Shown: positions 1 to 64,000 of the stretch, in pieces
Layout: the number at the start of each line of letters is the position of its first letter
How positions within the stretch are numbered: the first letter of the stretch is position 1
IMG/VR virus record: IMGVR_UViG_3300026522_000023
Location: 1-64,000 of that record
From: a virus
Lineage: Duplodnaviria > Caudoviricetes
Length of the DNA stretch: 64,000 bases
Direction: 5' to 3' (one strand)
Notes under the pieces: model-generated
What the model was told of the DNA's origin: nothing
Seen by the model: the letters and a program-made list of their open reading frames with translations, nothing else
The model's database searches: none
Program-made: the position numbers and the translations under genes

Positions 1-582
1 AGCCTTTTAAATAATACTATAACAATGGTACGAGGTCCAGCCGGCTCAGGTAAAACTTATTTGAGTCTAGCATTCTTATTAAATTAGCTTGAAAAAGGCC
101 GCATTGATAAAATAATTATTTTCTGTAACACTATAGCTACTAAAAATTCTGCTAAATTAGGATATTATCCTGGAACTAGAGATGAAAAATTATTAGATTC
201 TCAAATTGGTAATTTATTAATCAGTAAATTTGGTGGAAGAATAGTAGTTGAACAAATGATTGAACAAGAAAAATTAATTCTTTTACCTTTAAGTGATATT
301 CGTGGTTATGATACCACTGGTATGTGTGCTGGTATTTATATTTCAGAAGCATAGAATATGGATATTTCTTTGATGAAATTAGCTTTACAACGTATTGGTA
401 GTGATAGTATTTGTATCATTGACGGTGATGATAAAACTTAGGTTGATGATATTTCATTTGCTGGTGCTAATAATGGTATGCGTAGAGCTTCTAAAATTTT
501 TAGAGGAACTAATGTATACGGTGAAATTGAATTAAAGAATATACATCGTTCTGCTATAGCACGCATTGCTGAAAATATGTGA
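1..582 (+). CDS. phoH: PhoH-family ATPase (5' partial)
   Basis: Frame 1 with TAG=Gln: GPAGSGKT Walker A, LGYYPG, IRG, ISEAQN (TAG 352-354), GDDKTQVD (TAG 439-441), IHRS; ends at TGA 580-582. Confidence 0.93.
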
Positions 583-588
583 TTTTAT

Positions 589-625
589 TTAGCCAAAAGA
601 GTTAAATTCTCTTTTGGCTAATTTT
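589..625 (+). terminator. Intrinsic terminator after phoH
   Basis: TTAGCCAAAAGAG-loop-CTCTTTTGGCTAA hairpin followed by TTTT. Confidence 0.7.
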
Positions 626-650
626 ATAGCCTTAAAAAGGAGGAATATAT

Positions 651-1955
651 ATGGCTTTTAAAATGAGAACAACTCGTCCAGAAGCTGGTAATAAATATTA
701 TATTACTAAAGCTAATGGTGGGTATTCTTATGCTATTAAAGGCAGTCCAACAGATAAATAGAATGATGTTTTAAGTAATTGTGTTGGATACGCATATGGT
801 CGTTTTAATGAAATCGGCGGATATGGATATTGTAAATATTTAAGTCCAGTTAATGCTGAACGTTTTCCACAATATAATAATACTGGTATTCCAATGGGAT
901 AGACTCCAAAGCTTGGAGCTTGTATGGTATGGCGAGGCGGCCCCACTTTAAATAGTGGAGACGGTGTTGGACACGTTGCTATTGTTGAAAAGATTTATAG
1001 CCCTACAAAAATTATGACTTCTGAGAGCGGCTGGGGCAGTAAAAATCCATTCTGGAATGCTACTCGTGAAAAAGGAAATGGTAACTGGGGTGCAGGCGCT
1101 GGATATAAATTTCTTGGATTTATTTATAATCCAGCAGTAACAGACACTGGAGACGTTGATACTGATACAAGTAACCAATATGGATTTGGTAAAACTAATA
1201 GTCCTTTAGTTAATTATACTAAGATTAGTCCTAATAAAACCAGTCCTCGTAATCATGTAATTGATACTGTTACAATTCATTGTGTAGTTGGACAATGTTC
1301 TGTTGAAGCTCTTGGAAACATATTTGCGCCGACATCAAAACAGGCTTCTTCTAATTATGGTATTGGCCCTGATGGTAGAATTGGTATGTATGTTGAAGAA
1401 AAAGATCGTTCATGGTGTTCTTCTAATGCAGCTAATGATAATCGTGCTATTACCATTGAAGTAGCTAGTGATACTACAAGTCCATATGCCGTTACTGATA
1501 AAGCATATGCGGCTTTAATTAAACTTCTAGTTGATATTTGTAAAAGAAATAATATAAAAAAATTAGTATGGTCTACTAATAAAAATGATAGAGTAAATCA
1601 TTTAAATGGATGTAATATGACAGTTCATAGAGATTATGCTAATAAATCTTGTCCCGGCGAATATTTATATAATCGTCATGGAGATATTGCTGCTAAGGTT
1701 AATGCTTAGCTTGGAGTTGTTGAGGAGGATGAAGATATGACACAAGAAACATTTAATGAAATGATGAATAATTATTTAATTGAATTAGCTGAAAAAAATC
1801 CTAATACTTATTCTACAGATGCTCGTGCTTGGGCAGAAAAAAATGGATATATTAAAGGTGACGAAAAAGGCCGTAAAATGTATAAGAAGTTTATGACTCG
1901 TGAAGAAATGATTACAGTTTTATATCGTATTTTAAAGGATAAATCTTTAATATAA
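651..1955 (+). CDS. Modular endolysin: CHAP + N-acetylmuramoyl-L-alanine amidase (Amidase_2) + SLH-like C-terminal domain
   Basis: AAGGAGG RBS, ATG 651; in-frame TAGs at 759, 900, 1707 join track ORFs 924-1709 and 1737-1955; NCVGYA...GHVAIVE (CHAP), TIHCVVG/SSNYGIG/AITIEVA/VHRDYANKSCPG (amidase), WAEKNGYIKG...MTREEM (SLH-like). Confidence 0.9.
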
Positions 1956-2371
1956 TGAGACATAGAAAAAATAAAAAAGAATTTTCTAAAAGTTTATTGA
2001 TTCAAGAATCTGCTTTAATTTGGATTACAAGTTTAGCCTATATTGTATTAGCATTTTATTGTATTAGTAATGGTTATACAGGATCATTGCCTTGGATTAC
2101 AGCAAGTGCTAGTCTTCCTTGGGCAGCTTATGGAGTAAGCCAAGTTTTTTATTATAAAAAATCAATGATTGAAAATTCTAAAAATGGTATTAAATATGAA
2201 ACAGTATTAAAAGAATTAGATCAAGCTTATGATAAATATCATAATATGACTTCTAATAATACCGATTTCAATGAAGTTTTGAACGATTTATTTAATTCTT
2301 CAAGTAGTAATACTACGACTTATACTGATACACAAGATAGTTCAATTTTAAATACTGATTATGGTATTTAA
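1955..2371 (+). CDS. Two-TM membrane protein, putative holin
   Basis: Overlaps the lysin stop; basic N-terminus, two hydrophobic helices, FYYKKS..EN motif. Confidence 0.6.
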   Translation: MRHRKNKKEFSKSLLIQESALIWITSLAYIVLAFYCISNGYTGSLPWITASASLPWAAYGVSQVFYYKKSMIENSKNGIKYETVLKELDQAYDKYHNMTSNNTDFNEVLNDLFNSSSSNTTTYTDTQDSSILNTDYGI

Positions 2372-2372
2372 T

Positions 2373-2412
2373 AAATAAAGGATAGCCTAATAGGCTATCC
2401 TTTATTTTTTTT
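2373..2412 (+). terminator. Intrinsic terminator closing the lysis unit
   Basis: AAATAAAGGATAGCCT-AAT-AGGCTATCCTTTATTT followed by a T run. Confidence 0.85.
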
Positions 2413-2480
2413 TATTCAAATTAATTTATCTATTAATATAGTAAAATATTTTTTTCTTTCTGTCAAATTTGATATAAATT

Positions 2481-2509
2481 TTGACTTTTATAATTATTTA
2501 TTATATAAT
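2481..2509 (+). promoter_or_regulatory. SigA/sigma70-type promoter for the gyrB operon
   Basis: TTGACT-17 nt-TATAAT. Confidence 0.8.
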
Positions 2510-2539
2510 ATTTATAGAAAAAATAAAAGGAGAATTAGT

Positions 2540-5500
2540 ATGTCTAATTAGATTACAAATTATGGCGTAAAAGACATAAAAACTCTTGAAGGTATTGAAG
2601 CCATTAGACTTAGACCAGGTATGTATATTGGTTCTATTGGGCCTGATGGAGTTAGACATATTACGCTCGAAATTATTTCTAATGCTGTTGATGAATACTT
2701 AAATGGATATTGTACTGAATGTAATATTCAAGTTACAAATGATAATAATATTACTATTTCTGATAATGGACGTGGCGTTCCCTTTGGAAAAGCTAAAGAT
2801 GGTAGTGAAACTTTAGTAAATATTTATACTAAGTTACATACTGGCGCAAAGTTTGACTCTAATGGTCGCACAGGATATAACACTTCTGGTGGTATGAATG
2901 GTGTAGGTGCGAAAGCTACAAATGCGTTATCAGAATCTTTTACTGTTACTTCAATTAGAGATAATAAAGTAGCATATGCTTCTTTTAAAGAAGGTAAGTT
3001 ACTTAAATATGAAGTAACTAATGATATTAATAAATATAATTTTAAAACTGGAACTATTGTAAGTTTTATTCCTGATTCAAAAATCTTTAAAGAAGGAATT
3101 GATTTAGACTATACTGCTTTAAAGAAACAAATTCAAGAATTAGCTTATCTATCTCCTGGATTAAAATTTACATTAAAATACAAAGATAAAGAAGAAGAAA
3201 TTATTCAATCTAATAATGGTATTCTTGACTATATTAAAGATTTAAATAATAATAAAAATACTTTAACTTCTGTATTTTACACTGAAAATATTGAAGATAG
3301 AATTGGTGTTAAGATTGCTTTACAATATAATGATACTTATATTGATACTTATAAGCTTTATACTAATTCTATTCCAAATAGTGGCGGCACTCATTTAACT
3401 GGATTTAGAACTGCTTTAACAACTTCTATCAATGATTATGCTCGTGAAAAAAATCTTTTGAAAGAAAAAGATAGCAATATTACAGGCGAAGAATTAAAGG
3501 AAGGTTTAACTTTAGTTCTTTCTTTTATTATGCCTGATCCAGTATTTTCTGGACAAACTAAAGATGTTTTATCCAGCAGCGAAGCAAGAACTATTGTTCA
3601 AAGATTGGTTTCTAAAGATTTAAAGACTTGGTTAGAAGGCAATCCAAAAGACGCAAAAGCAATTGTAGATAAAGCATTATTGGCACGCGCTGCTCGTGAA
3701 AAGGCAAAGAAAGCAAAAGAAACAGTGCGTAAAGTCGATAATAAACGTCGAGTAGTAATGCCAGATGTTCTAGCAGATGCTTCTTCTAAAGAACGTTATA
3801 AATGTGAAGTTTTCCTTGTAGAAGGTAAATCTGCTGCAGGTTCGACAAAAGAAGCACGAAATCGTTCTACTCAAGCAGTATTCCAATTACGCGGTAAGAT
3901 TTTGAATGTTTTAAAAGCTGATTTGCATAAAGCATTACAGAATAAAGAAATTAGTGGAATGATTGATGCTTTTGGACTTGAAGTAAAAGATGGAAAAGTT
4001 ATTTTAGATGAATCTAAATTACGATATGGCAAGATTATTATCACCGCTGATGCAGACGTCAGTAAAACGGCGTATGAAAGACTTTTCGCCTAATCAGGCG
4101 GGTAAAAATTTTTGGACAAATCATATTTATGGGACCCATACGGCTCTCATATAAATATGAAAGAGAAGAAAATTTTTGCTAACGGGGAATCCTAAACTTA
4201 AAATAGCATGGAAATCCCGTGGGAAACAAATATTTATCCATTCTCTTTTAGTAAACATAAAGGAGAATAAAAATGATAGGAATTTATAAAATTACTGAAA
4301 AAGAAAATCCTACAATGTTCTATGTAGGAAAGTCAAATGATATAGAGAGAAGATTTAAAGAGCATATTCAAAAATCTTATGCTCAATCAAGAATCCCTTT
4401 TGATGATTATATTAGCGAAAAAGGAAAAGATGCTTTTACATATGAAGTATTAGAAGAGTGTTCTTTGGAAGAATTAAATCTTAAAGAAAAATATTGGATA
4501 GATAAACTTGAAGCAACTAAATCTGGCAATAAATTTGATGGCGGATTGACAGATGTTGTTGGGTCTAATAACCCAAAAGCAAAATTAACTGAACAAGATG
4601 TCATTGAAATTAGAAAAGCTTATAATAATCATCAAAAACAAAAAGATGTTTATGAAAAATATAAAGATATTATTTCTTTTGGTTATTTTCAAAGTCTGTG
4701 GCAAGGGCGCTCATGGGCACATATAATGCCAGAGGTGTTTACAAAAGAAAATAAAGAATACTATATTTTTCAAAATAGTAAGGGAGCAAATAGCGCAGCA
4801 GCCAGTTTTTCTAATGAAGAAATTCTTGAAATTAGAAAAAGATATGTTAAAGAAAGCGCAAAAGAAATTTATCAAGATTATCAAGGGCGTGTATCCTATC
4901 AGACGTTCCAAGAAATCTTATGGGGAAGAAGATATAATAATCTTCCTATATATAAAAAAAGAGAAAAGAAATGGATAAATATTTGAACCTGTATCGACTA
5001 TCCCCTAAGCCTTCTGGGCAGGGGAGTAGGGCAACTATTGATACGTTGCGAGGTTTTAGGAAACGAAGCCTCTCTCAAACCGAAATGGCCTCCTCTCTAA
5101 GTTAGAGAGTAAAAGATAGTCAGTGCTTATAGAAATATAAGAGTAACACGCGATGGCAGTCATATTCGTATTTTGTTCTTAACTTTTATTTGGAAATTCT
5201 GTCCAGAGTTAATTGAAAAAGGATATATTTATGCGGCAGTTCCTCCTCTTTATAAGGCTACTATTGGAACAAAAATTCAATATCTAAAAGATGATGACGC
5301 ATTAGAGAAATTCCGCAAAAATACAACTAAGAAATTTGAACTTGGTCGTATGAAAGGCCTTGGTGAAATGGATCCTCCTGAGATGGAAGAAACAGTTATG
5401 AATCCTGAGACAAGAACTTTAAAACAAATTACTATGGAAGATGCAACTGCTGTTGCTAAGACTTTTATGAGTTTAATGGGCGAAGCAGTAACTCCAAGAA

Positions 5501-5547
5501 AAGATTTTATCGAAAAGAACGCAGAAAGGGCTAACATTGATGTTTAA
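2540..5547 (+). CDS. gyrB: DNA gyrase/topoisomerase II subunit B, split by a group I intron (exons 2540-4059 and 5151-5547)
   Basis: MSNQ(TAG)ITNYG..LEGIEAIRLRPGMYIG, NAVDE, DNGRGVP, GGMNGVG, EGKSA, LRGKILN; splicing restores the TOPRIM motif DADV-DGSHI; KGLGEM in exon 2. Confidence 0.95.
4060..5150 (+). ncRNA. Group I self-splicing intron in gyrB
   Basis: 5' exon ends in U with a P1 U.G pair (ACGU/GCGU); intron ends in G; core GCTAACGGGGAA...CCCGTGGGAAAC and GAACCTGTATCGACTAT...GATAGTC (P7 GACTAT/ATAGTC); removal restores frame and motif. Confidence 0.93.
4273..4986 (+). CDS. Intron-encoded GIY-YIG homing endonuclease
   Basis: IGIYKIT...FYVGKS..IERRFKEH...E catalytic signature; C-terminal AKLTEQDVIEIR helical repeats; looped out by the CAAATATTTATCCA/TGGATAAATATTTG stem. 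Confidence 0.92.
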   Translation: MIGIYKITEKENPTMFYVGKSNDIERRFKEHIQKSYAQSRIPFDDYISEKGKDAFTYEVLEECSLEELNLKEKYWIDKLEATKSGNKFDGGLTDVVGSNNPKAKLTEQDVIEIRKAYNNHQKQKDVYEKYKDIISFGYFQSLWQGRSWAHIMPEVFTKENKEYYIFQNSKGANSAAASFSNEEILEIRKRYVKESAKEIYQDYQGRVSYQTFQEILWGRRYNNLPIYKKREKKWINI

Positions 5548-5770
5548 TATTGAAGCAATAGTTTTACACCCCGGTGATACTTTATTAGCTCATGTCAGTG
5601 ATAGAGTATCACCTGATATGGCCCGATAGATTTATTAGTCATTAACTCAACTATTTCCTTCTAATTAGGTAAGCCTTATTAATAATGAATTAGTAGAAGG
5701 ATTTACTGTATTTACTAACAAAATAGATACGAATCCATTTTTAATTAACTTGGAGGATTTATGCTAGTAA
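5540..5770 (+). CDS. Hypothetical protein (76 aa)
   Basis: Open with TAG=Gln; overlaps the gyrB stop and the rnhA start. Confidence 0.6.
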
Positions 5771-6225
5771 TTTATACTGACGGATCTTGTTCTAAAAACG
5801 GTTCTATAAATAATAATGGCGGTTTTGGTGTAGTAGTAGTTAAAGATGAACATTTAATTGCTACTTATAGCAAAATGTCTCAAAATACAACAAATAACAA
5901 AGAAGAATTAAAAGCAATTTTATATGCGTTAATCCAATATGGAGACGAACCAAATGTTGTGGTTTACAGTGATTCTAATTACTGTGTTAATACTTTTACT
6001 AAATGGATGTATTCGTGGCAACGAAATAATTGGATTAAAAGTGATAAAAAATCACCAGAAAATTTAGATTTGATTAAAACTTATTATGATTTAACTACAA
6101 CTGGAGAAAGAACAATTGATTTAAGAAAAATTCAAGGACATTCTGGCCATATATGGAATGAATTGGCTGACCAATTAGCCACAGGCAAGATTAGTCCAGA
6201 GGAGGCTATGAAGAAATATGGGTGA
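5761..6225 (+). CDS. rnhA: Ribonuclease HI
   Basis: IYTDGSC, TTNNKEEL, YSDSNY, NLDL, GHSG..WNELADQLA. Confidence 0.95.
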   Translation: MLVIYTDGSCSKNGSINNNGGFGVVVVKDEHLIATYSKMSQNTTNNKEELKAILYALIQYGDEPNVVVYSDSNYCVNTFTKWMYSWQRNNWIKSDKKSPENLDLIKTYYDLTTTGERTIDLRKIQGHSGHIWNELADQLATGKISPEEAMKKYG

Positions 6226-8593
6226 AATTTTACAAACTCCAATTATTCATGAAGTAGAACAATCATTCCTTGATTATAGTCTAAGTGTTATTACAGATAG
6301 AGCTATTCCTTCTGCTGAAGATGGATTAAAGCCAGTAGCAAGACGAATTTTATGGGATATGTTCGATAAAGGATATTTTAATAATAAGAAATTCGTTAAG
6401 TGTGCTCAGCCAGTAGGAGATACAATGGGTCGATTCCATCCTCATGGTGATAGTTCTATTTATGGAGCATTAGTATGGTTAAGTCAGCCATGGAATATGC
6501 GTTATCCTTTAATCTCTTTCCATGGAAATAATGGTAGCCGCGATGGAGATGAAGCCGCAGCTTATCGTTATACTGAATGTAAATTATCTAAAATGGGCGA
6601 AGAAATGCTTGCCGATATTAAGAAAAACACTTCTGATTGGCAATTAGCATATACTGATGAAGAGGAAGAACCTATATATTTGCCGGGACGTATTCCTAAT
6701 CTATTAGTTAATGGTACTTCTGGTATTGCAGTTGCTATGGCTTGTTCTTTTGCCCCTCATAATTTAAATGAAGTTATGGATGCTGCTAAATATCTTTTGG
6801 ATAATCCCACTTGTGAAGTTAAAGATTTATTAACTTTTATTAAAGGCCCTGATTTCCCAACAGGTGGAATAATTATTAATAAAGATGAATTATTAAATAC
6901 CTATATTACTGGTAAAGGGCGCGCTCGAATCCGTGGAGAATATACTATTGAAAGCAATAAAGGACAAGATAGTATTGTATTTACCAGTATTCCTTATAAA
7001 GTATCTAAAACTCAATTAATTTTAGATATTGATAAATTATGTGAAGATGGAACTCTTGAAGGTATTACAGCAATTCGTGACGAAAGTAATATTCAAGGCG
7101 TTCGTTTTGTAATTGAATTGGCAAAGGGCGTTTCTGCTGAACCTATTATTTCAAAATTATTTAAAAATACTCGTTTAGAAGATACTTATAGTATTAATCA
7201 AGTCGCATTGGTTAATAAAAAGCCTGAAGTACTTAATCTTAAACGACTATTGGAAATTTATAATGAACATCAAAAAGATGTTTTAATTAGAAAGACTAAT
7301 TTTGAAGCAGAAAAAATTCGTGCTAGAATTCATATTTTAGATGGATTATTAATTGCTCTTGAAGATATTGATAATGTTATTGCGTTAATTAAAAAGAGTG
7401 AATCTGCGGCAGCAGCAAAAGTTAATTTAATTAATCAATATAATTTGTCAGAAGCCCAAGCAAAGGCAATTCTTGATATGAAATTAGCTAAATTAGCTAA
7501 ATTGGAAAAAGTTGAAATCCAAGAGGAAAAGAATAATTTAGTTAAAGAATTAGACCATTTAAATAATATCTTAGCTAATCCAATCCCTGAAATGAAAAAT
7601 ATTTATACAGAGATTGAGAAAAATTATGGCGATGAACGTCGTAGTACAATTACTCAAGTAGCGATTACTAAAGAAGAAAAAGAGATCGAATTTGTTGAAC
7701 CCGAAAAATGTGTTGTTGTAATGACTGAAGGTGGTAGTATTAAACGAATTCCTACTTCTTCATTCCGCACTCAAAAGAAAAATGGCAAAGGTATTAAATC
7801 TCAGGATGATATTACTTCTTGCGTATTAAGAACAAATACTATTGATAATTTAATGATTTTCTCTGATAAAGGGATTATGTATCGTCTATTGGTAGATAAT
7901 ATTCCTGTTGGTACAAACACCTCAGTAGGTCAATCTATTAAATCTTTAGTAAATATGGCAGTTGATGAAAATCCTGCGACAATGTATTCTATTTATAGAG
8001 ATACTAATGCTAAATATGTTTTATTTACAACTAAAAATGGTTTGGTAAAAAAGACTACTTTAGATGAATATATTAAAACTAAAAAGAAAACCGGTATTGC
8101 GGCCATCGCTCTTAGAGAAAATGATAGATTGGCTTCAGTATCATTAATTGATAATGAACCTATTTTGTTATTAACTAAAAATGGTTATATTATTAGATTT
8201 AATTCATCTGAAATTACACCAACATCCAGAAGTACATATGGCATTAAAGGTATTACTCTGAGTGAAGGTGATGAAGTTGTAATGGCTTTACCGATTCGCC
8301 ATGATACTGATAATCTAGCTGTTTTTACAACCGGAGGAATGGGCAAAAAAGTTCCATTAACTGAAATTACAATTCAAAAGCGTGGCGGTAAGGGATTATA
8401 TATTTATAAACCAACTACGAGCACTGGGAATGTAATTTCAGCTTCTTTAATTGATGATAATGATAATTTATTGATTAGCGGCAATAGTGCGTCTATTTGT
8501 ATTTCTGCGAAAGATATTCCAGTATTAGGTCGTACTTCTATTGGTAATCAAATGATTAAAAGCGGGTCAATTAAATCTGTAACCAAGGTTTAA
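6218..8593 (+). CDS. gyrA: DNA gyrase/topoisomerase IV subunit A
   Basis: RAIP..DGLKPV.RR, FHPHGD, AAAYRYTE (catalytic Tyr), GPDFPTGG, beta-pinwheel CTD with QKKNGKG and QKRGGKG. Confidence 0.95.
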   Translation: MGEILQTPIIHEVEQSFLDYSLSVITDRAIPSAEDGLKPVARRILWDMFDKGYFNNKKFVKCAQPVGDTMGRFHPHGDSSIYGALVWLSQPWNMRYPLISFHGNNGSRDGDEAAAYRYTECKLSKMGEEMLADIKKNTSDWQLAYTDEEEEPIYLPGRIPNLLVNGTSGIAVAMACSFAPHNLNEVMDAAKYLLDNPTCEVKDLLTFIKGPDFPTGGIIINKDELLNTYITGKGRARIRGEYTIESNKGQDSIVFTSIPYKVSKTQLILDIDKLCEDGTLEGITAIRDESNIQGVRFVIELAKGVSAEPIISKLFKNTRLEDTYSINQVALVNKKPEVLNLKRLLEIYNEHQKDVLIRKTNFEAEKIRARIHILDGLLIALEDIDNVIALIKKSESAAAAKVNLINQYNLSEAQAKAILDMKLAKLAKLEKVEIQEEKNNLVKELDHLNNILANPIPEMKNIYTEIEKNYGDERRSTITQVAITKEEKEIEFVEPEKCVVVMTEGGSIKRIPTSSFRTQKKNGKGIKSQDDITSCVLRTNTIDNLMIFSDKGIMYRLLVDNIPVGTNTSVGQSIKSLVNMAVDENPATMYSIYRDTNAKYVLFTTKNGLVKKTTLDEYIKTKKKTGIAAIALRENDRLASVSLIDNEPILLLTKNGYIIRFNSSEITPTSRSTYGIKGITLSEGDEVVMALPIRHDTDNLAVFTTGGMGKKVPLTEITIQKRGGKGLYIYKPTTSTGNVISASLIDDNDNLLISGNSASICISAKDIPVLGRTSIGNQMIKSGSIKSVTKV

Positions 8594-8598
8594 AGAAT

Positions 8599-8637
8599 AA
8601 CCGGAGGAGAAATAAATTCTCCTTCGGTTGATTTTTT
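8599..8637 (+). terminator. Terminator after gyrA, overlapping the next promoter
   Basis: AACCGGAGGAGAA-loop-TTCTCCTTCGGTT then a T-rich tract. Confidence 0.75.
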
Positions 8638-8656
8638 GAAATTTTTTTTATATAAT
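8628..8656 (+). promoter_or_regulatory. SigA-type promoter for the ligase
   Basis: TTGATT-17-TATAAT. Confidence 0.7.
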
Positions 8657-8690
8657 ATTATTAAAGATAAGAAATATGGAGAAATTTTAA

Positions 8691-9899
8691 ATGAGTTTTT
8701 CAAAAGAATTATTAGACAAATATGCACCTGAAGCAGAATGTATTCAGGCAATGAAAATTTGGAAATTACCGGATGGAAAAGAAAATTTATTTCCAAATGC
8801 TTGTAATAGTGGTGATTATTTTGCTGAATTAAAAAAAGATGGTTATTGGTATGAATTTGAAAAAACTGATAATTATGAATATTTATTTAGTAGAAATGTT
8901 AGTGCTACAACAGGAATTTTAACTGAAAAATTAGCTAATGTTCCTCATATTCAAGAAGCTCTTAAAATTCTTCCATGCGGTACTATCTTAATTGGTGAAA
9001 TTTATTATCCAGGCAAAACTTCTAAAGATGTAACTAAAATTATGGGATGTTTAGCGTCAGAAGCGATAAGACGTCAGCAAACTAGCGGATTAATTCATTT
9101 TTATTTACATGATATTATTAAGTTTAACGGATTTGATTTACAAAAAGAGGGTGCTTGGACACGCTATTAGGTGCTGGTATCAGTTTGGAATAAATATAAT
9201 TTAAGTCAATATCCTTTTATGGAATTAGCAGAAGCAGTTGAGAATAATATTCAAGAATTTACTGCGGAAGCTTTATCTAATGGAGAGGAAGGAGCTGTCT
9301 TAAAAAAGAGAGATGCTCCATATGCTCCAGATAAAAGACCAGCTTGGTCTTCAATTAAAATTAAAAAAATGGATTTCTTAGATTGTATTTGTATTGGATT
9401 TGAGGATGCAACTCATTATTATGATGGAAAAGAAATTGAAACATGGCAATATTGGGAAGTAAAAAGTCCAATATTTTATGATTGTTTTGAAGAAGATCAT
9501 CGCTTTAATGGGTGGTCAGAGCCACGATTAGTAAAAGGAAGCTTTTATCAAAATTATTTGAAGAATCCTCCTGCTAATGGAAGTAATTTTTTAGAAGATA
9601 ATGAAAAGTATTATCAACCAGTAACAAAAGGATACTATTATGGATGGAAGACATCTATGAAGTTAGGCGCCTTGGATGATAAAGGAAACATAGTTGAAAT
9701 AGGCACTGTTTCATCTGGATTAACAGATGAATTAAAAGAAAAATTTTCAACAAATCCAGAATTATATATTAATAAAGTAGTTTCTATTCAATGTATGGAA
9801 GTAAATAAAAATGACCATACATTACGTCATGCTTTTTTTAAAGGATTTAGAGAAGATAAAGATTTAAAAGATTGTAAATTAGAGGACATATTTAACTAA
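8691..9899 (+). CDS. ATP-dependent DNA ligase
   Basis: ELKKDG (motif I), LIGEIY, FYLHDI, EGAVLK, IKIK, IGTVSSG, LRHAFF; TAG 9168-9170 read through. Confidence 0.9.
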
Positions 9900-9948
9900 T
9901 CTTTCTTCATAGATATTTAAATATTTATGAAGAAAGGTGGTAAATATT

Positions 9949-10527
9949 ATGCTAAAACCAGGATAGAAACAGAAGCCTTAGAGGTTAGGAACTAAAAGAA
10001 GATTAAATTTAAAAGATTAGACTTTTGGGAAATTAACTGTTATTGATGTTGGTCCTTTAGATAAAAATGGATGTTACACTTGGCTATGCTAGTGTGATTG
10101 TGGGAATTTAAAATATGTAAGAGGGTCTAGTTTAAAAAATGGTAATACCAAAAGTTGTGGATTATGTTCGCATGATTCATTTGGAATTTCAAAAATAAAA
10201 GAAATTTTAACTAATAATAATATACAATTTGTATAGGAAAAATCTTTTGATAATTTTTATTATGAAATAAGTAAAAAACCAATTAAATTTGATTTATATG
10301 TTAATGATACATATATTATTGAATTTGATGGAAAACAACATTTTACTTATGATTCAACTGGTTGGAATACTAAGGAAAATTATTTAAAAACTAAAGAACG
10401 AGATTAGTTACGAAATGAATATTGTAAAACAAATAATATTCCTTTAATTAGGATACCTTATACTATTATCAATTAGATTACTTTAGAAGATTTAGTTCCA
10501 TCAACGTCTATTTATTTGTTAAAATGA
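9949..10527 (+). CDS. Free-standing putative homing endonuclease: Zn-ribbon (CxCxCG..SCG) + Vsr/DUF559-like PD-(D/E)XK domain
   Basis: Visible only with TAG=Gln: FGKLTVI..WLCQCDCGN..TKSCG, FDLYV..IIEFDGKQH, YCKTNNIPLIRIPY. Confidence 0.85.
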
Positions 10528-10530
10528 TTT

Positions 10531-10571
10531 ATAAGAATCTTGAAGATTGTACTTTGAGCGCATTATTTTGA
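10531..10571 (+). pseudogene. Relic of a former ligase C-terminus
   Basis: Translates KNLEDCTLSALF*, paralleling the ligase end KDLKDCKLEDIFN*. Confidence 0.6.
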
Positions 10572-10596
10572 CAAAAAGAAAAAAATATTGTAAAAT
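10568..10596 (+). promoter_or_regulatory. SigA-type promoter
   Basis: TTGACA-17-TAAAAT. Confidence 0.7.
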
Positions 10597-10629
10597 AAAT
10601 TTGTAAAAATTAAGGATGAAATTTTTTAA

Positions 10630-10830
10630 ATGAAAACTAAAGAACTCAAGAATTTAGCTAAAAAGATTGCTTAGGCTGAATTAGTTGTTCAAACTAGCAC
10701 TGATAAAGATTAGATTCATAAAGCATAGAACTAGATTATGGAATACTCAAGTCATGTTGATAGTTTGGAAGATATTACCATTATTGATGAAATGGTTCAA
10801 GAAATTCTTAGCAAAACTCTTGACAAATAA
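10630..10830 (+). CDS. Hypothetical protein (66 aa)
   Basis: MKTKELKNLAKKIAQ..., several TAGs, ends at TAA. Confidence 0.7.
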
Positions 10831-10848
10831 AAAAATTTTTGATATAAT
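10820..10848 (+). promoter_or_regulatory. Strong SigA-type promoter with extended -10
   Basis: TTGACA-17-TATAAT with TG. Confidence 0.85.
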
Positions 10849-10923
10849 ATTTACATAAGCTAAAGGCTTAAAGAAAAAAATTAAAAAAATTATTTATGTA
10901 TTTTAAAAGGAGATTTATTTATT

Positions 10924-11190
10924 ATGATGAAGGAAAATTCTAAGAAAGTTTTGAATTATTTGAAGGAAGTCAATGGCCAGGACGTTACTGCTGCTGATGT
11001 TGCTGCTGCTCTCGGTCTTGAAAAGCGCTCTGTTGATGGTATTTTTACCTCTGCTATTCAGCGCAAGGGCCTTGGTGTTCGTACCGCTGCTGAAATCGAG
11101 ATTGAAGATGGAACTCACAAGTAGGTTAAGTTCCTTTCTCTTACCCCAGCCGGTATGAGTTTTGACCCTGATGCTCCCGACGCTGAGTAA
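10924..11190 (+). CDS. Small winged-helix DNA-binding protein
   Basis: KVLNYLK..VTAADVAAALGLEKRSV..; TAG 11122 read through to LTPAG; AAGGAG RBS. Confidence 0.8.
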
Positions 11191-11202
11191 TTAAGATATA
11201 TT

Positions 11203-11236
11203 AAGGGGTAGATTTATTAATAATCTACCCCTTTTA
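11203..11236 (+). terminator. Intrinsic terminator
   Basis: AAGGGGTAGATT-loop-AATCTACCCCTTTT. Confidence 0.8.
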
Positions 11237-11244
11237 ATTATAAT

Positions 11245-13475
11245 ATGCCTTATTTATTTTGTTTAATATCATTACTAATTGGCGGAGCGATTGTTTATTT
11301 TATTCTTTAGCCTAAAATAAAAAAAACTAAAGAATATGATTTAAACATTGAAAAATTAAATAATAATTTATACGCTGAAAAACAACAGCTAGAAAAAGTA
11401 ACTAAAGATTTACAAATTGAATTAGGGTCTTTACAAGGTAAAAGAGATGAAATTCAATCAAGTATTTCTGCTTTAGAATAGCAAGCAAAAGAATCGGCTG
11501 ATATTTTCTATCAAAAAAATATGGAATTAGCACAAACTAATTTAGATAAATCTTTAGAGAATGCTAGCAATTATTATAATGCTCAAGCAGAACAATACTA
11601 GAGTGATTATAAAAATATAATGGCGGATTGTGCGCAATCTATTTCTAATTTAATTGCTGAGAAAAAAATTGAATTAGATAAATTAGATAAAGCAATCCAA
11701 GAGCAATAGAAAAAAGTCGATGCTTCTGTTGAAGCAAGTAAGCGTGCCGAAGAAATTCGAGTAAAGAATGATTTTTATAGATTAGTTCTTCCAGTAGAGG
11801 ATTTAGATGAAATAAAAGAATTACATGAAGTAGGTAAGCATTTGCGCAATCCAGAGCCTCTTAATAAAGTTATTTGGAAATGTTATTATGAAAAACCTAC
11901 AACTGATTTAATTGGCCGTGTAATTGGATTAGGAGTCCATACTGGTATTTATAAAATTACAAATTTAAATAATAATATGTGCTATATAGGTTAGGCGGTC
12001 AATATTGGCCGGTGAAAAACTTTACCCAATTGCTGTTGGGGGTCTGCCGATTACCAAATTTTGGAAACGGCCGGCTAACGGGGAAAATTAGAAATTAATC
12101 AATCCCGTGGGAAACTTTGATTAATCCATCGTCTTTAAAAATTAAATATATATAGAAGGACGGTGGAAATAGCAATGATTACTAATATTAGCGATAAATT
12201 AAAAGTTTGTGGCATTTATAAAATTAATTATGATAATGGTAAAATATATATTGGATAGGCATTAAGCATTTGGTCTAGGGCCAATGAGCACAATTCTAAA
12301 AATATTCAGCCTTGTGATAAAGCATTAAAAAAGCATTAGGCGACGATAGAAATATTAGAAATTATTCAAGATATTTTATTATTAGATGACGTTGAAAGCA
12401 AATGGATTAATTATTATAATGCTACTGATAAAAACATAGGATATAATATTTTAAAAAATGGCAATGCTTCTGGGAAAAAAGGAGTAGATAATTGTAATGC
12501 TATTTTTAATTAGTCTCAAATTGATGAAATTGTAGATTTATTAATAAATAATACTAAATTATCTTATAAAGATATTGCTAATCAATATATGGTTAGTCAA
12601 AATACAATTTTAAATATTTCATAGGGATATACATATTTTAATTCTAATTTATCTTATCCTTTAAGAAAAAATAATCATGATTCAAATACAAAAGATAGTA
12701 TTTTAGACTATTTTAACAGCGAAAAAGATTTATTAGATTTAAAGGATGATTTATATTATAGATGGGATTTAAAAATTGAAAATGATTTAACTAAAAAGTA
12801 TAATGTTCCTTTAAAAATATTGAGACAAATTAATTAGGGAGATATTTTTAAAGATATTGGTAATTATAATTATCCTATTAGAAATAAAAATATTAGAAAT
12901 AATCAAAATTTTACTATTGATGATGTATTAAATATTCTATCAGATTTAAGAAATAGTAAAGAATCTATGACAAATATAGGTTTAAAATATAAAATTCATC
13001 GTAATACAGTTAGTAAAATTAATAAAGGAGAAGCATATATTATAAAAGATTATGATTATCCTGCTCGTTAATCAAAGAACCTGTATCGACTATCCCCCAG
13101 GTCTTCTGGGCGGGGGAGTAGGGCTGTTATTAGCACACAGTCGCATTTTAGGAAACGAAGTGCGTTAAATGCCGAAATGGTTTCCTGCCGAAACTCGGTT
13201 CAGCGATCGGCTGAACGGGAAACGGCAGTAAAAGATAGTCAGAATTATATTAAATAATTCGTAATATTGCTGACCGATGGAAATAGCATATTAAACGTGG
13301 AATAGGTGCGGAAACACCAACCCGCAATAAATTATATCCTGCTATGTTGGCTATTGGAGTAGAAAATTTCAGCTTTGAAGTAATTGAGGAATGTTCTCGC
13401 GATTAGTTAGATGCTAGAGAAGATTATTGGCAAGATTATTTTAAAGCAAAAGAATTTGGTTATAGTATTAAGTAA
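11245..13475 (+). CDS. Membrane-anchored coiled-coil protein with a C-terminal GIY-YIG nuclease domain, split by a group I intron (exons 11245-11999 and 13262-13475)
   Basis: N-terminal TM helix (YLFCLISLLIGGAIVYFIL), long heptad-rich region, then GIYKITN..CYIGQAV|NIADRWKQH..LYPAM..GVENFSFEVIEEC..REDYWQ..GYSIK; missed entirely by the ORF track. Confidence 0.88.
12000..13261 (+). ncRNA. Group I self-splicing intron in the TM-coiled-coil-GIY-YIG gene
   Basis: P1 CGGU|CAA..UUGGCCG with U.G; same conserved cores as the gyrB intron; terminal G 13261; join GT+T gives Val and restores YIGQAVNIADRW. Confidence 0.92.
12175..13071 (+). CDS. Intron-encoded GIY-YIG homing endonuclease with HTH repeats
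   Basis: CGIYKINYDNGKIYIGQA..RANEH..E..WI..GYN; several TAG=Gln; flanked by the CTTTGATTAA/TTAATCAAAG stem. Confidence 0.88.
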
Positions 13476-13486
13476 AGGATAATTTT

Positions 13487-13768
13487 ATGTATAGAGTTAT
13501 TGATAAACGTGGTACAGGTAAAACTGGTAGATTATTTTTAATTGCTAAAGATACTAATGCTACTATTGTATGTTCCAACCCTGCTATGATGTAGGATAAA
13601 GCATTAAGATATGGATTTAAAGATTTAAATTTTATGTCTTATGCTGATTTTGTTAATCATTACCAAGGAAGAAGTTCAAATCAAAAATTTTTAATTGATG
13701 AAATTGAGGTTTTAGTCCGTGGACTTGGTAATGTAATTGGTTATTCTTTTTCGGAGGATGATGATTAA
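13487..13768 (+). CDS. Miniature P-loop NTPase-like protein (93 aa)
   Basis: KRGTGKT Walker A-like and FLIDE Walker B-like motifs; one TAG. Confidence 0.7.
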
Positions 13769-14397
13769 TGTCAATTGTAAATAATGTAAAAATTTATGAT
13801 TTAGATGAATGCCTTGTTGCTGCTGGATATCCAATGCGCACCGTCGCAGAATAGCATCCAGTAACAGAACAAGATAAAAATAGAGGTCTAAATTTAGTTA
13901 AAGCTACTAAAGATGGTAATACTGCTCATAGTCAATTTTTAACTGGCATTAGAGTTAATTTTGATTTAACTTGTAGTAATAAAATGTGGGTTGAAGCAGA
14001 GCGTTATAGATTCTTAGAATTTGTAAGTTCTCAATCTACAATGCATCGTATCACTAAATTTGATTTAGACCAAGCATATAATGGATATGTTGATAAACGC
14101 ATTATTGAAATTATGAAAGAAAAAGTCAAAGAATATAATGCGTTTATCGAAGTGCGGGAAGCGGCGAAAGGACATCCTGAAATAGTCGCTGAATTGAATA
14201 GAATACTAAAAGAAATGTATTTAGAGATTCTTTATTCTAATCCTGCTGGATTTACTCTAACTGCTCGTATGACTACTAATTATAGATGTTTAAGAAATAT
14301 TTATAAACAAAGAAAAGATCATAGATTACCTGAGTGGCGAGAGTTTTGTAAATGGATTGAGACTTTACCTTATGCTGAAGAATTCTTGATTAATTAA
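13768..14397 (+). CDS. thyX: Flavin-dependent thymidylate synthase ThyX-like
   Basis: HSQFL, EAERYRF..VSSQSTMHR, TTNYRCLRNIYKQRKDHRLPEWREF; divergent ThyX motif. Confidence 0.7.
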
Positions 14398-14404
14398 TCG
14401 TTAG

Positions 14405-14433
14405 TTGATTTTTCTTAATAAATATGTTATAAT
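14405..14433 (+). promoter_or_regulatory. SigA-type promoter
   Basis: TTGATT-17-TATAAT with TG. Confidence 0.75.
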
Positions 14434-14467
14434 ATTTATACAAGGTAAAGAAAGTGAGTAAAAATTA

Positions 14468-14830
14468 ATGAGTAAAAAATAGGAATTTGTAAAATTCGTT
14501 GAAGATTTAATTAATAATGCTGCTAATAATGGTATTCCAACAGAAATGAATGAAGACGCTGAACTTTATTGGAATGCGTTGAAAAGTGAAGAAGAAGTTG
14601 AAAAGCCATTATTCACTGATAGTGGTAAACAAATTCTTCAATGGATGAGAGACAATCAGGATCAAGTTATGGTTAAATCAAGAGATATTGCTGAAGGCTT
14701 GTTTATTTCAAGTCGAGCAATTTCTGGTTCAATGCGTAAATTGGTATCTGATGGATTTGTAGAAAAAGTGAGTCAAAATCCAATTGTTTATACTTTAACA
14801 GAAAAAGGTAAAAATATTGAAATTGTGTAA
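14468..14830 (+). CDS. Winged-helix (MarR-like) DNA-binding protein
   Basis: SRDIAEGLFISSRAISGSMRKLVSDGFVEK..YTLTEKG; start extended through a TAG at codon 5. Confidence 0.8.
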
Positions 14831-14852
14831 TTATTAAGGAGAAAAATAATTT

Positions 14853-15785
14853 ATGAAGAAAACTATGGAAAATGTAACTCATATTGAAGGTATTTTGTAT
14901 GAACATAATTTGGAATCAAAGGTTTCTGGACCTAATTCTAAGACTCCTGGCACTCCTTTTATTTCTGGTACTATTAGCATCGCTACTGATGATGCTTTAA
15001 CTAATATCGTTCAAGTTCATTTTACTTATGTAACTCCTACAACTTCTAAGGGAAGTGCAAATGCCACTTATACTCTTCTTCAGAATATTATTGATGGCTT
15101 AGTAGGTACTTATATGAAGGATGGCGCTGATAAGGCTGCTAAACTTCGTGTTGATTCTGCTATTGGTTTGAATGAGTTCTATTCTGATCGTAATGGTAAG
15201 TCAGAACTTGTTAGCACTAAGCGCAATGAAGGTGGATTTGTTCATCTAACTAATACTTTAGCAGAAGATGAAAAAGTAAGAAATACTTTTAAGTGTGATA
15301 TGGTTATTACTGGTGTAACTCATATTGATGGTGATGAAGAAAAGAAACTTCCTGAGAAGGTAATTGTTAAGGGAGCAATTTTTGATTTCCGTAAAGCTTT
15401 ATTGCCAGTTGAATTCTCTGCTACTAATCCAGGGGCTATGGCTTATTATGAAGGACTTGGTGCTTCTAACTCAGAACCAGTATTTACTAAGGTTTGGGGC
15501 CGTTAGGTATCTGAAACTATTGTGCGTGAGATTCGTGAAGAGTCTGCTTTTGGTGAAGATAATGTTCGTGAAGTACAGACTACTCGTAAGGACTTTGTAA
15601 TTACTGGTGGCGCTAAGGATCCATATCCTTGGGATGACGAAGAATTCTTGACCGCAAAGGAATTAACTGATGCTATGACTCAGCGTCAGACTTATCTTGC
15701 TACTATTAAGCAAAGACAAGATGAATACAAGGCGGCTAAAAATGCAAGCATCGCTGCTCCTGCTCCCGGTGGATTTAATTTTTAA
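14853..15785 (+). CDS. Putative single-stranded DNA-binding protein (tandem OB-fold type)
   Basis: Joined across TAG 15504; beta-rich, ends GGFNF; sits next to the Sak4-like ATPase. Confidence 0.65.
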
Positions 15786-15941
15786 TAAATAGCCAATAGA
15801 TGATGGCCTCTAGAGAGGTCTTCATGCTAAACTAAATATATTATATGATGATGATGTTTTGTTAAGTAAAGAAGAAATAGATAAATTACTAAATGAATAT
15901 TGTAAATTATTTGAATTGGAGAAAAAGGAGAAAATTAAATA

Positions 15942-16931
15942 ATGGCTATTAATCTGTTAGGCCTTACCCCTCATAAGGTTAGTCGTGATCTTTCTGGATA
16001 TATTACTTATATCTATGGTGCTGAAAAATCTGGTAAAACTACTTTTGCCTCTCATATGCCTTCAGCATTGATTCTTGCTTTTGAACGAGGATATAATGCT
16101 TTACCTGGTGTATTAGCACAGGATATTACTTCTTGGGGCGATATGAAGCAAATTCTTCGAGAATTAAAAAAGCCAGAAGTAAAAGAAAGATTTAAGTCTA
16201 TCGCAGTTGATACAGTTGATATTGCTGGATAGTTCTGCGAAAAATATGTTTGCGCATAGAATAGTGTAGATACTCTTTCTGGTATTCCTTATGGACAAGG
16301 TTGGACCCTTGTAAAGAAAGAATTTGAGGAAATGTTTAGAACTATTGCTCAGCTTGGTTATGCTGTCGTTTTTATTTCTCATAGTAAAGATAAGACTTTT
16401 AAGACTAAGACTGGCGTAGAGTATAATCAAATTATTCCTACTTGCCCTACTTCTTACAATGATATTGCTAAGAATATGGCTGATATTTATGCTTATGCTG
16501 AGAAATATACTGAAAATGGTGAAGCTAAAGTTCGTTTAATCCTACGTTCTGTTGATAACAGTGCTGAAACTGGTTGCCGTTTTAAGTATATTGTTCCTTC
16601 TATTGAATTTTCTTATGAAAATTTGGTTAAGGCATTGAATGATGCTATTGATAAGGAAGCTCAGATGTATGATAATAAATTCGTTACTGATCAGCGTGAA
16701 GCAACTTCTATTGCTAAGAATTATGATTATGATGCTTTAATGGCTGAATTCCAGCAATTAGTTGGTGATTTAATGGCAAAGAATTCTGAGTATTATGCTC
16801 CTCGTATTACAAGAGTTATTGAAAAGTATCTTGGTAAGGGTAAGAAAATTTCAGAAGCTACAATGGATCAGGCAGAGTTCATTAGTTTAATTATTAATGA
16901 GATTAAGGAAGAATTAGTTCCTCAGTCTTAA
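15942..16931 (+). CDS. AAA_24/Sak4-like ATPase (annealing/recombination)
   Basis: IYGAEKSGKTT, IAVDTVD, VVFISH; TAGs read through. Confidence 0.8.
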
Positions 16932-16938
16932 TAAGATA

Positions 16939-16979
16939 GACCCAAGGCGAGATAAAAATCGCCTTGGGTTGATTTTTTT
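16939..16979 (+). terminator. Intrinsic terminator
   Basis: ACCCAAGGCGA-loop-TCGCCTTGGGT then a T tract. Confidence 0.8.
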
Positions 16980-16997
16980 ATTATTTTATGTTATAAT
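16969..16997 (+). promoter_or_regulatory. SigA-type promoter for the helicase/primase operon
   Basis: TTGATT-17-TATAAT with TG. Confidence 0.75.
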
Positions 16998-17032
16998 ATA
17001 TAAAAGAAGAATTTTATGAAAGGTGTGAATAT

Positions 17033-17560
17033 ATGGCTCATAAAGTAAAATGTATCTATTGTTAGCAAGTATTTGATAGAGATAAATATCCATATATTCA
17101 AGTATCTTCTAGACGGTATGCGCATCCTGCTTGCGCGCAAGCAGAGAATAAAAAAAAGCAAGAAGAAGAAAATGATAAAGAAAAATTTGAAAAATATGTA
17201 ATGAATTTACTTGATGAAACTTATATTAATGCTCGTGTGCGCAAATAGATGAATACATATATAGAAGATTATAATTACACTTATTCAGGAATGTTAAAAG
17301 CTTTAGTTTATTTTTATGAAGTAAAAGGTAATAGTAAGGCAAAAGCTAATGGTGGTATAGGAATTATTCCATATATTTATAAAGATGCTTATAATTATTA
17401 TTATAATTTATGGATGGCGCAACAGTCGAATCAAGGTAAAGTTATACAAGATTATGTACCAAAAGAAAAAGTGGTAACAATTCCATTACCAAAACGAATA
17501 CCTATGAAACGAAGATTATTTACATTCTTGGATGATAAGGAGAATTAGAGTGAGTAGTAA
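17033..17560 (+). CDS. Zn-finger protein upstream of dnaB (possible helicase loader/initiator)
   Basis: KCIYC...YAHPAC, GIGIIPYIY; read through TAGs. Confidence 0.7.
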
Positions 17561-20149
17561 ATATGTTGATTCGACTGCTATTATGTAGGTAATTGGTTGT
17601 GTTTTTAATACTCCTCAATTATTAGATTTAACTGATAAATATACTATAACTGATGAAGATTTTGTTGATCAATTTCATCGTATAATTTTTGGAGCTATTT
17701 ATAAGATTCATGAATTAGGAGCTGAAAAAATTACATTAGAAAATATTTCTGATTTTTTAGCAGATCGTCCTAAATATGAAGGAATTTATAAAGCTAACAA
17801 AGGTGAAGAATGGTTATTAAAAGTATCTGAAAATTCTAAAATTTTATCTTTTGATTATTATTATGGTCGTTTAAAAAAGATGTCATTACTTCGTGCTTAT
17901 GATAATTATGGTATTGATGTATCTTTTATATATGACCCTGATAATATCTTAGATGTTGAAAAAAAACAATTACAAGAAGAAAATTTAGATAACTCTACAT
18001 TGGAGCATATTGCGCAATTAGTAGATGATAGAATAGATGAAATCAAATATGAATATGTAAATAATGTAGAAGGTGTCGCTGTACAAGCAGGTACTGGAAT
18101 ATTTGATTTAATTGAATCTCTTAAAGAGCATCCAGAAGTAGGAAGCCCTCTATATGGTCCGTTAATTAATACAGTTACTCGTGGCGCCAGATTAAGAAAG
18201 TTTTATTTGCGATCTGCTGCTACTGGCGTTGGTAAAACTCGTTCTATGATTGCTGATGCTTGTAATATTGCTTGCAATAAAATATATAATGAAAATTTCG
18301 GTTGGATTAAAAATGGCGTTAGTGAACCAGTTCTTTATATCGCAACAGAACAAGATTTAAGTGAAATCCAAACAATGATGTTAGCTTTTCTTTCTAACGT
18401 GAATGAAGAGCATATTATAAATGGCTCATATGAAGGCGATGAAGAAGAAAGAATAATTCAAGCTGGCCAAATTATTGAAGACAGTCCTATTTACTTACGA
18501 GAATTACCTGATTTTTCATTACAAGATGTAGAAAATGAAATTAAAAAAGCAATTAGAGATTATGGAGTAAAGTATATATTCGACCCTATTTTAAAAGGGT
18601 GCGGGATAATGAAAAACTTTTCTCAGTTATCGCTGAGGGTCAATAATTAAAAATATAATTATTGGCTAACGGGGAACCCTAAACGAAAACGCATGGGAAT
18701 CCCGTGGGAAACTTTGAACGAAACTAGTCAAATAACTTCTGACTTCTTTCATATAAAAATGAAGGAAGTGATAAAATGGGAATTATTTATTGTTATACTA
18801 ATAAAATTAATGGTAAAAAATATATAGGTCAAACCATTAATCCACAATTGAGATATAACGCTCATAAAAGCAATTACCAAAATCCCAACCATACAGAATA
18901 CAATTCATTAATACATAAAGCATTTCGTAAATATGGATTTAATAATTTTACTTATGAAGTATTAGTAAAAGACATTGATGATATAAATGTATTAAATGAA
19001 TTAGAAATATACTATATTAAAAAGTTTAATTGTTAGACACCAAATGGTTATAATGTTGAGGCTGGCGGTAAAAATTGTACTAAGCCAAAAACATTAGAGC
19101 ATCGCAAAAAAGAGATTTGGGGTCAAGCAAAACTAACCGAAGAAGAAGTTATTGAACTACGAAAAGCATATCGAGATAAAAAAAGTCCGACTGAAATATA
19201 TAATAAAAAGTATAAAAATAGATTACATTATAATTCTTTTTTAAATATTTGGGTTGGAAAAAGATATAGCTTAATTATGCCAGAAGTATTTCAAAGTGGA
19301 CGCCATACAAAATTAACTGCTGAAACTGTAAAAGAAATAAGAAAAGATAGAGAGCAAACTAATCTTTCTTATGATAAATTAGCAGAAAAATATGGGGTAT
19401 CAAAAGGAACTATTGCTGATATAATTAAACGTAGGACTTGGAAAGATGTTTAAAGAACCTGTATCGACTATCCCCTAGGCCTTCTGGGCGGGGGAGTAGG
19501 GCTACTATTGATACGTAGTCGCATTTTAGGAAACGAAGTGCGTTAAATGCCGAAATGGTTTCCTGTTGAAATTCGGTTCAGCGATCGGCTGAACGGGAAA
19601 CGGCAGTAAGAGATAGTCAGCGTTCATAGAAATATGAAAGAAACGTGCCACGATTATATCCATACAAGTATGAAAATTTTAGAAGAAATTACTAAACGAA
19701 GTGGTGGAGTTAAATTGCGTGAAGATAATATTCTTTTTATGTTATCAACTCGATTAAAAGATATTTGTAATCAATATGGAGTATTTATTATGTCTGCTAC
19801 ATAGCTGAATGGTGATTATGTAGATTCTAAAACTCCTGATCAAAATCTGCTTCGTGGCGCAAAATCTATTGCGGATAAAATTGACTATGGTTCAATTTTA
19901 TTAAATGTTCAAGATGATGATTTAATTGCTCTAAAAGATATATTAAGTGCTAATTTATTTGATACTCCAACTATTAAAATGTCTGTTTATAAAAATAGAC
20001 GAGGTAGATATAAAGGAATAATTTTATGGTGTAAAGCAGATTTAGGTGTATGTAGAATTACTCCTATGTTCTGTACTACTTATAATTATGAACTAGTACC
20101 TATTGATGATATGAGAATTATGATTGATGAAGAAGAGAGTGCGTTCTAA
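17550..20149 (+). CDS. dnaB: DnaB-like replicative helicase, split by a group I intron (exons 17550-18580 and 19648-20149)
   Basis: GTG start; SAATGVGKT Walker A; splice restores Walker B YIF|HDYIH; SATQLN (TAG 19802), LRGAKSIADKID, YKNRRG. Confidence 0.92.
18581..19647 (+). ncRNA. Group I self-splicing intron in dnaB
   Basis: Exon ends in U (UAUU|C pairing with GGAUA); conserved cores; P7 GACTAT/ATAGTC; terminal G; frame restored. Confidence 0.9.
18776..19453 (+). CDS. Intron-encoded GIY-YIG homing endonuclease
   Basis: GIIYCYTNKINGKKYIGQT..RYNAH..ELEIYYI..NGYN; AKLTEEEVIELR repeats; TAG 19034 read through. Confidence 0.92.
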
Positions 20150-20212
20150 CTGGTCAGAATTCATTAAAATGCTCTCCATTTCTTTTAAAATAAAAGAAGG
20201 AGATGAAAGTAT

Positions 20213-20920
20213 ATGGTTGATTTAACCGGTCAAGTTTTTAATAGATTAACAGTATTAAAATTAGATACAGAACGAAAATCAAAAAATAAATACTGGATTT
20301 GTCAGTGCGATTGTGGAATTATTAAAAGTATTTAGCAAAGCAATTTAACATCAGGATTGACTCAGTCTTGTGGATGCTTACATAAAGAAAAAGTTTCACA
20401 TAATTTAATTGGTCAAAAATTTGGTAAATTAACAGTTATAAAAGATACTGGAAAACGTACTAATAGTAGAAATATTATTTGGGAATGCCAATGCGATTGT
20501 GGAAAAATAATAGAAGTACCTACAAATAATTTAAAATAGAATAATACTATGTCTTGTGGGTGTATGAAACAATCTCATGGTGAATATTTTATTGAGAATA
20601 TTCTTAAAATAAATAATATTAAATATAAAAAAGAATATGTTTTTCTTGATTTATTATCCCCTAAAAATGGATATTTAAGATTTGATTTTGCTATTTTAGA
20701 TGATTAGAATAATGTAAAAAAATTGATTGAATATGATGGAAAAACACATTCAATGAGTTATATAGGTGGATGGAATACAAAAGAAAAGATTGAATATTAG
20801 TAGCTATGTGACAAATTAAAAGATAATTACTGTAAAATTCATGGTATTCCATTGCTTAGAATTTCATATTTAAATAAAGAAAATGATGAATTAGAAAAAT
20901 TAATTTTATAGGGAGATTAA
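20213..20920 (+). CDS. Free-standing putative homing endonuclease: two Zn-ribbons + PD-(D/E)XK domain
   Basis: Two WxCQCDCG..SCGC units, LRFDFAI..LIEYDGKTH, YCKIHGIPLLRISY; same family as 9949-10527. Confidence 0.85.
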
Positions 20921-20922
20921 TT

Positions 20923-21105
20923 ATGAATAAGAAAGAAATTATTGGTGGAACTATTGAATATAAAATGCCTAAAGAAATGGCTAATATGTATTTAAAGACT
21001 GCTAAAGGAGAGTTTGCTAAAAAGCATCCTCAAGAATACCTTATTAAGGTAGTTAATGAAGAATTCGGCGTTAAAGGCACTTGTATTAATGTAATTACAT
21101 TCTAA
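20923..21105 (+). CDS. Hypothetical protein (60 aa)
   Basis: GGGAG RBS; coupled to the primase start. Confidence 0.65.
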   Translation: MNKKEIIGGTIEYKMPKEMANMYLKTAKGEFAKKHPQEYLIKVVNEEFGVKGTCINVITF

Positions 21106-22208
21106 TGATAGTATTTGATAAATTAGAAATAAGACAAGCATTAACTCTTGATAATATTTTTGATTTATTAATTGAATGGGGTGGAGATCCTGAATATACT
21201 GATTTTGGGATAGTCTCCACCACCATTTGTCATAATCATCCAGGTGAAGGTAGCCGTAAATTATATTATTATGATAATACAAGATTATTTAAGTGTTACA
21301 CTGGATGCGATTCTACTTTTGATATATTTGAATTGTGTTCTAAGATTATGAATATTCAATTTGCTGAAACATTTGATTTAAATGATGCTGTTTTATGGAT
21401 AGCTCGCAGATTTGGGTTATCAGGTATGGTTAAAGATGATAATGAAGGTAAAACTTTAGATGATTGGAAAGTTCTTTCTAATTATGCTAAAATTCAAGAA
21501 ATTGAATTAAAAGATAGTAGAACAACATTAAAAACTTATGATGATTCAATATTATCAAGATTAAATTATAAAGTAAAACTTACTCCTTGGTTAAATGAAG
21601 GAATTTCGCAAGAAGTCCTTACCAAGGCACATATAGGTTATTATCCAGGAGGAGATTAGATTACCATTCCTCATTATGATGTAAATGGTAATTTTATAGG
21701 ATTGCGCGGACGTACTATGTGTAAATCTGAAGCGGAAGTATATGGCAAATATCGTCCTATTAAAATTAATAATCAATTATATAATCACCCTCTTGGACTA
21801 AACTTATATGGTTTAAATTGGAATAAACAAGTTATTAAAAAAATGAAGAAGGTAATTATTTTTGAATCTGAAAAATCAGTTTTGAAATATGCTACTTATT
21901 TTGGATGGAATAATAATATTTCAGTAGCTTGTTGTGGTAGTAATATTTCTTCACATCAAATTCAATTACTATTAGATTGCGGTGTAGAAGAAATTATTAT
22001 TGCTTTTGATAGATAGTTTCAGGCAATTGGTGATGATGAATTTAAACATCTTAAAATTAATTTATTAAAAACTAGAACTAAATATAAAAATTTTGTTACT
22101 ATATCTTTTATATTTGATAAAAATATGGTAACTCAATATAAAAATAGTCCAATAGATGAAGGAAAAGAAAAATTTCTTCAACTATTTAAAGAAAGGATTT
22201 TAATTTAA
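21105..22208 (+). CDS. dnaG: DNA primase (Zn finger + TOPRIM)
   Basis: TICHN..FKCYTGC, ITIPHYD..IGLRGR, NLYGL, IIFESEKS, IIIAFDRQ; TAGs at 21657 and 22014. Confidence 0.88.
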
Positions 22209-22209
22209 C

Positions 22210-23949
22210 GTGGAATATCATTTAAATGCTCCAATGATTCCAGGTTATAGTCCTATAGAACAAATTCTTAATAATAGAGGTATTAAAAATATCTATCATT
22301 ATTTACATACTACAGATGATGATATTCTTGATCCTTCTACTATTATGAATATAAAAAATGGGGCCATAATGCTGGTTTCACATATAAATAATAATGATAA
22401 AATTTTAATATAGATAGATAGCGATTGTGATGGTTATACATCCGCCGCTGCTTTAATTAATTATTTACATAAAATTTGTCCTGCTTTTGTAGAAAATAAT
22501 ATTTCATATCGAGTACATGAAGGCAAATAGCATGGAATATTATTAGATAGTATCGGCAATGATATTAAATTGGTTATTGCTCCAGATTCTTCATCAAATG
22601 ATTATGAAGAACATAAATAGCTTAAAGAACATGGAATTGATGTATTAGTAATAGATCATCATGAAGCAGATAAAGTTTCTCAGTATGCTTGTATAATTAA
22701 TAATTAGTTATGTAACTATCCAACTAAATCATTATCTGGCGTCGGCATGGTTTATAAATTTTGTAGTTATTTAGATAAATTAATGAATGTAACATATGCT
22801 GATGATTTATTAGATTTAGTTGCTCTTGGCTTAATTGCTGATATGATGGACTTACGAGATTATGAAACTAAACGCCTTATTGATAAAGGTTTAAATCATA
22901 TTATTAATCCATTTATTAGAACAATGATTAATAGAGATGCTTTTCATTTTTCTAATGGTATTACCCCAATTGATGTAGCATTTTATATTGCTCCTTTAGT
23001 GAATGCTGTCACTCGAGTAGGCACATAGGAAGAAAAATTAGTATTATTTGAATCTATGTTAGATTTTAAAGGATATGAGTTAATTCCTTCAACTAAGCGT
23101 GGTTGTTCTGGTAGTGCCGAGCCTAGAGTAGAGTAGGCTTGTAGAAATTGTACTAATATTAAAAATAGATAGACTAGAACTAGAGATGCTACTTTAGAGA
23201 CTATTGAGAATTTAATTACTGTTAATAATTTATTAGAAAATAAATTATTAGTTATTTAGTTAGATAATATTTCTGCGGACCGCAATTTAACAGGATTAAT
23301 TGCTAATTAGTTAATGAGTAAATATTAGCGTCCAGTTTTAATTTTAAATAAAGTATTTCATAATGATGGAACGATTACTTGGGAAGGGTCTGGACGTGGT
23401 TATGATAAATCTAGTTTGAAAGACTTTAGATAGTTCTGTCAAGATACTGGATTGGTTATGTATGCGGAAGGTCATCCTAATGCTTTTGGATGCGGTATTA
23501 CTGACAATGAAATTTAGCTATTTATTACGATTACAAATGAAGTATTAAAAAATGTTTAGTTTATTCCATCTTATACAGTTGATTTTATTTATCATAATGC
23601 CGATGTAAAGCCTGAAGATATTACAGATATTGCTACATTAAAAAATCTTTGGGGACAAGGAATAGAAGAAGCATTAATTGCTTTGGAAGATGTTCCTGTG
23701 ACTGCTGAAAATTTAAATTTAATGGCAAAAGATAAAAATCCTACATTAAAAATTACTTTACCAAATAAAATTAGTATTATTAAATTTAAATCTTCAGAAG
23801 AAGAATTTGAAAAATTATATACTGAACATGGTAAAGTATCTATTAATATTATTGGGCGTTGTTCTGTTAATGAATGGAACGGAATTATAACTCCTTAGAT
23901 TTTAGTAGAGGATTATGAAATTGTCAGTAGGAGTGAATATTATTTTTAA
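22210..23949 (+). CDS. recJ: RecJ-like DHH ssDNA exonuclease
   Basis: DSDCDG, IDHH, LSGVGMVYKF, LGLIADMM, APLVNAVTR, GSGRG, EGHPNAFG; more than ten in-frame TAGs. Confidence 0.9.
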
Positions 23950-24328
23950 AATAAAAAATATTGAAAGCGCAACTTTTTATGATAAAGATGGAAATGAAGT
24001 TTTATATTGTAATGGAATAAATAATAGAATCAATCTTTCAGTAGATTCTAATGATTTAAAAGTGTATGGTGGAAAAGGTAATCCTAATATTAGCTAGATA
24101 CATTATGAAAAAATTTTAAACCTTTCATTACAAATGGATGAAATTAATATTCCATAGAGTCTGCTCCGCCCGGAGAGGATAGACACAACCGAAAACCTAA
24201 ATCAAAATGACGATTAGAAAATTTTCGATCAAAATGAATGGACTAAATTTTTATCTATGTTAGATTCGCCTCCACTAGAAGAAGAATTAACTTTAATTGG
24301 AAATGAATTTTTAAAGGATAAAGAATAA
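23915..24328 (+). CDS. Hypothetical protein; N-half resembles phage tail-tube N-termini
   Basis: Open with TAG=Gln; ATFYD...VLY...VYGGKGNP; start uncertain. Confidence 0.5.
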
Positions 24329-24331
24329 AAT

Positions 24332-24613
24332 ATGGAAGAATTAAAAAAAGTAGTAATGAAAGCACAACAATTTGATAATATATCAGAAAATTTACAAAAT
24401 ATAGAAAAACATACAAAAGGTTTTATGTATGATAGTCTTTGTTATAGATATCAACTTGCTAGGTATAAAGCCTGCGAAGCAGATGCTATGGATTTAGTTA
24501 TAACAAAAGGTTTATCTAAAAGAGAAGCTGAAGCTAAAGCTAGAGATTTATATGAAAGAGATTGCCTACGGTTTTATCAAATTTTAGATGAAGCAATTGG
24601 AGAACATGATTAA
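24332..24613 (+). CDS. Hypothetical protein
   Basis: ORF track; ends ILDEAIGEHD. Confidence 0.65.
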   Translation: MEELKKVVMKAQQFDNISENLQNIEKHTKGFMYDSLCYRYQLARYKACEADAMDLVITKGLSKREAEAKARDLYERDCLRFYQILDEAIGEHD

Positions 24614-24941
24614 TGAAAAAGAAATATTATCGTAAGCGAGATAATAATTTTTATTTAGATAAAACTAAAGAAGAAATTTTATCAGAAATTGATTATGATA
24701 ATCCAGAAACTTTTTTACCGTATCTTGAAATACTAGATTATCTATATCTTGAATGTGAATGGAATCATTGTCTTCAACTTGGAAGAGAGCGCGATTTAAA
24801 TAATATTTTTGGTAGGTATATTGCACTAATGCGTCTAAAAGGATATAAAAGTTTTTCATATCAAGATAGCGATTATTTAAATAATGCGAGAAAGAAAAAT
24901 GATGAAATTTTAGATGAAGTGATTGGAGAGCATGATTAATG
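24579..24941 (+). repeat. 37-bp imperfect direct repeat (24579-24615 and 24905-24941)
   Basis: AAATTTTAGATGAAG(CA/TG)ATTGGAGA(A/G)CATGATTAATG, three mismatches. Confidence 0.85.
24613..24939 (+). CDS. Hypothetical protein
   Basis: ORF track; ends ILDEVIGEHD. Confidence 0.65.
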   Translation: MKKKYYRKRDNNFYLDKTKEEILSEIDYDNPETFLPYLEILDYLYLECEWNHCLQLGRERDLNNIFGRYIALMRLKGYKSFSYQDSDYLNNARKKNDEILDEVIGEHD

Positions 24942-25157
24942 TGGATTTATTGGAAAGAGCAATGTAATTATTGCTCTAATTATAAAGGTTGTACTTATTA
25001 TGATAAAGTCCAAGAATTAATTTCTCAACTAGATAGTATAGATAGGCACGCAGTAGGTGTTTATGGGACATTAAAATGGACTTGTGATTATTTTAAAATT
25101 AATACAGATAAATATTATAAATTAAATCCTGGAGAAAACTGTAATGATTCTAACTGA
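24939..25157 (+). CDS. Small Cys-rich hypothetical protein
   Basis: CNYC..C...C; TAATG coupling. Confidence 0.6.
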   Translation: MWIYWKEQCNYCSNYKGCTYYDKVQELISQLDSIDRHAVGVYGTLKWTCDYFKINTDKYYKLNPGENCNDSN

Positions 25158-25194
25158 AATGAATTAGATTTTAATGAAATGGAGGAAGTAAAAC

Positions 25195-26393
25195 TTGATT
25201 CTAACCCGTAAGCAAGAAGAAGGTTTGAAAATTGCTGTAGCCAGATACAAAAGTAATGAACATTACACTTGTATTGCTGGCTACGCTTAACTGGAAGTGG
25301 CAAAAGCACTTTAATTAAATTTATTATTTCAGCTTTAGATGTTGATCCAGAAACAGAAGTATGTTATGTTGCTTTTACTGGGAAAGCAGCTACTGTTCTT
25401 CAATAGAAGGGGTGCCCTAATGCTACTACAGCTCATAAATTATTATATAAAGCTCGTATGCTGCCAAATGGAAGATATAAATTTACTCCAAAATCTAATG
25501 AAGAATTATCTCAATATAAAGTAATTGTAGTTGATGAAGTTTCTATGCTTCCTTCGGCTATGTGGCACCTTTTATTGAGTCATGGTATTTATATTATAGC
25601 AGCTGGAGATCCCGGTCAGCTACCTCCAATAGAAGAAGCAGACAATAACCATATTTTAGATAAACCCCACATTTTTTTAGATGAAATTATGCGGCAAGCG
25701 CAAGATAGCGAAATTATTCGATTGTCAATGTGGATTAGAGATGGAAAGCCTATTTACTCTTATAAACCTGATGGAAATTAGGTGATGATTATTAATTTGT
25801 CTTAGCTTCGAGAAGGAATGTATGAATGGGCAGACCAAATCATTTGCGCGACTAATGATAGAAGAACTTTATTAAATCAAACTGTCAGAAAATTAAAAGG
25901 TTTTACATCTGACGAGCCAGAAATTGGTGATAAAATTATTAGTTTACATAATAATTGGGATTTTTCTTCTGCTTCTGGAACTTGGGCTTTAACAAATGGT
26001 ATGATTGGTACTTTAACTAATTATTATAATACAGTGGAAAGAGTACCTTTATATATTTATGATAAACCAATTATTTATATGAATGCTACTTTTGATCTAG
26101 AAGATGGAGATTATTTCCAAGATGTTCCCATTGATTATGAACAATTAAAAAGTGGCTAGGCTACTTTAACTGGACCACAATGCTATAAAATGAGAAAAAA
26201 TTAGATGTGTCCAGACCCTCCTTTTGATTTTGCTTATGCTTATGCTATTAGTTGTTGGAAGGCACAAGGAAGTGAATATGATAAAGTGTTAGGATTTGAA
26301 GAAGGGCATCCACATGATAAATTAACACATACATAGTATTTGTATACTATGGTGACTAGAGCAAAAGAAAAAATTGTTATTGTAAAGAAATGA
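25195..26393 (+). CDS. RecD/Dda-like SF1B helicase, interrupted by a 5-nt insert (25288-25292) in Walker A; recoded gene or pseudogene
   Basis: GGAGG RBS, TTG start, LTRKQ..IAGYA[TAACT]GSGKST, AFTGKAA, VDEVSM, GDPGQLPP, IMRQ, YAISCWKAQGSE, LYTMVTRAK. Confidence 0.85.
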
Positions 26394-26457
26394 TTACAGA
26401 AAATATTATTTTAACTATTGATTTTGATATTATTATGGCTCCTAGTATTTGCTATTA

Positions 26458-26486
26458 TTGATTTTTTCACAAAATTATGTTATAAT
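26458..26486 (+). promoter_or_regulatory. SigA-type promoter for dnaE
   Basis: TTGATT-17-TATAAT with TG. Confidence 0.75.
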
Positions 26487-26516
26487 ATTTATAGAAATGT
26501 AAGAAAGGATAATTAA

Positions 26517-29500
26517 ATGAGAAGTTATTTTGGTATTCATAATCACACTCATTATTCTAATATTAGACTATTAGACTCAATTAATCGTCCTCAAGCATTA
26601 ATTGATAAAGCTATCGAATTAGGTTTATCTGGAATAGCAATTACTGACCATGAATGTTTATCTGCGCATATGGAAGTTAATCAATATGCGAAGAAATTAT
26701 AGGAAACAAATCCTGATTTTACTATCGCATTTGGTAATGAAATTTATTTAACTGAAACTCGTCAAACTGGACAAAAATATTATCACTTTTTATTATTAGC
26801 TAAAGATGCTATTGGTCATAAAGCATTAAGAGAATTAAGTTCTATTGCTTGGATTAATAGCTATATTGATAGACGTATGGAACGTGTTCCTACTTTAAAA
26901 AGCGAATTAAAAGATGTAATGTCTAAATATAAAGGTCATGTTATTGCTACTACAGCTTGTATTGGTGGAGAACTTGGTAGCTGTTTACTTCCAATGTATG
27001 AAGCTAATTTAGTTAATGACCAAAATACAGTAACTAATTATTCAATTCAAATAATGGATTTTATTAATTATTGTATTGAAGTATTTGGTGAAGATGATTT
27101 TTATCTTGAGTGTGCGCCTTCTAATAAAGAAGACCAGATGATTGTTAATAGACAAATTTATAAAATATCTCAATCTACTGGATTGAAAATGGTAATTGGT
27201 ACTGACTCTCATTATTTAACAAAAGAAGATAGAGCAATTCATAAAGCGTATTTAAATTCTAAAGAAGGCGAACGAGAAGTTGATACTTTCTATGAATTTG
27301 CACATTTAATGACAAGCGATGAAATCTTTGAATTAATGGAAAGTGATGCTGACACTTGGGATAGTAATAAATCAGGAAAAGAAATTTTAGATTGGATTTT
27401 AGATAATACTCAAAAAATTCAAAGTAAAATTTCTTTTTATTCTTTAGAAAGAAAGCAGATTATTCCAAAAGTAGAAGTAACTGATTATCCTCAATCATTA
27501 GCTGGTTGGTTTGAGCGCACAGAAAAATATCCTATTTTATGTAGCTTATTAATGAGTGATAACCCACAAGAAAGATATTGGGTTAATGAATGTTATATGT
27601 CTTTATTAGAAAAGATGTATGATAAAAGTATTTCAGATGATAAGTTAGATATTTATTTAAATCGTCTTGAAATTGAAGCTGATATTATTAAAGATATTGG
27701 TGAAAAATTGGATGATTGTTTGTTTGCTTATTTTAATACTTTTAAACACTATATTGATTTGTTTTGGAAATGCGGTTCTATTGTAGGCCCTGGTCGTGGT
27801 TCAGCAACAGGATTTTTATCCAATTATTTATTAGGTATTACACAGCTTGATCCTATTCGCTGGGGTTTACCTTATTGGCGTTTTTTAAATAAAGAACGTG
27901 CTGAATTACCTGATATTGATATTGATCTTGCACCAAGTAAACGTCCTGCTATTTTTAAAGCAATTCGTGAGGAACGTGGTGATTTAGGCTTAGTCCAAGT
28001 TGCTACATTTGGTACTGAAGGAACTAAATCTGCGGTATTAACAGCTTGCCGTGGATATAGATCAGAAGATTTTCCAGAAGGTATTGATAATGATCAAGCA
28101 CAATATATGTCTTCTCTAATTCCTCAAGAAAGAGGATTCTTATGGCCAATTCATGATGTTATTTATGGCAATGAAGAAAAAGACCGCAAGCCAATTCAAG
28201 CTTTTATTAGAGAAGTAAATCAATATGATGGCCTGTTAGATATTATTATTTATATTGAAGGTATTATTAATAAACGTTCTTCTCATGCTTCTGGTGTTAT
28301 TTTATATGGTGATGACCCATTTGAAACAGCATCTTTTATGCGTACTCCCAGTGGTGATATTATCACTTGTTATGATTTGCATAAAGCAGAGGCAGCAGGC
28401 GATACTAAATATGATTTCCTTGTAACTGAAGCATCTGATAAAATAATTACTTGTTATCAATTACTATTAAAGGATAATCAAATCCCTGATTTACCTTTAA
28501 GAGAATTTTATAATAAATATATTCATCCAGAAGTAATAGACACAACAGATCAACGTATTTGGGATCACTTGGCGGCTGGCGATGTACTTGATGTATTCCA
28601 GTTCTCTACTGGAGTTGGATTAGCAATTGCTAAGAGATTAAAACCGCAAAATCCTATGGAAATGACGGCAGCAAATGCTATGATGCGTTTAATGTCTGAA
28701 AAAGGTAAAGAATCTCAGCAAGATAGATATTATCGAATTCAACATCAAGGTATTCAAGTATTCGACGCTGAAATGAAGCAAAATCATTTGCCACAAGATT
28801 TAATTGATAAATTTCACAAGCATTGTGATAAATATTATGGTTGTTGTCCTATTCAGGAACAAATGATGGAAATTCTTATGGATATTGCGGGATTTACTTT
28901 AGGTGAAGCAAATAGCGCTCGTAAAGTTGTTGCTAAAAAACAAATGTCAAAGATTCCACAATTAAAAGAGCAAGTATTTAGTAAATTTGATGATCCTAAA
29001 GTTGCTGAATACTTCTGGGAAATTGCGGTTGCTCCACAATTAGGTTATGCTTTTAGTTTAAATCATTCTTTACCTTATTCTTTTGTAGCAATTCAAATGA
29101 TTTATTTAGTAATAAATTATAATCCTATTTATTGGGATACCGCTTGTTTAATTGTTAATAGTGGTTCATTGGAAGATAATACGGAAGAAGAGCTAGTCGA
29201 TATTTATGCTCCTGAAGGTGACGATTTAGCAAATGGTGTAGCATTTGAAGATTTACCAGATAAGAGCGCAAAAATTAGAAGAACTGTTTCAACTGATTAT
29301 GGAAAAATTGCTAAAGCTATTAGTGATATTCAAAAAGCAGGTATTGAAGTCGGTTTGCCAGATATTAATAAATCTAAGTTTGGTTTTGCTCCTGATATTG
29401 AAAATAATAAAATTCTTTTTGGATTAAAAGGAATGTTGAATGTTGGTGATGATTTAGTTAATACCATTATTACTAACCGTCCATATATTTCTCCAAAAGA

Positions 29501-30512
29501 TTTTTTATATAGAATTAAGCCTAGTAAACAAGCTATGATATCTCTTATTAAAGGCGGTGCTTTTGATAATATGATGGATAGAAAATTATTAATGGGCTGG
29601 TATATTTGGGAAACTTGTGATAAAAAGAGTCGTATTACTTTATAGAATATGAGTAGCTTAATTAAATATAAATTATTACCAGAAGATACTGATAAGCAAA
29701 TTATGGCTCGTCGTGTTTTTGAATTTAATAGATATTTAAAAGCAGTTTGTAAAGATACAGCAAGTTTTTATAAATTAGACACAAGAGCAATTAATTTCTT
29801 AGTTGAAATTGGTGAAGATAATTTAATTGAAGAGGGCACGAAGTTAGATCAAAAGATATGGGATAAAAAAGTCTATCAACCTTGGATGGATGTATTCCGC
29901 GATTGGATTAGTGAAAATAAAACAGAAATTCTTGAAAATTTAAACGCAGTTATTTTTAAAGAAGACTGGGATAAATATACTGGTAAAAATAATTTATCAG
30001 CCTGGGAAATGGAAGTACTTTGCTTCTATTATCACAGTCACGAATTGAAAGACATTAATAATAAAAAATATGGATTCGCAGATTTCTTTGCTCTTCCGCA
30101 AGAACCAGAAGTAGATAGAAACTTCTCCAAAGGTGGTAAGACAATTCATATCTATAAATTAAATACAATCTGCGGTACGTGTATTGCTAAAAATAAAACT
30201 AAAAGTACTGTTACTATTCTTACTACTACTGGTCCTGTTGAAGTAAAATTCAGAAAAGAATATTTCAGTTTATTTGATAAACAAATTTCAGAAAAAGGAT
30301 CGGATGGAGTAAAACATATCGTCGAAAAGTCTTGGTTTAACCGAGGAAGTATGATTGTAGTTATGGGCGTGCGCCAAGGAGATAATTTTATAGCTAAAAA
30401 ATATGCTTCTTCTCCTGGTCACCAGTTATATAAAATTGATGAAATTTTTGATGATGGAACTATTACATTACGTAATACTCGTTATCAGGGAGGAATAGAA
30501 GAAGATGTATAA
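26517..30512 (+). CDS. dnaE: DNA polymerase III alpha subunit (family C)
   Basis: PHP HNHTHYS/AITDH, GPGRGSA, PDIDID, SSHASGV, KYDFL, YAFSLNHS; TAGs at 26700 and 29643. Confidence 0.95.
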
Positions 30513-31077
30513 AATTGTAGCCATTATGGGCAAAGCGGGAAGCGGGAAGGATAGTCTTATGAAGGCTATCCTTCACCATGACACCGAAAAAAATTTAAAT
30601 GAAATAATTAGTTATACTACTCGTCCAATTAGAGAAGGAGAGCAAGAAGGAATTAATTATTATTATGTTTCTAATGAAGAATTTTCTCAATTAGTATTAG
30701 AAAATAAAATGTTAGAAGCGACAGTATTTAACTCTTGGGGATATGGTACTGCCATTAATTCATTAAATGAAAACAAAATTAATATTGGAGTATTTAACCC
30801 TGCGGGGGTTGAAAGCTTAATGAAAGATTCTCGTATTAATTTAAAAGTATTCTATATTGAAGCTTCAGATAAAGAAAGATTAATTCGTCAGCTAAGTCGA
30901 GAAAGCGATCCTAATATTGAAGAAATATTTAGACGTTTTAAAGCAGATGAAATTGATTTTTCTGATTTATCAGATTTTAATTATACTACTATTAATAATG
31001 AAATTAAAAAAGATTTTTATCCTGCTGTATATGCTATGGGAAGGCAAATCCGCGATTGGGCAGACGGATTTAATTAA
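30505..31077 (+). CDS. gmk: Guanylate kinase
   Basis: GKAGSGKD, SYTTRPIREGEQEGINYYYV, YGT. Confidence 0.9.
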   Translation: MYKIVAIMGKAGSGKDSLMKAILHHDTEKNLNEIISYTTRPIREGEQEGINYYYVSNEEFSQLVLENKMLEATVFNSWGYGTAINSLNENKINIGVFNPAGVESLMKDSRINLKVFYIEASDKERLIRQLSRESDPNIEEIFRRFKADEIDFSDLSDFNYTTINNEIKKDFYPAVYAMGRQIRDWADGFN

Positions 31078-31145
31078 TCTATAAGAAAAACCATATTTAG
31101 TAGACAGCTTAAAATTTTAATACTAAATATAGTGGAGGAATATAA

Positions 31146-33389
31146 ATGATTTATATTATAAAGCGCAATGGCACAATTGTTTTATTTGATAAAAATAAAA
31201 TTATTAATGCTATTAATAAAGCATTTATTGAAGTTGATGGATAGCTTTATGAAAATGATACCGCTCAAGATATCGCTAATGACATTGAACGTCAAGTAAA
31301 TTATTTCCCTGACGGTAGTGTAGGGGTAGAAGATATCCAAGATTGGATTGAAGATTATTTGATGCGCTCTGAGCGTCGTGATGTAGCTCGTGCATATATT
31401 AGATATAGATATAAAAAAGAAGTTGCTCGTGAAAAGAAAGATGATTTTATTCAAGCCATTAGGAAAAAGCTTGATGGTAAAGATATTAAAAATCAAAATG
31501 CTAACGTCGATGAAGCATCATTTGGCGGGCGTATTGGTGAAGCCAGTAGTGTAGTAACTAAACAATTAGCTTTAGATTATATCTTATCACCAATGGCAAG
31601 AGATAATCATTTAAATAATATGATTTATACTCATGACCTTGATGCTTATTATGTTGGTTCTCATAATTGTTTAAGTATTCCTTTTGATGATTTACTTGCT
31701 AATGGATTTAATACACGCTAGACAGATGTACGTCCAGCAGGTTCAGTAAATACAGCTTTTCAATTAGTGGCTGTTATTTTCCAAATTCAAAGTCTTTCTC
31801 AATTCGGCGGCGTTAGTGCCACTCATCTTGATTGGACTATGGTTCCTTATGTAAGAAAAAGTTTTTATAAACATTGGAAAGACGGAATGCGTTATATTGA
31901 AAAAGTTGACTCATGTGGGAAAGCATCTAATCCAGAAAATTTATCTATTGCTGATAATGGATATTTAGAGTTTGAAAAAGCATATAAATATGCTATGGAT
32001 ATGACTATTAAAGAAGTCCATCAAGCAGTAGAAGGTATGTATCATAATCTTAATACTTTACAATCTCGTTCAGGAAATTAGTTGCCATTTACCTCTATTA
32101 ATTATGGTACTTGTACTCTTCCAGAAGGAAGAATGATTACTAAAGCACTTTTGGATGTATCTATTGAAGGTATTGGCAAATTACATAAAACTTCTATTTT
32201 CCCTTGCGGAATTTTTCAATGTATGAAAGGCGTTAATCGTGAACCAGGTGATCCAAATTACGATTTATTTAAACTCGCATTACGTTCAACCGCCACAAGA
32301 TTGTATCCAAATTATGCTAATGTCGATTGGTCTGGAAACGCAGGATATGACATCAACGACCCCCGCACATATTTCTCTACAATGGGATGTAGGACGGCGA
32401 ATGGCTGGGACATTAACGGTTTTGGCCAGCTAAAAGATGGTAGAGGAAATATTTGTCCTGTAACTATTATTATGCCCACTTTAGCTATGGAAGCTAAAGA
32501 AATGGCAGATCATCAATATTTTGAAGATGGTTTAGATGCTCAAAAAGAACAATATCGTTGCAGATGTTTTATGAGTTTATTAGATCAAAAAATTAATGAA
32601 GCAAGAATTCAATTGATGGAACGATTTGAGTGGATTTGCTCGCAAGATCCGAAATCTGCTAAGTTTATGTATGAGAATCATTTAATGGCTGGCTATATTC
32701 CAGAAGAAGGAATTAGAAGTGCCCTTAAGCATGGTACATTAGCTATAGGATAGATTGGTTTAGCTGAAACTCTTCAAATTCTTATTGGATGCGATCATAC
32801 TGATCCAAGAGGAATGAAAATGGCAAAAAAGATTGAGCAGCTATTCAAAGATAGATGTGCGGAATTTAAGAAAGAATATAGTTTAAATTTTGGCGTATAT
32901 TATACGCCAGCTGAAAATTTATGTTATACAGCAATGCAAAAATTCAAAGAAAAATACGGCATCATACCTAATGTTTCTGATAAAGAATTTTTCACTAATA
33001 GTATTCATGTTCCCGTATGGAAGAAAATTTCTCCCTTTGACAAAATTGATATTGAAAGTCAGTTGACAGGTTATTCTTCTGCTGGATGTATCACATATGT
33101 AGAATTAGACTCTACAGTAAAGCATAATATTGATGCTCTTGAACAAATTGTTAATTATGCTATGGATAAAGATATCCCTTATTTTGCAGTAAATGTGCCT
33201 AATGATACTTGCCTTGATTGCGGATATTGCGATGAATTTAATGATAAATGTCCTGAATGCGGTAGTACTAATATTCAATAGCTGCGCCGTGTGACTGGTT
33301 ATTTAACTGGAAATTATAAAACTGCTTTTAACTACGGTAAACAAAAAGAAGTAGAAGCACGAGTAAAACATACGGGGTAGATGGAATGA
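31146..33389 (+). CDS. nrdD: Anaerobic (class III) ribonucleotide reductase
   Basis: ATP-cone IKRNG..FD..KI, HDLD, QFGG, SINYG, MGCRT, YYTPAENLC, CLDC..CPEC, RRVTGYL glycyl-radical motif; TAGs read through. Confidence 0.95.
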
Positions 33390-33733
33390 TATAGCTAATG
33401 TATGATTTAGCGAACTATTTTAATTAGAAACAAGGAAGAAAGTATCCTTGTTCTAATTAGATAGTGATATGTGTTTATATAACTGATAATTCACAAGAAG
33501 TTTATGATTATTTGGATAAAAATAATATCATACCAATAAAAGTATCAAAAACTCGTATAGAATGGCAAGAAAATAATGAGCGATGGATATGGTTACCTAT
33601 AACCTAGAATACTAGAGGTTATAGATTTAATAAAGTAAAAATATCTAAAAATTATAATAACGAAGAAATATTAAAAACAATAATTATTCCTTATTGTAGT
33701 TTATATTGTTGCTCTTGGGAGGTTATGGAATGA
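33386..33733 (+). CDS. Hypothetical protein (115 aa)
   Basis: Open only with TAG=Gln; ATGA overlaps at both ends. Confidence 0.6.
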
Positions 33734-34407
33734 ATTATTCTAAAAGATCTTTAAAAAAGCATTAGAAAATAAAAGATAAATTAGAAAAAGCTACTGAAGT
33801 ATTAAATAAAAAAATTGACTTGGAATTAGAGGCAATTATAAAAATAATATTTTCTTGGATAGTTAATGATGAAGAAATTAATACAAAAGAACATCGAGAG
33901 ATTCTAATAAATTTATTTTATAAAGCTTTAGAAAATCTTTATTCTGAAATTAATATATAGTTAGGAAAGATTTATAAAACAGTAGCTCCTTTTAATTTAA
34001 AAGATATAACAGATTTAACTTTTCAAGAAGATGGAAAAACATTAGATGAACGAATTACTAAATATTTAGATGATTTAGAAGAAAAAAGATTATCTGGTGA
34101 TTTTCCAGATAATTTAAAAAGCTTTGGTGCTAATATGTATTCTCGTCTGTTAAATAATGAAGGTAGATATTTATTTACTCATTTAATGAAAATGAAAATA
34201 AAACCTGTAGCTTCAATACTTGTAATTGAAACAGGAACTTGCGATGATTTATGCGGTGAATGGAATGGAGAATACCCTGCAGAAGAAGATGTTCCTCTTC
34301 CTCCTTACCATACTAATTGTTAGTGTTCTGCTTATTATATTGAAACTGATGATGAAGATGATGTTAATGACTTAGATTTAGAAGTGGAGGAAGCAAAAAA
34401 TATATGA
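33730..34407 (+). CDS. MuF/SPP1 gp7-like protein
   Basis: DGKTLDERI and C-terminal TCDDLC..NG..PLPPYHTNCQC (MuF signature PPxHPNCRC), acidic tail. Confidence 0.65.
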
Positions 34408-34892
34408 AATATGCAGGAATTATAAAAAATGATATTGCCGCAGCACCTGGAATATGTGTATCATTCTTTGTTCAAGGTTGCCCCAATCATTGTAAAGGAT
34501 GCCATAACCCTGAAACATGGGATTTTGATGGTGGTAAAGAATTTACGAGTGATATATTTACTGAAATTGCTCAAGCACTTCAAGCTAATGGTATTCATAG
34601 AAATTTTTGTATAATGGGTGGCGAACCATTATGTGAACAAAATCAATTGCTTACTTTACTTTTGGTTCGTACTATAAAAGAAAAACTTCCTAATACAAAA
34701 ATTTATATATGGACTGGATATTATTATGATGATTTAATTAAGCAAAAAGATAATGGAAAACTTCAAGAAATTCTTAGCAGTATTGATGTCTTGATTGATG
34801 GTCCATATATCCAAGAGCAAAGAGATGTATCATTGCCTATGCGTGGAAGTAAAAATTAGCGTATTATTAATTTAAATTCAAATAAAAATTGA
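34404..34892 (+). CDS. nrdG: Anaerobic RNR activase (radical SAM)
   Basis: QGCPNHCKGCHN, GGEP, IWTGY, DVLIDG, RGSKNQRII with Q encoded by TAG. Confidence 0.95.
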
Positions 34893-34917
34893 CGACTTTA
34901 AAATTTTTTGTTATAAT
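34889..34917 (+). promoter_or_regulatory. SigA-type promoter
   Basis: TTGACG-17-TATAAT with TG. Confidence 0.8.
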
Positions 34918-34947
34918 ATATCTATAAAAAGAAATCGGAGGATTCAA

Positions 34948-35487
34948 ATGGAAAATTTTAAAGTTAGTTTTGAAGTGAAGAATATTCACGAATTAGAAAA
35001 TTCTCCTTAGAATTTCTATGCTGGATAGGTTTGCTATGATTAGGATAATCAAAAATTAATGGTATATAAAGATTCTAAGTGGATTCCATTAAATAATAAT
35101 GCTAAATTAAATGCAGAAGGTTCAGGCATTGAGATTAATTTATATGATTTAAATAAAAATATTATGTCTCAATTAAAGCCTTTATCAGATGAAAAACTCA
35201 AAGAATTAAAGAAATTAATTTTAACCTTTGATGATACAATAGATAATACTTACTATATGTTATTATGCCGAGAACGAAATTATTATACAATGTTCGTTAA
35301 AAATGGTTGTATTGGTATTAATGCTATTAATGAAAGTGTTATTGATTGCCTACATGATTTAGGTGAAATAGTAAGCGGCGAATTAACTGAAGACAAAACA
35401 GCGATTGAATTTTGGATTAAAGCAGATGATACTGCTTATTGCGTTTATTTCTTTGGTTATGATGCTGGCGTAGTGGAGTGTGTATAA
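34948..35487 (+). CDS. Hypothetical protein
   Basis: GGAGG RBS; extends track ORF 35059 upstream through TAGs. Confidence 0.7.
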
Positions 35488-35756
35488 TGGATACAAAAAT
35501 TGTTGCTATCATTGATTTATTTGATAGTGAATAGAAAGTATATAAAATCTCTCCAAGCGAACAATCTCTTTTAGGAAAATATTCTTTAAATGATATTAAC
35601 TCATTCGCTATGGAAATTTTACATAATTGTTATAATTATAAAATTAATGATATTCATTTCTTTGGATAGACAAATTATATTGAAGAAATTGTAGAATCAA
35701 TTAATAATGTAAATAGAAATAATTATTCTTTAAATTTAAATATAGAGGTTAATTAA
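35487..35756 (+). CDS. Hypothetical protein
   Basis: TAATG coupling; open with TAG=Gln. Confidence 0.65.
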
Positions 35757-36002
35757 ATGAAATATTTAATCAGTACAACAGATGTTTATAGAGTTCCAAC
35801 AGTAGCAGAAGTAGAATAGTTACATGAAGAATTAATTAATGATACTCATTTTACTTTAAATGCTTTTAGTTATAAGACTAAACAAATTAAGCAGAAGGGC
35901 GAAATCATTGATGAATATCAGCTAGTTACTGCTAAGAAATTATTTAATGATGAAAAAGAACCCGGTACAAATATTGATATTAAGTATGAGGCAGAATTTT
36001 AA
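35757..36002 (+). CDS. Hypothetical protein
   Basis: GAGG RBS; MKYLISTTDVYRV..KGEIIDEY; coupled to dut. Confidence 0.7.
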
Positions 36003-36532
36003 TGAATAGATTTGAAAGAGTTTCGAGATTTCCCGATGCAGTTCTCCCCGTTCGTAAGACAGCAAACTCTGCGGGTTATGATTTAACAGTCGCGGAAGAT
36101 ATTGTAATTCCTCCTTTATCTAAGCACATTTAGACATTAGATGTTGATTAGGAATATGGTATTGCAACGATGGATTTGACTGAAATGGCTGCTTTAACTA
36201 AATCTAAGAAAGCTAAACCTACTCTTGTTTCTACTGGAGTTAAATGTCAATTAAATCCTGATTGCTATTTGGAATTATCTGTGCGCAGTTCTACTCCTTT
36301 AAAATATTGGCTAATTTTAGCCAATAGTGTGGGTATTATTGATTCTGACTATTATAATAATCCTGATAATGAAGGAGAGATTTTTTTACAATTAATTAAT
36401 CTCTCTCCATATAATATCCAATTACATAAAGGTGATGTAATTGGACAAGGCATTATTAAAAAGTATGAGATTACTGATGATGATAATGCTACTGGGAATA
36501 GACTCGGAGGCTTTGGTTCTACGTCTAAATAA
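36002..36532 (+). CDS. dut: Trimeric dUTPase
   Basis: SAGYDL, TGV, RSS, GIIDSDY, IGQG, RLGGFGST. Confidence 0.95.
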
Positions 36533-36566
36533 TAAAATTTGTCTCCTTGTCAGAAAGGAGGTAAAT

Positions 36567-37079
36567 ATGAATATTTTATTTTTAGATTTATCTACTAAAT
36601 CTACTGGATATTGTATTTCTGATGATGCTGGTAAAATGATTACTTATGGTTTAATTACAGCATCATCAGAAAATAATATTTCAAGAATTGTTAAAATACA
36701 AACTGAAATTATAAAATTAATCCAATAGTATAAGATAGAAAAAATTGTAGCAGAAGATGTTCATCCCGAAGAATATGGTTACTCAGATACTGCAAGATTA
36801 TTAATGTGGCTTTAGGGCGCAGTTATGTTAGGTGCGCATTCAGTTAATTCTAAAGTAAATTCTAAAACTTTAGAATTAATGTAGGCTAACGAATGGCGTC
36901 GTCAACTAGGAATTAAAGTAGGCCGTGGTATTAAACGATCAGCTTTAAAACCTTTAGACGTTTAGTATGTAAAAGAACATTATGGTATTGAAGCAAATGA
37001 TGATGTTTGTGATGCTATATGTTTATTTACTGCTTATTTCCTCGCGCAGTAGCAGCAAAATGATTATAATTGGGAGTAA
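36567..37079 (+). CDS. ruvC: RuvC-like Holliday junction resolvase
   Basis: ILFLDLSTKSTGY, IVAED, LQGAV, EWRRQLG, NDDVCDAI. Confidence 0.85.
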
Positions 37080-37158
37080 ATGATTGGACTTAAATAAGTA
37101 ATCTTCCTATCTAAATGCTAAAGTATAATAGAAGCTAAAGAAAGGAGGTTACACATAT

Positions 37159-37602
37159 ATGGCCACTTTTATTGCTGAACATTTTATTGAAATTATTTTT
37201 GGACTTATTTCTGCTGGACTATTAGCATTTTGTAAATCAATTCATGGTAAAATGAAAAAGTATAAAGCAATGGTTGAAGAGCAGAAAAATGATGACCTAG
37301 ATGAAAAAATTGAATCTCATATTGAGCCTATTAAAGAAGAAATAGAAGATTTGCGAAAATACATTAGAGAAGTAAAGACTACTGAAGAAACTCATATGGA
37401 ATTAATTATTGCATCTTACCGTTTTAGACTAACTCAATTGTGTCGTGCTTATTTAAAAAAAGGATATATGACTTCTAATGAGTATGAACAATTAACAGAG
37501 TTTTATAAAGTTTATCATGGGTTAGGCGGCAATGGGCAAGCCAAAACTTATTATGATAAAACAATAAAATTACCAATTCAGCATGAAGAGCTTCCAGAAT
37601 AA
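37159..37602 (+). CDS. Single-TM coiled-coil membrane protein (holin-associated family)
   Basis: N-terminal TM, coiled coil, Y..YHGLGGNG motif. Confidence 0.65.
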   Translation: MATFIAEHFIEIIFGLISAGLLAFCKSIHGKMKKYKAMVEEQKNDDLDEKIESHIEPIKEEIEDLRKYIREVKTTEETHMELIIASYRFRLTQLCRAYLKKGYMTSNEYEQLTEFYKVYHGLGGNGQAKTYYDKTIKLPIQHEELPE

Positions 37603-37644
37603 AAATAAGGGATAGAACAATTAAGTTCTATCCCTTATTTTTTT
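37603..37644. terminator. Bidirectional terminator at a strand convergence
   Basis: AAAATAAGGGATAGAAC-loop-GTTCTATCCCTTATTTTTTT. Confidence 0.85.
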
Positions 37645-37946
37645 ATCTATTTAAATATTTCATCAGTCTATTGGATTATATCAAATCCATAATCACTAAT
37701 AATATTAGCAACTAATTCCTACTAATCTAAATTTAATTTAATATTATAGCTAAACATAAAAGCATGAGTTATTTCATGACATAAAACATGATATAATTTA
37801 TCTTCTTCTAATTTTCTATTTATATATATCGTGCTAGTCTTATCATCACAAGATCCTAATGCTTTTATCCCATTACGTTTAGATAATTTAGAAAAATTGG
37901 AGGGTACTAAAAGTACCCTCCAATTCCTTCCATTTATATTAAACAT
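37635..37946 (-). CDS. Small HExxH zinc metallopeptidase-like protein
   Basis: LGSCD..IYIN...VLCHEITHAF..QQELVAN; extended through TAGs to TAA 37635. Confidence 0.75.
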
Positions 37947-37950
37947 TCAT

Positions 37951-38421
37951 CTAACCAATTTTAGTTGCTAAAGCCGAAATTTTTCTTTCAAGATAAGATC
38001 TTTCATCATTTGAAGCATTTTCAATCATTTCAACTATATCAGAACTTAAATCTGAAATATAATTATCTAGTTCTTTAAGCTGAATAGCCTTATCCTTATG
38101 ATTTTGTTGAGCTTCTAAATACGCTTTACGGGCAGAGGGACTACGACCTATTTTATCGTCATCCCAAGCTGTTTCCATATGTGTATCAGTCATATATTTA
38201 CTTGTTTTATTTTTAGGATATTTTTCAGTATAATATAAGATTTCTCCTTCAGAAGCTTTTTCCATTGCTTCAGTAATTGAACAATAATACTTTGCTTCTT
38301 CTAAATCTTTTATCATATCAATGACTTCACCTAATTCATGAGCATCAACACAGGCTAAATTAGACATTTGGCATTCGACTTGCGCCATTAATTGTTCTCT
38401 TACACTTTCATAATCGCACAT
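37951..38421 (-). CDS. Hypothetical helical protein (cassette gene 5)
   Basis: ELGEVIDMIKDLEEAKYY; GRSPSARKAY. Confidence 0.75.
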   Translation of the reverse strand: MCDYESVREQLMAQVECQMSNLACVDAHELGEVIDMIKDLEEAKYYCSITEAMEKASEGEILYYTEKYPKNKTSKYMTDTHMETAWDDDKIGRSPSARKAYLEAQQNHKDKAIQLKELDNYISDLSSDIVEMIENASNDERSYLERKISALATKIG

Positions 38422-38435
38422 TCTAATTTACCCCC

Positions 38436-38861
38436 TTAAGCCACTCGTTCAATAATTAGATTAGCATTTTGTAAAGAGATAGCCTAAGTACTAGTGTTTT
38501 CAACACTAACCTAAGTGCAGCAACCTCCAATTACATCTAAGAATAAAGAACAAGAAATATTATTAAATTGTTCTACTGCGGTAGGAGTAGAAATCATAGT
38601 TGTTGTTTCTACCGGTTCCCCATTTATGGCAACTGCTAAAGAAATTGCTCCAGCAGTTCCACCAGTAGGAACTGCTATATTACCACCAAATAATATACGG
38701 AATCGAGCTTTTCGTTGATTCGCAGAAGTGATACCTCGTAAAGTTACTAATCCACTACCTTCACGATGCACCATAGCACAACTGCCTGGAACAGCGGTAT
38801 TAGTAAATACTACATTACTATTGGCATTTACCGTTTGTAAAGCATTAGCTGTTATTTCCAT
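38436..38861 (-). CDS. Beta-sandwich protein, BclA-CTD/C1q-like by pattern (cassette gene 4)
   Basis: QTV...HREGSGLVTLRG..FGGNIA..AINGE..VSVENTS..NANLIIERVA. Confidence 0.7.
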
Positions 38862-38881
38862 TTTTCAACCTCTTTTCTTTA

Positions 38882-39739
38882 TTAAGCAGTATACTAGCAT
38901 CCACATCCAGTATAATTAGTTCCTACATAAGGATTTTGGACAACATAGGCTGGAATAGGAGCTTTATTACTTAATTGTTCTACTAAATAAGCATTCTATA
39001 AGTTTTGAGAAATTTGGCCCTTAAGAGTAGCATTTTCAGCAGTAAGAGTTTCAATCTTATCCTGTACTAAGAAATTAAGGATAGAGCGCATACTAGCATT
39101 AGTATTATCAATAATGTCTCTTACTCCCTCATTAACTGCTTGACGGTTTTGGCAAGCTTGACTTGCTAAATTATAATTTAAATCAGCAAAGCTTGATGTA
39201 ATAAGATTCTTATTCTCGCAGCAGCAATGAGCATTTGTTGCTGCCATATTATTTAATTGCTGAATGATATTATTAGTATTCTACATACCAGCAACAGTAT
39301 CAGCATTAATAGCCTAAGTAATACCAAAGGTATTTTGCATATTGTTCATACCCATATTACAAATATCTTGTGATAAAGAACGAGCATTACTATTAAGAGT
39401 CTCAGTAACATTACCAAAACCAGAAAGTAAATTATTATTTACATTAGCGAAACCATTACATAAACCAGTTTGTAAAGAATTAATTCCAGATTTAAGATCG
39501 CTTATATCAAATCCATAAGTTAATTCTTCTCTCGTAGTAGTGCCTTGATAACCAGTATTACCGTTATTACCCCAGCCGTTATTACCCCAGCCATTAAAGC
39601 AGAATAAGAATAGGATAATAATCCACCAAGCGCCATCGCCCCACATACCGTTATCGCCATTGCGATAACCATTACCAGAAGCAGCTGCAATATCAGATAA
39701 AGAATATTGCTGAGTTGGAAAACCACCATAATTAAACAT
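38882..39739 (-). CDS. Gly/Asn-rich TM protein with Cys clusters (cassette gene 3)
   Basis: WWIIILFLFCF-NGWG repeats, HCCCE, coiled coil, PIPAYVVQNPY..CGC; joins 39314-39757 and 38996-39247. Confidence 0.8.
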
Positions 39740-39774
39740 ACAAATAACCCCTTTCAAAAGTTATAATATTTTAT

Positions 39775-40020
39775 TTAAATCCCTAATTGAGATTTAAATT
39801 TCGCAAATTCAGTATCAAAATTCATTCCTTTTGATTCAAAAAAATTCCTCGCAAACTTTTCAATGTCCGCGGTTTGGCCCCCGCGTGCCATTTTTATCAG
39901 ATTATCTCCCATAGGCGTTCCGCCCATATTTTTTTCCAGAAGAGATATCATCAAACTTTGAGGATTCTGGCCATTTTTAATCATACCTATTATCTATAAT
40001 GGATTTATTCCCTACATCAT
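39775..40020 (-). CDS. Small Met/Gln/Asn-rich protein (cassette gene 2)
   Basis: AGGAGG RBS; MMQGINPLQ..NPQSLM..IEKFARN. Confidence 0.75.
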
Positions 40021-40031
40021 CTCTTACCTCC

Positions 40032-40487
40032 TTAAAAGTTAAACTGCGGTTTGCTATCAGTTATTTGCTCTGTCGAAGATTGAGTATTCTATTGTTGTTG
40101 TGGATTAATATTAGCCTAGGCCTATTGTGTTAATTGAGAAAAGGCTTCTTTAATCTATGATAAAGCATTATTAAATTCATTCCGTGTTATAAAATCTACA
40201 TTATTACCTTGTGAATTACTTGGGAGTTCTTTTAGCTCATACATATTGATTGAAGCAGTTCCATCCATATTAATCTATTTTGTATATATTCTTCTATTGG
40301 CATAGTCAGGAAAATAGAATACTGAACCATCAAAATCTACACTCATTGCCCGTACTTCATCTAATGAAGAGACTGGTCTAACTCTTGGAGTAGTATTTTG
40401 ATTTGATGTTGGCATAATAGGTTGAGTGTTATAAATTGGCCGATTTATAGCACTAAACTATTGTGGATAACCATAATTATTATTCAT
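40032..40487 (-). CDS. Hypothetical protein (cassette gene 1)
   Basis: GGAGG RBS; visible only with TAG=Gln; VRPVSSLDEVRAMSVDFDGSVFYFPD..IYTKQINMDG..DFITRNEF. Confidence 0.75.
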
Positions 40488-40640
40488 AATTTTTACCTCC
40501 GGAGTTTTAAAATAGAAGAATTTTATCTTTTTCTTCCATAGATATATAAAATTTAGATTATAAATATCATTAGGAAATACTCACACTTTTTTAAATAAAA
40601 ATCTCTTCCGCACCAAATTAAATAAAAATATCGTCATGAA

Positions 40641-40669
40641 TAGACTTTTATAAAAATTTTTGGTATAAT
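40641..40669 (+). promoter_or_regulatory. SigA-type promoter for the LytTR gene
   Basis: TAGACT-17-TATAAT with TG. Confidence 0.7.
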
Positions 40670-40715
40670 TATAAATAGAGAAAGATAAAAATATTAATGA
40701 AAGGAGGAGATTATC

Positions 40716-41414
40716 ATAGTTTCAATATGTATTTGTGATAGAGATGATTCACATGGATAGTCAATGGTTACTATTATTAAGGATTATTTTTTTAAACATA
40801 ATGTAATAGGAAGTATAAATTATTTTAATAATGCTAAAGATTTATTAAAACAACCAACCTATGATGTCTATTTTTTAGGTATTTTAATTAAAGATATGAA
40901 TGGCATTGAGCTTGGGAAAATATTAAAACAAAAAAATGAAAAATGCGAAATAATTTATATAACTGATTAGCGTAATTATGGACCACAAACCTATGAAGTA
41001 AAAGCATTTAATTATTTATTAAAACCTATAAATATAGAAGAAATAAATGATACTTTAGATAGATTATTTGAAAAAATTAAAAGTGAATATAGATATTTAA
41101 GAACTAAAGATGGGGAAGAAAGAATTCCACTTAAAGAATTATTATATGCTGATATTATAGGAAGAAATTTAACTTGTCATTTCTATGATGGTGAATTAAT
41201 TCAAAGTACAACTTTAAAAAAATCTTTTGAAAAAATGATAGGTCCTTTAAAAGATAATCCAGATTTTGTCTTTGTTGCACCGAGTTTATTAATTAATTTA
41301 AATTATATTAGTTCAATGAACTCAAACTATTTAACTTTTACTACTGGTGAAGTATTATATTTCCCAAAGAGCGCGTATAAATTAATTTGTGAAAGATGGA
41401 AGCAATATGGTTAA
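40716..41414 (+). CDS. Degenerate LytTR/AgrA-family response regulator (pseudo-receiver + LytTR)
   Basis: SICICD, DVYFLGI..MNGIELGK, IIYIT, AFNYLLKP, RIPLKELLY, F....SLLINL; AAGGAGG RBS followed by ATT/ATC/ATA rather than ATG. Confidence 0.85.
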
Positions 41415-41423
41415 ATAGAAATA

Positions 41424-41461
41424 AGGGGAACACTCAATTATCGAGTGTTCCCCATTTTTTT
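41424..41461. terminator. Terminator at the LytTR/holin convergence
   Basis: GGGAACACTC-loop-GAGTGTTCCC followed by a T run. Confidence 0.85.
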
Positions 41462-41849
41462 ATGATTTATTAATATTAACACTTGCTTCTATCTTCTCGG
41501 AAATATATTTATCTAAATCACCATAAATATTAGCAAGATAATCTTTTGCTTCTTGGCTAAGAATTGTTAATACTGCTTGCGTAGTTTGTTCAAATGCTTG
41601 CTTTTGAGCTTCTGCATCAAATTTGCCTTGTTTCTTTAGACTTTCTACATAAGTCTAATTCGTAGCAATAACACAACTATTAATTGTATCAGTTAGCATT
41701 TGAATATATTTATTTGCTAACACATTATCATTATTATTTTGGATTTGATTACTTTTTACATTAATCCATTTAATAATAAAAGTAGTTAATACTCCTAGTA
41801 ATGGAATAATACATACTTGAAAAATTTGAGTTAGTAATTCACTAGTCAT
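41460..41849 (-). CDS. Putative holin (LL-H-like)
   Basis: N-terminal TM; CVIATNQTYVESLKKQGKFD..IEASV. Confidence 0.7.
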
Positions 41850-41871
41850 TATTATTTTCCTCCTATTTAAT

Positions 41872-42378
41872 TTAATTTTTATCTTCCCAAGTAGTAAGAG
41901 TTATTTTAGGTAAATTTTTTTTTAAATAATTCTATAAATTAATATTTTCTTCAGTTTCATTGTCCTATAAATATACACTTTCACCTAATGTTAAAGGAAA
42001 AATTATATTTTTATCACTATCATTCTATTCAGTTGTTTTTAATATTTTTATATTTGTATTATCATAAACAAATGAGTTATTCGTATAAGGTTCCTATAAA
42101 ACTCCTTTTTCAGGCTAAATTTCATAAATACCAGCATTGTCTGTTTCTTTTAATAGAAAATCTGCTTTATTAGCATTTAACTATATACGATATTTTTTAA
42201 TATTATCTTTAGTAACAACTATTGCCTAATCTTCAATAGGTTTATCAATAAAAAAATTACCAGTATCAGGAGAAAAATAAGCCCAACCAGGATTAAATGG
42301 TACAAGAAGTTCATTACTGTTTTCTCTATTTACGAATAAATTTTCTTCATTTCCAGAATTTATTTTAAATAATGCCAT
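41872..42378 (-). CDS. Hypothetical tail-fibre-associated protein
   Basis: AAGGAG RBS; MALFKINSG...GWAYFSPDTGNFFID..RIQLNA. Confidence 0.65.
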
Positions 42379-42394
42379 AAAGAATCTCCTTTCA

Positions 42395-42484
42395 ATTCTA
42401 TTTATATAACAAAAAAATGGGAGAGGATATACCTCTCCCATTCTATTTATATAACAAAAAAATGGGAGAGGATATACCTCTCCC
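42395..42484 (-). repeat. Perfect 45-bp tandem duplication, each copy containing a minus-strand terminator
   Basis: 2x ATTCTATTTATATAACAAAAAAATGGGAGAGGATATACCTCTCCC; hairpin ATGGGAGAGG/CCTCTCCCAT with a 7-A tract. Confidence 0.9.
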
Positions 42485-42583
42485 ATATAATATATGAAAA
42501 TTATTAAAATATTAAACTGAGAAAAGTATCTTACCTTTCATAATAACTGAAAAAATAAAATACTTTCTTAATTTATTTTGTCC

Positions 42584-43204
42584 TTATAATACCAACCAAT
42601 AAACATCTAATCCACCATCATTACCAACATATCCTTCTAGGCGAGATAGACGTTCCCAAATCTACTAAACAACCTAATCATCATCAACTACATAATAATC
42701 TTCTTCTTGTGAAATATTATCATAATTTAAACGATTATAAACCTTAATTACATCAGGCTAAGTATTTAAATTAAACATAAGATTATTTGTGTTTTTTTCA
42801 ATATGATAAAAAGTAATCATATATTTCAATAATCCAGTCTTTTTAGTAGCACTATAATTTAAAACCCAAGGAAAAATAATTTTATCTTTCTTTGTAACTA
42901 AATCATAATAAGGAACTGGATAAATACGCTTTTCATTATCAGCATTAATATAACTTACAATACACATCATATTACTTAAATCAACTAAGCCATGATACCT
43001 ATTTACTTCAAAATAAAGTGTCTCAGCAGCATGATCGCCTTCAATAGTAACATAATTATTAGTATTCTCAATTTTTTTAGTCTAAAGATTAATTTTTATT
43101 AATGCTTCATCTTCTGGGCTTGGCAAAGATGGATATTTAATTGGAAAATTTTCATCTTCTAATTGGTATAATAACTGTTGATAATCGGCAGGATTAGTTA
43201 TCAT
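42584..43204 (-). CDS. BppU-like baseplate protein
   Basis: IKINL..I..EGDHAAETLYFEVNRY..DL..C. Confidence 0.6.
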
Positions 43205-43217
43205 ACAATCTCACCTC

Positions 43218-44936
43218 TTATCCAAGACGAACTTTATTAGTACTTTTAGTTTTTACGCCCTTCTTAATAGTTACTGTATAAGCAATAGCATTATTAGTAT
43301 TAGCGATAGGAACTATAATAGTATTATTAGTAATTGCTTGAGATATACTATAAACGTTCTTACTGGTATCATCATAGAAATCAATAATAAATTCACCAAT
43401 AGAACCTAACTCATTAGCAATATTTCCAACAGTAATAACATAATTAGTATCATCAATGGCGCAAGAAGCGTTAATATTTATATTAGATATATCTAAGCAA
43501 TGAGTAAATGGATAAATAGAGTTAAATTCTTTACTATCTCTATTCTTTACAGCAACAACCTTTGGTTTATAAACTCCTTCATCAGAAGTTAATACCAATG
43601 TATTTGTATTATTCTCAATTAATGTGCTATCTTTATACCAGCTATAAGCAAATTCAATACCAGCATCTATATTAGGTTTCAACTAAATAGTCTTTTCACC
43701 ATAATAATAAGCACCACTTTCATCATTAGAATCTGGGGCTGGACTATAATTAAATGATAAATCACTTGGCAAGCCAGTAACAATAACAGATAACTCATTA
43801 TTATTTATAACTTGACTCTTATCATTCGCGGTTTTACCATAGGCAGAAACTGTATAAGTGCCTTTTTCAGTAATCTCGCAATAAGCAACTTTCAAATACA
43901 GATTATCTTTTTTCTCTTCAAAGCTGGCCGCATCTAAAATACCACTTACATTATTATAATCAGTACCATTAGCTTCATAATAACTTAATTTACCATTATA
44001 AGTTGTATCAGTAAAAATACTATTTTCACCAGTAAGTTTCATATAATCATACTTTTGTGCCTCACTAATTGGATATGCAGTTCCATTATCAGTGCGAACC
44101 CAATCATATATAATATTGGTACTTTCAATATTATTCTATGTATCATTATATGCTAAAGCATAAATTTTATCGCCAGTAACATATGCTTCTTTTTCATTCT
44201 TAATCCCAGATAAGAAAGCAATAGTATCTGCTACACCACTACCAATACTTTTAGTAGAATCAATTAAAGATTTTAAATAATTATTCATATAATCAACTGG
44301 CTCTGCTGTTAATATATTTTCATCAATATCTAAACCTTTACTAATTGTCATTTGAGCTGGTAAAGTATTTAACATATATTCATACTCTCTATCATTCTTC
44401 TTTTTAAAGAATACAATAGAAAAATATACTGTACCAGGTTGTGCGGTTATTGAATTATCAATAGGCCACTCAAAAATAATTTTTCCACTTTCACTAGTGA
44501 TATCTCTAAAACGAGATTCAGAGAAACCTTTTATACTATCATCAACATACCATTGAACGAAAATACGGATTCCATTTTCAGCTAAATCCTATATATCAAA
44601 ATATCTATCTATTCTAAACCAAATAGTTTCAGCCATATGATCTTTAGCGACATTTAAAAATACTGTCTTACCAAAATCATTACCCAACTTAATACGTCTT
44701 GTATTCGCGTCTATATCTATAATTTGCTCATCTACTGGAACACGAATTACAAATGGATTAGTTGCGGCCATCTTTACAATACCAGTTATATTTTCAAAAT
44801 AATCAGATATACTATTAACTTCTACAAGTTTACCTTTGTCATTAGTAACATTATTATCTTTAGCCAATTTATTGATAGTATTAAAAAAAGTATCCCAATT
44901 ACCATGCTCTTTATTCGTATCAATTCTAGTAATCAA
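43218..44936 (-). CDS. BppU-like baseplate/tail protein with Ig-like C-terminal domains (572 aa)
   Basis: Four same-frame track ORFs joined at TAGs; IDANTRRI..KDHMAETIWFRIDRYFD; YSWYKD. Confidence 0.65.
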
Positions 44937-44960
44937 AACTTATCTCTTCCTTTCTAAAAA

Positions 44961-45003
44961 AATTAGGGTAGATAGATTTTACCTTCTATCTACCCTAATT
45001 TTT
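44961..45003 (-). terminator. Terminator-like hairpin
   Basis: AATTAGGGTAGATAGA/TCTATCTACCCTAATT flanked by A and T tracts. Confidence 0.7.
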
Positions 45004-45033
45004 AATTAAATTAAATAATCAACATTTGGCCGA

Positions 45034-45234
45034 TTATTCTTCATACCATTCTTCTAATTCATCTTCTGGAACAAGAGGAGATACAGTATAATATTCTTTA
45101 CCATCTTTAGTAACTCGTTTACCATAATCAGCATATAATCTATACATTTTCATAGCAGTAACTCCAGGTAAATGAACGCCAGTCTCAATCGTTCCATTAG
45201 TACCTACATATCTATAAATTGTATCTTTTTCCAT
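45034..45234 (-). CDS. Small hypothetical structural-region protein
   Basis: ORF track; AAGGAG RBS. Confidence 0.7.
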   Translation of the reverse strand: MEKDTIYRYVGTNGTIETGVHLPGVTAMKMYRLYADYGKRVTKDGKEYYTVSPLVPEDELEEWYEE

Positions 45235-45245
45235 AAAAATTCTCC

Positions 45246-48200
45246 TTATCTTACAATTGGATCAAAAGTATATTGACAACCACTATTCTAAATATTAGAA
45301 ATTACTTCATTCATTGCTGCCATAATAGAACTTTCAAATTGAGCACGATAATAATATCTAATAGTACCAGTATACTTATTGCCCTTAGTTGGACCAAATG
45401 CAGTAGATTGAGTTAAAGAATTTGGCATACAAGCAAACTAACTTAATGGATATTTATTAGTACCTAACTGAATTAATAAAGCACCAGTTATTGGATATAC
45501 ATTATCAACTTTGCTACCAATAATATGCATACGACCAAAAGAATTACTATTTAAATTAAGTACTCCGTCTTTACATCCTTCTAAAACGAAAGATTTAGTT
45601 TTTCCACCAATTTGTGTTTCCTAAAAAGCATAACTACCAATATATAAACCTTTTAAGGAAGAGGAATAAGGAATACGTTCAACCTAATTTAAATTGGTTT
45701 TATAGAATGTATAATCACCTATTTTTTCTAAACAATCACTAAATTCAAAATACTATAAATTAGTTGCACCAAAAAATGTTCTACTATCTATTAAAGAAAT
45801 TTTATTACTCAATTTTGGACTAAAATAAATACCAGTAACATTAGTATTCATAATAAAAGCTGTTGCACTTTGACTACCACTAGTATTTTCAATACGAGTA
45901 ATAGATTGTCCATTATAAGTTGATGGCAATGTAATTTTTCCTCCTAAATATTTACACATATCAAAGAAATGTATGTAATAAGTATTATTAGAAGTATCTT
46001 TTCTTATTTCATAATATTGATGATTATCATCATTTTCTAAGATATTATCATAAACATTAACTAATTCTCCAATAGCATAGAAGGTACGATCAGCATATGC
46101 TAACTGTTTATTTAAATCAATTCTTACGCCATCTGGACTATCAGCAGCCCAGCCTGTTTGTTTCCAAGTTGTTTCAAAAGAAATCAATCCTTGCGCTGGA
46201 CGTGTTTCATCAGTATTAAAGTCATCCGCGTTGTTCTTATAGTAATAGAAATTATTAGGAACGGTGATTCTAGTACCGTATAAATAAGTTCCAGTTATCT
46301 TAGAAATACCATCACCATTCACAAAAGTAATTTCATATGATTTACGTTCGAATCCTGCAGTAAATACATAGTCTAATTTATTTGAATTTAACGTTAAGGT
46401 ATTCCAATTGTTTGAAGTAATCTAATCCTTTTTGTTTTCGTCTTTATCAACTGTAATTATGAAATTATTATTTTCATCTTTCCAGCCTTTAAAATCATCA
46501 ATAGGACGCTTTTCCTACAAAGTACCAAATGAAATATAATTATTCTTTGTTTTATCTGTAGGATCATCAAAGAAGGTTTGAGAAGAAGAACCGTCAGCAT
46601 TCTTAATTAACTTCTAAGTTTTTAAGATTTCTTGAGCAATAACATTTCCATCTTCATCTGTTTCTTCAACAATAAATTTTACAGAGTATTCCTTATTAAC
46701 ATTTTTTACAAAAATTGTTAAATTAGGATAAATAGATTGAAGTTCATTTTGAATAATATGCTCATCAATAGCTTCATTATTTTCAATATATACAATACCT
46801 GTGATATTAGGATTTTTCTAGTTTATACCTTTAAAAGTATTATCTTTATTATAAATCTAAGATTCATCATAAATTTTCTTTAGTAAGTCAGTGTAATTTA
46901 CTATTTTACTATGGATTTCCTCATAGCCATTTACCGTTTCATCAAGGTAGTAAATTAATCCATTCTTAATATCTAACGTAGTAATTTTACTAACTTCATT
47001 ATATGGGATTACATCTAATTGAAAATGTCCGTTATCTTTAAAGTATTGAACATTATCAGGATCTAATTCAATTTTATCATCATTCAATAATCTATATGGA
47101 CTCCATTGAACATCAACAAAATTAATTTCGCAATCTTTTAAATTACTTTTTTTACAACCAAGATAATAACGTCTTAATAACTCATAACTATAATATCCAA
47201 GATTGCCGCCTTCAATATCCATAGTTTTAATTTTAGTTTCAATTTGGTCATCATCTTTATCTGTTAAATTCTAGATATATAATCCTTTATTTTCATCTGC
47301 TACAACCAATCGTCTTGTAGTCGAATTAAGCGTAGGATTAACATAAGTAGTAATTAATTTATTTAATAAATTTGCTTCAATTAAAGTTAAATAATTAGTT
47401 TCACTAGTTAAATAAAGCGTATCTAATGCTACGCCTTTTGCAAATTCTACTCTTGGAATATTAGATCCAGTATTTCTAAAATTTTCTAATTTTTCACTTT
47501 TAGTTAAATTTAATGCTGGCTAATCTTTCTTAAAAGTAATATTACATAGATTCATTTCTTTTAATAAAGGCATACCAGTTTTAGGATAAGACCAATCATT
47601 AACATCTTTATTAAAATAAGCATATGGCTAACCATCTTCAATAGCAAGACCATCATAACCCAATAATAAATCTGTCATTTTATCTGCTTTACCTTCCATA
47701 GCAAATTCTTGGAAATATAATTTACTTAAATCTCCTAAAGATTTCATCTAATCAGTACCATAAATATAATATAACTATTCACGATAATTACCACTAGACA
47801 TAATACCTTTCTTTAAATCAGGAGCCGTAAATTTAACTGGACTTAATCCATTATATTTCTAAGAAGCAAAATTTGCTCCATCAGTACCAACAGTAACATA
47901 TGAATTACGTGCTGGCTACATTTCAATCCAATATTCGCCGTCAAAAATATGATTCTTTTCACCATATTCAATATTATCTTTCCAATATTGAGCATTAGTA
48001 ACTAAATTAGTCATACCTTGAGTATTAGTACCTTCAATCCATTTATCAGAAGTATTCTTTGGGTTATTCGCAGAAATACGACTTCTAATAAAATTACCTC
48101 CACTACCACTAGCATAACCATCAACAGTTAACCAAGAATCAATATAGTTAAGACGATTAGATAAAAATTGCGCGCGATATAAGTTACGGTCACCCTATAA

Positions 48201-51200
48201 AGCATAAAAATATTGGTCAGTTTCTACCGCATATTTGCCTTCATTAGTTAAACGACCAAATATAGTATTTTCAGCGGCTGAATTAGTAGGAATAATATAT
48301 TTATATTCTTCATCTAAATTTAATGCCAATAATGGGCGGTCACCCTTCACAGCATAACTATCAGGGAACACTGAAGGATCAGTTTTATACCATTTATCAA
48401 CAATCGCACTTTTATCACTATTGGTATCAGAATCTTTAGCAAAAATCTAAGTTACTTTAGATGGAGTATAAGACCCATTACTAAATCCCATTAATTGCTT
48501 ATATTTATCTACAATTTTGCTCTTAAAAAATTGATAAAAATTATTCCACAATACACTATCATTAGTAGAAAAACTTCCATCAATAGTGGCATCAACGTAA
48601 TATTCAAATGATGGAATACCAGTATTATTAATACCTAATTGAGTATCAATATCATAGAAAATTGGATACCAAATATAATGTTGAATTCCAGTCGCTTTTT
48701 CGATATTATTCTTTTGTGGACCCCACGAAGCAAACATCGCATTTTTACCACGAGAGTCATAACATTCAAAAATTTCAGTCATTAAGAAATAAGTTGCTAA
48801 ATATTCAATATTAAAATAATTACTTAACTCATTCTTAAATTTTGTTTGACGATATTCTTTACAATCTTTAGTATATGTTACTCCACCATAAGTAACAGGA
48901 GCCGGTAATAACCATCTATCATCAATATTAGCTTCATTCTGAATTAACTAATAATAAGATTCATTGGCATTAAATCTATCATTACTAATAGTATAAATAT
49001 TATTTTTTTCATCTTGTAAAATATAGTATATACCAGTCTTATAAACTTTATTTTCATTATTAGTTAAAGTAATTAAATTATAATCTATTCCATTTAATTT
49101 ATAATACTTTATTTCAGAATTAAATTCATCATTAGAAATTCCATATATATCATTACCCGCATCATTAGTTCCGGTAACTACATAATATTTTCCTTTTTCG
49201 TATAAAGCTTCTGCTAATCCATCTACTAAATTATATTGACCAATAGAAGGAATTTCATATAAAGTTCCACCAAAATCAATACTACAATCTAAGCAAGTAC
49301 TCCAAACCCAACTAACAGCATCCTCCCAGTTAGACATTAATGCTAGTAATAATTCACGAGAGGTATTAGCATTAGTACTATCAAATTTAACAGATTCCTA
49401 CCCTGGATTTGTAATAGTTATTTCAGTAGATTGTTGACCCGTAGTTTCATCAGTAATTTTATTAACTTTGATTCTATCTGGAGCCGTATTGGCTATACCA
49501 TTAACCCAGTCAGGTAAATCATCAGCGTAACTACCTGAAGCAGTATCTTTACATTCGAATAAAGCTTTTGAAATTAAATCATCATTAGCATTATATCTAA
49601 CTTCAAAAGAATCGGCTACCATTGGAGCACCATGAGTAGTTACCCCATTATTATTATCCATAATTGGAGGTCTAAATGATAATTTATAACGATTCCAAGG
49701 ATCGCGGAAAGAACAATAAGTTCTTGAGTTATTCTAGAACTCCCAACATTCAGCAATATCTCTTACTTTTGGTTTTCCTTCAATCTAATTCTATAAAACT
49801 TTTTTATTAGGCTTAAATCCAAAACATTCATCAGAGCCTTTGTCCAATAACATATTATATTTACCAATATATATAATATCACTTTCATTATTATATTGAT
49901 TATTATTGTCTGAAGGCCAATGGAAAGCTAAAACAGGGAATCCTTTCATGGAAGTTCTATAGTCATCAGTATTTCCATATAAATCATAGTTATCAAAAGA
50001 ATCTTTATAATCACAAATTGGATGCTATGAATAAGTTCCATTAACCAAATTAGCAAAACCTCGGTTATAATCACCAGAAGATTCCATAAAATCTATTTTT
50101 AATGTAAATTTATTTGTACCGACTGTCTCATTATCCATATAGAAGAATTCAATAAAGCATTTGCTATTTTTATTTAAAGTATTATTAGTTTTATCTTCTT
50201 CATATAATTTTTCAAATGGACCTTTATTCATAAACATTACATTTTTACATTTAGCTTTATAATTACGACGAGGATAATTTCTAGAAGAAGTTCCCTAAAC
50301 CTAAAAAGTACATCCATCAATAGTAGTAGTAAAACTAGGACAATGATGCATATAATAATTTTGGACAGGAGTGTAAATAACTTCTTTAGTTACACTATCC
50401 AAAATCGGAGGCCATTTTACAGGATCTAAATTTACTATATTATCTAGTTCACCACGAGCATAGGCAGCATCCAAAGGTACATTTATAAATTCTAAAGTAC
50501 CCGCTTGCGCGCCTTTATCTTTAGAATAAGGCAATCTATTCTAAGTATTTTCATTATTATTAGCAGTAGTTCGTAAAATAATATATGGCATCAAAGGTTC
50601 ATCTTGATGAGCGCTATTATAAGCTTTCATTCGCTGATAAGAAAAAACTTCATCTTGAATATCAGCTCGAGATTCATATAAATCTTTCTAATCCCAATAC
50701 TTAATATTTTTTTTATCAAAAGCATAATTCTATACAACTTCATGAATAGATAAATCTGTGTCATATACTCTAATACTATACAAATCAATATCACAAGTAT
50801 TAGACATAAATTTAATTACATCAGAATTAATACTCCACATTGAAGAACCACTACGACGAGCAACGCTAGTTAAAACACCATTCATAAAAATTTCTAATAA
50901 CTTAGAGTTGCCACCAACCATGCCTTCTTTTGCCTTTGTATAAACAAAAGTTAAATTTAACATCTTATCTTCAACAAAATCAACAGATACAGTTTCTTCT
51001 TTGCCATTTGCAGTAAATGTAGCGTCCTATGGACTAAAATAAATACCCAATGGATCTTCTTCTGAGCCATAAGCGCAAATTAAATTATTTTTTAAATCAA
51101 AAATCTACTCTAATCTATCATAAGTTAATTCATCATAAGTTGGAACTTCTGGATGTTTAGGTAAATATTCCTAAGTTAAGAAAGTATCATAATTTAAATA

Positions 51201-53021
51201 TGTACTCTGATTTCGGAATTCTTTCCAAGCATCATCATCAGTCCAATCCTATTTAGAAGAATCTGCTTCATCACTGGCTTTATAACGAGTATATTTAGTA
51301 ATAACCTTAGTATAATTCTAAGGATTTCTAATTTTAAATTGAATTTCAATAGTATGCGTAGAGGTAGCACTACCATTATCAAACTCCAATGAACCAATAG
51401 GAATAGAAATTTCAGCACCATTACTAATTCTTAAACAAGTTACATTATTTTCATCAAATAGCCAACCATTATTATACCAGTTAAAATTCTTAAACGTTGC
51501 ACGCTTACCATTAATTTCAAGAGTTTCTCTGCTTAATTTACTTTCTGAATTTGAACGTCCAGTAGCAACAAAATTAACTTTTAAATCACTTTCACGCGCT
51601 AACTTCATATCACGTAATGGATCAACTGAAATATCAAAAGTAAAATTACGAGAATAATCATACGGTTCTGTACCGACTTTAATAGTATAATAAGCGCTAT
51701 CATTTACAGCAAGATTAGTAATTTCCCAATATTCCCATTCAGCATTATTAGAAGTAATTTGTCTTGTACCAATTAATACACCATTTTTATATAAATAGAC
51801 TGTGGCAATTTGATTATTTGGATCTAATACTTTAAAAGGAATTCTAATTGTTTCATAAGTATAGTATTCTGTTTTAAAATTACCAGTCCAAATTAAAGGA
51901 ATTAAGCTCGTTCTATCTCTAATAGCAATTTCTTTAGTAATAAATGGCGTTCCATTACCTTTTATTCCATTCTAAGATAAATATAATTTTGCTTTAATAG
52001 TATGTTCTCCATGAGTAAAAACATCTTTTAAAGTAGTCGCTTTAGTTGAATTTAAAATAACTGTATCAGCAGTAATAGTAAAATCATCATTAGCTTGATT
52101 AATGTTATCTCCTTTATATTCTCTATTCAAAACTAGATAATCATCAAAATATACTTCTATAGTACGTTCTACTCCACTTGACATTAACCATGCTGTTCTC
52201 ACTGAACCATCATCAAAAGGATAAATATTAGAAAAATTATCTTCTTTCCAAGATAAATCCAAAGCATGTTTTGTAATAAATACAGTACGTTTAGTTGGAG
52301 CTAAAAATTTATTATTTTCAGGGTCTGGATTGTTAGTAATATCAAAAGTAATTTGATGAGTAGTTGAATCTCTTAATACTTCTGTTAAATCAAATGTTTG
52401 AGCAACATTATGATTGAATACAACTCTATCACTTTGCCAAATTACTTCATATCCTTCGCCAGATTTGCTTTGCTAGCTAACTGTTATTTGACCTTCTACA
52501 GACTCTGCTTGCGGCACGTTATCTATAGTACGGCACTTAACTAAAACAGTCACACTAGCCTATTCATTATTTAAAATATCTTGTGTACAATTTAAAGTTA
52601 AAGAAGTAGAACCTAGTACTTTTTTTTCAGAGCTTTCGTCACTTCCCCCACCCATTGTTAATTTTTCACATTTTGCACATTCTTCTCGATCTTCATTTAA
52701 TCCAGTTCCTATAATGCGATAAAAGCATCCATCTGAATTTAAAATTAAATCATTTATATGATAATTTGTTGTTGATAACTTACCAATCTCAATTAAATAA
52801 TCAATAGGATTCTCATCTATATCATATTCAATTTCTGCGTTATCATCAGTACCATATATTACCTATACGCCACTAGAACCAATGGGTAATTTATTCTCGT
52901 CGGCAGTATCTAAATAAATGCGGCCAGTATCAGTGGCAACATAAAAATATCCTTCAGTCTAAGGAAAATTTTTAATCTTTTCTTCTAGGCCTTGTACTGG
53001 ACGGAAATGAATTTTAGACAT
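45246..53021 (-). CDS. Giant (~2591 aa) virion-region protein: fibre-like N-terminus, LamG-like domain, CotH-kinase-like domain, LRR/BspA-like C-terminus
   Basis: Ten track fragments share one frame; QGTSSRNYPRRNYK, FTLKIDFMESS, GFPVLAF, YIGKYN, DSRGKN, WYPIFYDIDTQLG; IGDYTF/IGSYAF repeats. Absence of TAA/TGA was spot-checked, not fully verified. Confidence 0.75.
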
Positions 53022-53043
53022 ATTTTACTCCTTTCTATCCTAT

Positions 53044-53088
53044 AAAAAAATTATGGGGAAAGAAGAACACCTTCTTTCCCCATAAAAA
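53044..53088 (-). terminator. Terminator-like hairpin
   Basis: TTATGGGGAAAGAAG/CTTCTTTCCCCATAA with a 7-A tract. Confidence 0.75.
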
Positions 53089-53141
53089 CATTCTTCTATA
53101 TAAGAAGAAAAAATTATAAGCAAAATTAATTTATATTGGCC

Positions 53142-54827
53142 TTAAAAGCTACCCCATTGTAATTCAACATTAATTTTAGCAGCTTCTGTACTACTACCAT
53201 TAACACACTCAACAGCTAATGTGTTACTATTAATTGCAATAGGAGCTAATTCTGTATCTACTTTATCTACTTTAACTACTGGAGTTAAAATATTACCATT
53301 ACCAGCATGAGGAGCAGCTTCAATTATAGCATGAGTATCTTTTAATGTATAAGTTTTAGGAGTAACTTGTAAAATATGACCATTACTATCAATTTCAGTA
53401 GGATCTTGAATAGTAATTTCTAAACTACCATTTGAACCATATTCAAGAGTTTTAGAAATAGCAGTAGCATTTGATTTCTTTGTTGCTACATGTTTTAAGG
53501 TAACTACTTTTGTTTTATTAGTAGTAACTGCTTCAACTTGCAAACTATCATCGGTAGCAATTTCAAAAGTAAGAAGTTCATCATCTAATCCTCTAAAAAT
53601 TGAGAAATTAGGATTAGATTTATTAGCTCCTAATGTATCACCAATTTCAACTAAAGGTTCATCTGCCGAAGGCACATAGACCCAAGTTAATTCATCGCTA
53701 GGAATTAAACCATTTGCCCCTTCTTCACCAGAAGCAATAAATAAATCTCCTTGACGTACCTTATAACCATTATATAAACTCTCATTGGCATCATTATAAA
53801 TAAATACATCACCATTATGCAAATTAGAAGTAGTATAATTTGTATTTTCAAATGTAAATACTCCATCAGCAATTCTAGTAATGGCTCCACGATAAACCAT
53901 TGCATTTAATGTACGATTAAGATTATCAATTTCATCTTTTGTATATACATCTAAAGTAGCCGCTCCATCTGTAAAATGGACAGAAACTGGATCATCAACA
54001 CCATAAGTAATAAGAGGATCAATGGTCTAAGAAATTTGTTGACCTTCAACGGCACTACCAGTAACAGTAAATTTAAAACCTTCTCTTGCATTATCAACAG
54101 TAAAATCTTCAACTTTATTCTTTAAAGTTAATTTATACTAATTAGATTCTGCATTAACAGTTTCAAAATTTAAATTATCATCTGGAATAATAGCAACAGT
54201 AGTGCCGCTATCATTTTCAACACCAATATTTTTTAAAGTAATATTTAATTTTTGATGAGTTGTATCTTCAGCAGAAACATTTTCAATAGAACTCTATAAT
54301 TTATAATCAATACCATCTAATTTAAAAGTTACAATATTATGAATAGTATCTACATCAAGAGTAATATGTTCTCCACCGACAAGAGTATGAACTTGAGTAA
54401 TTGAATTTCCAGCACTATCAGCAATAGTCTAAGTAATTGTCGCTTTATTTGCTTCCGGATAACCTACTTCAATTGAACTAGTTTCACTACTTAGCGTAGT
54501 ATCAACATTAGTCTAAACCCAATTTTTACCATTACTAATACAAAGAATATTATCCTTATTAACATAGTAAAAATTACCTGCATTTAATGCATTAGGAGTT
54601 GGTAAGTTTGCGGTAGTTTCAACATTCGTAATACCCTAATTAACAGGGGCAATATTAGTCGAATTAACACCATAATATAATCTACCTGGTTTGCCTAACG
54701 AATCAGCAGTTGCTCCAGCAGTATCATCAATTACTAAATAAAAAGCACCAGGCTAATATCTGCCAGCTGCACATAAAGCTTCAAATTGGGCTTGAGTACC
54801 TTTTAAAAATTTTACAGCTTCACTCAT
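53142..54827 (-). CDS. Putative tail fibre-like structural protein (561 aa)
   Basis: MSEAVKFLKGTQ..GAFYL..GRLYY; AMVYRG; ends LQWGSF. Confidence 0.65.
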
Positions 54828-54835
54828 TTATTATT

Positions 54836-55519
54836 TCACTCTCCTTTAATATCTTTCCAAGTTAAAGTATTTTCAAGAGCACTTACACGATTAGTTAAAT
54901 CAGTAGAAGTCTCTAAGAATGTATTAACTTGACTTATAGTTTCCTCAGATAATGTACCAACAACTTTTTTCCAAATACCATCAGCTGCTAAAAATCTATC
55001 AGCAGAACCCTTAGTTGGCACAGGAACTAAACCGCTAATACCATCTTCAGTTTCAGTAGCTCCTGTCATTATTGTACCAACAGGAATTGACATCCATGCA
55101 CCGCTGTCAGTTAGAACTTTTCCTTCAATGCCATTTGGATTAACTGGGATAAGTCCATTTTCAGTACCATTAAAAACAGGAATACATTTAACAACATTTT
55201 CTTTTGTTAAAATTCTATCAACCAATGAACTAATTAAAGTTTCATTATTAGTTAATTGAGTATTAACCCAACGAGTACCATTATAAATTAATACATCATC
55301 AGTATTTAAATTATTGATAACTATATCAGCTAATTCTGATAGCTTACCAGCAGTATTTAAACCACTACTAATTAAACGAGTACCTAAATATAATTTACCT
55401 GAATTATCTTCAGCACTAGTAATAAAGTATAAAGTATCTTCATCCTTAATCTTTAAAGAATCATAAGCGACTTGAGAACCTCTTTGGAATTTAACATATT
55501 TTTGGGTAATATCTGGCAA
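54836..55519 (-). CDS. Putative tail fibre-like structural protein
   Basis: VKFQRG..DTLYF..LYLG, DVLIYNGTRWVN, GLVPVP..FLAADG.W; TTG start chosen by RBS spacing. Confidence 0.65.
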   Translation of the reverse strand: MPDITQKYVKFQRGSQVAYDSLKIKDEDTLYFITSAEDNSGKLYLGTRLISSGLNTAGKLSELADIVINNLNTDDVLIYNGTRWVNTQLTNNETLISSLVDRILTKENVVKCIPVFNGTENGLIPVNPNGIEGKVLTDSGAWMSIPVGTIMTGATETEDGISGLVPVPTKGSADRFLAADGIWKKVVGTLSEETISQVNTFLETSTDLTNRVSALENTLTWKDIKGE

Positions 55520-55612
55520 TTTAATCACTCCTTTTTCTGTTTCTCCTTTTATTTATAAAAGTTATCTCAATAAATTTATAAAAGCTTGGCCTATTAGACC
55601 AAGCCTTTATTA

Positions 55613-57685
55613 TTAACTAGTTGGTGTAGAATTATCTTCTAATATTTTAATTCTTTCTGCTAATGTATCAATATATGCACATAATTGTTGAATAGTTTTA
55701 CTGTCGTTATTTACAGTAAATTTATCAGTTGTCTAAATATATGTATTTGGAATTGAATCTAATTTCGCATTCCAAGCAAGTCTTTCATCTGAAGTAATAT
55801 GAGTATCACTTTTAATATGAGTATCTAATTTAGTTTCTAAAGGAGATAATTTATTAGTAACTTCTGTATCCCAATCACTAATTTTAACATGAGTTAATGA
55901 TGGAATATCATCTACTTTTAATGATGTTCTTGTTACTTTAATCTTACCTTTTTCTTCTGATACAGCAGTAACAAATTCTTTACTTATTGCCTAATCTTCA
56001 ACTTTTAATGTATCAATCTTATCATTTATATAATTTTCTGCCGCACTTAAATTCGAAGCTAATTTAGTTGAAATTGCGTTAATACTATCTTTTAAGGTAG
56101 AAGTACTATTAAGCCCCAAATCAGCATTTGTATAATCTTTAACACCAATTTGTAAATTACCTAAATAATCTTTTATTTCAACGAATTTTCCATTTTCTGG
56201 AGTAAAAGTTAAGCTTGTAATTACATTACCAGTATCATCTGATTGGTAAGAACCTTTTGGGATAGTAATATTTCTAGTCTCGCTCTAAGATACTACATGT
56301 CCACAATCATCTACAGTAAAACTTGGAATTTCTATTGTTTCACCAAACTTAGGAGTCTAATTCACTATTGGCGCTATTGTTGTTTTACCTGCCTCAGAAA
56401 GTTTATGAGACAATTTAAATTCTGTTACTTTTTTAGTATCATTATTAATAGCCTAATATTTAATCCAATTATCACCTGAAATTCCAGCAGACTTAATAAT
56501 CTTATCTCCAGTATCCTTATCTACTTCTGGAGAAGCATATAATAATTTACTAGCTTCTAAATTAACATTATTAAGCTTTTTATTTAATCTATTTAAAGCG
56601 CCAGAAACATTATTAGGATTATAATTTGATTTTCTTTCTTCACCATAAAGTAAGTCATAAACGCGACAAGCAGCATTTCCAAGACCAGGTAATTTAATTA
56701 CAAGATTTTTAATATCATTAGTTTTATATTCACCTGTTATACCGTCCTATTCAACATCATAATAATAAGGATAATTAGTAGTACCTAAAGTATAAGTAAT
56801 ACTATTTTCTTCATTACTAAAATGATGAATTTTTTCATCAAATCCAGCAGCATTAAAATCAATATTCTAAGGATCTAAATTTAATAAAAAATTAGTAGGC
56901 ACTTGAATACGATAATTAATATTTGTACTATTAATTTCATCAATAGAAACATATGGAGGCCAATAAGGAGTTCCATCAGGATTAGTATAAACAGAATAAT
57001 ATTTTCTATCGGCCACAAAAGGTCCAGTGTCTTGTACATAAGATGTTCCATTAAAATAATAATACTTATTAGGCTAATAAGTATCTTCGTTTAAATCTAT
57101 TAGGGTGTAAATATCTTGTGGTGCTTGAGGTAAAATTTCAAATACTGGAACTATAGTATTTAATTCAGCAATCTATACATATTTTTCTTCATTATTAATG
57201 AATTGTTTAATCCAAACTGTTGAATCATATCCACGTCCATATTTTTGGTAATCAATATCATAATTTAATTTATAGGCTTCATCATCTGGGGTATTTTCTA
57301 TTACACTATATCCAGATAATTTTTTCCATATTTGATTACGTGAACTATTTTCTAATACGCCTTGATAATAATCATATCGAGAACCAGAACTAAAATTTAC
57401 TCTTGCTTTTACTATTTTACGCTCAACCCAAGGAACAATATATATACTATCTCTTTTAGTAGGATCACTATAAAAAGTATTAATACGAGTAGTTAAAGGA
57501 CCATCAGTATAAACTTCTTGAATATCATTTAAAACAGTAGCACCATATTCAACTAATACATAACGTCCTAAAAATACACCATCACCAAGGGCACAATCAG
57601 CATCCATATCACGTCTATTTGCATAAATTTTATCAAAGGAGAATGTAGTCTTTGATGTATTTGTTATATTACCATAAAAACCCAT
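55613..57685 (-). CDS. Putative structural (tail) protein (690 aa)
   Basis: GAGGAGG RBS; MGFYGNIT..FSFDKIY..DGVFLGRYVLVEY; read through TAGs. Confidence 0.65.
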
Positions 57686-57686
57686 A

Positions 57687-58034
57687 TTATCCCTCCTCGT
57701 ATAAAATATCCACAATTAAATAAGCATTGGTATTTTGATTAATTAAATTCATGGAAGCTTTATCAAATTTAATAGAAGTTATATAAGAAATTCCTTCTAA
57801 ATCTAATTCATAAATACCAGTACTTCCAACCATAACACTATTATCACTTTCATTTAAATAAAACTTAACTCCAGGTACTGTCTAAATACCTAACTAAGTA
57901 ATTAATACATTATTACCATTAATTTTAAATGCGGAACCATTAATTAATTTAGTCATACCTAAAGAAGTTCCACCGGGATAATTTTTTACATTATTTTCAT
58001 TGTAATAACGAATCTATTTAATTCGCTTTGCCAT
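57687..58034 (-). CDS. Hypothetical structural-region protein (115 aa)
   Basis: MAKRIKQIRYY..QLGIQTVPGVKFYLN..VGSTGIYEL; needs TAG=Gln. Confidence 0.7.
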
Positions 58035-58047
58035 TTAGTGTTCCTCC

Positions 58048-60363
58048 TTAATATACTTTTGATATAGCTTTGGTGGCACTAATAGACATTGTTCCATTAT
58101 AACTTAATGGAATAGTTAATTTATTAACTAAATATTCTCCTTCTACGCCACTTTTTTTATCTTCAATATAAATTCTAGTATTTGGTTCTAAATAATAAAC
58201 TGGTAAAGTAGTTATTGTACTACTTTCAGTACAATAAGCAGTTGTCTATAATAAATCTTCCATTTCATCAATGGCACTTTTACCCATAGAACTAATACTA
58301 AAATAATTATCATAATTTTTAGAGACATTTACCCAAACATATCCAGTTTCTTGAGGATAATTATTTTCAACAATTCGATCATAATCTCCTTGATTTAAAA
58401 ATAACACTTCAGGTACATCTCTATAACTTATAACTTTTATATTAGTATCATTAACTGCTTTTGTTCTATCACCAATTAACTTTATTGAATACTTGCTAAT
58501 ATCACTATTTTCTTCTCCAATAAAATCAAACCAAAAATCTAAATTTTCTGGATATTGCTTAACATTATCATAGAATGTACGATGTTCAAAATCATAAATC
58601 TAACGCCAAAATGAAAAAATATCAGCATAATATGTTTCATATCCAGTTACTCCAGAAGGATAGAGAGTAGGGTTAGCGGCTGCTACTTTATGGAGAAAAT
58701 CATCACCATAATTATATTGATAATAATCAACAGCCATACGATATATAATTTCGCGCCAATCACAATAAATTATACCTGCCGGGTCTCCATCTTCAGGATA
58801 AGCTTTAAATGTTTGCTATTTTAGCTATAAATTCATTGTTTGAAATATTTCATTATTATAAGTTAAAGTTTTATATCTATTAATATCATCTTGAGTAACT
58901 ATAATAGTTGTATATTGAACAGGCTTTGTATCAATAGCATAACGCATATGAATTGGAAGCTCTTCTCCGCTCGCGGATTTGCGCTATCCCCAAATTGAAA
59001 AATCATTTCTTAATATATTAATCTAAGGATTATTAGCGAACTAAGTTACTATCTAACTATCCTTAAATGAATAAGTATAAGAAGAAGAATAAACTGCCGG
59101 TTTAATATAACTCTCTCCCTCTGATTTTTTAACTATGTTATTCCATGATTTAAAATCATAAAATTTTTTGCGCTAAAAAATAAACCTACCATCAATATCA
59201 TAAAAATATTCAAAACAACTTAACATATTTTTAATTTTGTCTAAGACTGATGTTAAAGTATCACCAACATTAGTTATTAAATCTCCAGCATATACTAAAT
59301 CACAAATTCGATAACCGACTGGTTCTCCATACGATTTTTTAGCAATAGTATAAACTGTGGGATTAGGCGTATCTAAAGATAAAATAATTCTAGTTGGCTA
59401 ATTTTCTTCTCCTAATAACTTATAAGAATCTAGCTAATCAAATATAATCTATTCAAGAGGAATTGGTCCATGACTTATTTCTTCATATAAATTAGGAAGA
59501 TTATCTCCAATTACTACATTCACTACACGACCTGTCTCAGTATCTCTAAAGAAATACATATCAGCATCACATTTATTTTGTAATAATTCATAACCATATT
59601 CATCTAAATCATTAATAACAATATTAGATTCTAATTCTTTACCATAAACCATCAAGGCTTTTTTAATAATAGTCTTAATAGGTACTTTAACTAAATCTAA
59701 AATACGTTCACGATAATAATAAGTTCTATTTTCTGTTTTAATTTCATTTTCGTCTAAAACATAATATATTTTCTCATTGCCATTAGTAGCAATATAATAA
59801 TTATTATACTTTTTTGCTTCTTCTTCACTATTCACTCTAAAACAGTAATGTCCAGCATCATAGTTAAAATCATTATCTTGAACAATATAATTATATTTAA
59901 TAACTTCTTCCTAACCAAAGTCAATAGAAGCAGGTAAACTTCCTCCAAGGTCACCATTTAATAAACACATTTTATCTTTACCTTGAATAGAAATTGTATA
60001 ATTACTAGCGCTTTGAGAAGTATTAAAAGAAGTTATTAAATAAATACCTTCATTAAACCAAATAATATCAGGATAATTTGAATCAATAGTATTTTTTAAA
60101 CCAACAGCAAGATTAAATTTAGATTTTAGTCCCCACATATATTGCTTATATAACTAATCATTCGTTACCATAGTTAAAGAACAAGATCTGCGGACAGCAG
60201 ATGACCCATCAATATTAATAGATCCAGTCGTTATCTTGCCTTCAATCGTTTCTATTGGTAATTCATCAAAAGTCATTAACTCAATACGTGCATAAACTTC
60301 ACGCTCATGGAGACTATCTAATTTTCTTAAAAATTCTTTATCAAGATTCTATTGATGTCTCAT
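58048..60363 (-). CDS. Putative tail tip/baseplate hub-like protein (771 aa)
   Basis: IEGKITTGSINIDGSSAVRRSCSL, IQGKDKMCLLNG, EYFYDIDG, PVYYLEPNTRI. Confidence 0.65.
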
Positions 60364-63220
60364 AATTATTTATAGCCTCTTTCAAATATTTAATAAATAA
60401 ATTATATTTATTATTTACATCAGCTTGCTTAGTTTTTATCATATCATTATAAGTTCTTAACTATGATTCATACAGAGAAGCATTGATTGAATTTGGAGTA
60501 AATGGTAACATATAGACTCCATCATCTGAATTATCATCTTCTCCGCGCTTTAGTCCCTGATATACCTATAAATCATTATAAGCTTTTTGCCATTCAGCTT
60601 TTAACTAATAAATAGTCTTTTCAACATAAGTGTTTCCAGTAAAAACTTTATATTTAGTACTATTATCGTTTTCAAAAGAAAATACTTTCTCTTGACGTTG
60701 AATAGATAATTCACATAAAATCCCAGGATCAATTTCTACTGAAGTAATATCACTTAAATCAGTAACGAAATATTCATTTTTATGAGTAATATCAATTAAT
60801 TCTTTATCATTATTATTAAAACGAATTTTATAATCCCATTCATCTTCTGTAACTAATCGGCCATTATAAGTGATTGGCTTCTAAGTATTACCATCATAAA
60901 AATAAGGCACAGAATCAGTAGGAGGATTATTCATTTCTGTTGATAAATTATAAACCTTATAAATTAAAGATCTATCAAAAGAAGTTAATAAATCATTTGA
61001 TTTTTGTTCACGAGCGCCACCAGGAGATAAATAGAATTTCTTTCCATCTAAAGTATAAATAGTCTATAATTCTCGTTTGGTAAAATGCATAAAATAAATC
61101 TTTAATACAGTATATTTTAAGTCATCCTAATACTAATCTAAAATATTGCCGCCATCCACACTATAGCATTGCTCTAATGGTAAATCAGCGATTTTAACAT
61201 CTTCTATAATATCAAATTTGCTTTCTTGAGTTCCCATAAATGAATACTCAATAGTTCCTTGCTAAATACCCTAATCAGAAATGTTTACAATTTCTAATGT
61301 ATACACTGGCATTGAATGGTCAATTAAATAAGCACCAGTAACACCAATAACTACTTCTTCATTATTAATTTTAAATTTGTCTCCTGCGCTAAATCCTTGT
61401 AAGCGCAATGTTATCGCAGGCCCATTAAAGATTAAATTTTCTGTATATAATCTTTTATGAGTGGGATTTAATGAATCATTTTCTACTTTACAAAATGGAT
61501 AAGTAGCTAGTAATGATTCAATATTAACCTCTAATTCTCTTTTAGTTTGATTTAACTTATTAATAGATTCAATATTTGTTTCCGTTGTTAATCTATCAAT
61601 ACAATCATTATAACTTTTAAGGCAACTATTTAATTTATAAATCCCATAAAGAGATAAACTATTCCATTTAAGAATTTCACTATTAGGTTCATCAGCATCA
61701 ACAAATCCATAAGAATTAAGATTATCAAAAGTAACCTTATCAATCTCATAAGCTGTTCCTTTAAATGAATGTAACATACGTCCTAATGTATCTTGCGGAG
61801 TTAATGTAACATTTAAAAGTCTAACAATAAAATTACCTTCTGCCGGAGATTTAAATAATTTAGGCTTTCCGTTAGTTAAAAATTCTAAAACTTTAGTTTT
61901 AAATTGACGCTCTATATTATAATTATAATCTGTTAAATCAGTGCTAGTAAAATCCTTTATTTCATCATTTCCTAATTTATTTATAAATAAATGACTTTCA
62001 TCTTGTAAATAAGAAATTAGCCCACCAATAGGAAATTCATGATAATAAGTATTTCCATTACGGAAAATATAAGGATATTGACTTCCTATAGTATCCATTT
62101 TAGTTTCTAAAGTATTAATTTTAAAACTTTCTACTTTAGGATTAAATCTAATTTTTAACAATCTACCATTTTCATATAAAAAGCTATCTTCAAATATACT
62201 ATAAATTATATTAGATAAAATTTTATTTGAACGCAAAGAAGTTGCATCACTATACTATTGAATAGCATACTGATAAGAAAATCCATGCTCAACAGTAAAG
62301 TCTTTATATAATACACGACTAGGCGCTTCACCAGTTAATTTAAATTTAAGAATAGGATTCCAAGAACTATAGTTATCTTCACTACTAGCTCTTAAAAGAA
62401 TAAAAGCTCCAGTAGCAGGAATCTCTGATTTAGTAGCAGCATCTTTAATACCTTTTAAATTAATTTGCGCAAATCCATTATTTTCATCCATAACTGCTTG
62501 TAAAGTAGCACGAATTTCAGGGTCAATCGTTTCTCTATTAATAATACGATATTCAGGACTGGCGGCTTCATAATTATTAATTGTAGTAACTTTATACTAA
62601 ATATAATAATTCTTACCTTTAATTAATTCTTTATTTAACTCAAAACTATCATATGACTCATATAACTGTTCATCGTTGATAGTGTTATGTAGCTATTCTC
62701 CAGAAGTAGCAAATATATTGTGGTATTCATCATATACAATAAATTGATAAGAATAAACTCTTTCAGTTACATCACCATTATATTGACTATAATGACCAAT
62801 AAAATTAGTTTTATTAATACCAATACCACCTGGCTCCAATCCTTCAATTTCTACTTTTGGATCTGTAGTATATTTAGTAATACCAACTGTAGAATAATAT
62901 CCTATAACTTTATTATTATCAATATAAGCTAATTGAACCTTATAAGACTACCCTAAATTTAATTGAAAAGCATTGCCATTAATTTGCTTAAACTTTAATT
63001 GGAAAGTAATTGAGCCACTATTAATAGCATCTTGCGCTTGAGATGAAATAATCTAACCTTGCGCAATTACTACATTACTTTGTATAGTTTTAAATATATA
63101 AGCGAATCCACTAACTTCTGCCGCACTTACAGTTTGATTCATCTGGAACGGAATAGTTAATTCCGTTCCAGTAAATGCAGGTAGCGTTCCACTTATATAA
63201 GGCGGATATAATTTATTCAT
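60341..63220 (-). CDS. Putative structural (tail) protein (959 aa)
   Basis: MNKLYPPYISGTLPAF; DFTVEHG..YQY; WL/FL TNGKPKLFKSPAEGNFIVRL; frame consistent across track fragments. Confidence 0.65.
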
Positions 63221-63223
63221 AAA

Positions 63224-63385
63224 TTATTCCTCCTCTTGTTTTTGTTGTGTATTATTCTAACGATAAATGAATTCTTTTAAACTTTTAATGCATTCTCCCA
63301 TTAAAATAGTATCTTCACCTTTCGTAGAAATACAAATTAATGTGTTATATAAAGCATTTAAATAATTTAAATCCTCTTTATTCAT
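63224..63385 (-). CDS. Small hypothetical protein (53 aa)
   Basis: AAGGAGG RBS; LYNTLICISTKGEDTILMGEC. Confidence 0.65.
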
Positions 63386-64000
63386 TAGTTTTTTTCCTCC
63401 TTTAACTCTTTCACTTGAAGCTTTAATTCTTCAATCTCTTTCATTAAATCTTGTGTGACTGCAATATTTAATGTAAATAAACTATTATAATTTAATGATA
63501 ATAATTGTTTTTCATCTTTTTTTATTAAACTATTATCATTTAAATTATTTTCCTGTAAAATATTCTCAATATCCTAAGCAATAAAACCTAAATAAGTTCT
63601 ATCAGATAATTTATATTTATAACTAACAGGTTTTAATTCACTAAATAATTTTTTATAATCATTAATATGATTATAACTAATATTAGTTTTTAATCGTTTA
63701 TCAGATTTTACACTAATTTCTTCGCTAGAGAAACACCCTGAACCTGTTACATAAATCTAATTACCATAATAATAAATAGAAGCACCACTATTAGAAGCAG
63801 CAACATATCCTCCATTAGCAGCATACATCTAAATACCTCTTGTACTTCCTGCTCCGCTACTACCTACATAAGAATACTCAATTCCACCATAGCCGCTACG
63901 ATAAGAATCTAATTTTGAAGCTAAACCATTAATTGCACTCTATGCCTAAGAAGCAGCACTCTATGCCTATTGAGCTGCACTAGCAGCAGCATTAGCAGCC
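63385..64000 (-). CDS. Tail spike/fibre C-terminus with an intramolecular chaperone (peptidase S74), 5' partial
   Basis: SDKRLKTNI...LKPVSYKY...GFIAQDI...LNY...coiled coil. Confidence 0.85.

What the first reader, a model, noticed from the sequence alone, without database searches (positions are those of the whole stretch)
11245..13475. Hidden membrane-tethered nuclease: TM anchor + long coiled coil + GIY-YIG
Seen: invisible in the ORF track because of TAGs and an intron. The spliced product (~322 aa) has one N-terminal TM, ~150 aa of coiled coil and a GIY-YIG domain that keeps the Tyr/Arg/His/Glu positions. It has no homing-type DNA-binding tail and no SD-occluding hairpin. The layout parallels RNase Y and RmuC-like tethered nucleases but with a GIY-YIG head. 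Inference: a domesticated phage function such as cutting incoming DNA at the membrane (superinfection exclusion), degrading host DNA or anchoring replication. Intron occupancy suggests a conserved, important gene.
Basis: partly seen in the sequence, partly recalled or inferred. Interest (0 to 1): 0.8.

Follow-up and report, generated by a model that had tools for sequence, protein, structure and literature searches.

The report
Intron-split membrane-anchored phage GIY-YIG nuclease
A large gut phage that reads TAG as glutamine has a conserved core gene, split here by a mobile self-splicing-type intron, for a DNA-cutting enzyme held on the inner face of the cell membrane by a long helical stalk, a layout that recalls the bacterial SNIPE defence nuclease but arose independently and has an untested function.

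Summary
With TAG read as Gln, exon 1 (11245-11999) and exon 2 (13262-13475) join into a 322-aa protein. Its coding sequence is 950/966 nt identical to an uninterrupted allele in a related phage.

The 1262-nt insert carries its own GIY-YIG homing endonuclease. It has group I hallmarks and covarying helices, but no Rfam match.

The protein has four parts:
- an N-out/C-in membrane anchor (residues 3-21);
- a Pro-free helix (about 22-174);
- a conserved 55-aa mid domain;
- an I-TevI-like GIY-YIG domain (Z 15, rmsd 1.4 Å) with Tyr/Tyr/Arg/His/Glu invariant and no DNA-binding tail.

The fused architecture is the rule: 487 clusters at E<=1e-30, all 70 sampled with the anchor. The gene is a syntenic core gene, present in 45/45 loci found through a neighbouring gene.

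It is not a SNIPE (DUF4041) or Uzume family member; the resemblance to SNIPE is in layout only. "Coiled coil" is plausible but only weakly supported.

Function is inferred. It is a spatially confined DNA endonuclease, most likely cutting DNA that enters at the membrane (superinfection exclusion). Host-DNA breakdown or membrane-linked DNA processing are live rivals.

The parts
10820..10848 (+). Consensus sigma-70-type promoter (TTGACA-17-TATAAT with TG) upstream of the 88-aa gene; probable source of the transcript that reaches the nuclease gene
   Evidence: 12/12 match, the best in the region. Its function is inferred.
10924..11190 (+). p88: small, G+C-rich, winged-helix-like protein that always lies directly upstream of the nuclease gene
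   Evidence: Present upstream in every syntenic locus, at 81-93% identity where the nuclease is 45-57%. Only sub-threshold Z-alpha/MarR hits.
11203..11233 (+). 12-bp G+C-clamped hairpin followed by a T-run (terminator-like), ending 11 nt before the start codon; no Shine-Dalgarno sequence follows
   Evidence: The hairpin-T-run-ATG arrangement without SD recurs in more than 20 diverse relatives.
11245..11999 (+). Exon 1: residues 1-251 plus 2 nt of codon 252; 5 in-frame TAG (Gln) codons
11251..11307 (+). Membrane anchor, residues 3-21; predicted N-out / C-in
   Evidence: Hydropathy 2.47, 0 K/R before and 4 after; the same pattern in 70/70 family members.
11308..11766 (+). Long Pro-free alpha-helical stalk, residues 22-174; fast-evolving, with length varying across the family
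   Evidence: AF2 helix 2-174 at pLDDT 93-98. It matches long coiled-coil chains only generically. Identity is 22-47% between clades against 90% for the nuclease. Longer stalks occur in P0131, P0159 and P0213.
11767..11940 (+). Conserved mid domain, residues 175-232 (strand plus two helices; motif EPLNKVIWKxYYEKPxTDLIGRV)
   Evidence: No Pfam family. Covered together with the nuclease domain by the T4 EndoII alignment (Z 8.3, model 177-322).
11941..11999 (+). First part of the GIY-YIG domain (GIY and YIG motifs, Y236, Y247)
   Evidence: TIGR01453 positions 2-24 and phrog_314/7168.
12000..13261 (+). Group I-type intron, 1262 nt, in codon 252 (phase 2); its first 8 nt (CAATATTG) nearly repeat the first 8 nt of exon 2 (TAATATTG) and are complementary to it
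   Evidence: Boundaries come from the uninterrupted allele plus the rules that the exon ends in U and the intron ends in G. There are covarying helices and a long-range pair crossing P7. No Rfam match.
12175..13071 (+). Intron-encoded GIY-YIG homing endonuclease (298 aa, 5 in-frame TAGs) with a helix-turn-helix-type tail
   Evidence: PF01541 E 2.5e-8; phrog_7168 E 3e-18 over residues 13-287; TIGR01453.
13262..13475 (+). Exon 2: last nt of codon 252 to residue 322 plus TAA; carries R257, H261 and E305; 2 in-frame TAGs
   Evidence: 99% identical to residues 253-322 of P0003. TIGR01453 positions 21-87, E 3e-10.

Best explanation
Shown:
- This is a functional, intron-interrupted gene of a TAG=Gln phage.
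- Removing the 1262-nt group I-type intron restores a 322-aa protein.
- The protein has a single N-terminal membrane anchor with only 2 residues outside. The rest is predicted to lie in the cytoplasm: a helical stalk of about 150 residues, a conserved 55-aa domain, and an I-TevI-like GIY-YIG endonuclease domain with all principal catalytic residues and no sequence-reading tail.
- It is a core, positionally fixed gene of a clade of roughly 100-200-kb phages.

Inferred:
- It is an active DNA endonuclease of low sequence specificity. Its reach is limited by the tether to DNA at the inner face of the membrane.
- The most likely substrate is DNA that enters the already infected cell through the membrane, that is, superinfecting phage or other incoming DNA. 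This is the logic shown for bacterial SNIPE.
- Its dose is kept low, because it sits behind a terminator-like hairpin and lacks a Shine-Dalgarno sequence.

Rough odds:
- Anatomy and splicing: about 0.9.
- Active tethered DNA nuclease: about 0.7.
- Exclusion of incoming DNA as the target: about 0.3-0.35.
For: Gene and splice:
- The spliced CDS is 950/966 nt identical to the uninterrupted allele.
- Intron-less 322-aa homologues exist.
- The 5' exon ends in U opposite G of a 4-nt guide (CGGU/GCCG), and the intron ends in G.
- P7 GACUA/UAGUC lies next to AAGAUA.
- The long-range pair A[X]ACU/GGU[X']U covaries as A:U 9, C:G 6, G:C 3 in 18 sequences.
- At least 6 further helices covary.
- ORF-less copies of the intron exist in relatives (L106, L107).

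Protein:
- PF01541 E 8e-11.
- I-TevI match: Foldseek E 3e-6, TM 0.81; Z 15.0, rmsd 1.4 over 88 residues.
- Invariant Y236, Y247, R257, H261, E305.
- TM anchor with positive-inside pattern in 70/70 members.
- AF2 mean pLDDT 92.

Conservation:
- 487 clusters at E<=1e-30.
- 45/45 loci retrieved through neighbour p310 carry the gene after p88.
- The nuclease is 90% conserved and the stalk 22-47%. This gradient (nuclease most conserved, N-terminal region least) is the one reported for SNIPE (PMC13190303, section 9).

SNIPE precedent:
- SNIPE has TM + elongated middle + C-terminal GIY-YIG.
- The delta-TM form is toxic, and SNIPE cleaves DNA during injection only (PMC13190303).

Other:
- The many mobile introns and HEGs in these genomes imply frequent co-infection, so exclusion would pay.
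- Low-dose signals.
Against: - No experiment bears on activity, localisation or substrate.
- Superinfection-exclusion genes are usually accessory and variable. This gene is core and sits inside the replication/recombination block (topoisomerase II, ligase, Sak4-like, helicase), which fits a DNA-metabolism role at least as well.
- There is no ectodomain or recognisable partner-binding module that could find an injection site.
- The SNIPE DNA/tape-measure-binding DUF4041 is absent.
- The I-TevI Asn90 position is Ser in this clade.
- Heptad periodicity is weak.
- Splicing is inferred, and Rfam's group I model does not match.
Confidence: 0.4

Rival explanations
1. Host-takeover nuclease. Like T4 endonuclease II (DenA, a GIY-YIG enzyme), it nicks or cuts host DNA early in infection to shut the host down and feed nucleotides to phage replication. 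The tether places it where the host nucleoid contacts the membrane, or keeps it from phage DNA.
For: - The structural alignment to T4 EndoII covers both the mid domain and the nuclease domain (Z 8.3, rmsd 3.2, 105 residues, model 177-322).
- It is a core gene within the DNA-metabolism block.
- A divergent ThyX-like gene lies two genes downstream (sub-threshold Thy1 hit E 0.016). This could hint at altered nucleotide chemistry and so at self/non-self discrimination.
Against: - Z 8.3 is in the range of generic GIY-YIG similarity. UvrC scores 7.9, and I-TevI is far closer at 15.
- EndoII is soluble, and nothing explains why a host-DNA nuclease should be tethered.
- No evidence of DNA modification was obtained.
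- The low-expression signals fit poorly with bulk DNA degradation.
Confidence: 0.2
2. Membrane-linked processing of the phage's own DNA. It would be a tethered structure-specific or nicking endonuclease serving replication, recombination or concatemer handling at a membrane-attached replication site. This is analogous in layout to phi29 p16.7 (TM + coiled coil + DNA-binding head) and to RmuC-type tethered nucleases; both comparisons come from general knowledge and were not tested here.
For: - Strict synteny with topoisomerase II, ligase, Sak4-like annealase and helicase genes, and core status.
- It always follows the ultra-conserved winged-helix-like p88.
- The mid domain and nuclease are under strong purifying selection.
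Against: - No homology to any known resolvase or replication organiser.
- The closest relatives of the nuclease head are double-strand-cutting homing enzymes.
- Stalk length varies by about 100 residues across the family, which is odd for a fixed replication assembly.
Confidence: 0.2
3. The gene is dead in this genome. The insertion is not spliced, or is spliced inefficiently, so only a 256-aa anchor-plus-stalk protein lacking Arg/His/Glu is made.
For: - Splicing was not observed.
- No Rfam group I match, even for ORF-less copies.
- Exon 1 reads on for only 2 further codons after the shared Asn-Ile codons, into a stop (AVNIGR*).
Against: - Exon 2 is 99% identical in protein to intact alleles and in frame after exact removal.
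- The same insertion persists in lineages that differ by more than 50% in exon 1 (L043; P0020 and P0125).
- The flanking RNA shows compensatory changes, including one long-range pair across the ORF.
- Sibling introns sit in topoisomerase and helicase genes that the phage cannot do without.
Confidence: 0.05
4. It is still a selfish homing endonuclease, free-standing and with an unusual N-terminus.
For: The nuclease head is most similar to I-TevI-type enzymes.
Against: - No DNA-binding tail.
- Fixed position and universal presence in the clade, unlike the patchy HNH gene next to the ligase.
- A membrane anchor would keep it from most target DNA.
- It is itself the target of a homing intron.
Confidence: 0.03

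Closest known systems
SNIPE (DUF4041 membrane-bound nuclease; Nature 2026, PMC13190303)
   Same: - N-terminal single-pass anchor with a very short outside part.
- Elongated cytoplasmic middle region.
- C-terminal nuclease of the GIY-YIG superfamily.
- Nuclease most conserved and N-terminal part least.
- The logic of self/non-self discrimination by location rather than by sequence.
   Different: - No DUF4041: 0/69 members at E<=0.05. Profile-profile comparison with six DUF4041 proteins gave only a 35-column coiled-coil match, probability 32%.
- The nuclease belongs to the I-TevI-like PF01541 branch, not the T5orf172-like branch seen in the DUF4041 proteins.
- It is encoded by a lytic-type phage as a core gene, not by bacterial defence loci.
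- Its function is untested.
I-TevI catalytic domain (T4 td intron homing endonuclease; PDB 1LN0/1MK0)
   Same: The best structural and sequence match of the nuclease head: 30-32% identity, Z 15.0, rmsd 1.4 Å, profile E 2e-11. The Tyr, Tyr, Arg, His and Glu positions are shared.
   Different: - I-TevI has a C-terminal linker, zinc finger and helix-turn-helix that select the target. Here the extra parts are N-terminal (anchor, stalk, mid domain) and nothing follows the catalytic domain.
- The Asn90 position is Ser.
- The gene is not mobile.
T4 endonuclease II (DenA; PDB 2WSH)
   Same: Phage-encoded GIY-YIG enzyme without a homing tail. The alignment extends into the region N-terminal to the core (model 177-322).
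   Different: - EndoII is a soluble enzyme of about 136 aa.
- Similarity is modest (Z 8.3, 15% identity).
- No anchor or stalk.
Uzume UzuA (PADLOC PDLC03973; phrog_26160)
   Same: C-terminal GIY-YIG domain at the very end of a protein of about 280-300 aa. The profile matches residues 230-319 at E 1e-6.
   Different: UzuA homologues fetched here have a globular N-terminal domain with no hydrophobic anchor and no long helix. The profile's N-terminal 180 positions do not match.
Phage group I introns with GIY-YIG endonucleases (T4 td / I-TevI type)
   Same: - ORF in a peripheral loop between the P6 region and P7.
- U·G at the 5' splice site and terminal G.
- J8/7-P7 sequence AAGAUAGUC.
- Insertion in a sequence that encodes a catalytic motif.
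   Different: - No match to Rfam RF00028, even for ORF-less copies.
- Two covarying hairpins lie between the long-range P3-like strand and the P4-like helix, so the canonical helix numbering is not settled.
- The host gene is itself a GIY-YIG nuclease.

Membership tests
GIY-YIG nuclease superfamily (Pfam PF01541, I-TevI-like) | Profile match over the gathering threshold | tested here: met
   42.5 bits against a cut-off of 22.6 on P0003 (97% identical to the spliced product), and 69/69 family members match. The two exons separately match profile positions 2-24 and 21-87 of TIGR01453.
GIY-YIG nuclease superfamily (Pfam PF01541, I-TevI-like) | Catalytic Tyr (GIY), Tyr (YIG), Arg27, His31 and Glu75 equivalents | tested here: met
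   Y236, Y247, R257, H261 and E305 are invariant in 69 sequences and aligned to I-TevI.
GIY-YIG nuclease superfamily (Pfam PF01541, I-TevI-like) | Conserved Asn (I-TevI N90) | tested here: not met
   The aligned position is Ser320 (GYSIK) in this clade. More distant members keep Asn (GYNM/GYNE). The effect on activity is unknown.
GIY-YIG nuclease superfamily (Pfam PF01541, I-TevI-like) | alpha/beta fold of the catalytic domain | tested here: met
   The AF2 model against 1LN0 gives Z 15.0, rmsd 1.4 Å over 88 residues, and Foldseek TM 0.81.
Homing endonuclease (mobile I-TevI-type gene) | Separate DNA-binding domain that reads a long target | tested here: not met
   The protein ends one residue after the stretch aligned to I-TevI 2-91. 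The intron's own endonuclease does have such a tail (phrog_7168 over residues 13-287).
Homing endonuclease (mobile I-TevI-type gene) | Patchy presence/absence among close relatives | tested here: not met
   Present at the same position in 45/45 loci retrieved through the neighbouring gene p310.
SNIPE / DUF4041 membrane-bound defence nucleases | DUF4041 (PF13250) middle domain | tested here: not met
   0/69 members at E<=0.05. hhalign of the family profile against six DUF4041 proteins from Bacillota genomes gave probability 32%, 35 coiled-coil columns only.
SNIPE / DUF4041 membrane-bound defence nucleases | N-terminal membrane anchor with the cytoplasmic nuclease at the C-terminus | tested here: met
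   Hydropathy and positive-inside pattern in 70/70 members. This is a prediction only, with no topology experiment.
SNIPE / DUF4041 membrane-bound defence nucleases | Cleaves DNA during injection; protects against phage | not testable with these tools
   Needs plaque, transformation and imaging assays.
Uzume (UzuA) | Full-length match to the UzuA profile, including its N-terminal domain | tested here: not met
   Only profile positions 181-275 of 278 match (E 1e-6). UzuA homologues have a globular N-terminus without an anchor.
Group I intron | Exact, in-frame restoration of the host gene on removal | tested here: met
   The joined exons are 950/966 nt identical to an uninterrupted allele, with no indel.
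Group I intron | 5' exon ends in U paired to G of an internal guide (P1); intron ends in G; guide-adjacent bases pair with the 3' exon (P10) | tested here: met
   Read directly from the sequence:
- CGGU(11996-11999) pairs with GCCG(12008-12011), and G13261 is the last intron base.
- CAAUAUUG(12000-12007) is complementary to UAAUAUUG(13262-13269).
- The sibling topoisomerase introns use UGGU/GCCA and ACGU/GCGU at the same place (read from sequence).
Group I intron | Conserved core with a P3-P7-type pseudoknot supported by covariation | tested here: met
   The long-range pair across the ORF, which crosses GACUA/UAGUC, covaries as A:U 9, C:G 6, G:C 3 in 18 distinct sequences, with one mismatch elsewhere in the helix. 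Further covarying helices are listed. The helix names are my assignment.
Group I intron | Match to the Rfam group I model (RF00028) | tested here: not met
   No hit at gathering or at E<=10 on the window, nor at E<=1 on ORF-less relatives.
Group I intron | GTP-dependent self-splicing | not testable with these tools
   Needs in vitro transcription and splicing, or cDNA.

The most novel reading that the evidence does not exclude
A clade of large TAG-recoded gut phages carries, as a core gene, an independently evolved counterpart of the bacterial SNIPE nuclease. A homing-endonuclease-type GIY-YIG head was re-used on a membrane anchor and stalk to destroy DNA that enters an already infected cell. 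This would be a nuclease-based superinfection exclusion that needs no sequence or modification cue. In this genome the gene is itself parasitised by an intron carrying a GIY-YIG homing endonuclease.
Probability: 0.3. Interest if true: 0.75.

Novelty: new variant of a known kind. Interest (0 to 1): 0.58.

Why it matters
- Membrane-confined nucleases have only just been shown to give sequence-independent immunity (SNIPE, 2026). A second, unrelated build of the same layout, this time owned by phages and fixed as a core gene, would suggest that 'cut whatever DNA crosses the membrane' is a recurrent solution. It would also give a candidate mechanism for phage-phage exclusion in the gut.
- Standard pipelines miss or truncate the gene because of TAG recoding and the intron. 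The one homologue annotated in GenBank phages is a 144-aa 'hypothetical protein'. The family is therefore effectively unannotated.
- The locus shows a homing intron whose endonuclease and whose target gene both belong to the GIY-YIG family.
- The intron family is one that Rfam's model does not detect.

Tried and rejected
1. Rfam search for the intron: nothing at gathering, nothing relevant at E<=10 on 11900-13400, and nothing for the ORF-less relatives L106/L107. The intron call rests on comparative evidence instead.
2. Co-conversion idea: exon 2 of the intron-bearing relative L043 is 93% identical to the window while exon 1 is 45%. I suspected a co-converted exon. Segment-wise comparison showed that exon 2 is simply very conserved (window against intron-less L007 is 90%; L043 against its own clade is 96%), so I rejected the idea.
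3. SNIPE membership: rejected by Pfam and hhalign.
4. Uzume membership: rejected because the UzuA N-terminus is globular.
5. Chromosomal or defence-island homologues: full-length hits in 'genome contigs' lie on 120-176-kb MAG contigs with the same phage synteny, so they are mis-binned phage genomes. No bacterial version was found in that scan.
6. P3 as GGGG/CCCC next to P7: rejected, because CCCC[C/U] covaries with a local [G/A]GGGG, which makes a hairpin.
7. Heptad periodicity test: weak.
Contigs of P0020, P0068, P0125 and P0267 could therefore not be fetched, and the second insertion site rests on truncated protein predictions only.
9. The spliced protein itself has no reference. Searches and the fold used the single exons or the 97%-identical intron-less homologue P0003. 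The joined sequence was used only inside scripts.
10. GenBank phage search by DNA: no match. By protein: only domain-level hits plus phAss-1.
Full report
**1. What is in the sequence**

The window comes from a phage that reads TAG as a sense codon. With TAG as stop, ORFs of 100 aa or more cover 43% of the 64 kb; with TAG read through they cover 90%. The window is the first half of a 125,780-nt contig without tRNA genes. Close relatives in IMG/VR are about 100-200 kb.

Under TAG=Gln, an ORF runs from 11245 to 12015 (256 aa). It is followed by a 298-302-aa ORF (12163/12175-13071) and a short ORF that ends at 13475. The region 12000-12170 and 13072-13260 is non-coding and has 37-47% G+C, against 17-30% around it.

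**2. The split gene is real and the join is exact**

- A database search with exon 1 returned thousands of proteins. Nearly all of the best ones are 322 aa and carry PF01541.
- P0003 matches exon 1 over residues 1-255 (97%) and exon 2 over 253-322 (99%).
- An uninterrupted allele lies at L001:4001-4966 in a 201-kb viral contig with identical gene order. Joining 11245-11999 to 13262-13475 gives 969 nt that are 950/966 identical to it, without any indel.
- The intron therefore occupies 12000-13261 (1262 nt), inside codon 252 (GT|T, Val). This lies between the YIG motif and the catalytic Arg.
- The first 8 intron bases (CAATATTG) nearly repeat the first 8 bases of exon 2 (TAATATTG). Protein alignments therefore seem to place the break at residue 254/255, and exon 1 reads on as ...AVNIGR*.
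- The gene has seven in-frame TAGs (residues 22, 79, 119, 155, 250, 260, 300). At residue 250, 68/69 homologues have Gln, and relatives have CAA where the window has TAG.

**3. The insert behaves as a mobile group I-type intron**

- *Encoded protein.* It encodes a GIY-YIG homing endonuclease with a helix-turn-helix-type tail (PF01541 E 2.5e-8; phrog_7168 E 3e-18).
- *Splice-site features, read directly from the sequence.* The 5' exon ends in U, opposite G of a 4-nt guide (CGGU/GCCG). The loop between them is complementary to the start of exon 2, which is P10-like. The last intron base is G. GACUA (about 13087) and AAGAUAGUC (about 13232) look like P7 and J8/7.
- *Siblings.* Two sibling introns lie in the window, in the topoisomerase gene (about 4.1-5.1 kb) and in the gene that an earlier first-stage note calls dnaB, which I did not annotate (about 18.65-19.64 kb). 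The latter shares a 92% identical 3' core.
- *Wider family.* A 21-nt core motif found 25 more loci in viral contigs. They include ORF-less copies of 282 nt and similar size in topoisomerase genes (L106, L107).
- *Guide changes with the host exon.* In those sibling copies the exon's last four bases and the guide change together: UGGU/GCCA and ACGU/GCGU.
- *Covariation.* In 18 distinct sequences at least six helices show compensatory changes. A 5-bp long-range helix joins the 5' part to the segment just before the P8-like hairpin, across the ORF and crossing P7. Its central pair covaries perfectly: A:U 9, C:G 6, G:C 3.
- *Same site in other lineages.* The same insertion site is occupied in L043/L125 (exon 1 only 45% identical), in L187, and in proteins P0020 and P0125, which end ...KIGR. 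P0068 and P0267 break at other nearby points.
- *Against.* No Rfam family matches, even for the ORF-less copies. My helix numbering is provisional, and splicing itself was not observed.

**4. Anatomy of the protein**

- *Residues 3-21.* These form a hydrophobic segment (mean hydropathy 2.47). No K/R precedes it and four lie in the next 12 residues. All 70 family members examined show this pattern (median start at residue 3; 0.06 K/R before, 3.2 after). The prediction is an N-out/C-in anchor with everything else in the cytoplasm.
- *Residues 2-174.* AlphaFold2 with a 69-sequence alignment (mean pLDDT 92.1) gives one helix, then a short strand and two helices (184-197, 204-226), then the GIY-YIG core.
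- *The stalk.* It has no proline and aligns only generically to long coiled-coil chains and to ATP synthase subunit b. Heptad periodicity is weak. I therefore call it a helical stalk that is probably a coiled coil. Its sequence evolves fast (22-47% identity between clades) and its length varies (proteins of 302-413 aa).
- *The mid domain (175-232).* It is 65% conserved between clades and matches no Pfam family.
- *The nuclease head (77-93% conserved).* It is closest to the I-TevI catalytic domain (profile E 2e-11; Foldseek E 3e-6; Z 15.0, rmsd 1.4 Å). Y236, Y247, R257, H261 and E305 are invariant. The Asn90 position is Ser.
- *C-terminus.* The protein ends right after the domain, so it has no target-reading tail.

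**5. Distribution and context**

- HMMER against 1.84 billion representatives found 487 clusters at E<=1e-30. Most are full-length matches of 300-340 aa. The fused architecture is therefore the norm.
- Gene order is conserved down to 37% identity: topoisomerase II - (ligase) - p66 - p88 - this gene - (p93) - (p209) - p120 - p310 - Sak4-like.
- As an unbiased test I retrieved loci through p310. All 45 loci with enough upstream sequence carry the gene after p88, and one of them is split by an intron. It is thus a core gene and not a patchy moron.
- Full-length hits in bacterial 'genomes' lie on 120-176-kb MAG contigs with the same synteny. These are phage genomes binned with Clostridia, Bacilli or Mollicutes.
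- Among GenBank phages only phAss-1, of the 'code 15 clade', has a partial homologue, annotated as hypothetical.

**6. Expression signals**

- A perfect sigma-70-type promoter (10820-10848) precedes p88.
- A 12-bp hairpin with a T-run (11203-11233) follows p88 and ends 11 nt before the ATG.
- The ATG has no Shine-Dalgarno sequence, unlike its neighbours.
- This hairpin-T-run-ATG arrangement recurs in more than 20 diverse relatives.
- I infer expression by terminator read-through and inefficient initiation, that is, a low dose. That would suit a nuclease.

**7. Comparison with known systems**

- *SNIPE* (PMC13190303) is an inner-membrane protein with a short periplasmic N-terminus, a cytoplasmic DUF4041 and a C-terminal GIY-YIG nuclease. 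Without its anchor it is toxic, and it cuts phage DNA only during injection. The layout and the conservation gradient are the same here. The family is not: DUF4041 is absent in 69/69 members, and a profile-profile comparison with six DUF4041 proteins that I fetched from Bacillota genomes gave only a 35-column coiled-coil match at probability 32%.
- *UzuA* (Uzume) shares only the nuclease domain. Its N-terminus is globular.
- *T4 EndoII* aligns over 177-322 at Z 8.3. This is a weak but relevant lead for a host-DNA role.

**8. Most likely mechanism**

Shown: an intact GIY-YIG active site on a membrane anchor and stalk, under strong purifying selection, fixed in the replication block of the genome.

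Inferred: an endonuclease of low sequence specificity whose access to DNA is set by the tether. I rank the possible targets as follows.
- DNA entering the infected cell: about 0.3-0.35.
- Host DNA: about 0.2.
- The phage's own DNA at a membrane-bound replication or recombination site: about 0.2.

Points against it: core status, the position among replication genes, and the lack of any module that could find an injection site.

**9. Verdict**

The thing itself is a new, unannotated, phage-borne variant of the membrane-tethered nuclease theme, together with an intron family that current RNA models miss.

Noticed in passing
window 10924-11190 (with promoter 10820-10848): p88 is a G+C-rich (40-47% against about 25%) 88-aa winged-helix-like protein behind a perfect consensus promoter. 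It is far more conserved (81-93% identity) than every neighbouring gene (45-80%) and always lies directly upstream of the nuclease gene. Its function is unknown; it has only sub-threshold Z-alpha and MarR hits.
   Followed up: partly
window 11203-11247; same place in L001-L060: A terminator-like hairpin plus T-run ends 5-15 nt before the nuclease start codon, and there is no Shine-Dalgarno sequence. This arrangement is conserved in more than 20 diverse relatives (only L059 has GAGGAG). It may set a low, read-through-dependent dose.
   Followed up: partly
window about 4094-5145 and about 18650-19640; L106:5766-6140, L107:671-952: Sibling introns of the same family lie in the topoisomerase II (TOPRIM) gene and the dnaB-type helicase gene (name taken from an earlier first-stage note). 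ORF-less copies of about 280 nt exist in relatives. None is found by Rfam. Part of the core resembles sequences next to homing endonuclease genes in Enterococcus phages EF1, EF5 and VRE9_3.
   Followed up: partly
proteins P0068 (269 aa) and P0267 (289 aa), relatives of the gene: These homologues break off after ...ERWKQ and ...QAVKLA and continue with unrelated residues. This suggests further, different insertions a few codons from this intron site.
   Followed up: no
window 9937-10527: The HNH endonuclease gene after the ligase is present in only some close relatives (L005, L008, L036, L131) and absent from others with otherwise identical gene order. It is a free-standing mobile endonuclease.
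   Followed up: partly
window 13768-14397: The 209-aa protein (phrog_6721, unknown function) gives a sub-threshold ThyX (PF02511) match over most of its length (E 0.016). It is possibly a divergent flavin-dependent pyrimidine-modifying enzyme, and would matter if phage DNA is modified.
   Followed up: no
window 11975-11999 and 13262-13275 against L001:4735-4775: 7 of the 16 nucleotide differences between the spliced gene and the 98%-identical intron-less allele fall within about 25 nt of the insertion site (for example AATATT against AATTTA). This is as expected if the empty site and the occupied site differ at the endonuclease's target.
   Followed up: no

Follow-up and report, generated by a model that had tools for sequence, protein, structure and literature searches.

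A five-base, stop-led gap in the Walker A motif of a phage helicase gene: probable end of a mobile HNH endonuclease cassette and candidate site of short-range ribosomal bypass

Results

The helicase gene and its interrupted P-loop

The window analysed here is a stretch of 64,000 nucleotides (positions 1 to 64,000) of the Caudoviricetes record IMGVR_UViG_3300026522_000023, from an uncultured phage of the gut, and the features at the locus of interest are collected in Table 1. The gene encodes an SF1B helicase of the Dda/RecD-like kind, in which a P-loop NTPase core is joined to a UvrD-like C-terminal domain: the body matches the Pfam families AAA_30 (7.5e-19), AAA_19 (1.3e-15) and UvrD_C_2 (3.5e-12), and it is 33-41% identical to cultured-phage helicases that are annotated as Dda-like or RecD-like. 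Codons 1-31, from the TTG at 25195 to the GCT that closes at 25287, lie in one frame, which ends at the TAA at 25288-25290. The remaining 366 codons (25293-26390) are open in the -1/+2 frame with TAG read as Gln, as it is at six in-frame positions of the helicase body. The junction (25279-25310) reads GGC TAC GCT TAA CT GGA AGT GGC AAA AGC ACT, with TAACT between the GCT (Ala) and the GGA (Gly) of Walker A, and the motif is contiguous only when these five bases are skipped. An earlier note on this DNA, made from the letters alone, held that removing the 5 nt leaves a perfect loop in an otherwise intact gene, and this was borne out: removal gives GYAGSGKST, the ribosome-binding site GGAGGAAG is present and the helicase domains are whole by Pfam. 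The Shine-Dalgarno sequence is kept in 10 close relatives with the same cassette (L005-L007, L010-L016). This is the sole helicase copy within the 125.8-kb record, from which 37% of the genome is missing.

Table 1. Features of the interrupted helicase locus (positions in the window)
Feature	Position	Strand	Remarks
Relic of the former helicase start	25144..25159	+	ATG ATT CTA ACT GAA A; matches exactly the opening 16 nt of the uninterrupted L001 gene
HNH homing-endonuclease 3' remnant	25160..25211	+	about 17-19 last codons and TAA at 25209-25211; left end of the cassette remnant
Shine-Dalgarno of the cassette-borne helicase start	25181..25188	+	GGAGGAAG, read from the sequence
Cassette-borne replacement helicase N-terminus	25195..25287	+	31 codons, TTG start, ending ...TCIAGYA
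Upstream mRNA hairpin	25234..25286	+	3' arm includes GGC TAC plus the GC that opens the take-off codon
Proposed take-off codon GCT (Ala)	25285..25287	+	GCN right before the stop in all 23 insert-bearing homologues of the homology-based sample
5-nt coding gap TAACT	25288..25292	+	stop TAA at 25288-25290; proposed near-cognate landing codon ACT at 25290-25292
Helicase body, from Gly of GSGKST to stop	25293..26393	+	366 codons, TAA stop at 26391-26393

The insert in independent sequencing runs

In the nearest relative, L001, whose gene body is 98.2% identical at the nucleotide level, the helicase is uninterrupted (397 codons) and reads GGT TAT GCC GGA AGT GGC. Compared with this gene, the window has five bases that are truly additional. 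Similarity to L001 stops at the relic of the former start, which has been preserved through its overlap with the 3' end of a 72-codon gene lying upstream (24939-25157). Contigs from four runs, the probable source run among them, span the junction without gaps. Of the three further runs with the insert, two belong to other studies and one is an RNA library. The RNA library, from bovine gut, gave a 2672-nt contig with 0 differences, a 2025 bovine run of a different study an 878-nt contig with 1 difference, and a pig-gut run an 1171-nt contig with 7 differences. In a more divergent contig from pig gut the junction is GCC TGA CC GGA AGC, with the five bases and the stop retained. The insert described in the earlier note is thus present in the letters, absent in L001 and seen in independent runs, and the assembly error that the note had listed among its alternatives is refuted by the ungapped contigs of four runs.

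The same junction in related phages

The earlier note had proposed looking for similar inserts in related phages, and stop-led inserts of 5-8 nt were found at the same codon. In a homology-based sample, 23 of 80 homologues have one exactly after the Ala of G-Y-A-G-x-G-K-S/T, and GCN directly precedes the stop in all 23. Since the 57 uninterrupted homologues all read exactly G-[YF]-A-G-x-G-K, the length of the P-loop is otherwise invariant. A pattern scan of DNA, which required GGCTAY-GCN and a stop beforehand, yielded 76 distinct IMG/VR junctions (36 of 5 nt, 12 of 6, 14 of 7 and 14 of 8), 4 further ones with TAG as gap stop and 8 in GenBank MAG contigs; these counts are not phylogenetically independent, and chance matches in unrelated genes made up 2 of 12 and 2 of 10 pattern hits (L008, L009, L176, L177). 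The homology-based sample agrees with the scan. The exact 23-nt junction of the window had no match in IMG/VR, a result without weight because the window's own record is withheld there. Five-base variants among the relatives are TAACT, TAACC, TGACC and TGACT, and a single clade contains TAAGCT, TAAGTT, TGACT and TAACT; the window's TAACT equals TAAGCT minus G. The 7-nt variant TAAAGCA was seen in run X3 and is also that of L088. Among cultured phages, none of the best matches had the junction, and all matches to the body were below 60% identity. The split helicase of Bacillus phage vB_BpuM-BpSp was considered as a parallel and set aside, its break lying elsewhere in the gene.

An HNH homing-endonuclease cassette upstream of the gap

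In L011 and L012 the locus has a fuller arrangement, consisting of the old N-terminus cut at ...IAG, a 171-codon HNH gene, a new N-terminus whose start the HNH gene overlaps, and the gap. In L012 the old gene fragment ends at GGG TA, 4 nt from the gap position. The intact 171-aa HNH ORF of L012 matched window positions 25152-25208 by tblastn, with 95% identity over its last 19 residues. This ORF matches a PHROG HNH endonuclease family (E=7e-24) and, weakly, Pfam HNH_2 (20.4 bits, just under the 21-bit cutoff), and its best matches in cultured phages are generic HNH endonucleases at no more than 45% identity. An HNH homologue, with its ORF intact, lies directly upstream in 21 of 76 insert-bearing loci. 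These 21 cover every insert length, whereas among 57 uninterrupted loci the count is 0. At least 15 gains or losses of the insert are needed on the tree of helicase bodies, and presence/absence pairs are provided by the window against L001 and by L011 against L020-L034. An adjacent endonuclease ORF together with presence/absence polymorphism between near-identical genomes is what characterizes a free-standing homing-endonuclease cassette with a co-converted flank.

A complete cassette would comprise, in order, the HNH gene, a ribosome-binding site, replacement first 31 helicase codons and the short stop-led gap. In the window the HNH gene appears to have been deleted since, save its last ~19 codons, so that the helicase would be expressed from the cassette's own TTG start. 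As the sister L001 is without the cassette, that of the window is a recent arrival. The suggestion in the earlier note of an intron-deletion scar came close in spirit but named the wrong kind of element, the one here being an intron-less HNH endonuclease cassette. A group I intron in L012 was rejected because no pair of splice sites restores G-Y-A-G-S-G-K, and in the window no Rfam family, group I introns included, matched between 24000 and 27000 at E<=1.

Selection on both sides of the gap

Complete insert-bearing bodies are nearly all open, with 349-388 codons. In the gene body, dN/dS is 0.004-0.05 between insert-bearing close relatives (0.004 for L011 against L012, 0.03-0.05 within the L005 type) and 0.11-0.19 between types. 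The N-terminus is 93-99% identical at the nucleotide level among genes whose bodies are only 61-70% identical, and among 59 distinct insert-bearing N-termini pN/pS is 0.37 in the N-terminal frame vs 1.0 and 1.5 in the other two. A comparison of selection on the two sides had been proposed in the earlier note, and purifying selection was found on both (dN/dS 0.004-0.19 in the body, pN/pS 0.37 in the N-terminal frame). Judged by these substitution patterns, the insert-bearing helicase genes are functional, and the recent null mutation raised in the note is refuted, since inserts stand at the same codon in relatives and the bodies are under purifying selection.

An upstream hairpin next to the proposed take-off codon

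The replacement 31 codons are predicted to fold into a hairpin that ends at the Ala codon. The window hairpin has a folding energy of -22.4 kcal/mol (z -4.6), and 0 of 200 shuffles fold as well. Insert-bearing genes average -21.5 (z -4.5) vs -10.4 (z -0.1) for uninterrupted homologues (p=1.5e-15), and a hairpin ending at the take-off codon is specific to the former. Paired bases fill 85% of cells, vs 27-44% when slid, and compensatory changes are present. Applied to the 63-nt alignment, which has no gaps, RNAalifold gave no more than a trivial 3-bp stem, the hairpin being revealed by single-sequence folds and explicit pair counts; two stem registers, with the bulge in different columns, are probably the reason why the consensus failed. 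From this correlation we infer a role of the hairpin in bypass, although its function could lie instead in expressing the HNH gene or stabilizing the mRNA. The small downstream stem of the earlier note (GAAGUG/CACUUU) does fold in the window but is not conserved in L012 and L014. A take-off stem-loop starting in the gap is absent, the gap being only 5 nt.

Frame independence and the landing codon

Because insert lengths fall in all three frame classes, skipping should be frame-independent, and any single frameshift is ruled out by the occurrence of 5, 6, 7 and 8-nt inserts at the same codon, with 5- and 6-nt forms within one clade. The -1 slip that had been offered as a second possibility (A-LTGS-GKS) did not hold up: it is without a slippery site, no X XXY YYZ heptamer being found between 25260 and 25288, the stretch in which the second frame is open, and it leaves the 6- and 7-nt forms unexplained. 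Among 34 distinct insert types of at least 6 nt, the landing codon is GCN in 19, where chance would give about 1 in 16, and the other 15 have ACN, GTN or TCN, one mismatch from an Ala codon. In the window the landing ACT, which overlaps the stop codon, matches the take-off GCT at two of three positions. Landing codons for Ala, Thr, Val or Ser could instead reflect tolerance for a small extra residue in the protein. The layout first proposed, a take-off GCU, an immediate stop, a near-matching landing ACU and resumption at GGA, is favoured by the comparative evidence, namely the insert lengths and the Ala codon that usually stands before the Gly. A tie to release-factor changes in a recoded phage, which had been suggested along with it, was dropped, as most insert-bearing genes are without in-frame TAG and four standard-code phages employ TAG itself as the gap stop.

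Discussion

It is likely that a mobile, intron-less HNH cassette entered the Walker A site of the helicase gene, that TAACT is its 3' end, and that this gap is crossed by a ribosome hop which yields GYAGSGKST. Ribosomes most likely hop the gap, since versions of 5-8 bases stand at the same codon in about a hundred related genes, where the HNH element left them; we infer the hop and its protein product from comparisons of this kind between sequences. A ribosome with peptidyl-tRNA(Ala) on GCT would reach the slowly decoded TAA, and the tRNA(Ala) would un-pair. The mRNA would then slide by five bases, aided by the GC-rich lower stem GTAGCC/GGCTAC of the hairpin re-forming as it leaves the ribosome, until the tRNA re-pairs with ACT, matching at two of three positions, and decoding restarts at GGA. 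The predicted product is one polypeptide with the canonical loop and the junction peptide …SNEHYTCIAGYAGSGK. By analogy with what has been proposed for T4 mobA/gene 60, the gap probably interrupts the endonuclease's own target and so confers self-immunity, which is probably why it persists. We also consider it reasonably probable that programmed bypass over short range (5-8 nt) is a widespread natural strategy, in which a hairpin re-forming behind the ribosome pulls peptidyl-tRNA(Ala) over a stop within the helicase P-loop and HNH enzymes spread the module as a means of self-immunity at their target site.

Other explanations have to be weighed against a ribosome hop. One that we regard as unlikely is a short slide or frameshift, -1 or +2 at GCT-TAA, after which the remainder of the insert is decoded and the loop gains one or two residues (GYA-LT-GSGKST or GYA-T-GSGKST), other insert lengths being dealt with by other shifts or by stop readthrough. 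Every 5-nt variant indeed reads YTR ACY (Leu-Thr) in the -1 frame, A-LTGS-GKS is formally a Walker A motif, and small residues (Ala, Thr, Val, Ser) before the Gly suit a constraint at the protein level equally well as tRNA re-pairing. However, besides the lack of a slippery heptamer, tRNA(Ala) cannot re-pair at -1 (CGC) or +2, four mechanisms would be required for the 5, 6, 7 and 8-nt forms, some of them within one clade, and such extra residues run against a loop length that does not vary in any of the 57 uninterrupted homologues. A gene in two pieces seems very improbable: translation would stop at TAA, a separate 374-residue protein would be made from the TTG at 25269 (MYCWLRLTGSGKST…), and the 31-residue peptide would act in trans or not at all. 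Homing-endonuclease insertions do split phage genes into working pieces, as in T4 genes 39/60 and nrdA of an Aeromonas phage, and the second frame has this TTG 19 nt ahead of the stop. Yet the codon is without a Shine-Dalgarno sequence, its frame shows a W/R replacement where changes in the N-terminal frame are silent, and the N-terminal frame is still under purifying selection. Strand beta-1 and the first Gly would moreover be parted from the remaining P-loop, and re-initiation would be unable to supply that loop, because the 6-nt forms are in frame and have no start codon between the stop and GK.

Removal or bypass of the five bases at the RNA level, by editing, micro-splicing or polymerase slippage, would likewise be frame-independent; nothing speaks directly for it and we consider it more improbable still. 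The RNA-library contig has the insert unchanged, though DNA may be present in that library, slippage would lack a homopolymer run, and the Rfam search of 24000-27000 and the choices of splice site in L012 were as negative for this purpose as for an intron. We give hardly any credence to a dead gene or an artefact, whether it arose by a recent null mutation, as a scar of recombination or through faulty assembly. That the cassette is a recent arrival, absent in the sister L001, would be in keeping with such an accident, but the same junction occurs in runs of other studies and host animals and in ~90 other contigs, the insert-bearing bodies have dN/dS of 0.004-0.05 without frame damage, and the gene is the only helicase copy in the record.

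To our knowledge, natural programmed bypassing is found in very few systems, T4 gene 60 with its homologues and the mitochondria of one yeast. The T4 gene 39/mobA/gene 60 cassette reportedly contains a programmed bypass of 50 nt. In its published description (bioRxiv 10.1101/2022.08.31.505936), the MobA/gene 60 element has a new N-terminal extension with which an HNH ORF overlaps, followed by a region of homologous replacement and by a bypass cassette reaching as far as the landing codon. The locus studied here resembles it in several ways. The HNH ORF runs out of frame into the start of a new N-terminal piece, and this piece replaces the target's own sequence. An in-frame stop directly behind the take-off codon opens the non-coding gap, and the landing codon closes the element, which is mobile among related phages. 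The mRNA 5' of the take-off site is able to pair. It differs in its target (the Walker A of an SF1B helicase, whereas in T4 it is the large subunit of topoisomerase II), in the length of the gap (5-8 nt, against 50 nt, or 20 nt in one clade of gene 60) and in the take-off codon (Ala GCN instead of Gly GGA). The take-off stem-loop that gene 60 requires would not fit in so short a gap, the landing codon of the window is only near-cognate, and the old upstream gene fragment, kept in T4 as a working subunit, is made redundant here. T4 MobA has ~270 aa vs ~170 aa for the HNH ORF.

Closer in distance are the short hops over stop or hungry codons in E. coli, studied by Weiss, Atkins and Gesteland from 1987 onward, as outlined in the introduction of the same preprint (bioRxiv 10.1101/2022.08.31.505936). 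According to that outline, a slow codon in the A site lets the peptidyl-tRNA come off its own codon and pair again with a matching one a few bases downstream, whatever the frame, in steps of 5-9 nt, the same distances as here. Those hops, as summarized there, are inefficient and occur in engineered or incidental contexts, in contrast to the present site, which is conserved in an apparently essential gene, has a hairpin of its own and travels with a mobile element. Another likeness is to nrdA split by mobE in Aeromonas phage Aeh1, where a free-standing homing endonuclease also sits in the conserved catalytic-site region of a replication gene; there, however, two polypeptides reassemble, whereas here we find a full replacement N-terminus, a break in the P-loop and no start codon after it. 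In the mitochondria of Magnusiomyces capitatus, ribosomes are said to skip short mobile inserts called byps. The proposed hop resembles these in that short mobile coding inserts would be skipped between take-off and landing codons, which match in byps, but byps are mitochondrial, 27-55 nt long and present at many sites, and have no endonuclease partner.

If a ribosome hop does cross these gaps, the helicase genes would represent a large and diverse bypass family with about a hundred members among phages of gut and rumen. Its recoding signal would be minimal, with ~60 nt in which a hairpin is followed by an Ala codon, a stop and 2-5 spare bases. Its natural variants are a ready-made mutational series, with gaps of 5-8 nt and landing codons from exact to near-cognate. 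Such a series suits tests of pairing in the exiting mRNA as the driver of forward sliding, which is the role proposed for it in bypassing in a recent preprint (bioRxiv 10.1101/2024.12.09.627546). A hop at these sites would further speak for an origin of bypass elements as immunity devices of homing endonucleases, and bypassing would then be a general by-product of endonuclease warfare among phages and not an oddity of T4. Gene callers split or discard such helicases, so that an essential replication gene is under-called in phage annotation pipelines. The titles of the GenBank MAG entries give unrelated taxa for insert-bearing contigs, which is probably binning noise and points to no host.

The interrupted helicase gene and its relatives

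The window carries a Dda/RecD-like SF1B helicase gene that is broken in two within the Walker A motif, where positions 25279-25310 read GGC TAC GCT TAA CT GGA AGT GGC AAA AGC ACT, and the part 3' of the five bases TAACT (the body) matches Pfam AAA_30, AAA_19 and UvrD_C_2. There are six in-frame TAGs in the helicase (for example at 25404-25406), and it is partly because one of them stands opposite CAA in the homologous locus L002 that TAG is read as Gln. The same reading opens long frames throughout the window, and a 2591-codon ORF (45246-53021) holds 40 in-frame TAGs; TAG is thus a sense codon in this phage, most likely for Gln. No tRNA gene was found within the 64-kb window, and no second helicase copy in the 125.8-kb IMG/VR record (estimated 63% complete) that holds it.

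Features of the interrupted helicase gene in the window
Feature	Position	Description
Old helicase start	25144-25159	First 16 nt, 5' of the HNH remnant
HNH remnant	25152-25208	Last 19 HNH codons (tblastn); cassette-derived from 25160
Helicase N-terminal piece	25195 (TTG start)	31 codons ending ...TCIAGYA, then TAA; GGAGGAAG 5' of TTG
Hairpin	25234-25286	-22.4 kcal/mol, z -4.6; 0 of 200 dinucleotide shuffles fold as well
Rest of helicase	25293 (GGA) to 26391-26393 (TAA)	-1/+2 frame, open provided that TAG is Gln

The insert is real. It is missing from the nearest relative, L001 (on a 201-kb contig), whose gene body is 98.2% identical to that of the window at the nucleotide level and whose uninterrupted helicase (397 codons) has GGT TAT GCC GGA AGT GGC at the site. 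The assembly error that the earlier note had listed as an alternative is ruled out by contigs from four public runs that span the site without gaps: the probable source run, a bovine gut RNA library (no differences in 1095 nt), a 2025 bovine run of another study (one in 878 nt) and a pig-gut run (seven in 780 nt). In a less closely related contig, also from pig gut, the site reads GCC TGA CC GGA AGC, so that five bases and a stop have been kept.

Related phages have similar inserts, as the earlier note proposed to check. An initial degenerate scan in IMG/VR brought up ten further contigs in which the same 31-codon N-terminus is followed by T[A/G]AC[C/T]. In an unbiased sample of 80 homologues, taken by a profile of the gene body, 23 have a stop-led insert of 5, 6, 7 or 8 nt directly 3' of the Ala codon of G-Y-A|G-x-G-K-S/T, and in all 57 uninterrupted genes G-[YF]-A directly abuts G-x-G-K. 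A wider IMG/VR pattern scan gave at least 76 distinct junctions (among the matches listed, 36 of 5 nt, 12 of 6 nt, 14 of 7 nt and 14 of 8 nt), counts that are not phylogenetically independent and come from a DNA pattern preset to GGCTAY-GCN plus a stop; the homology-based sample agrees with this picture. GenBank adds eight further junctions, on MAG contigs of gut origin (rumen, sheep, deer and others). The insert-bearing phage contigs L174-L183 (7-175 kb) are filed in MAGs named Gemmiger, Mollicutes, Endomicrobiaceae, Anaeroplasmatales, Clostridia and Bacilli, which probably reflects phage DNA that was binned together with bacterial contigs and does not indicate the host.

Purifying constraint acts on the coding sequence to either side of the gap. 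Complete insert-bearing bodies are nearly all open over 349-388 codons, the exceptions being the loci L140, which ends at 107 codons, and L137, which extends to 716 and may be a fusion. Body dN/dS is 0.004 between the insert-bearing loci L011 and L012 (56 silent changes, one replacement) and 0.03-0.05 within the L005 type, whose members all bear the insert. Over 59 distinct insert-bearing N-termini, the N-terminal frame has a pN/pS of 0.37, versus 1.0 and 1.5 for the two remaining frames. These ratios indicate that the two flanks of the gap are translated, each in its own frame.

Probable recoding across the gap

Some form of recoding very probably joins the two frames, to judge from the comparison of homologues. 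No single frameshift could serve all members of the family, since the insert lengths cover all three frame classes and change within single clades (TAAGCT, TAAGTT, TGACT and TAACT group together on the body tree). The -1 slip considered in the earlier note finds no slippery heptamer in the stretch of the window where the second frame is open (25260-25288), and re-pairing of tRNA(Ala) at -1 or +2 is impossible at this site. Re-initiation cannot give a P-loop protein, as the 6-nt forms show, which are in frame and yet have no start codon from the stop to GK. A link to release-factor changes in a recoded phage is not supported either: in-frame TAG is absent from most insert-bearing bodies, and TAG itself is the gap stop at four further junctions, all in standard-code phages without in-frame TAG. 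The phenomenon is thus not tied to TAG recoding.

The bypass first suggested for this site, with take-off at GCU, landing on the near-matching ACU and resumption at GGA, is supported by the insert lengths and the landing codons. Inserts at least 6 nt long come in 34 distinct types (kinship ignored); the codon just before Gly is the Ala codon GCN in 19 of them and differs from GCN at a single position in the remaining 15 (ACN, GTN or TCN). If the ribosome hopped from GCN past the stop to the pre-Gly codon, the product would always have G-Y-A-G-x-G-K-S/T, the only loop length in uninterrupted homologues. It is therefore likely, on comparative grounds, that the recoding takes the form of a tRNA(Ala) hop, with GYAGSGKST as the resulting loop. 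The TAACT of the window is TAAGCT minus G, which makes the landing codon ACT take the last base of the stop.

A long hairpin forms from the 63 nt up to and including the take-off codon; its 3' arm is ...GGC TAC GC, and its 5' arm (GC.GTA GCC...) codes for 'AVARY', a stretch characteristic of insert-bearing genes. Mean energy is -21.5 kcal/mol (z -4.5) in 58 distinct insert-bearing sequences versus -10.4 kcal/mol (z -0.1) in 41 uninterrupted homologues (Mann-Whitney p = 1.5e-15). In alignment A3, 85% of cells pair, versus 27-44% with a slid partner. Compensatory changes link Val/Ile GTA/ATA with TAC/TAT (G-C to A-U) and AGA/CGA with an Ile codon (A-U to C-G), and none of 500 shuffles attains the covariation score observed. 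The small downstream stem noticed earlier (GAAGUG/CACUUU) is not conserved in relatives. While GCN occupies the P site, the ribosome encloses the 3' arm of the hairpin, and sliding forward by 5-8 nt would release the GC-rich lower stem and let it form; re-formation of the stem may thus drive the slide, much as pairing of the exiting mRNA has been put forward as the driver of forward bypassing in one proposal for gene 60 (bioRxiv 10.1101/2024.12.09.627546).

A mobile cassette

Together with the RBS, the N-terminal 93 nt make up an island of 93-99% identity in genes that share only 61-70% identity in their bodies (dS about 0.25 versus 1.3-2.5), with a sharp left edge and with silent divergence starting again directly 3' of the gap. 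L011 and L012 show the whole element: the native N-terminus, which breaks off at ...TCIAG (at GGG TA) and is followed by a stop; a leader of about 60 nt; a 171-codon HNH endonuclease gene (PHROG HNH, E=7e-24; Pfam HNH_2 weak, 20.4 bits against a cutoff of 21), whose final codons overlap the new RBS and TTG; and the new N-terminus, gap and body. Of the 76 insert-bearing loci among the matches listed, 21 have a homologous HNH gene (42-100% identity) at this position, with every gap length represented, and none of the 57 uninterrupted loci has one; L005-type loci have decayed HNH remnants with stops. On the body tree the insert must have been gained or lost 15 times or more, and well-supported branches account for at least 10 of these events; the window is placed as sister to the insert-less L001, and L011 within an insert-less clade. 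Together with the island and the HNH genes, this shows that the cassette is mobile and was recently acquired in the window, where it has lost its endonuclease gene since arrival and kept the hairpin, stop and gap. The old helicase start survives because it overlaps the end of the upstream gene. Since linkage of the HNH gene is confined to insert-bearing loci, and the old fragment breaks off 4 nt away from the gap, we infer that the gap would confer self-immunity to the endonuclease.

The MobA/gene 60 element is likewise built of an HNH ORF that overlaps a new N-terminal piece, of a homologous replacement region, and of a bypass cassette that has its end at the landing codon (bioRxiv 10.1101/2022.08.31.505936, which does not mention helicases). 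The layout is the same, although the target gene is different, the gap measures 5-8 nt rather than 50, the take-off codon is Ala rather than Gly, the take-off stem-loop of gene 60 is missing, and the landing codon of the window, unlike that of gene 60, is only near-cognate. The comparative evidence is strong, and makes the helicase case a probable new variant, acting over a short range, of the translational bypass that endonuclease elements carry; a full-text literature search found no report of bypass in a helicase Walker A. The Dda-like helicase of the cultured Bacillus phage vB_BpuM-BpSp (L169; KT895374.1 49545-51084) is annotated as two hypothetical proteins, gp065 and gp066, about 320 nt apart, and its break is not at Walker A.

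Other features lie nearby. About 750 extra bases in L001 (4139-4890), with ORFs of 178 and 86 codons and no Pfam or PHROG match, separate the helicase from the DNA polymerase III alpha gene and are missing from the window (26436-26446). In L011 the polymerase gene is interrupted by a 262-codon ORF with NUMOD3 motifs, of homing-endonuclease type (9160-9945, minus strand), whereas that of the window (26517-30512) is continuous; its end overlaps, by about 157 nt and in another frame, a guanylate-kinase-like ORF (30355-31077; Pfam Guanylate_kin, 1.5e-22). Upstream, two neighbouring small genes of 93 and 108 codons (24332-24939) both end ...E(A/V)IGEHD, and BLAST finds 40-nt repeats at 24576-24615 and 24902-24941. 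Position 24941 is a recombination-prone boundary, as contigs of several runs part from the window exactly there.
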